Assembly: GCF_016433145.1 (NCBI RefSeq)
Contig: NC_058133.1
Location: forward strand, 188,962,552-189,026,551
DNA from: Gracilinanus agilis
Taxonomy: Eukaryota
Direction of reading: 5' to 3'
Length of the DNA stretch: 64,000 nt
Every line of letters starts with the position of its first letter. Positions within the stretch are counted from its first letter, which is position 1. Positions 1 through 64,000 of the stretch are shown here, piece by piece. Position numbers and translations under genes: made by a program. The notes beneath the pieces are model-generated. The model did not search any database. It worked only from the letters and a program-made list of their open reading frames with translations, and was not told the DNA's origin.

Positions 1-912
1 AGACTTGAGAAACCAGAATCCTCCAGGGAAGCCAGGAAAGAGAAATGAGATCACAGGCTACAGACTGTTCCTTGAGGCCTAATATTTCCCATGACTTTGC
101 CATGTCTTATGTGAAGAGTCCTTTAAGGTATTCTGAAGCTGAAAAGCAAGAAATCAAATTGAAAATCATGGATGAATTTTGATCCCCAGGATCATGGGAG
201 ACAGAAGAGTATAAGTAATTAAAACAACAGCTCAAGTAATTTTTTAAAATGCTTTTAAAATCAGATCCAAAATCAACCCCTAAATAACTAACAGTAGTTT
301 TACTAATATATAGCTTTGAGCATCCTACAAAATTCTTATCCTGACATTCAAGGTCCTTATAATCTGATTGTCATCTTCTTTTCCTAACTTATCTCCAACA
401 GTTCCCCTATTTGTATCCTAATCAAAACTGGATTTTATTGTTCCCATCTCTCCCTGTAAACTCTATATGTTCCTTGACTCTTGGCTCACAATATTTCCTT
501 CTGGAATGTCCTCTTTCTCATCTTCACCTGACTTCCTGTGCTTTAAAGCCCAGGTCAAATTCTCCTCCTCCATGAAACCTTCCCTGATTTTCCCCTGCTA
601 GACTCAATCTCTCCCTCCAATGAACTCATACAACATTCTATCCAGCATTTGTGACACTCTTCTTTGAATCATGGTCATTTTATACACCCATCTTATGTCC
701 CCTATTAGAGTATAAACTTCTGGAGAACTTCTTTATATCTGATCCTGTACCTCGCTTTGCCCTTTGCACACAGTAAATGCTTGATAGACACTTGTCAAAT
801 AAATGAATGGGCACATTATTTCAAGTTAACAAACATAAGGCAAAAGATGAGATTTCAAACTTCTTCCCTCTCCCTTACACCTTTTCCTGTAGGGGCTATG
901 GGACTCCCTCAC

Positions 913-2500
913 CTGCCACGTCCAGATCGACTTTGAAGTTAGCAGCATGGGTATGGATGGTACCCAGGGTGTGTTCCCCAACCTGATTCCCGTATCTTCG
1001 GCCAGCACCAAACAAAAAGGATGAACTGATATAGCCGGTAGCATGAAATTTGACTTCAATGGCTCCGTTGGGATGAAAGGCCATGTCCCATACATAATCA
1101 TAATTGAGCAGAGTGGACACAGACCTGAGGATCAACACCGTCCCTGGGAGGCCCCCATAGTAATAGGAGTAGAGATCGGAATGGTGCCGCCGCAGGGGGA
1201 TGCCCTGGTTCTGTTCAAATATGCACAGAGCGTCACGTACTGTCCTTGGAGTCCCAGAATCTGCAAGGAAATCCCAGTCAACATAGGTGGCCAGGTACGG
1301 ACAGTCTACTCCTCGGGTCAGTGGCGTGGAGAACAAGCCCATGCCAAAACTGCCATCTAAATAGCGAGTTAGCATGGCGGCTGGGGAGTTGCCGCCATAG
1401 ATAGTCAGAGCCTCCTGGAGGCTGAGCTCATAGACTATTCGCTCCCTCTGGAACCGGACATCAAAGATCCTCATACCGCTGTACAACTCCAGGCCAAAGG
1501 TGAAGGTCCAGAGTGGAGAGGCCACCTGACTTCCTTGGACACTGAATCGGGGACCCTGGGGGGAAAACTGCAGTGGGGGAGGGGAGCCTGGGGGAACTCG
1601 AGGCCTGAGAGATGAAGCGACTTTGGTGCCATTGGGCGCCATCTCTACAACCTCCACCCGGCCTCCCTCAAACTCCTGCTCCAGGTGGTCCATGTTCTTA
1701 TAGTAGCGACCGTTGTAGAAGACTTGCTGAACGGTCCATCGAGCGGGGTCCAGGGCCCCATGGTCTATGAGCAGCTCTAGGCCCACCGGGTGGAGATAAA
1801 GGCCAGCACCTGGGACGTTGTAGTAGATTCCAAACCAGGTGGCCCGATCCCCAGAGCGCAGGCCTCTGGGGGCGGCCGTCACGGACAACAGGTTTCTCCC
1901 ATTGTGGTAGCAACAACGATGGAGGAGACCTGCGGCAAGAGGCAGCACGCGCTCAGTGATCATCTTGTTGATTTCTTCCATTTCCTTTGTGGACAGTGGG
2001 CGCCTGTGATAGGGGAGGGGGCCCCCATGCCGTTCTGCAGTCACATCCCGCAGGTAGGAGGGGTTAGGCAGTGGTCCCACCAACAGTTCACTCACATTGG
2101 GTTGGGCCTGTTGGCCAAAGAAGACAAGGGCGAGGGCCTCTCGAGGAGGTGGGGGCTCCCCCCTGTCCAGGTGGGCCAAGGCTACGGCCTTGGGGGGCAG
2201 TCGCAGCTCCACTGAGTAGATGCAGTTATCAGACGGGATGGCACGGCTTGCATCCACCAGCCCTGACCCCAACTGCCGGGTCAGGAAGCCCATCACTGAG
2301 GCCAACTCCTCCCTGGTCAGGTCCGAGAAGAGCCGGCTCTGGACGGGATGTGGCCGGATCTGGCTCTTGGTTTTCAGTGAGGAGCACTGGGGAGGTTGGC
2401 TGGAAGCATCCCCACCCCTCCCCGTCAGCAGGACGCAAACCAAGGCAAAGATGGTGATGATGGAGAGAACCAGGAGCACCAGGGCTGTTTTCAGGTTCAT
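913..2500 (-). CDS. AOC3: Membrane primary amine oxidase (VAP-1/SSAO), coding exon 1 (1588 nt); the rest of the gene lies left of the window
   Basis: ATG at 2500 ([10 protein letters not shown]..., signal-anchor TM). Motifs: catalytic Asp [11 protein letters not shown] motif [10 protein letters not shown] (Leu gate, AOC3-type) and Cu ligands HTH. Donor CAG|GTGAG at 913/912. Adjacent to AOC2 as in human. An AOC4-like paralogue cannot be fully excluded. Confidence 0.9.
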
Positions 2501-2683
2501 GGTCACATGGAGAATCAGAGAGGCCGGACCTCAAGAGAAAGGGGTGGGGTAGCTCCCGACAGCCGGGGGAGAGTTTCTTTCAAACTCGAGGACTGCTTGG
2601 GTTAACGTGCGCCACAGGGTGAGGTTGCCAGACTGCAGAGACATAGGGAATGTGTAGGGCCAGAGCAGCAGGGGGGAGGACCA

Positions 2684-2763
2684 GGGGCGGGCCGGGGCTG
2701 GGAGTGGAGGCTGAGGCGGAACCGGAGCAGGGGGAGCCGGGACCTCAGCTGTACCATATAAGG
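2684..2763 (-). promoter_or_regulatory. AOC3 proximal promoter: GC box (2684-2691) and perfect CArG box CCATATAAGG (2754-2763)
   Basis: Motifs read directly, 180-260 bp upstream of the AOC3 ATG. CC(A/T)6GG is the SRF consensus. Confidence 0.6.
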
Positions 2764-3264
2764 ATCGACATTTCCTATCGGGGCTTCCTTCCAGGGTCAG
2801 AGCTGGGGGGCATGGCCTGAGATGGGCAGTTATTCAAGATAAGAAGGGGAAAGGGAGGATGAGAGGAACGTGGAGGAGAGATGGGGCTCAGCGCATGGCC
2901 CTTCCTTCTACCCACCCCCATCTCCAGCCTTCCTCCCCCTCTTCCACCCTATTCTACCTCCCTCCCACCATCCAGATGTGTTCTTTCTTTTAGCAGCAAA
3001 ATGTTGTTCAGCTTCCAAGGGTAACTTATGCTCCCAACCCCCTACAGGCTTCCTTCTTTCCCCTTCTCATAGCCATCTTCCTTCTTCTTCCCCTTATGCC
3101 CCCCACCCCTTATGAATATCCTGGAGAGAGGGTAAAGAAAGGTTAATTTTTTAAAGAATCAAAGTGAAAAGAAAATGAGGAAGAGGAAAAAATGTGACCA
3201 GATTGGAGAATGAATCTGAAGAGATGTATGGAGTGACTCCCCACTGATTTTAAGAAAAGTACAA

Positions 3265-3675
3265 GGAGGCACCTAGGTGGCTCAGTGGTTAGAGGGCCAG
3301 GTCTAGAGACAGGTCCTGGGTACAAATGTGGCCTTACATACTTCCTAGTTAAGACAAGTCACTTAACCCCCACTGCCTAGCCCTTACTGCTCTTCTGTCT
3401 TGGAACTGATACTCAGTATTGATTCTAAGCCAGAAGGTGAGGGTTTTTTAAAAGAAAGAAATGTGTGACCCTGGACAAGTCACTTTACTCCCATTGCCTA
3501 GCCCTTCTCACTCTTCTATATACTCAGTATTGATTCTAGGACAGAAGGTAAGGGTTTAAAAATAGAAACAAAGAAATTTGTGACCCTGAACAAGTCACTT
3601 AACTTAGCCCTTACTGCTCTTCTGCCTTGGAACCAATCCATAGTATTGATTCTAGGGCAGAAGGTGAGAGTTTAG
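3265..3675 (+). mobile_element. Opossum SINE1-type element followed by two tandem 5'-truncated copies of its 3' half
   Basis: GGAGGCACCTAGGTGGCTCAGTGG head at 3265. The block GACAAGTCACTT...GTATTGATTCTA...GAAGGT(G/A)AG(G/A)GTTT occurs three times (ending about 3452, 3562, 3675). Confidence 0.85.
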
Positions 3676-3778
3676 GGGGGTGGGGGGAGGGAATCCAATG
3701 TATGAGGTAAGTGGGCGTGTCGAGATGGAGGAGGAGCAGGAGAAAGCCCGGGGCCAGATGTCAAGGTTCCAAGCAGGA

Positions 3779-6700
3779 TTAGAAGCCATAGTAGGAGAAT
3801 GGAGGCAGGTCAGGCACGCAGGCTGCCAAGTCCTGGAGGCAGGCGATGGGGTTGACATCGCAGAGCCCAGCATCCTGATCATCCCGAAAGTAAACAGCAT
3901 CAGGGGAGAAAGCGGAGGGGTCCTCGTCAAAGAAGTTGTAGGGCCTGAGGAAGAAACCGACGCCATTTCCCGGAGTCACAGTGTTGGGGATGTCCTCCGC
4001 ATGGGGAATATGCAGAAAGCTGGCGGTAACCCAGGCAACCAAGTCCTGAGGAAAAGAGGAGAGAATGAGAGCCAGTGAGGCGCCAACTGTACCTACTCCC
4101 GCCCTACCTGGAAGGAAAGAGGGAACACCCCCCCCCCCCCAGTGTCGCTCTCAGAGGACGGAACTGAGTTTNNNNNNNNNNNNNNNNNNNNNNNNNNNNN
4201 NNNNNNNNNNNNNNNNNNNNNNNNNNNNNNNNNNNNNNNNNNNNNNNNNNNNNNNNNNNNNNNNNNNNNNNNNNNNNNNNNNNNNNNNNNNNNNNNNNNN
4301 NNNNNNNNNNNNNNNNNNNNNNNNNNNNNNNNNNNNNNNNNNNNNNNNNNNNNNNNNNNNNNNNNNNNNNNNNNNNNNNNNNNNNNNNNNNNNNNNNNNN
4401 NNNNNNNNNNNNNNNNNNNNNNNNNNNNNNNNNNNNNNNNNNNNNNNNNNNNNNNNNNNNNNNNNNNNNNNNNNNNNNNNNNNNNNNNNNNNNNNNNNNN
4501 NNNNNNNNNNNNNNNNNNNNCGCCCCCCATCGCCCTAGCTGCTCCCTGGGTTATGAGGACAGGAGGGGTCTCCCCTTCCTCACTGGCCTGATGGATTCCG
4601 TCCTCACCACTCTGCTGAAACTCTGTGAGGCCATGGGTGACTGTGGTACCAAGGGCCTTTTTTCAGTCTTCTTCCTTAAATTCGGAGTCATTTTTAACAT
4701 TATGGATCACAGCATCCTCCTATTTTATTTTCTCATTCCTCGGCTTCAGAGGCATCACTTTCTCTGGGGTTCTCCTCTCCCCTCTCTCTTAATAGCTCCA
4801 TCTCTCTTTTTGTTCATTCCTCCGCATTAAGATAGATGTTCCTCTTTGGCCCTTGACTTTCTCCCTTTACATGCTTCCCCAGGTAGTCTTCTTCAACCCT
4901 ATAGCTTTCAAATATTACCCCCTCCTATCATCGTTGTTATTCAGTGGAGTCAGACTCTCCATGACCCTGTTTGGGATTTTCTGGGCAAAGATACTGGAGT
5001 GATGTGCCATTTCCTTCTCCAGTTCATTTTACAGACTAGGAAACTGAGGCAAACAGGGTGAAGTGACTTGCCCAGGGTCACACAGCTAGTAAGGGTCTGA
5101 AGTTAGATTTGAATTTAGGTCTTCCTGACTCCAGGCCTGGCACTCTATCCACTTCATCACTTAGCTGCCCACCTCTTTATCAGTAGAGATGTTTGTAAAG
5201 TATTTAGCATAGTGCCTGGCACAAGTAGGTAATTAATACTTATCTCTTCCCTTCTCTTCCCTTTATTCGACTGGACTCATACATCTATATCTCCAGCCCT
5301 GCCCTAAACTTTACATCAATGTCTACAACTGTCTCTAAGAAGTCTCTAGCTGGAGAAATACCTCAAGCTTGGGCTGTCCAAAAGAGAATTTTACTCTTAA
5401 CACTGCTCCTCCCTCAATTGTTTTTGTCACTGAATCATCTAGTTAGCCATATCCAATTGGTTTACCAAATTCTGTTTTTATACTTGAAACCTTTCATACA
5501 TCTGTCTTCTCCTCTCTGATCCCAGTTTTGCCATTCTAGTACTTATCTTCATTATCATTCTCTTGAAATATCAAATTAGCTTTCCAGGACTTTTTAGTCT
5601 TCACTCTTTCCTACTCTTAAATCGATTGTTTTCATTGCTGCCAACATTAAACTTTATGCATGAATCCAGGCATGGTTCCTCTATTCATATATCTTTAAAG
5701 CTGCTTATTGACTACCAAATGAAATTCTGGTATTCATGGCCTTCCACAACGTAGGCCCACACTGCCTTTCCAGCCTCATCGAACACTACTTTGTTCCATA
5801 GACTGCACTCCAATCAAACTGGACTGTCTCCTGTATATGTCCTGTACTCTCATGCTTGCATACCTTTGTTCACAGTGTTCCCTGTGTCAGGAATATGCTT
5901 GCTTCCCATCTTCACTGTGTCAGATATCACATTGAAAACTCAGTACATGAGTCAAATTTATAAGAATACAAAGCATTTCCCAATTGAAAAAATGGTCAAA
6001 GGATATGAACAAACAGTTCTCAGAAGAAGAAATTAAAACTATAATCATATGAAAAAATGTTTCAAGTCACTATTGATTAGAGAAATGCATTAAAACAACT
6101 CTGAGATACCACCTCACACCTATCAGATTGGCTAACATGACCAAAAAAGAAAATGATAAATATTGGAAGATGTGGGAAAATTGGGACACTAATCCACTGT
6201 TGTTGGAACTGTGAACTGATGCAACCATTCTGGAGAGCAAAGTGGAATGAGGTTCGAAGGGCCACAAAAATATGCATATCTTTTAACCCAGCAATATCAC
6301 TATTGGATCTGCATCCCAAAGAGATCAGAGATAAGGGAAGAAGACCTACCTGCATGAAAATATTTTTTGCAGCTCTTTTTGTAGTGGCAAAGAATTGAAA
6401 ACTGAGGGGTTGTCCATCACTTGGGGAATGGGTGAACAAGTTGTGGCATATGGTTGTAATGGAATACTATTTTGCTCCATAAGAAATGATGAACAGGATG
6501 AGGGCAAAAAAACCTGGAAAGACTTATATGAACTGATACAAAGTGAAGTGAGCACAACCAAGAGAACAATGTATACAGTAACAGAAATATTGTATGACGA
6601 TCACCTGTGAAGGACTGAACCATTATCAGCAAAGCAAGTTTCCAGGATAACCACAAGGGAATCACTATGAAAAAGCCCTCCACAGCCAAAGAAGGAACTG

Positions 6701-9700
6701 TTGGAGTCTGAGGGCAGATCAAAGCATGTCAGCTTCTACTTTATTTTCTTCATGAGATGTTTATTGTATGTGTGATATGTGTCTTCTATCATAACATGAG
6801 CAATATAGAAATATGTATTGCATGAAAGTATGGGTAGGACCTATACCAGACTATTTACCACCTCAGAGAAGGGAGGAAGGGTAGGAGAGGGAGAAATATG
6901 AATTCTAAAATGTCAGAAAATAGTTAACATTTTTTCTACATATAACTGAAAAAATGAAAATAAATCTTTAAAAAATCCGCAAATGTTCAAATGCCAGCTT
7001 CTCCATAAAGCCTTCCCTGACTCTACTAACCAGCATCAACTGATTCCCTGACAACTTCACCTTTTGTTGTACCTATAATATTATTATTATATTATTTTGG
7101 CTTGTAGTTATGAATGAGTCGAAAAAGAACTGGATTTCGATTCAGATGTGGGTTTGAATCCCAACTCTGCCACTTACTATTATCTTTGTCATGATCTTGA
7201 GCAAGTGACAACCTCTCTTAGCTCAAATTTCCTCAACTGGGAAATGAAGGAGTTGGATTAGGTGACCTGTAAGGCCCTTTCTATCTTTAGATCTTGTGGT
7301 TCTGAGTCATATGCCCTTATTAAACAATAAGATCTGGGGGCAGCTGGGTGGCTCAGTGGATTGAGAGCCAGGCCTAATGATGGGAAGTCCTAGGTTCAGA
7401 TCTGTTCTCAGACACCTCCTAACTGGGCAAGTCACTTAACCCCCATTGCCCAGCTCTTACCACTCTTCTGCCTTAGAACCAATACACAGTACTGATTCTA
7501 AGATGGAAGGTAAGGGTTTAAAAAAACAAACTATAAGATCTGTGAGGGAACCATTTTTCATGTAAACGACCTCCTCCAGCACCTAGAACACATTGCTTTG
7601 CACATAGTCAACACTTGATAATTATGTTGTTTTTTGCCCCTGGTTGATCATCAGAGAAGTCTCCATCCTTCCAAATGGCTCAGCTATCCAAAGATCTAAG
7701 GATTGGCATCTTAGAGTCAAAAAGACTGAACCACTTGGAAACTAGATAATTCCTCTCCCACTCCCTCCTCTTCAGGGCCACTGACCTCCCCTGAGAGCAC
7801 CTCATTGTCAATGAAGTTGGCAAAGACCACAGTCGGTGTCCAGGGATCATTCTGGTTGTAGATGCTACTGCTCTGTGGCTCTTCCTCTTTCCGGCGAGTT
7901 ACTGCTAGCTGGTACCTAAGTATGAGGTAAGGGCTCCAGGTAAGCCTTAGGGCACTAGTTGGGGAGTAGGGTGGTTGTTGGAGGGGCAGAACATTTATAT
8001 AGTGAGTCTTCTGCCCAGATACTGGGGGATACTGTTGCCCACCTCACTTCCCTTTGGTTTGGAAGGAGAAATAGGGAGCTAGTGAGTTTCTTTCTGATAC
8101 TTCCCACCCTTCCTTCCAGATGCTCCCTTCTTCCTCACCTTCCCCAGCTGAATGCCTTCTCCATGGTGGTCTCAAGGGGTAGATGTACTCCAAGAGGACT
8201 ACGGATCTGGACCCGATATCCACGGCGGTGACCCCAAGTATTGGTGTGGTTGCTGGCAAGGCAAAGGTATCTGGGGAGGGCATCTCCCAGGAGGAAGGCT
8301 GCCTTATTCTCTGTGTCCAGTATCTGCCTTGTCAGCTGTGGACGCTGCAGCTGGTGTTCAGGACTCCAAGGCACAGTAATGGGTTCAAACATCACATCCT
8401 CTGTCAGCACCCAATTTTCTAACCCTGCAGGAGTGAGGCATGGGAGGGGCTAGATTACATCATTTGAAAGCAACTCAAACACCCCCCCCCTCCACACACA
8501 CACACAAACACAAATATGAGAGGTGATGAAAAAATGACTCATTTCTGATTGATTCCCTATTATATTCCCCACAGCGCTGCCTCACATCTTTTCCTCTAAA
8601 ATAGTCAGAACTCCACTCCCTCCCCATCTCCTTTGACAATGACCTTTGCCTCTGCCTCCAAGATCAGTTCTCTCTTGTCTCTTCCACCCTTTAAAACCTG
8701 TCAATTAATCTTTATTCATATTCTTGCTTCCCTCTGGTCTTAGAAACTCCCTTGCAACTCTTCCCTAGTCAGGGCTAATCCTTCCTCAATCTCATTTCTT
8801 CCAGGCATAGAACTTGCTTCATGTTCTCTCTCCATAATCTTGTCTTTCCCTCTTCTTTGTCTCCTTCCTGCCTTTGGACATGCTGTTTTCGTTACCATTT
8901 GTCAAGCTATTGTCCTTTCTCATTTATGGTCCTCCTAAGCTTTCTTCCTTTTCCTTCAGATGTAGTAAATCCAGAACTAAGCTTATCATCTTTCCCCTCT
9001 TAACCTGCTCCTCTCTTCTATTATTTGTGTGTGGCATTCACTGTACACTTGATTTCCCCTCCCCCCTCTTTATCTCCCTCATAATAACCACAGGACTATC
9101 TTTGATCTCTCCCTCTCCTTTTTTTCTTTATAAAAATTCTTACCTATCTTAGAATCAATACTGTTTATTGGTTCCAAGGCTTATGAGCAGGTAAGGGCTA
9201 GGCAATCGTGGTTAAGTGACTTACCCAGGGTCTTGCAGCTAGAAAGTATCTGAGCTCATACTTGAACCCAGGACCTTCTGTGTCCAAGGCCTGGCTCTCT
9301 ATCTACTGAGCTACCTAGCTGCCCCTTCTTAATTTTCATCTCCAATCAGTTACTTGGTCTTGCTGATTTGCATGACTGTACTTTTTGCATTTGTGTTCCC
9401 CTCTTTCTCTTCAATGACCACCACACTGGTACTCGTCCTGAAAACTACTTACCTAGATAATTGCAATAATTTTTTTCTAATAACCCTTACTTCTTCGTAA
9501 CTGTAAGATGGAAGGGCAAGGGCTAGGCAAACAGGGTTAAGTGACTTGCCCAGGGCCACACAGCTAGGAAGAAGTATCTGAGGCCAAATTTGAATCCAGG
9601 TCCCCTTGACTTCAGGTCTGGTGCTTTATCCACTGAGCTACCTAGCTGCCCCCTTGCAAAAATTTTTTCATAGGTCTCCAATCTCCATTATCCCTTTACC

Positions 9701-12700
9701 TTGCCTGTCCTACATCCCTCAAAACCACCCTGTATACCATTGCCAGAATTCTTACTGGAAACTATTCATGTTACTCCTAAGATCAAAAATCATCTTCTCA
9801 AGTTCAGATCAATATTTAAGGTCCTTCACTCTCAATAACCACCAGTCATCACCATACCTTTGCAGCTTTACCTCCTTGTTACTCTCCTCAAACTACAGTC
9901 AAGTGGGACTATTTCATGCCCACTAAACATAGCTCATGATGCTTGTCCCGCTTATAACTTTGGCTTTAAAAGCAGTGTTTGCTGTGCTCACTCCTTTTCC
10001 TACTGAATTCCTAGTCATTCCTTAAAGTCCAATTCAAATACTATATCATTCTGAGAATCTTCCTGGAGGATCTTACCAGGTCACCCTGGGTATTTTTTTT
10101 AAACCCTTACTTTCTGCCTTAGTATCAACTCTTAAGACAGAAGAGCATCAAGAACTAGGCAAAAGAGGTTGAATGACTTGCCTGGGGTCACACAAATAAG
10201 GAAGTATGTCAAATTTGAACCCAGGTTCCCAACTCTAGGCCTGGTACTCTTATCTATTATGCTACCTCCTACGGTCCCTAGGCATTGAATTTTGAGTCAA
10301 AGAACTTGGGCACAAATCCTGATGCTACTTCCTGTGTGATTTGGCAAGCAACTTCCTCCCTGGGGCTGTTTCCTCATTTATAAAATGAATGGGTTGTTAC
10401 CTAAATATCTTTTTAAATTAGGGAAAGGAATAATATTATAATTGTCTTGACTAGGGAAAAGAGGGATATTTTAATCAAACAAGTGAAAGTTATTGGAGAT
10501 AAAATGGTTTTGATTACACGATAAGATTTTACAATGCAAAAAATACTTCTGAAATTAAGGCATTTTGGGGGAAGTATTTAGAACAAATTTCAGATTAAAT
10601 CTAGCATACAAAATCTCTAAAGATGTTACATATATGTCACATGTGATCAGTGGAATGACTGAGACAATTCAGAAGAATTCTAATTGCTAATAATTAATTG
10701 GTAACCAGAAAAATGCAAATCAAGATAACCTTATGCTGGTACCACCTCATGCCTAGCCAGAATGAGAAAAACAGCAAAAATAATAAAATTCAAAATTGGT
10801 GGGGTTGCAAGGAAACAGTAACTTTTAAGACATCATTGGTAGAATTGCAGAATGGTACAGAGATTTTGGAGAACGGCATTATGTCAACATAAGACCAAAA
10901 AAAAAAGTCTTAACTTTTTACTCATAGGATTTTACCCATAAAATATCACAAGTGGGATAAAATATTTTAAAATATATTATAAAACATAAAATAACATGAA
11001 GTTATATTTCTATGAAAAGTATTCATAATTGTTTTATTTGCAATAGCAAAAAAAGTATATGCCCAAGAATGGCAAAATATAGTATGGTATATTATTGCAA
11101 TATTAGTTTTGAGAGCTGGTCTTGGAACTAGGAATACCTGGGTTCAAGCCTTGTCACACACTGGCTATAAATTGCAGAGGTAACACTCTGCATTGGCAGA
11201 GGGAGTTTCCTCATCTGGAGTTCTCTAGATCAATGAAATCATAGACCTAGTCCCTCTCTATGGAGCTATTGAATGTGTATGTGCTTAAACACACATACAT
11301 ATATACGGTAATGTTATATACACACAAAGTATACAAGGAAAAATGGAAAGACAAATGGGAAAAGATGTAAATTCAAGAAAACTGAATCAGAACTTTATAC
11401 ACTGATTTATGGAAGGGAAGGAGGGAGGAAGGGAAGAAGGGAGAGGAAAGGGAAGAAGAAGTAGGAAAAAGGCAGAATGGAGCTAAGACAGACTGGAAAG
11501 AATACAAAAAGCAAACACATTTCATTTGGCATTTAATTTGCTTTTTAGTTATTTAAAATTAGAATAAAATTAGCAAAATAAAAAAAAAAAATAAAGGGTT
11601 GGAATAGACGATCTCCAAAGTTCCCTCCAGCTCCAAATCCTGTGCTGATGACTTTGGCAGATCTCAATGCCAGTCTCCATCCTCTGTACACTGAATGATG
11701 GGGAGAAAACTCCCATTACATGCATGAAATATATCTCCCATGTAACTTGCAGGAATAATGGGATGACTTTCAAATGACTGTTGAGATGCTTAAAGGGACA
11801 TCACTCGGATCAATGGAAATCGTATGCTGCAAGGGAGCTTCCTTCTCCTATTAGTTCCCAACTTCTTCCTATTCCATTCACTCTGCTGCACACTGGTAGC
11901 CTTTATTTTTAGGCTCAGATACATAACCATTGAGAAAATACACATAAAGTGTGCCATAAATGCCAGCTATTATTATAGTGTTGGACTTAGTAAGAAACAG
12001 GAAAACTTAAGAGTTCAAACCATGGCCAATGTGGGGAATCTCCTTCAGGTTTCATTTGTGCAATGGGGAATAGTATCTGTTATTCCTGCCTCACATTGGG
12101 TTGTTGAGCTCAACTGAAATCTGTTAAGGGCTCTACAACATGAGTGATATTAAGTGACACAGGACACTTTTCTACCTTCCCTTTGGCTCCAACAGCCATT
12201 CTGCTGGTAACCACCCAACTCACCTGGAACACCTTGACCCCTGTAGGTTTATGCAGTTGCCCACAGCTCCCACCTTGCAACATCACTAAGCCCCAGATCA
12301 CACTGCGAGCAGAGAAGATCAAAGCTTAGGCAGAAACAGAAAACCTAAAATAATTTAATAATGCTAACTTGAGAATGTGAGGGGGGGAAGCTTGTCAGAT
12401 GTCTGATAATCCGTTTCATGGGCTGTGTCTGATCCATCATAAAATGGCCAATATAATCCCTTAGGCCACTCCTACTGAATGCATACTATTTGTGTGGTGC
12501 TCTCATTAGGTCCTCCCACTCTGGCCTCCTTCCAGACTGGTTATTTTTGATCCTCCTCCCTGGAGAGTCCTTGTTCCCAATCCCAAATTACCTGCTACAT
12601 CCAGGTCCAGCTTGAAGTGAAAGGCATGAGTGTGCACTGTCCCCAGAACTTGTCCCCCCACTCGGTTCCCAAAGTGAAGGGAATTGTCTCCCCCACCTAG

Positions 12701-14182
12701 GAAGGCTGTATTGATATAGCCTGTAGCATGGACTCGTCCCTCAAGTGCTCCATGAGGGTGTAATACAAAGTCCCAGATGTAGTCATAGTTGCCCACAGAT
12801 GACACTGACCGGATAACAAGAGCTGAACCAACCACAGCACCAAAGTAACGACCCTGTGCCTGGTTATGGTGTCTTCGAAGAGGCATCCCCGGTGCCTCCT
12901 CAAATACACACAGGGCCCCAGGGAGCAACTGAGCTGTCCCCTGGTCCACCAGCACATAGGCATCCACCATGGTGGCTAAATAGGGGCAATCCACTCCCCG
13001 AACGAGCCCCCGGCTGTGTCGGCCAATCCCATAAGTGCTATCCAAGTAATGGGTCATCATTGTCTTAGGTGAGTCAGCACCATAGATGGAAAGACATTCC
13101 TGGACACTGATCTCATAAGCTACCCGCTCCCCCTGGAACTGGACATCAAAAATCCTCATGCCACTGAATACCCCAAGGCTAAAGGTAAATGTCCAAAGTG
13201 GAGAGGCCACTTGACTCCCCTGGACACTATATCGAGGACCCTGGGGTGAGAACTGTAGAGGAGGAGGAGGACCTGGAGGTACCTGAGGCCTCAAGGATGA
13301 TGATGCTCCATCTGGTAAGGGTGGAGCGATCCTAACCACATCCACTTGGCCAGCCTTGAACTTTTGCTCCAATTGGCCCAGGTCCTCATAGTAGTAGCCT
13401 TGATAGTAGACCTTCTGGACAAACCATCGAGCAGGGTCCAGGTCCCCATGATCCAAAAGCAGCTCCAGTCCCACAGGATGCAAAAAAAGGCCAGCACCTG
13501 AGACATTGTGGTAAAGGGCAAGCCAGGTGGTACGCTCTCCTGATCCAAAACCATGAGAAGGTGAGGGCACAGGTGCCAAAGAAGAGCCATCGTAACTGAA
13601 GACCGAAGTCAGGAAGACAGGTGCTTTGGGCAGCTCCACTTCCTTCAAGTGCCTCCAAAGCTGGGCAAACTCAGTCCTAAGCATAGGGCGCCGATAATAA
13701 GGGAGAGGACCCCCATAGCGCTCTACAGTCACATCTCGAAGATAGGAGAGGCTTGGCAGCGCCCCCACCACAAATTCACTCACATTGGGCTGGGCCTGAT
13801 GGCCAAAGAAGACCACAACTAGAGCTTCACGGGGAGGCGGTGGTTTTCCCCCATCCAGGTAGGCCAGTGCTGCGGCTTTGGAAGGCAGCTGTAACTCCAC
13901 TGAGTAGACACAGTTGTCTGATGGGCTGGCATGGCGTGCATCTACAAACCCTGTCCCCAGCTGCTGGGTCAGGAAGCGCATCACTGAGGCCAGCTCCTCC
14001 TTGGTCAGATCTGAGAACAGTCGGCTCCTGTTAGAATGCAGCCAAAACTGACTGGCAGGGGACCTTGAGGGGCAGTGGGGAGGTTGCCTGGAGATACCCC
14101 CACCAGTCAACAGGACACAAACCAGAGCAAAAATGGTGACAACAGAGAGAGCAAGGAGGACCAGGGCCACCCTTGTATTCAT
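3779..14182 (-). CDS. AOC2: Amine oxidase copper-containing 2 (retina-type amine oxidase), complete, 757 aa
   Basis: Exons 14182-12592, 8424-8139, 7915-7786, 4045-3779; all GT-AG; total 2274 nt. TPQ motif [10 protein letters not shown] (Gly, AOC2-type), HTH, LHIPH, and C-terminus [17 protein letters not shown], all diagnostic of AOC2. Confidence 0.96.
4930..5170 (-). mobile_element. MAR1-type marsupial CORE-SINE
   Basis: RTE-derived tail GGCAAAGATACTGGAGT...GCCATTTCCTTCTCCAG joined to the CORE sequence GAGGAAACTGAGGC...AAGTGACTTGCCCAGGGTCACACAGCTAG. Confidence 0.7.
5950..6975 (+). mobile_element. 5'-truncated LINE-1 (ORF2 C-terminus plus 3'UTR) inserted in older L2-like sequence, in AOC2 intron 3
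   Basis: Typical L1 ORF2 end: [52 protein letters not shown] and [12 protein letters not shown] motifs, with an A-rich end. Confidence 0.85.
7336..7530 (+). mobile_element. Full-length SINE1 (opossum type) with target-site duplication
   Basis: GGGGCAGCTGGGTGGCTCAGTGG head and GGAAGGTAAGGGTTTAAAAAAA tail; TSD ATAAGATCTG at about 7327-7336 and 7533-7542. Confidence 0.9.
9130..10270 (-). mobile_element. Cluster of three SINE copies (about 9130-9325, 9480-9652, 10095-10270) in AOC2 intron 1
   Basis: Reverse-complement SINE hallmarks: AACCCTTAC..., AAGGGCTAGGCAA..GGTTAAGTGACTTGCCCAGGG, CCACTGAGCTACCTAGCTGCCCC. Confidence 0.8.
10450..11100 (+). mobile_element. Old, decayed LINE-1 ORF2 3' fragment
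   Basis: AAAATGCAAATCAAGATAACC...TACCACCTCATGCC resembles the L1 ORF2 end; no intact ORF. Confidence 0.55.
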
Positions 14183-16211
14183 AGTGAATATAAAACAGTG
14201 CAGTATTGGGGGTCCCACAGAAAGTTCTCCTAGTTGCTTCTCCCAGCTCCAGGAATTGACTCTGGGGGAAAAAAGCTACTCCCTGGGTTAGGACTGAAGC
14301 TCTCCACCCTCTGGTCTAGAGATGTAATTTCCCCTATAATTGGCTTAGTTGGTTCTGCCCTCTCCATTTTCCTCTTCTGTGGTTTGGCTTCGATAATTAC
14401 CACCCCCACCCTCCACCCTCCAGAAGAGCCCCAGTACACCAGTGAGGCAGGTTCCAACAACAATAAGAACTGTAGGTAGTACTTTTTGTCATTTCCAGTG
14501 TTGTTGGTTAAAAACTTTAATTTAGGGGTTTCCTTTAGTTGAAGGAGAGCATTGACCAAGGGTAAAGAAATTTTTAGAATCTTGAAGTACATCCAAACAG
14601 GTGCTGGAAAGATTCCTGTTTTAAAAGTCTCCTTATGAGGCAGCCTTGTGCAGAGGTATAGAGTGTACTAGATTGAGTCAGAGAACCTGAAATGATGGAC
14701 TGTACCAGTTCTATGCATTAATATCCCCTGAGACTCAGGGAAAAGCTACTTTACCTTTTTTGTAGGGGAGGGGAAGGTGGAAGGGGTCTCAGTTTCCTCA
14801 CCTACGAAATGGAATGGAAATAGTTGATTTCTAAAGTCCTTTACTAAGTGATGCTGTATATATGCCTGTCTCTTCATAGAACCTTGGGTGAGAGTTTCAT
14901 TTTTAACACAATCCAAAGAGGAGTATAATAGAGGGAAAGCTAACATCTGTACCACCCTTCTTCCTTACCCCTCAGCTACTTATTTCCTTAGGGCAAATAA
15001 ACTAGGGCCTATAAGCCTTTCAAAGAAAGGGAAATCCTAAACTCCAGGGCCAGGAAACATTTCTGCACCCCCCCCCCCCACCATTCATATTCCAAGGAAG
15101 CCCTCTCCCTTTCTAATCTCCATTCTCCAGTCACTTTTTTGAAAAACTGATTCTGAGAGGTGAAAAACAATAAATCCTAACTGAAATTTAATTATTTGGG
15201 GGTTGGTTTTCTTTTGAGTGGCAGCAAGGTTAAGCTAGTATCAGACTATGACTGGGTAATGAGAGTCCCAGCCAAACATACAGAAAACAAACAAAAAAAA
15301 CCTATCAGTCATGAAAATGACTCCAGATTAAGTATCTCTATATACCATCCTTAAGGAATTGAAAACACTGGTCCAAAAATCAGAGCTCCAACCCTGTCTC
15401 TGGCACACACTGTGTCTCTGGGTCCTTGAGTCAATCCCTTAATGTCTTCCTGGTGCTCTAGTTAACTCTCCAAATATAGGTACAAATCAACAATGATAAA
15501 ATGAAGTTCCTGGCTGGGGGCTCCCACACCAATGAAATCACAAGTCTGGTCAAAAGTAAAACCAAGCCCAGTATGTTGTTAAGGAAGCTCTCTCCTTGAC
15601 CACCCCACCTCCCCCATGTACAAGGGCTCTATGGTGCAGCAGGCTGAGCACCAATCAAGCTAATTAGGATGCTTTGAGTCTTGGTTTTGCACTAACTAGC
15701 TAATATGACCTTGGACAAGTTATTCGGCTTCTTGGGGTGTCAATTACCTCCTTTATCAAACAGGAGTGTGGTGTTTAGATGACCTTCCAGCTCAAATACT
15801 GTAGGTCTCTCTCAGGTTCAGTGATGAGGAAGCTCCGCACCAACTACATGAGGGCATAGCAGCCCCTACTGGTAGCTCATGAGAATCACTGGGGGAGAGA
15901 GCACAGATGCCAGAAGAGAAATGGTTGGGGAAAGGAGAGGAGCCCCTCAGATTTTGGAGGTGTCATTTTCCAAACATAAGCCAGGTCAGACAGTGGGGCC
16001 ATCAGAGAAAGGGTCCATCCCCACCCCTGATACTGGAAGACGGTGTTAGATCAATCTTTATATATCATGGAAGGGGGGGTGGGGGTTGGAGGTTGCTCAC
16101 CTCATTTGTGGCCAGCCTGTAAGGGTGTGTGTGTGTATGGAGATTGGCCTCAGTTGTCTGAGGATCGCACTGGGGTCTGTGACTTTAAAAAAAGGTCAAA
16201 GTACCTGTATT

Positions 16212-16217
16212 TTTAAT
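16212..16217 (-). terminator. Candidate PSME3 polyadenylation signal ATTAAA
   Basis: TTTAAT on +, about 1.5 kb past the stop. I found no AATAAA on the minus strand in the called bases of 14500-17738; other ATTAAA at about 15187 and 14516. Confidence 0.4.
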
Positions 16218-17737
16218 AATTTCTTGACATGGTAAAAGAATTTTACATTACGATCCAGGGAAGCAGGGGTAGGATAAGGATTGGGGAAGCTGGGTTGGGG
16301 ACATCAGAACAATCCAACAAACAAAAAAGCAAACAACACCAAGAAACACATGGTGGAGAGAGCAGGTAGGTTGGGGATGGGGACAGGGTCTGGGGAGGCC
16401 CAACTAAAACACAGTTGGTTTGTTACTGAATATTATTCATGGGAAGACAATGTCCTGACTCCTTCACTATAACATAATGGGACAGACAGTGATGCATCCC
16501 AGGTGGAAACCAGCAGGAAAGTGAGGAGAGAAAAACAGAAGTAAGGGATGATGGAAACAAACACAGAAAGAGCCACATACATGGGAAGGGTTGATTGACT
16601 GAAATAAGTTGACTCTCTCTGAGGGGTAACAGACTTGGCAGGTGGGGTGGGAGGTCAAAGAACCTGCAATAATGGGATATATCCAGAGTTCTCGAGAGAA
16701 AAACAGCAATTCTTCCATTTTTCTGATCCACCCTGCAGATTTTCATTCACATCCCTACCCTCCTTGGGAAAAAATATAAATAAGAAAAATATTCCAAAAG
16801 GAAGAGGTCCCAAAGTAGTATCTGGATCTAAGCTTCAGAACACACCAACCTCCCATTTGTAACTGATTTAAAGAGAGCCAAATAGTTGGGGCAGCAGTCT
16901 TTGTAACAATTCCCAACAAGACTCTGAGTCACAGGATGATGGGTGCTCTGGTTCCCTCCCTCCTTCCCATCTCTCTGCTCAGGTGGAACAGACTTGCACC
17001 TCTCAGCTGAATCCTGTTCTGCTTAGTCTGGCCACCTGACTCTTGGAGCTAAGATAAACTCTTGAGAGAGAATGGGAGGTCTGATGACAGGGTAAGGAAT
17101 GTGTGGTGGCAGAGCTACATAAGAAAAACTAAAAACCTCACAATAAAGACATCAAAAAAAAACCTCTCAAAGAGACAGTAGAAGGTGTAATATTTCCCGA
17201 GGTCCTGATGGTAGGGAGATGCAATAAAGGAAATACAACCTCTCCTTCCCCTTCTCCCTCCCCTAGCCACACACATCATCACCAGGGATCCTCTATGCCA
17301 TAGAAGCCAGGATAGGCCCCCTATTCCCTCAAAGAAACATAGCTCTTTCACTTCCAACTTTTCCAACATCTAACCAACTAACTGAAAAGGAGACATACAG
17401 ACCAAGAGAAGACCAGGGGGTCGGGTGGGGAGGGAGAAAGAGTTCAAGAGAAAGTGCATGTGTGCGTAGACACACATATGCAAACACTCCAGAAATGAGT
17501 CTTGACAACAGGGCAGGTTGGGAATGGGGACTAGGGTAGGAGAGTTCCTGAGGCCTGAAATAAGAGGTAAACACGTCACAGNNNNNNNNNNNNNNNNNNN
17601 NNNNNNNNNNNNNNNNNNNNNNNNNNNNNNNNNNNNNNNNNNNNNNNNNNNNNNNNNNNNNNNNNNNNNNNNNNNNNNNNNNNNNNNNNNNNNNNNNNNN
17701 NNNNNNNNNNNNNNNNNNNNNNNNNNNNNNNNTGGCC

Positions 17738-20700
17738 TCAGTACAGCGTCTCTGCATTGCTGCTCCGGGGCCGCTTGATCTTCTCAATGTTTTTCAGGAT
17801 CATGTCATGTAAAGTGACCTGAGAGGAGAGAGGTTGGGGGAGGGGGGAAGGACAATCACCCACCTGGCTCTCTTTCAGCATAGATATAGGGACTTCAAAC
17901 AGAGCTTTCAGGTCAAGAGATGGGATCACTGGCTATCAACCACCAATTTCATGGCACTAAACCCTCAGAAGAGGAGTAGAATCTAACCCCCCTCCCACAG
18001 GAGATGACTTTTGAGAGAAGCCAGGACAACTGAGAGGGTGATATGGTAAAGGAGTCAGTCACTCACGTATTGGTTCCTCAGTTCTGATATGATGAGCCGA
18101 AGGCTGATATATTCCTTCTCATCAATCTCTGTCACTGTGCGTCGATAGTCTTCCTAAAGAATGGTGAGAAAGGAAAGAAAAGGGAGAGGAAAAGGTGGAT
18201 TGGCTGTTTTGCAGGGCTAGGCTGAGTTTCTGCTTGAATATTTAAGGTTTTTTCTCTCAATTTTGTATTTCCCATCCCCACCTCCCATCATAATTTTCTC
18301 ACTTACCACATGGGGATATTTGGCTATTTTAGAAACCAATTTGGCTCTTGTAATGTAATATCTGGAAGGAGAAAGAGGAAAAAGCAAGTAATACAAGTAG
18401 TCAAAAACTAAATTTCACAATCCCTGGGCCAGCCCCAAACTCCTACCTAGAAATCTGGTCTAGATAAGATGCAGCTTCACTCTCCACAGTCCTTAGTTCT
18501 GCAACTGTCTCCTCCTGTGAAGGATTGAAGGTCAAGTGTGTAAAAGCAAATCTCTCTATTCTGGCACCCCATAGGATATTAGCTAGGTGTCACCCAAAAA
18601 GAGAATAGGCAGAATAGCTGGGAAAATGTCTCAACCTCTTCTTCTAGGTATGTTCTCCACCCCTTTAATGACCATGTAGTGAAACTTTCACACAAGGATT
18701 TATAAACCATCAAGCAAACCCTATTTTGCAGAAGTATGAAGTCATGGAGGATATAAAGACAGAACAAGACCAAATATCTCCTCTCAATGAGATGATAAAA
18801 TCATTGAGAGATTATCATCTAAGTTCAGGTAATTGTTCTAACTTTATAACCCAATCCAGAAGGTATTACCTGGATGGATACACCAAAGTTATTCCCATCT
18901 TCTATTCTGGGGATAAGGAGCTGAACCCACATTTTGACCTGGAAAGAAAACAAAAACAAGGGAATAAGTGGCCTTTCTGTTGTAGAACATTACTTATGTG
19001 AAAGCCATTGCTGTACAGAGGAAGGAAAAAGGGTCACCAAACAGAGTAACTTAGGGGGCCCTTTTCACCTCAAAAATAAAAATAAATACACAAAACAAAT
19101 CCCTCTCCTCTTAAACTGGCTAATTTCCCTCAATGCATCATCATTTGCACACCCAACCCATTCCATGCTGGCCTTACCGTATTACATTTCTCGATCAACA
19201 GCCGGATTTCAGGTTTCACCTTTTCAATAATGTCCACCAGCTGCTGGTTGCTTTTTAACATCCCATTAGGCATCACAAACACCTTGGTACCTGGTGGTAA
19301 AGGAAACTAATTTTGTCTGGAAGAAGTGGCCATTTTTTTCTCTCCTCTGCCCCAGGGTCTAGAATGCCAATTTCCCCCCCCCATCCCCCCCCGCCCCAAA
19401 CTCAAGACACTAATGCCCAGCCAGGCCTTCCTTTCCTCCATTGGAAAAGCTGTTTTGGAGAGGCTCAAAATTCCAAAAGCAACTACATTCAACTCTGGAC
19501 ATGAAAAAAATAGTTCAACCTAAATGGGGCTTATAGAAGTAAGTTTGGAGAAAGGAATTGTACTCACCCTGGAAGGCCTCCTCACATTCATCCAATTTCC
19601 TCTTCTTCAAAGTGGGCTGAGGACATACAGAGGTTAAGCGTTTTCTACCTCAAAGACATCAATATTTTAATTACTTTATCCTACCCTTCCCAAAGTCCCC
19701 AAAACTAGACTGAAAGTTTCCCCACTGTTGATTTCACTCAATTTACTAAATATTTGCATGTTGTCTTTGTGCATGTACTAAGATACTGGGGACAAGAAGA
19801 CAAAGTAAACAAGAAATCTGCTCTTAAGGAATTAACAGTGAGCAAATGATAAAGATAGCTTGGTATAAAGCTACATATAAATAATACCAATGAACATTAA
19901 GCAAAGAATGATCAATGTGAGTTTAATTTATTTGAGTATTCTTGCTTCAGGTCTACAAGTAGCTGATATTCATGTAGTGTTGGCCTTAAGGTTTACAAAG
20001 TGCTTTATACATATTATCAAATTTTTATATACATATGTTTAAGACAGAAAGAAATAAGCTAAGAACTTCCTAATCATTGACAAGAGTACGAGATACAAAC
20101 AGGTAAAAAAGTCTCGCCCAGAACCAGATATCCTGTAACCTCAAGAGAAGGTGTGTGATGACTTCAGTACTGCTGGATCTCACAACAGCTTTAGGAACAG
20201 GATAGTTAAGAGTCTTCTCATGTTACAAATGCAGAAAACAAGAGAGATTATGCTAAACCCTCATAAAGAAACTGGGTCCTAGTCTCTGAAGTAGTTTCTT
20301 ACACTGTTCCCTAATGCAAACAGAACTTTGGTCTAGAGGCATCTATTGGTCAAGAACAAAGAATAGTAAAGAGAAACTTACACCATCCAATCCATCATGG
20401 CTATTGGTAAGAAGGATGGGATCAGGAACAGGGAGATTCATGTCTGAGTGGATCTGAGTTAAATCATGGATGTTTAAGATAGGCTCCTAGAAGAAGGAAA
20501 AAAATCTGTATGTTTTCAAGTTAAATATAAGTGAAAGATGAGTCAAGTACAGAGGTGGGGGGCTACGGGTATGGAATGTCATTATCAGATGGTAGTCACA
20601 ATCAGCTAATCATGCTTAACTGTTTTATTCTTTGTAATAAGGAAAAGGAAAGGCTTGGAGGGGTGGACATACAGTAATATCTGGGATGTTAAAACATAAA

Positions 20701-21870
20701 AGTAAAACATTTTTTAATGTGTCAGGAAGGGAATGTGTACATCTGAATCAAACACAATGTAGATAATTCCAATTTGCTCAAGAGTCCAACATCCTGAGGG
20801 AACTGGGGATAATGGTAGCTAAATAAGAAAAGGGAGGGACAGGAAGTATCTCTCACCTTCAAAAAACTATCAAGCTCTAACAACTTCTTTGGGAAAAAAT
20901 TTGCCACCAAGTCTTCTGCCTGAAAGGAACATACACAGTAAAGTTGACTTAATGCTTTTTGGAGGACTCTTGACCTCCAATCTACACACTCCCCAAGTGG
21001 CCTCCTCTTTAGAGTCGCCCCAAACTAAGTCTTCTTGTCCCACCCAACAAAAAGCATCACTCACCTCACTTGTGATCCGCTCCCTGAAAGAATCAACCTG
21101 CAAAGAGCAAAAACACACATCAGGACTTCCTCCAGGGTCTGGTAGCAAGGGGAAGAGATGTATCCTCAGAAGCAAAACAAAATAACAACAAAGTACCATT
21201 CCTAGTGCCACAGCTCACCTTGTAGTTGTAATGGGAAGATGAGAGACCCCCAGATTCTAAGTATTTTATTTTTTTGAGGATCCATTTCTCCATCTTGGGG
21301 GTGGTTCCCACGGAATAGGGGCCAACACTTGTCAGTTTTTTCCTCCCTCCCTATGTCAGCTTGTTCCCCCAGGTTAAGAGGGGTAGCAGGGAAGCGGGGA
21401 CATGGGGGCTGTGATCTCACAAACGCACCCCCCAACCCTCAGTGACGATGCTAGTGTAACCCCAAGCTCCTGTGGGACCTTGGCGCTGGGAGGGGGTGGT
21501 GGCGCCTCACGATCGATAAGAAGAGGGTTGGTTTTCGCTGCGGCCTGTTTCCCCCCGGCCCAACACGTGTCCGCCACGGCCTCCCCCCCAAGCCCAGCGC
21601 GGGGAAAAGCAACAGCGGCTCCACAGTAGTAGCATCCCTGAGTGAAGCGACGCTCTGACCGTCCCCAGGAAGAGCCGGTGGCCAGCCGGGAAAGGGGGAA
21701 GGTTGGGGCGGGCCCAGGGCAGAGGGAGGCGGCGCCGGACTCGGAAGTGCCCGCGGGAGACAAAGGCGGCCGCCGCGGGGTCAAGAACCGGCCCGGCGGG
21801 GTCGCGGGGAGGAGGCGGGGGCTGCTACCTTGAGCTTCACTTCCTGATCCACCTTCAGCAGCGAGGCCAT
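17738..21870 (-). CDS. PSME3: Proteasome activator subunit 3 (PA28gamma/REGgamma), complete, 254 aa
   Basis: Exons 21870-21829, 21097-21065, 20919-20857, 20486-20382, 19616-19568, 19290-19178, 18938-18870, 18514-18447, 18361-18307, 18153-18067, 17818-17738; total 765 nt. MASLLKVDQEVKLK...KRPRSSNAETLY*; NLS KKRKL. Confidence 0.98.
21219..21293 (-). CDS. PSME3: Candidate alternative first coding exon of PSME3 (MEKWILKKIKYLESGGLSSSHYNYK)
   Basis: 75 nt from ATG to a strong phase-0 donor AAG|GTGAG at 21219/21218, in frame with exon 2 (VDSFRER). Nearly identical to my recollection of the human isoform-3 N-terminus. Confidence 0.7.
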
Positions 21871-22560
21871 GGCCGGGGCGGGCCGCGTCCACTCCGCTGG
21901 GGGCTCCGGGGTGGGGGACCGGAGGACCTGGGCACGGGGGCAGGTTTCGGCTTCCTTCGGGCCTCCGCCGGCCTGTCTGGTTCCCTCGCTTCCTCGCTGC
22001 CTGCCTCCCGGGCGCCTACCTGCCTCCCTGCCTCCCTGCCTGCCTACCTCCCTGCTCGCTCACTCGCTTGCCCGCCCGGCTTCCGCCGCTCGCACCGGAA
22101 GTCGCGTCACAGCCAATCGCCGGGGGGCTCGCGGGCGGCACGTGCCCGGCGCGCGCTCGTACGCACGCGCGCCCTAACGCGCCGCGCCAGCCCGGGCAGG
22201 AGGCCAGGGAGCCGCCGTGTCTCTCGCCTCTGGTCTCCGCAGCCGCTCAGGGCTGAGAACCGGAGTCGGGGCGCCCTAGGCGGCTAATAGGAGCTTGTGC
22301 CTTTCTCCTCTGGGCCCCGGGGCATTACGTTGAGAGTGAGAAAAGCCTGTGGGGACCCGGGCATCATTGTCCGTCGCCGCATCTCTGACGGCCCCCGAGG
22401 CGCCAGTGCGCCGTCGCGCCCCAATGACGTCAGTACTGCGGGCCAGGACCCGGCCTGTCAGTGGAACCCAGCAGGTGCAGAAAGCCCCGGGCGGGGGCGG
22501 GCCAGTCCTGATCCTCGGCTATGCCCAGGTGCCAAACTCATAGTCTGTGAGGAGACCCGT
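21370..22560 (-). promoter_or_regulatory. PSME3 CpG island/promoter
   Basis: Very CpG-rich. ETS CCGGAAGT 22095-22102, CCAAT 22113-22117, palindromic E-box GGCACGTGCC 22137-22146, CCAAT plus full CRE TGACGTCA 22421-22432. Confidence 0.8.
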
Positions 22561-24019
22561 CTCCTCTTGTTTTTCCCCAATCTGGGAGCTCCCTGAGGGC
22601 AGCGACGGACTCATCATTAGATTCAAAGGGTCAGATTTCAAAGAAAACTTGAGATCATCTCGACCAATCTCCTTTTAAAGATGAGAAAACAGGCCCAGAA
22701 ACGGAAAGTCGATGGAGCAAGGTTACTTACACAAATGCTAGAACCTGGTTTAGAAACTGTAGCCCAAACCAGAAACTGCACTCTTCTCTAGTTTAGTATC
22801 GTGCACAGTGAAGTCTTGCCACACGTCATTCTCTTTGGGCTTTCCCCATCCGCACTTTGTTTTGTAACTCTAAAATACAACTCTTGTGATATTTATTACA
22901 GTGATATTTGGGTCTTAATCCTCGCCCCCCCCCCACTTGACTGTAATCTATGAGGAAAAGGGTCTTATCTAAATATTGTATCGCAAGCACTTTGGTTTGC
23001 ACGTGAAAAAACCCTGTGTCAGAAGAGGATTTTGCATAAATAATGAGTCCTGATTTGTGAATGGTTTTTACAGTTCCCTGAGTAATGGGTAGAGAAGTCT
23101 GGCATAGTATTCTACAACCCGAGCTACTTCTTTTCTTGTAGTGCTGACTCTGGAGTAAGGGAAGACCTGGGGTTCAAATTCAACTGCTTACACCAAGATG
23201 TTAGCTTTTACTATTCAAAATTAGTAAGAGGAAATGTGTGAAAAATTATAGCTTTATTTTACAGTAATCTGAAGTTTGCAAAATGCTTTATGTAGTTGAT
23301 TCTCAACTCCATGAAATAGATACTATGATTATCCCGTTTTAAGAATATAAAAAGTCTTAGAAAGGAGAAATTCATTGTCTAGGCTGTCACAAGAGGATGT
23401 GAACCTAGTTTTTCTTTTTCTGACTCTTAAGTCCAGCATTCTTTTATATCTTATATGATACTCTTTTCTGGGTGCTTGTTAGTCTAGTCAATAAACATTT
23501 ATTACACTCTTACCATGTGCCAGCCACTGTTCTAAGCACTAGGGATACAAAAAGAGATAAAAGACAGTCCCTGCCCTCACAAACTTCTCAGTCTGATAGG
23601 GAATACAACAAGCAAACAAATATGTACAATGATTGAGAAAGAAGGTACTAGAATTAAGAGAAGTTGAGAAAGTCTCACTGTAAAAAATGGAATTTTAGTT
23701 GGGACAAAGGAAGCCAGAGATGAGGAAAGAGCTTTCCAGTCAGAGAAAATGCCTGGAGCAGAGAGATAAGTGTATTTGTTGATTGGCAAGGAGACCAGTG
23801 TCACCCAGATAAGGGAGTGTGTGGCTGAGAGAAAAAGTGTAGGAAGGCTTTCATGAGGAACCTCTCCTAAAAGGAAATTAAAGACCATTGCACTTCAAGT
23901 ACCAGCACTGTGGATCCCTTTTATGTTCCACTTACTCTCAGTAACTCAAGCCTCTCTTGTCAGATGGAGTTTTAGATCATAGAATCTGAATTGAAATGCA
24001 CCACTGGAATCATCTAGTC

Positions 24020-24231
24020 CAGCGATGGGCAAACTACAGCCCTCAGGCCAGATGGGGGGGGGGGGCTGAAATGTTCTATCTGGCCAAAAGACATTATTCC
24101 TAATCTGACGAATACAATGAGTAGGATACAGTACAATGAAACTTCAAACGAGTTGCCATTGAAACAGACTGACAGATGAGCATTTCCTTTCCTTTGGCCC
24201 CCTCTTAAAAAGTTTGCCCATCCCATCACTG
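24020..24231. mobile_element. hAT (Charlie-group) non-autonomous DNA transposon (MITE)
   Basis: TIRs CAGCGATGGGCAAACT / AGTTTGCCCATC[CCATC]ACTG; perfect 8-bp TSD ATCTAGTC at 24012-24019 and 24232-24239. Confidence 0.9.
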
Positions 24232-24659
24232 ATCTAGTCCAATCCACATGTAAACAGGAATTACCCTTCAATGATCTTGAATTGACTCAGACTCAACTTG
24301 AACACTTCCAGTAATGAGAGTTTTCTACTGCCCCAAGTAATCTATTGCATATTTTTGGAAAGCACCAGCCGTTGAAAAGTTAATATTTATATTTTTCAGT
24401 TCTCTCAGGGTCATGATTTTAGTTCTATAAAGGCCCTTAAAGACCTTTTCCTTTTGTAGATAATTAAATAGGTCCAGAAAAGTCCTAACTTGCCCAAGGT
24501 CATGCAGGTCATGAGTGGCATGGCCAAGATTCCAATTCAGATTTTGCGACTCCAATTTTAGCAAACTGACCTCAAAAGAGAAACAACTCTGACACCATAG
24601 GAAAGTCTAAAGGAATTTGGTTTTAGTTAAATTCGAGAGTCCTGAGAAGGGCCTGGGAG

Positions 24660-25026
24660 TTCAAGAAGCTGCAGTTGCTTCAATGCGGTTCCCTCCCGCA
24701 CCTGTGCTCTCTCTTGGGCTATTCCATGCGCAGAACTGCGCTTCTCAAGACGGGCTCTGGAGGCCGCTGTAGCGCTTCTCTTTTGGGAAGAAAGATCCGA
24801 TGCCTGGTATTGGTGGATGGAAGTTGCATTTTAGCGTCCTCCGTCATATCCTTTGGAGGGCGGAAGTCCCTCCTAGTGGACCGGGAAGTGGGAGTAGACT
24901 GAGATTGGGGTTGTGGGCGATGGGGATCGGGGAGACTGGGCTGCTGGAGAGAGCCCGTAGTGTGACGGCACCCCCGCGGTAGGCCCGACTCGACGTGGCC
25001 TGGGCAGCGGACTCTGAAACGCAGAG
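24660..25026 (+). promoter_or_regulatory. BECN1 CpG-island promoter and non-coding exon 1 (donor GAG|GTGAGG at 25026/25027)
   Basis: CpG-rich; ETS GCGGAAGT 24860-24867; NRF1-like CATGCGCA at about 24725. Acceptor CTCCTAG|G at 25144/25145 precedes the ATG exon. Confidence 0.65.
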
Positions 25027-25264
25027 GTGAGGAGGAGGAGAAAGTGGCGGTCCAGGACTGAGGCCCTGACCTCAGGGACGAGGCTGGCCCGGACCCCCCC
25101 CCCCCAGTCCCTACTCCCACAGTCCGACCAAGATGGGCTCCTAGGTCCTGGGACTGGAGGCCCCCGGGGACCCCAGGGTGGAGGGCTGGAGTGAGAGTCT
25201 TAAGCCAGAGAAATGCCCCAGGGGCCTGTGGTCCACACTGATCGATAGCCGGATCCCTGCAGGG

Positions 25265-34977
<9,713 letters not shown>

Positions 34978-35084
34978 CTTCTTTTTTCTCTATGAGGGTG
35001 AGGGAATCTTGCCTTAATGGCTCTAGAACATGTTTTGTTTGCAGAAATGTTATAAATTAAGTTCATTTAATATTAAACAGTACA

Positions 35085-35092
35085 TGTTTACA
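35085..35092 (+). promoter_or_regulatory. miR-30 family 8mer site (TGTTTACA) in the BECN1 3'UTR
   Basis: Exact 8mer 108 nt after the stop; miR-30a repression of BECN1 is established in eutherians. Confidence 0.7.
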
Positions 35093-35555
35093 GTACCAAA
35101 AAAGAAAATCCACAAAGCCACTTTATTTTAAAAGAATAACATTCTATTGCAAGTAGTGTTCAGAGCAGTAACATTACATATATAACTCCACCAGCCCATC
35201 TCACAACTTTATACTCTTCTTGAAAATAGAAAAGGCTGCCTTTTTTAAAAGTCTGAGTTATATGTAGTTTTCTCTCTCCTAACTTTATGCATATTCAATA
35301 TGGTTTTTTTTTTAAATAAACACTTCATCTCTAAGAGTGAAATGTGTAAAACATCAGGTAAAGATAACATGGGAAAATGTCACATAAGCTTTGCCTGAAG
35401 GCCACATGATGTGATCAGAAGCTTGAAATGTAACACTTTCTCAAGTCTAGTGCTTATTGCCTGTCTGCTCTGTGCCAACAGAAATGGCAGAAATAAGAGA
35501 CATAAAACAGACGTTGCTACTGTTTGGAGCATTATGAAGATATGTAATTATTTGC

Positions 35556-35561
35556 AATAAA
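35556..35561 (+). terminator. BECN1 polyadenylation signal AATAAA (alternatives at 35315-35320 and 35624-35629)
   Basis: Hexamers read directly. The context TAATTATTTGCAATAAAGATTTG resembles the human BECN1 3' end as I recall it. Confidence 0.6.
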
Positions 35562-36184
35562 GATTTGTTGCAGTCTGTTACTGTACAGAAGTGCGCTGGT
35601 TGTAAAACAAAAAACCCTTCTATAATAAAATACTTTGTATTCTGGAAAAATCAAATTTATGTACATATGTAAAAAAGGTTGAGACATGTCAAGAAACTTG
35701 TTTGTTTCTTTAGTTAAAATAGACTGAAAATAGCCAGTTCTGGAAGAGCCAGTATGTTTGCTCATTTCAAAGGAGTGGGCCAAGATCCCATCCTTGAATG
35801 AGAATGTCCTTGGACTAGGACATTTAGAACAAAAGAAATGTTATACCATGCCAGGTCAAGGTCACCTAGGTTTGGTTTTTTTTTTTCTTAACTATCTTTT
35901 TATCAAAAAAAAAAATCACATTTAAAGAGGAAATCATGCTTATATTGTAAAACCAAACATTCCAGCCAGCATTCCTCCTTTTATTTTACTGAGGCTGCAA
36001 AGAACAAAACATATCCACCTTTAACCCTTTCTCTGAAAAGCATCAAACAGAAAATGGAAAGACCTTAGATACTATAAGCTTCTTTCTGTACGGGGTTATT
36101 TAAGATTGAACAGATTGGGAGGGAGAGGGGGTGTGGCACAATTCATGACCTGGAGTCTGATAATCTGGAAACTCACAGTCAGCT

Positions 36185-39100
36185 TCACATGTTGCAAGTG
36201 GCAGCAGCCCTCAGTGGTCTGGCTGCCAGGTGGTACAGGCCAGGTTGCTGTCGAACTGGGGTGCTGGCTCCTACCCCATGCATCAGGATTGCATATGAAA
36301 ACTCAGCAATGCCCTCAGTGGCAATGCCAGTGATGCTATGTAAGTGCTCCACTACCTTCAGGAAGAAATACAAGCAGCTAGTGTTCTAAATTATCTTGAC
36401 AGATACATTGCACAAATGTGCATTTTTTTTTGACAGCTTCTGAAATCAAATGTGAACTAAATCTTTGACTATCAGGAAAATTGGATCCAGATTAAAATGT
36501 TTCAGAGCCAGGCTATGAGAACAGCTCTTTCAGTGTACACTTTTCAGTATGAAGTAGAGATTTAGGAAGAGGGAGGGGCATGTTGCCTACTTGAAATTCT
36601 TCCCATTTTAGAGGCAAACTCGTCAACTGAGTTGGCCAGACTAGGGGACATACCTCATTTGAAAAACATTTTCAATTATGCTTTGTTAAAAAGTTGAAAA
36701 TGCCTTAATCAGCAACCTAACTCTTGCTTTTAATGCCCATCTTGGCACACTGGTCTCTAGTTCTCAACTTTGGCACTTGTTTCTGGTAAAGTTAAACCTG
36801 CCCTTTCCCTTTGACTGGGAAATGTTTTTTATTAAATGAATCTTGGTACAGTACTGATGTCACTTAAGCAGTGCATACCTGGCCCCACCATTCCTGGTTC
36901 TGGATGAAAGCACTGGCTGCAATGATCCCAACTGCCAAAAGCATGAAGTCTTCTTTCACGGATACAAATTTTCCCCTGAGCAATTGAAATCACAATTCAG
37001 TTTTGTAATTATGGGGGGGAACCTTCTTTCCCCAAGTCCTTGGGTCATGAAAATGTATATATGTATCTTATTTGATTATGTTGAGTGCTCTGATATGGAA
37101 AGGAATGGTAGCACCAGCTGGCTGTCCTGGAGTCAACCCCCTCCCAACTAGGATAAAACAGGAGCCTCATTCATGTGTGTTTGATTTACTGGCCTTTTGT
37201 GTTCCCATCTGTTATCCTAACAACATAATTGTGGGGCTTTCTCTCAATCTGCCTTTACAGTAATCAGTCACTTTTTGTCAAAGCTGCAGCCTCATGACTG
37301 GCTTGTTTTGTCTGTTTCTTGTTTCTGAAAACAGTCCAAGAGTCCCAAACGATTATCAAGAATCAATAATGGGAGGGAAAAATGTTAATAACTTGAATTT
37401 ATTTTAAAATCTTAAGTCCTAGGTTTTGGTTGGATTGAACTTGCCATGTTAAAATGATAAGCAGCAAGTTCATATATTACAAGTTTATGAACATGACAAT
37501 CATCTGTACCAAAGTGAAGGGACAAACTAGTTGGTCAGATTCTCTCCCCAGGTCCTTGTCCGAACATTAGTCCCAGTACTTATGTAGGAAGTACCTTACC
37601 CCTGCTGCTCCATGGGTGTGGAGTTCTCAAATGATACCCTCAGCAGGCTCTCATAGATAGGCTCATGCAGGAGATAGACCAAGTCAAGCAATGTTAAGCA
37701 GGTTCCATGAAGCTGTTTGGCGGAGACCAAACAGCCATTATACCCTGAATGGGGCATAAAGGAGTGAAGTCTTTACGTTTGGCCCTTTCTCAAAGCAAAC
37801 AATTGACCAAGGATGTGGTCAGATTCCTCAATAAACTAAAGGTAGTTCATTTGAAGAAAGTCAGGTCACATTGAGTGGACCACCTTCTGCACATGACTAC
37901 GGCATGTAGTTATTAGGCTAACATTCTTCCTAGTGACTAGATTCTGCTGTAGGGCTGGCTCAGTAGAATGAATATCTGATTAACTCATGGTCAATTTCAA
38001 AGGTAAAACTTGAAGGAGAAAAGACCCTCAATGCACAAACACAAATAACAACAACAAAGCTTTACTTTGCTCCTCCCTCTCCCATCCTTTCCCTCTTTAA
38101 AGAGGAAAACATGCTGAGGAGGTACCTATTGATTCCAAAGAGAAGCTTGCTATAGAGATTTCTCTACATCCTTCCAGAAAATAGAATGTCTTCAAAGCTG
38201 GCCAAGTATGTCTCCAGCCCCCCCCCAGGCTGCCAAATCCACTAGGCAGAGCAGCTCAAGCTACTGCTACTGTTCTCTCCTTTGTCAGGCTGCCCAGAGT
38301 GTCTGGGCACATTGACTGCCTCTAGTAGAACAGTCTCAAGCTACACTTGGCCTTACATGGCTACTGTCCTTGCCTAATTTCCACTGAGTTATCTTTTGAA
38401 TAAGATACCTAAAACTTCCAGGAGCATTTCCACATATGCCAGAGGAGTAGGTAGATTGATTTGGAAGTTTAAAGACTTCAAAATGGCAAGTTCTGACTCC
38501 AGTAGTTCTTCTTTAGTATAAAGGTACCCCAGGGCCTGAAGGAAATTCAGGACTGTAACATTGCTGACTATCTGAATAAAGAAAAGGAGAGAAGGCAGAG
38601 AAAAGTATTCTCTATTTAATAATTTAGGATTTTTGTCACAAGCATTGTGGGATTGGAATGTGAAACAAAAGCATAGGATCATTGATTTAGAGCTAGAAAA
38701 CCTTATTTTATAGATGAGAAAACTGAATTTCTTATAGGTAGTAACAGAAATGGGATTTGAACTCAGATCTAACTCCCAAACCAGTAAGGATATTTTTCCC
38801 TTTATAAATCTCACCCTTAATAATACAGTATGTTGACTATTCAGGCATCTTATGCAAACTGCTCTTGAGATCAAAGAGGAGGAAAGGTGACCTATATATC
38901 TATATAGTGGTGGCATTAATCCAGCTATCGTGCTCTGAGAACAAGATTGCAAGGTTAAAACTACTGTGTGGTTAGGAGTGCTTAGGAAGTGTAATTGCAC
39001 TCTGGAGTTTCCACATGAGTAAAATCATCCAGCCCAAGAGTAGGTCTCTTAGAACTGCCCTGTGGATAACCTATTTTATTTATAACATCTGGTTGTCCAC

Positions 39101-41182
39101 AAAAGGTCAAAATTTTGAGTGTATCATTGTGAAGGTGGAAAGAATAGGATCAGCTCCTTACTTTGTAGTGGAAGGAAAGTTTGCTTGCCAGCTGAACACA
39201 TGACACAAGTCGAAGGACAAATGTATTGCAGAGCTGTTCTTTCCGGGCCCTCCAGCTCCAGGCCTCTGCTTTCTCACTACCTCTCACCACAGGTGCTGCT
39301 TGGCTGCAGATGCTTTCTGCCTGCTTAACCATGAACCTACAGGAGTGGGGGGAGGGAAGGAGTAAAATCTAGAGTAAACAATTGGGACTTCGACACATAC
39401 CAGAGGGAGCATTTGTTCTTCAAACTCTGCTACATCTTAGCCTCTCCGGTATCAACTCAAGACTTGGTTACACTTGCAAGTAAAGGCGATCAAGAGCAAC
39501 GCCAAGGTAAGAGGCGACTGGTACCATTTCAACAAGAGTGAGACATTAATCTGAGAGCTACTTATTTGCAAAGGCCTCATGCCCAGGACTTTACCTTTCT
39601 AGGATTTCTACTGCCTGGTAGCTCACGGATTTTTCCAGGCACCATTGTTCAGACAGGAGAAAAATGAACTCTGCCAAAATAGAAAAGAAAAGCCAGAATC
39701 ACAAGATGCAATCCTAACCACCCTGACCTCTTGATGTGTAAAAACCACGATGAGACCCAAGAAAAAAGGTCAGGAGGTGAGAAAGATGAGACTGGAATAA
39801 CTAAAGCTGAGCCTAATTTCTTTTGCTGCCAATAAGCTAACCAGAGACAAAAAGGGAAGTTTGATTGGGTGCCAAGAACAAGGGTTTACCAAGCTCCTTC
39901 ATGACTCTTAATCCTGTAGGGTTCAACAGATAAGAGATCTTTCCTAGTATCAAAACACATTAAGACCCCTACTACTTCTAGCACCCTAAATACCTGCTCA
40001 TGGGAAATTCTCAAATAGATGAAAAATACTAACTTATAAAGTTTACTATGAAACATAAAAACATCTTCCTGGAATTTTAATCTTGATGGCACTATTTTGC
40101 TAAGCAACTTTCCTCTGGAGATTTCCCATGCATAGCTTAATACCATGCAACTAATAGTGAGCACGATTCCTCTGGTCTGTTAAATGGGACTATGTTGGCT
40201 TAATTTCTTTTCTGACCCTGCCACCACTCTGGAACATCAAGTTTTTGTTTTGTTTTGTTTAGAATTGTATTGTTAAATAGGCAGATTTTGAAGGAGGCAG
40301 GTGGGAAGGACAAGCCTTAACTGCCTCCAATATTTCCCTTTGAAAGTACAGTCTCAGTTGGAATTGTTTGGCTTTGCCAATTCCATTACAGGGTGGGAAC
40401 CAGGGTAAATCTCAGTTCTCAACCGTGGAGCTTTCCAAGACCCCTGGGTTTTACACAAAACACTATCAGCAGGGCACTGCAGATGGTCAAGTATGTGTGG
40501 AGAGAGCTGTAGAGACAGCCAAACCCCTTTCTTCACTGAAACTTAAGCTTCTTTTGGATATGTGCTGTGGGAAATAGAAGGCTGGCCCACAACCCACTTG
40601 ACCCATGTTGCACATAGATAAACCTGTGTAAAATATCCTTGCAGGTACCCAGAGAGCCCCACCCCCACCACCCACATGGCTCTACAAAGTGGAGAATTAA
40701 AATTAAAGTGGAATTCATTTTTGCCTGTATCCTCATTGCTTAGCATAGGGACTGCCATATAATGTAGGCACTTAATAAATGATCCTTGACTTGACTGGAC
40801 TTCGGCAATTCAGAATCAGGTCTAACTAATTTAAGCCAAAAATAAAATGCTAGGGTCATTTGTTTGTCTGCTTTGGAGCCTGAATTTACTGAACTCATTT
40901 ACTGGGGGTTGGAACTGAACTCCTAGTGGACGAGGATACTGGAGGGATGGGGCCTTAAAGTGCCCCGGGTGCCCAACAGACCCTATCCCCTCTGGGTCCT
41001 GGGCCCACACCCACGATCCGGGTCTCCCTGAAGCTGCCCGTCTGTCCCCGAGCTTCTCGCATCGCCCTCTCATTCTCCTGAGCCAGGTGGAGCAGGGCGT
41101 CTTCGATCGTCTGCGTGTCCACAGCGCCAAATTTAAAGTCTCCGAGGAAGGCCGACCCCCTGGACCCTACGGCCCCAGCCAT
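36185..41182 (-). CDS. CNTD1: Cyclin N-terminal domain-containing 1 (meiotic crossover factor, COSA-1 orthologue), complete, 332 aa
   Basis: Exons 41182-41011, 39670-39595, 39336-39162, 38571-38409, 37744-37600, 36975-36879, 36355-36185; total 999 nt. Motifs TIEDALLHLAQ, YQAVEILERF, LRLVSCVQLASKLS, LKSLNFQINLPTPLAYVE. Confidence 0.96.
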
Positions 41183-41540
41183 AGTCAGCTGCCTCTAGGA
41201 CCCTCTAACAACGTAAGACTATCTCTTTTCTTCAGTAACTTCGCCTTCTGAGCGAAGCCTCGTGCCCCCAACCGCTTTTCCGTCTCAACGGCAGAACTCA
41301 CGAGCAGTGCGGAAGCTTCAGCCAATCAAAGGGCGTTCCCACAACACTCTGCCCATCCTCCGCCTCGCGCCTCCGAGTCTTCCGAAGGAAAGACCGACGA
41401 GACTACATGTACCAGAATTCTTAGCGGCGGCGATCGCGGAGCTACGGGCGATCGCGGAGCTACGGGCGATCGCGGAGCTACGGGCGATCCCGGCGTGCGC
41501 AGGAGCTCTGACCCCGTCCCCGAGGAGGTCGAGGAGTGGC
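41183..41540. promoter_or_regulatory. Bidirectional CpG-island promoter shared by CNTD1 and COA3
   Basis: Divergent ATGs 358 bp apart. CCAAT at about 41322; ZNF143/THAP11-like GACTACATGTACCAGAATTC at 41401-41420. Confidence 0.8.
41429..41489. repeat. 18-bp tandem repeat (GGCGATCGCGGAGCTACG) x3.4
   Basis: Three perfect units (41429-41482) plus GGCGATC. Confidence 0.95.
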
Positions 41541-43013
41541 ATGGCGGCTGTAGGCCCTGGGGGAGGCATGGGGTCTGAGGCCGGGAAAGCTCCAGCGGCG
41601 CAGCGCATTGACCCGGCTCGAGAAAAACTGAGCCCGGCCCAGCTGCACTTCATGAGGCAGGTGGAGCTTGCCCAGTGGCAGAAAACGCTTCCGCAGCGGC
41701 GGGGCCGGAACATCCTGACCGGCCTGAGCATCGGGGCCCTGGTGGTGGCCATTTGTATCCATGGGTCACGGAGGCAGGGGAGGAGGGCGGGGGGACAAAC
41801 AAAGCTGGTGGGGGGGAAATGAGGGGGATGAATAGGGATGGGGGTGGTGGTGCAGAATGGTAGCACAGGGAGGGGGAAAGGGAAGAGGAAGGAGAGGAGG
41901 AGGAGAGAGTTGGAAGTCCTGGGCTTTAAAGGCAGAAAAAAACTTAAATTTTGCAGGAGGAAAACGGATGCCTAGTGAGAGGATGTGACTTGCTCAAGGT
42001 CACAGTGCAAATCAGTAACATAGCCATGTCTAAAAATACTTAAAAATTATTACCTATTTTATTGTTAATAGCCAATATTTATATAGCTCCAAACTTAATC
42101 TGAGCACTGTGCTAAGGACTTTTTATAAATTACAAATATCCCATTTGATCTTCACAACAACCCTGAGAGATAGGTACTATTATTATCCCCACTATACAGA
42201 TGAGGAAACTGAAGCACACAGAGGTTAAATTGTTGCTATAGGTCTTAGTCTAGTAAGTATCTGAGACAGATTTTAAATACCCTGTTCTTAGGGAGACCTG
42301 AAGTCATGTCAGATCTGGATTTTCCAACCCCTAGATTTAGCATTCTACACTCAACACAATGAGAATACATAGCTATGGGTGCTGGACTTCAGGTTTCAGT
42401 GGTCTAGGAAACTCCCTAATGGGTAAACTCTCTACAAATGCAGGTCAGCACATCCCAACTTATAGTCTGACAGAGGGTGTGACTTTGAGAAGTAGGACTT
42501 GAACCCATATCTTCCTGGCTCTGAGGGTGGCTATGCAGTGCTTCCTCTCAGTTTACTGAACTGAGTGTATTGTCCATACTGAGCCAGTGTGTATGCTGTC
42601 TGGCCTTGAACCCAGTTCTTCCTGAATTAGAGGCTACTCTCTCTCTACTAGGTCATGTTTCCTCAGTGGAAAAGAGCTGCTATTGGAATACAGGCAGAGA
42701 ACAGAAACATTGAACTTGTATAGGTATTAGGGGTCATTGTGGTGGGGAGGGTGGATAGTGGGAGTTTCCAGAATGGTGACTGGAACCACATGAAGGAGGC
42801 AAAAAGTATAGACTTCTGGGAGGTGGGGTTGGAACAGGCTGAAGGAAAGAAATTTAAGGAGGGGCATGCTTTGATTTCCTCATGGTTTTCCTGAGCCCAT
42901 GACCCCCAGATGGCTATACATTCTACTCAGTGGCCCAGGAGCGGTTTCTGGATGATTTGGAAGATAAAGCCAAAGCTGCTAGAGTGAAAATTGCTGGGGA
43001 CAACAGCTCCTAA
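41541..43013 (+). CDS. COA3: Cytochrome c oxidase assembly factor 3 (CCDC56), complete, 105 aa
   Basis: Exons 41541-41754 and 42910-43013; total 318 nt. [11 protein letters not shown]...[38 protein letters not shown]; AATAAA at 43434-43439. Confidence 0.95.
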
Positions 43014-44016
43014 ACTCCAAATGGGTGCTCAAACATCATCCTGGATGGAACTTCTTCAAAATGAGGATGGATGCCTCCACATTTCCCCTCCCTTCCAAGA
43101 AAAAGATTCCTATGGGATAAGGAGTGTTTTGACTATCCTGACTGGGGGGTGTTGTTTCATTGTGGAGTTTCCCTCTACTTTGGGAATTGTGTATCCAGCC
43201 AATTTAATGAGAATGCCCCACTACCCCCCCAAAAAAAAATTGAGCCTTTGTCCCAATTGAGAGGAGGCATATCTAGGTTGTCCCCATTTTTTTGAGTAGC
43301 ACCTTATTCATGTCTTCATAGCTACTTCTGACCCAAGATTTAAAGTCATTGTTGGGGGTGCAAGTATGGTACCCCTTCTATTTGTTGGAACTTGATATGC
43401 CATGAAAGGTGGTCAAGTTGAGGGCTGATTCACAATAAATCGAATCATCTGTTCTAGAGCCATGTGAATCTGTGGAGGATCAGGGGTGGAGTGGGAGAGT
43501 GGAAAGCTCTACTGGCTACAGTGATTGTGTTGCCCTAAGGAAATGTGAATGTTTAACTAGAATGGCTTTTCCTGCGATCTTTCCACTTGATTAGCAGGAA
43601 AGGATCACGGGAATCATTGGGCTGTGTGATGCCAAGCCATCCTTCATGCACAAACACACTCATGCTCTCATCTCCAGTTTCCCTCCACTGCCTGGGGCCC
43701 TCACAATAGCCTTTACCCACCCCTGGATAGAGGGGTGAATGGGGGTCATCCAGCCCTCATGCTTTCAGAGCTTGCCTGTGCAGGCCCAGGGTGGGGTCTG
43801 GAGGAGAGGTTAGATTGGTGGAGTTGATCATTGACCTTGAGATTACTTTAAGCTGCTGATGGCATAAAGCCAAGAGACTGGGTGTCCTCTACCTCTGCTC
43901 CCCATTGTGAGAGGAGATCTTTTAATCCCCCCCTGCCTCACTGATGAGGCCGGGCCCCTCCACCCACCCCCTATCCCCTGCAGGGCTGACAGACCAACAG
44001 ACTCATTTCCAATATT

Positions 44017-44022
44017 TTTATT
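44017..44022 (-). terminator. Candidate WNK4 polyadenylation signal AATAAA
   Basis: TTTATT on +; the first such hexamer I found downstream of the WNK4 stop. Confidence 0.55.
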
Positions 44023-44239
44023 GGCTTCTGTACAAGTCTGACATGAGTGTGCCCAGCCCTCAGCTTTGGTGGGAGGGGAGATTAGAAGGGAGAGTTCTCC
44101 AAGCAATTTTTGTGGAGTTTTAGTGGTTGGTGCTAGGAAGCCCAAGGGCTCACACTCCACACCAAAGAACAAGAACAGTTCTTCATCTGCTTCTCTTTGA
44201 TAGTAATAATTAGCATTTATATAGTGCTTTAAAAAAAAA

Positions 44240-44760
44240 AACCAAAAATCACCTCTTTCAGAACCTATATGGATTGATTACAGGACAGAAGAGGTAAAAG
44301 CTGGGCAATTGGGTAAAATGATTTGCCCAGGGTCACATAACTAGGATGTATCTGGGGCCGGATTTGACCCTAGGCCTTCTTGTCTGTAGGCCTGGCTCTC
44401 TATCCAGTGGGCCACCTCGATGTGTGCTTTCAGGTTTTAAAAAGGCTTTACGAATTTTGTCTCATTTCATAGGGTAGAGATTCTGTCTCCTTGTTTCCCA
44501 CCCCTGTCTCCGGAATATGACAATCATGATAGCTGACAATGAAAGGTTTATATAGCACTTTTAAGATTTGCAAAGCACTGTGCAGACGTTTCTTTGGGTC
44601 CTCACAACAACCCTGTGAGGTAGGGACAACCATTTATGTCCTGTTATGCATCCAGATGAGAAAACTGAGGCACAGAGAGTTAAAAGTGACCTGCCCATGG
44701 TCACAGAGTATCAGAGGGAGGATTCAGATCCAAGTAACTCCTGATGTCAAGCACTGAAGT
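44240..44760 (-). mobile_element. SINE1 (about 44240-44420) and MIR/CORE SINE (about 44540-44760) within the predicted WNK4 3'UTR
   Basis: SINE hallmarks, plus MIR text CCTCACAACAACCCTGTGAGGTAGG...GATGAGAAAACTGAGGCACAGAGAG. Confidence 0.75.
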
Positions 44761-44880
44761 CTTTTTCAGTGCACCAAACCACTACTTTCTCCTGGTGTAG
44801 CATGCTGAGTTATATTGATCAAGGAGCAGGTCCTGAAGGCAACAGCTCTCCCCTGGTTCCACACTGCTTCAGTTCTGGGC

Positions 44881-59708
<14,828 letters not shown>

Positions 59709-61522
59709 GAGGAAAGAAAGGGTCTGATGGCACCGGAGACCAGGAGGCAGGGGGATCCGGACTCTGCGCTTTGGGGTCTGGGTCTAGAGAATTGCGCTAG
59801 CTCAGAGCCTCTCTCCGGTTAGGGCTCGAGCTCCTGCAATAGGGCTCCAGCCCTGGCCCCCAGCTCTCCTGCTCCAGAGCTCCGCCTCTTCCACTTTGGT
59901 CCTGCCCACAGGCCCCTCAGTTGGGGGGCTCCCTCCCTAACCTCCGCCTATTCTCCACCCCACCCCTCCCGCCCACCCCTGGCCGCCCCTTCGGGGTTTC
60001 TGTGTTCTCACATTCCCTCAGCGCTAGCCAGGAAGGGTTTGGTTATTGATGCTGCTAAACCTGCCTCGTTTCAGACTCCACCCCCTAAGACCCGCTCCGT
60101 CTCATCTCCCACAGATATTCGCTCTCCCCCTCACAGCTGACAACCTCTCTCCAAGCGCTTCCCCCAGAAGTCAATTCTTGTTCTGAATAGAGGTTCTTCC
60201 CAGAATTACAGAGAGCAGAGCGGTAGAACTGAGCGCCTAGAGGAGGAGGAGGAAATGTGAGTAGCTCTAGGTTCCAGGGTCGGGGTGAGGCTGCCACCCG
60301 CCTGCTCACCCTCGATAAGGCAGCCCCCCCACCCCGCTCCCGGCCACTAACTGGCTTGAGTAGTTCCAGCGGCGAAAGCAGAGGCAGAGGGCACCAGGAC
60401 TACACTACAGTGAACGCCAGGGTTTCTTTTCCACGCCCCCGCCTCCCGCGGTCACTCAACTGTTTGCTCCTGCTGAGGAGGAGCTATCCTGTCAGGACCC
60501 GCCTCTCTCCATCACCCATTCCAACATTCAGAGACCTCAGTCTCTATGTACGCAAACCTCCCCTCGCCCCCCCACCCCCAAAAGGACCACAATCTGGACC
60601 GGTTAGCTGTCCTGCAGCCATCTGCGTTTGCCTGTTTGACCACCTCTCCAATAAAGCAAAGTCCAAATCCGCCTTAACCCTTTGGTTTCCGCCTACTAAA
60701 GAGAGCCCCACCCAGTGCCTAGGACCTGTAGAGGAAAGAGGGGACTGGCTGTTCCTGCTGTATCTTGAATCAAAAGTCAGTGTTCTAAGTTGGAAGGTCT
60801 TTCAGTGCTCACCAAGGAACCATTAACGGCTAAACTATAGTGGAAGGAACTAGAATTAGTTTGGAGAAAATCAACCCAACAAATTCCCTGTGGACATTTT
60901 AAAGACCACAGGGAATCTCTGTTAAGATTTACCCTCACACACACACTCTCACCATCCTGTTCCAGGACCTGTTTCACACACATAATATTCGACACCTAGA
61001 CAAAGGCACTGAGAGCTGAACACTCCAGCTTTAATAACATAGATCAGAGCCATACCTGGCACTTAGCTGCCAGTTCTCCCTCTCTAATCTCCTATTCCTA
61101 TGATGCCCTGTGTGCTGCCTGCAGCCAGGCCCTCCATGTAACCCCTACCCCACTTTTAGAGAATCCAGACTAAACTTGAAGGGAGAAGTCAGTAGATGCT
61201 GCCTACTATAGATATGTGTGACTATATATTTTATGGGTTTACTGACCCTGGATCATTGAAGTCTGGAATGAAGTAGAAAGAGTGAAGAGAAATTAGGCAC
61301 ATCTTTTCTCTCTGGGGCTATTACCTCAACCCACTCATGGAGCAGAACAGTGGGGTAACAGAAGAATTCTCTTTTCCAAATTCTCCTATGGTTCTCCCAG
61401 CCCACAACTGGGGAGGGAAGCTGTAAAGTTCTTTTAAGTTACATTGGGTCTACCCTCCAATCTGTGGGGACAGAGTCTGTCTCCTTTGGAGAACTGAGGA
61501 AGGGGGAAGGGAAGGTACTCCA

Positions 61523-61682
61523 TTAAAAGAATTTGACCCCTCGGCCATCGCTGACAGTGATAATCTCAGCCTTGTGTTCCAGCTGTAGGGCCTGCAGAGC
61601 TCGAAGAAGTGTGGCTTCATCCAGCCCATGGAATTCTGTGGGGAAAGCAGAGTTGTGAGGGAGCCCCTCTATACAGGGGACA

Positions 61683-61742
<60 letters not shown>

Positions 61743-63618
61743 TGAAGTTCTAAAAGGTAGAAGTGGGTCAAACCATTGTTAGTTTATGACTAGTGTGAGC
61801 TGCTGAACTTAAGATCCCTGGTGGACTGGAAATAAGACTCCACCTAGCATTACAATGGCTGGCAGAGGAGGGGCGAAGGGCAAACCCCCAATTGTTTGGC
61901 ACTTAAGCTAGAAGGCAGGATATATCCTGAAGCTATACTGGTCTGGGATACTGTCCAGACTTTCCTGGCCACTGAGGATGGATTGGGAAGAGATAGGCAA
62001 GAAGACTGGAGATGTAAAGTGCCAAAAGCAAGGAAGCACAGGTCATGACATGTACATCCCCTTTTTACCAAAGGGGAGCCCAGCTTGGTTTCTGACAAAA
62101 TCTTGAGCTTTCCCCAACCTGGGCTGGTGGGTATGGCTGGCCACTATGCAGGATGGTAGCCAGGAGGTGAAGGCCAAAGGCAAGGAAGGTCCTGCAGCAG
62201 AGGAGGCTATAGTCAAGAGCTGTCAATTCTGCTATTGATCTAGAAGCTAGTTCTAGGAAATGAAAGATAATTCTGAAGATCTAGGTGAAAAGAGAGTAAA
62301 TGATGTGATCCAGAAATAAAACGAATCCCAATTCTTGACAAGAAGTCAAAACACTTGAGTTAGGTCTGCTCCTTCCCCCAATTAATCTCAGCTGATGCTC
62401 GAGTTAGAAGGGGATGAGGAGTCAGTAGTATCCTCTGCCCCTCCAACCACACACAAGAATATCCACATTCACACAGCTTTTTCACAGTATTTGCAGCCCA
62501 GAGGTCAAGAATATGAGATGGATAACAAAACAGGAAATGGGAAATATAGTATTCAAATGGGGGAGGAGGTGCAATGCCAAATATATTACCCTCATCCTCG
62601 GTATCATCTCCATTGGTTAGTTCATAAAAGGTAAATACAGAGTTGTTCTGGCCACTCTTTGAAACCTGTGGACATAGAAAATGAAGGCTAAGTGGAGTCC
62701 AAGAGTTCCTTGGGGTTGTCACCTCCCTGACTCATTGACCCCACCCTTCTAATCCAGGAATCAGGTACCAGAGCTGATTTTAGCCTCTGAGGAAGAGTGG
62801 CTGAGTAGCCACATTCCCTAAGGGAAGCTATATTTACATACATGTACAGCATTCAAACCACAATTTCTCATGCGTCTAATGAGGGACCTCTTGTCCTGGC
62901 TAGCTACCTATTCAGGAAAGAGGGTGGGGTCTGGATGTTGTTGTACAAGTTGTATTGCTACTAAATGCTGCATCCCTTTTTGGAGGGGTTGGGGTTTGTG
63001 GCTAGAAGTTTCAGGAGAGCCTGTTCTGACTCCACAATGGTTTAAAGAAATTTGCTGGCATTCTGTGACTTTGAGGTAGACCCTATGTGTGTGAGGGGGA
63101 GGCCTCAAATTATTTTTTTGCCCTTTCCTCATTTATCTCCTGTGGCTGGCATTCTGTGACTTTGAGGCAGACCCTATGAATACATGTATGAGGGGGAGGC
63201 CTCAAGTTATTTTTTTGCCCTTTCCTCATTTATCTCCTGTGGTCAGAACCTCCGGTCAATCAAGCAGCCTGTGGTATACTCCCACTGTACAACTCTGAAA
63301 ATATGGCTTTACTCAGCTCCTTGGCTGCTGCTAGTAAGGAGGGAAAGAGGGAAGCTTTATTTGTCTGGAGAAACTGAGGCTTGCCACAGATATAGTCTTC
63401 TTTAACCCATCTCCAACATACTAGGTATGGAGATCTGCACAGTGGACTACTTGTGCACACAATGTTGAACCCAATTTCTTTCTACCCTTATGGAAAGGTG
63501 CTGTTCTGTCAGATGCTGAGGTGTCTCACCCACTGGTAGATGAGTTTCCCCCATTCTTCTGGCCTCCGCCACATGATCAAGAAGCTGGACTTGTTCTTAT
63601 CCAACCATTCCAGGTTCC
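61523..63618 (-). CDS. VPS25: ESCRT-II subunit VPS25, last three coding exons; the 5' part lies right of the window
   Basis: Exons 63618-63530 (NLEWLDKNKSSFLIMWRRPEEWGKLIYQW), 62665-62590 (VSKSGQNNSVFTFYELTNGDDTEDE), 61635-61523 (FHGLDEATLLRALQALQLEHKAEIITVSDGRGVKFF*); phases consistent. Confidence 0.96.
61684..61739. repeat. (CA)28 microsatellite in the last VPS25 intron
   Basis: 56 bp perfect CA repeat. Confidence 0.95.
63054..63241. repeat. Tandem duplication of a 91/97-bp hairpin-containing unit in a VPS25 intron
   Basis: Copy 1 63054-63144 and copy 2 63145-63241; near-identical except the central loop. Confidence 0.92.
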
Positions 63619-63861
63619 CTGGAAAGCAATCATGCATTGGAAAATTGATAGGAGTTAATGAGGTGGAAGAGAGTGGAGGAAGTTCCATTTTCAGGACACT
63701 GAGAGATTAAACCCTTCCCATACCCAGAACCCATCTCAAATCCACTGCTGCTTTCACCAAGGAATGTTTCCTGCCTTCTGATTCATGCTATAGTTTCTTT
63801 CTTCCCATATACATCAGGTATAAAGGGGATGGGTAAGAAAACCATGCTTTTATTTCTTTTT

Positions 63862-64000
63862 AAAACCCTTCTGTCTTACAATCAATATTGTGTATTGGTT
63901 CCAAGGCAGAAGAGCAGTATGGGATGTTAAGAGCAATGGGAGTTAAGTGACTTGCCCAGGGTCACACAACTACGAAGTATCTAAGGCCAAATTTGAACCC
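63862..64000 (-). mobile_element. SINE1 copy truncated by the window edge
   Basis: AAAACCCTTCTGTCTTACAATCAATATTGTGTATTGGTTCCAAGGCAGAAGAGCAG...GTTAAGTGACTTGCCCAGGGTCACAC. Confidence 0.85.

Follow-up and report, generated by a model that had tools for sequence, protein, structure and literature searches.

A coding exon within intron 1 of PSME3, shared by marsupials and placentals, is predicted to give PA28gamma a second N-terminus

PA28gamma (REGgamma), the product of PSME3, is a nuclear activator of the proteasome. It has been studied extensively and is involved in the turnover of p21 and p53, in chromatin, in cancer and in fertility. To our knowledge, experiments on this protein have essentially always used its 254-residue form. 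In Gracilinanus agilis, the first intron of the gene holds a second candidate start, an ATG (21293-21291, minus strand) that opens a frame of 25 codons reaching to 21219 and ending at a splice donor in the context AAG/GTGAGC (here and below, a slash marks a splice junction), in phase with exon 2 (phase 0). The initial annotation of the window, as the whole 64-kb stretch of DNA analysed is called here, had proposed this frame as a hidden alternative first coding exon, and its placement of the ATG and of an in-frame donor 121 nt before exon 2 is base-exact on the minus strand. The locus raises the questions of whether these 75 bases encode protein, whether they are used as a first coding exon or as an internal one, and what the resulting N-terminus might mean for the protein.

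The features of the locus are collected in Table 1. Ten of the eleven coding exons of a 265-residue form of PA28gamma are found on the minus strand of the window, from 21293 to the PSME3 stop codon at about 17741, and they equal the marsupial gene model P0015, annotated as 'proteasome activator complex subunit 3 isoform X1 [Monodelphis domestica]', 265 residues long and belonging to a UniRef cluster labelled Metatheria (accessions XP_007482215.1, XP_031822189.1, XP_044532869.1 and XP_051850343.1). When the window exons are compared with this model exon by exon, with exon 3 excluded, 244 of 244 residues are equal, including the marsupial-type PTLKKRK segment, a match that supports the marsupial origin assumed in the initial annotation. 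The first 25 residues of the model are identical to those of the window exon and are joined directly to exon 2 (K25-V26 junction). PA28gamma relatives carry the Pfam domains PA28_N (PF02251) and PA28_C (PF02252). Runs of N are present in the window at 17582-17732, 4172-4520 and 55858-55985, the first of them in the 3' UTR, immediately past the stop codon of PSME3. Downstream of PSME3 lies an open frame of 589 codons (12509-14275, minus strand) that, going by its sequence and by the gene neighbourhood, looks like the long first exon of an AOC2/AOC3-like copper amine oxidase gene.

Table 1. Positions of the alternative exon and of the surrounding PSME3 features in the window.
Feature	Position	Strand	Details
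Alternative 5' coding exon of PSME3	21219..21293	minus	ATG plus 24 codons, MEKWILKKIKYLESGGLSSSHYNYK; residues 1-25 of P0015
Exon 1, coding part, canonical PSME3	21829..21870	minus	MASLLKVDQEVKLK; phase-0 donor AAG/GTAGCA at 21829/21828
5' splice site GTGAG of the alternative exon	21214..21218	minus	kept in 8 of 8 species
Intron from the alternative exon to exon 2	21098..21218	minus	121 nt; 84-102 nt in other species; not conserved
PSME3 exon 2, VDSFRERITSE	21065..21097	minus	acceptor tttgcag/GTT; phase 0
PSME3 exons 4-11	17741..20486	minus	match P0015 residues 58-265
PSME3 exon 3 (21 residues)	in or beside 20876-20923	minus	left out of all comparisons
In-frame TAG	21351..21353	minus	19 codons upstream of the alternative ATG
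AG dinucleotide abutting the ATG	21294..21295	minus	candidate cassette 3' splice site; in 8 of 8 species; AAG here, GAG in placentals

Taken by sequence alone, a frame of this kind is within chance, as ATG-opened frames of 20-40 codons ending in AG/GTRAG occur three times in the 64-kb window when both strands are counted; the significance of the exon comes instead from its conservation. Comparison with seven other mammals drew on contigs (L001-L010) of PSME3 intron-1 DNA, recovered as host DNA in metagenome or Logan assemblies. None of these contigs was taken to be human, since the peptides they encode are of the pig/cattle, bat and rodent types and differ from the catarrhine one. When positions 20940-22600 of the window were searched by blastn against two of these contigs (L001 and L002), three strong blocks were found, namely the promoter with exon 1, exon 2, and the stretch 21295-21214. 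The latter is the lone strong match within intron 1 (82 nt, 88-89% identity, E of about 1e-25), the second-best one being 29 nt long with an E of 0.004, and it is bounded on one side by the AG before the ATG and on the other by the splice donor. In a MAFFT alignment of 7 species, identity to the window was 0.76-0.98 for the alternative exon, 0.96-0.99 for the canonical exons and 0.11-0.71 for the remaining intron, and the coding part of canonical exon 1 has 96% DNA identity to six other mammals. The placement of the exon is also similar in 8 species, 482-538 nt past exon 1 and 84-121 nt ahead of exon 2. The marsupial-eutherian conservation put forward in the initial annotation is borne out, with the ATG, the 25 codons free of indels and the donor kept in all eight genomic sequences.

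At the protein level, the same peptide is carried by seven short open reading frames (P0001-3, P0005, P0006, P0008 and P0009), each of which then runs into unrelated sequence; three of them came from a word search with a 76-residue stop-free stretch and four from an exhaustive search of representative sequences with 30 residues. Two further candidates from the exhaustive search, P0004 and P0007, were rejected as low-complexity false matches. The peptide is absent from models of a penguin (P0033) and the Komodo dragon (P0037) that hold extra intron-1-derived sequence, and in this sample of non-mammalian models no evidence for the exon was found outside marsupials and placentals.

The pattern of change within the exon is that of coding sequence. 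Between the window and L001 there are nine differences, seven of them at the third codon position and all seven synonymous; the other two fall at the first position (E13Q and S19A), and none at the second. By the Nei-Gojobori method the same pair gives a dN/dS of 0.03-0.04 with a dS of 0.8-1.1, and in Fisher's test the excess of synonymous over non-synonymous change has p = 5e-5. Across 8 species, third positions make up 12 of the 20 variable columns (p = 0.013). The dN/dS below 1 that was anticipated for this peptide is in this way recovered, at about 0.04 with a dS of about 0.8. In comparison with L001, the alternative exon has a pS of 0.50 and a pN of 0.033, and canonical exons 1, 2 and 4-7, compared with the same contig, have a pS of 0.40 and a pN of 0.009, so that constraint on the alternative exon is only slightly below that on a protein that ranks among the most conserved in vertebrates. 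Of the six possible frames, a single one is open in all species, the other two sense and the three antisense frames carrying stops. Stops and frameshifts in other mammals, looked for as possible evidence against a functional peptide, number zero in the eight genomic sequences and in the 23 distinct peptide variants, all with an open frame free of indels. Thirteen residues are invariant among these variants (M1, E2, K3, W4, K7, K8, K10, Y11, S14, G15, G16, L17 and Y22), and residues 19-24 form the variable part. On these comparisons, the 75-base frame is a genuine protein-coding exon kept by selection across marsupials and placentals, and purifying selection acts on its amino-acid sequence.

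A conserved non-coding element, such as a promoter, an enhancer or a splicing regulator with an incidental open frame, would be the main challenge to this conclusion. The exon lies at the edge of a CpG island in a first intron, where regulatory elements are common, other short motifs in intron 1 are conserved too, and the near lack of synonymous change in exons 1 and 2 indicates that the gene's 5' end is indeed constrained at the nucleotide level. Such an element would not, however, account for the accumulation of synonymous changes at third positions (7 of 9 against L001, 12 of 20 columns in 8 species), for a pS (about 0.5) no lower than that of the canonical exons, for a conserved block whose limits coincide with the ATG side and the splice donor, or for a frame that is open and indel-free in 23 variants while the other five contain stops. 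This explanation is considered extremely improbable.

The 5' end of the gene shows some further peculiarities. The coding part of exon 1 and exon 2 have 98-100% DNA identity to a placental contig, with one synonymous change in about 16.6 synonymous sites, and the pS of exons 4, 6 and 7 is 0.43-0.74. This suggests an extra nucleotide-level constraint at the PSME3 5' end, perhaps tied to the choice between alternative 5' exons or to translation start. In the MAFFT alignment of 7 species, a conserved intron-1 motif, CGTTTGTGAG(A/C)TCAC, is found at 21411..21425 on the minus strand, about 120 nt upstream of the alternative ATG, in a region (21425-21399) that also gives a weak blastn match; it is possibly a promoter or regulatory element. 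A second intron-1 motif, CTTTGTCT, is located at 21765-21758 on the minus strand, about 65 nt past the exon-1 donor. Both motifs are shared with six placentals and are candidate promoter or splicing elements.

The exon is not hidden, as had been supposed, but is already known and present in public gene models, marsupial ones included, with RefSeq-type models of more than 20 species containing it. Such NCBI 'X' models are predictions. The exhaustive search of representative sequences returned no full-length protein with the exon, just the short intron open reading frames, as the full-length isoforms fall in the same 50% clusters as the canonical form. They were reached instead by using a 213-residue stop-free stretch of L006 as a region-limited query and then listing the clusters. 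The 265-residue form is modelled in more than 15 placental species, among them pig, cattle and ferret (a UniRef cluster of 29 Eutheria), bats, hamsters, spiny mouse, hedgehog, mole, pocket gopher and colobine monkeys (P0020), as well as in the bilby. The bilby peptide (P0027) differs from that of the window at one position (I9T) and the placental peptides at 2-7 positions, the catarrhine model P0019 having four differences (E13Q, S19A, H21Y and N23S). Human PSME3 isoform 3 (UniProt P61289-3, RefSeq variant 3) presumably has the same architecture, with a 25-residue N-terminus in place of 14 residues, for a total of 265. The peptide that the initial annotation gives for the human isoform, ending in SASYYSYK, is found letter for letter in P0019.

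Variations on this exon are also seen among the models. Isoform X4 of Sarcophilus harrisii (P0022) lacks exon 3 and extends the alternative exon to a donor 30 nt downstream of the usual one; past the donor present in the window, this model reads VSRGTSNSFL where the window has VSCGTRNGTL. The Sarcophilus-type donor is absent from the window, which has no in-frame GT at +30. Models of 230 residues from bats and mouse (P0010-12 and P0029) contain the alternative exon but lack exon 4, the source of part of the homolog-specific insert.

With regard to how the exon is used, the reading held to be highly probable is that 21293-21219 is an alternative 5' coding exon of PSME3 that serves as the first coding exon of a 265-residue product. 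A transcript devoid of the canonical ATG would carry 21293-21219 as its first coding exon, having probably started within the intron, where the CpG island ends on its downstream side. Splicing would join the donor at 21219/21218 to the exon-2 acceptor at 21097, and translation from the ATG at 21293 would give the 265-residue PA28gamma; for this genome, both the transcription and the translation of the exon are inferred. The 14 residues encoded by canonical exon 1 would be swapped for 25, leaving everything from exon 2 onward unchanged, that is, the rest of helix 1, the homolog-specific insert, the activation loop and the C-terminus. The replacement of the N-terminus agrees with the annotated marsupial model P0015, in which 25 residues stand for the canonical 14.

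Several features of the sequence around the ATG bear on this reading. The start context at 21293 has an A at -3 and a G at +4, and a purine at -3 with a G at +4 is retained across all species compared; this strict retention, together with that of the ATG itself, fits a start codon. The ATGs found upstream in intron 1, at 21635 and 21403, open short frames that stop before the alternative exon. The in-frame TAG makes an unspliced N-terminal extension of the frame impossible. The observed/expected CpG ratio falls from 0.79 (21500-21699) to 0.28 (21300-21499) and to 0 (21100-21299), so that the alternative exon sits at the 3' edge of the island, where the initial annotation had suggested a possible tissue-specific promoter.

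The same exon might instead be spliced as an in-frame cassette, from exon 1 (21829/21828) to the AG at 21295-21294, through the 75-nt exon and on to exon 2. The product would be a 279-residue PA28gamma with 25 residues inserted between K14 and V15, which keeps the canonical N-terminus and its lysines. Its 75 nt correspond to 25 codons in frame with exon 1. In each of the eight species the AG abuts the ATG and follows a pyrimidine-rich stretch, and it is precisely at this AG that conservation sets in. This junction has in fact been modelled (NCBI/GenBank) in Dipodomys, Ochotona, Arvicanthis, Marmota and Galemys (P0028, P0035, P0038, P0039 and P0031, respectively). In the 279-residue 'isoform X1' of Dipodomys ordii, Ochotona curzoniae, Arvicanthis niloticus and Marmota flaviventris, the same 75-nt exon with the same donor is internal and gives a 25-residue insertion after K14, whereas in the window it is read as a new N-terminus. 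The catarrhine model P0019 also joins exon 1 to the alternative exon, in this case via an acceptor 87 nt further upstream; a longer internal exon of that type is ruled out in the window by the in-frame TAG.

The acceptor that the cassette would require is, on the other hand, a poor one. AAG in the window and GAG in placentals are disfavoured acceptor triplets, and the pyrimidine tract is interrupted, with a Y fraction of 0.60 versus 0.75 for exon 2, while the nine other PSME3 acceptors examined in the window are all CAG or TAG, constitutive and preceded by long pyrimidine tracts. The marsupial models retrieved all start at the ATG of the exon and none has a cassette, and the strictly retained ATG in a Kozak-type context (purine at -3, G at +4) is consistent with initiation there. 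Cassette splicing is judged rather unlikely, and it may also occur side by side with first-exon use. The claim of an alternative 5' coding exon holds at its core: the 265-residue models (P0015, XP_007482215.1) agree with it, and the models of five placental species show the exon as a cassette.

The stretch 21219-21500 is contained in 19 sequence runs at 0.96-1.0 of the sampled words, a result that fits a 5' UTR, a retained intron or DNA. Of these runs, 14 are guessed to be RNA, and some have contig totals of just 18-38 Mb, which suggests transcriptomes. The exon could be transcribed and spliced and still yield little or no stable protein, as a low-level or regulatory transcript, in which case the gene models would mostly propagate a single cDNA-based annotation. 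No peptide or paper was found for the 25-residue N-terminus, the literature having been searched by peptide and by database identifiers, and a PDB sequence search with the 25 residues gave no match. The 25-residue N-terminus is not described in two PA28gamma reviews examined for isoforms and splice variants (PMC7915322, PMC7662426), one of which mentions five transcript variants in no detail. Furthermore, all three matches of the first word search, within its visible range of 42-133 residues, run into the intron, and spliced partial products number zero. Against these observations, purifying selection at the amino-acid level, over a dS of about 0.8-1.1, would scarcely be expected unless the exon is translated, and a transcript with little or no protein is considered quite unlikely, though not to the degree of a non-coding element.

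What the new end would do to the protein can be approached through the segment that it replaces. Putative SUMO sites of PSME3 include K6, K12 and K14 (PMC9882985). SUMOylation of PA28gamma is reported to increase its stability and to move it to the cytosol (PMC7662426), and contacts of the N-terminal part of helix 1 with neighbouring subunits, on the exterior of the heptamer, have been described (PMC7915322). In first-exon use, the segment replaced would be the start of helix 1, and the three lysines predicted as SUMO sites would be gone from the 265-residue form; the 279-residue form would keep K6, K12 and K14, pushed 25 residues away from the helical body. The 265-residue variant would then plausibly form rings of a different stability and be localised or stabilised differently through SUMO; the initial annotation had proposed possible effects on localisation, heptamer assembly or 20S activation.

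The amphipathic helix that the initial annotation had attributed to the new N-terminus is not supported statistically. The hydrophobic moment of the 25 residues, with a maximum muH of 0.55, was matched by 767 of 5000 shuffles (15%). The net charge of the peptide is +3. An AlphaFold2 model of P0015, built with a 20-sequence alignment, places a helix at residues 2-13, followed by an interruption at SGGLS and by helix 1 from residue 19; as the mean pLDDT of the model is 55.7 and that of the N-terminus about 50, this arrangement is no more than a hint. The invariant M-E-K-W..KK.KY..SGGL motif could be a partner-binding or targeting module.

N-terminal proteoforms that originate from alternative first exons or promoters constitute a general class (PMC10267514, PMC13082882). 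PSME3 resembles the members of this class in having two N-termini from one gene, with the rest of the protein identical, and is unlike them in that the variant end is short, very strongly conserved and located on a ring-forming proteasome activator. We give roughly even chances to the 25-residue N-terminus defining a functionally distinct PA28gamma proteoform, kept through therian evolution and not known to have been studied at the bench.

The presence of the exon in this genome is an ordinary feature that is already annotated. What is added here is a clean demonstration of amino-acid-level purifying selection on the exon, together with the observation that gene models treat the same exon either as a new N-terminus or as an insertion in frame. 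The alternative N-terminus found in the databases is not annotation noise: it is held nearly as tightly as the rest of PA28gamma, over a divergence at which the surrounding intron has ceased to align, and this makes it a reasonable and cheap target for a PA28gamma laboratory. If it is a distinct proteoform, the consequences could be a changed heptamer stability, SUMO-dependent distribution between nucleus and cytosol or substrate choice, and the first-exon and cassette uses of one exon could yield two differently regulated versions of the activator.
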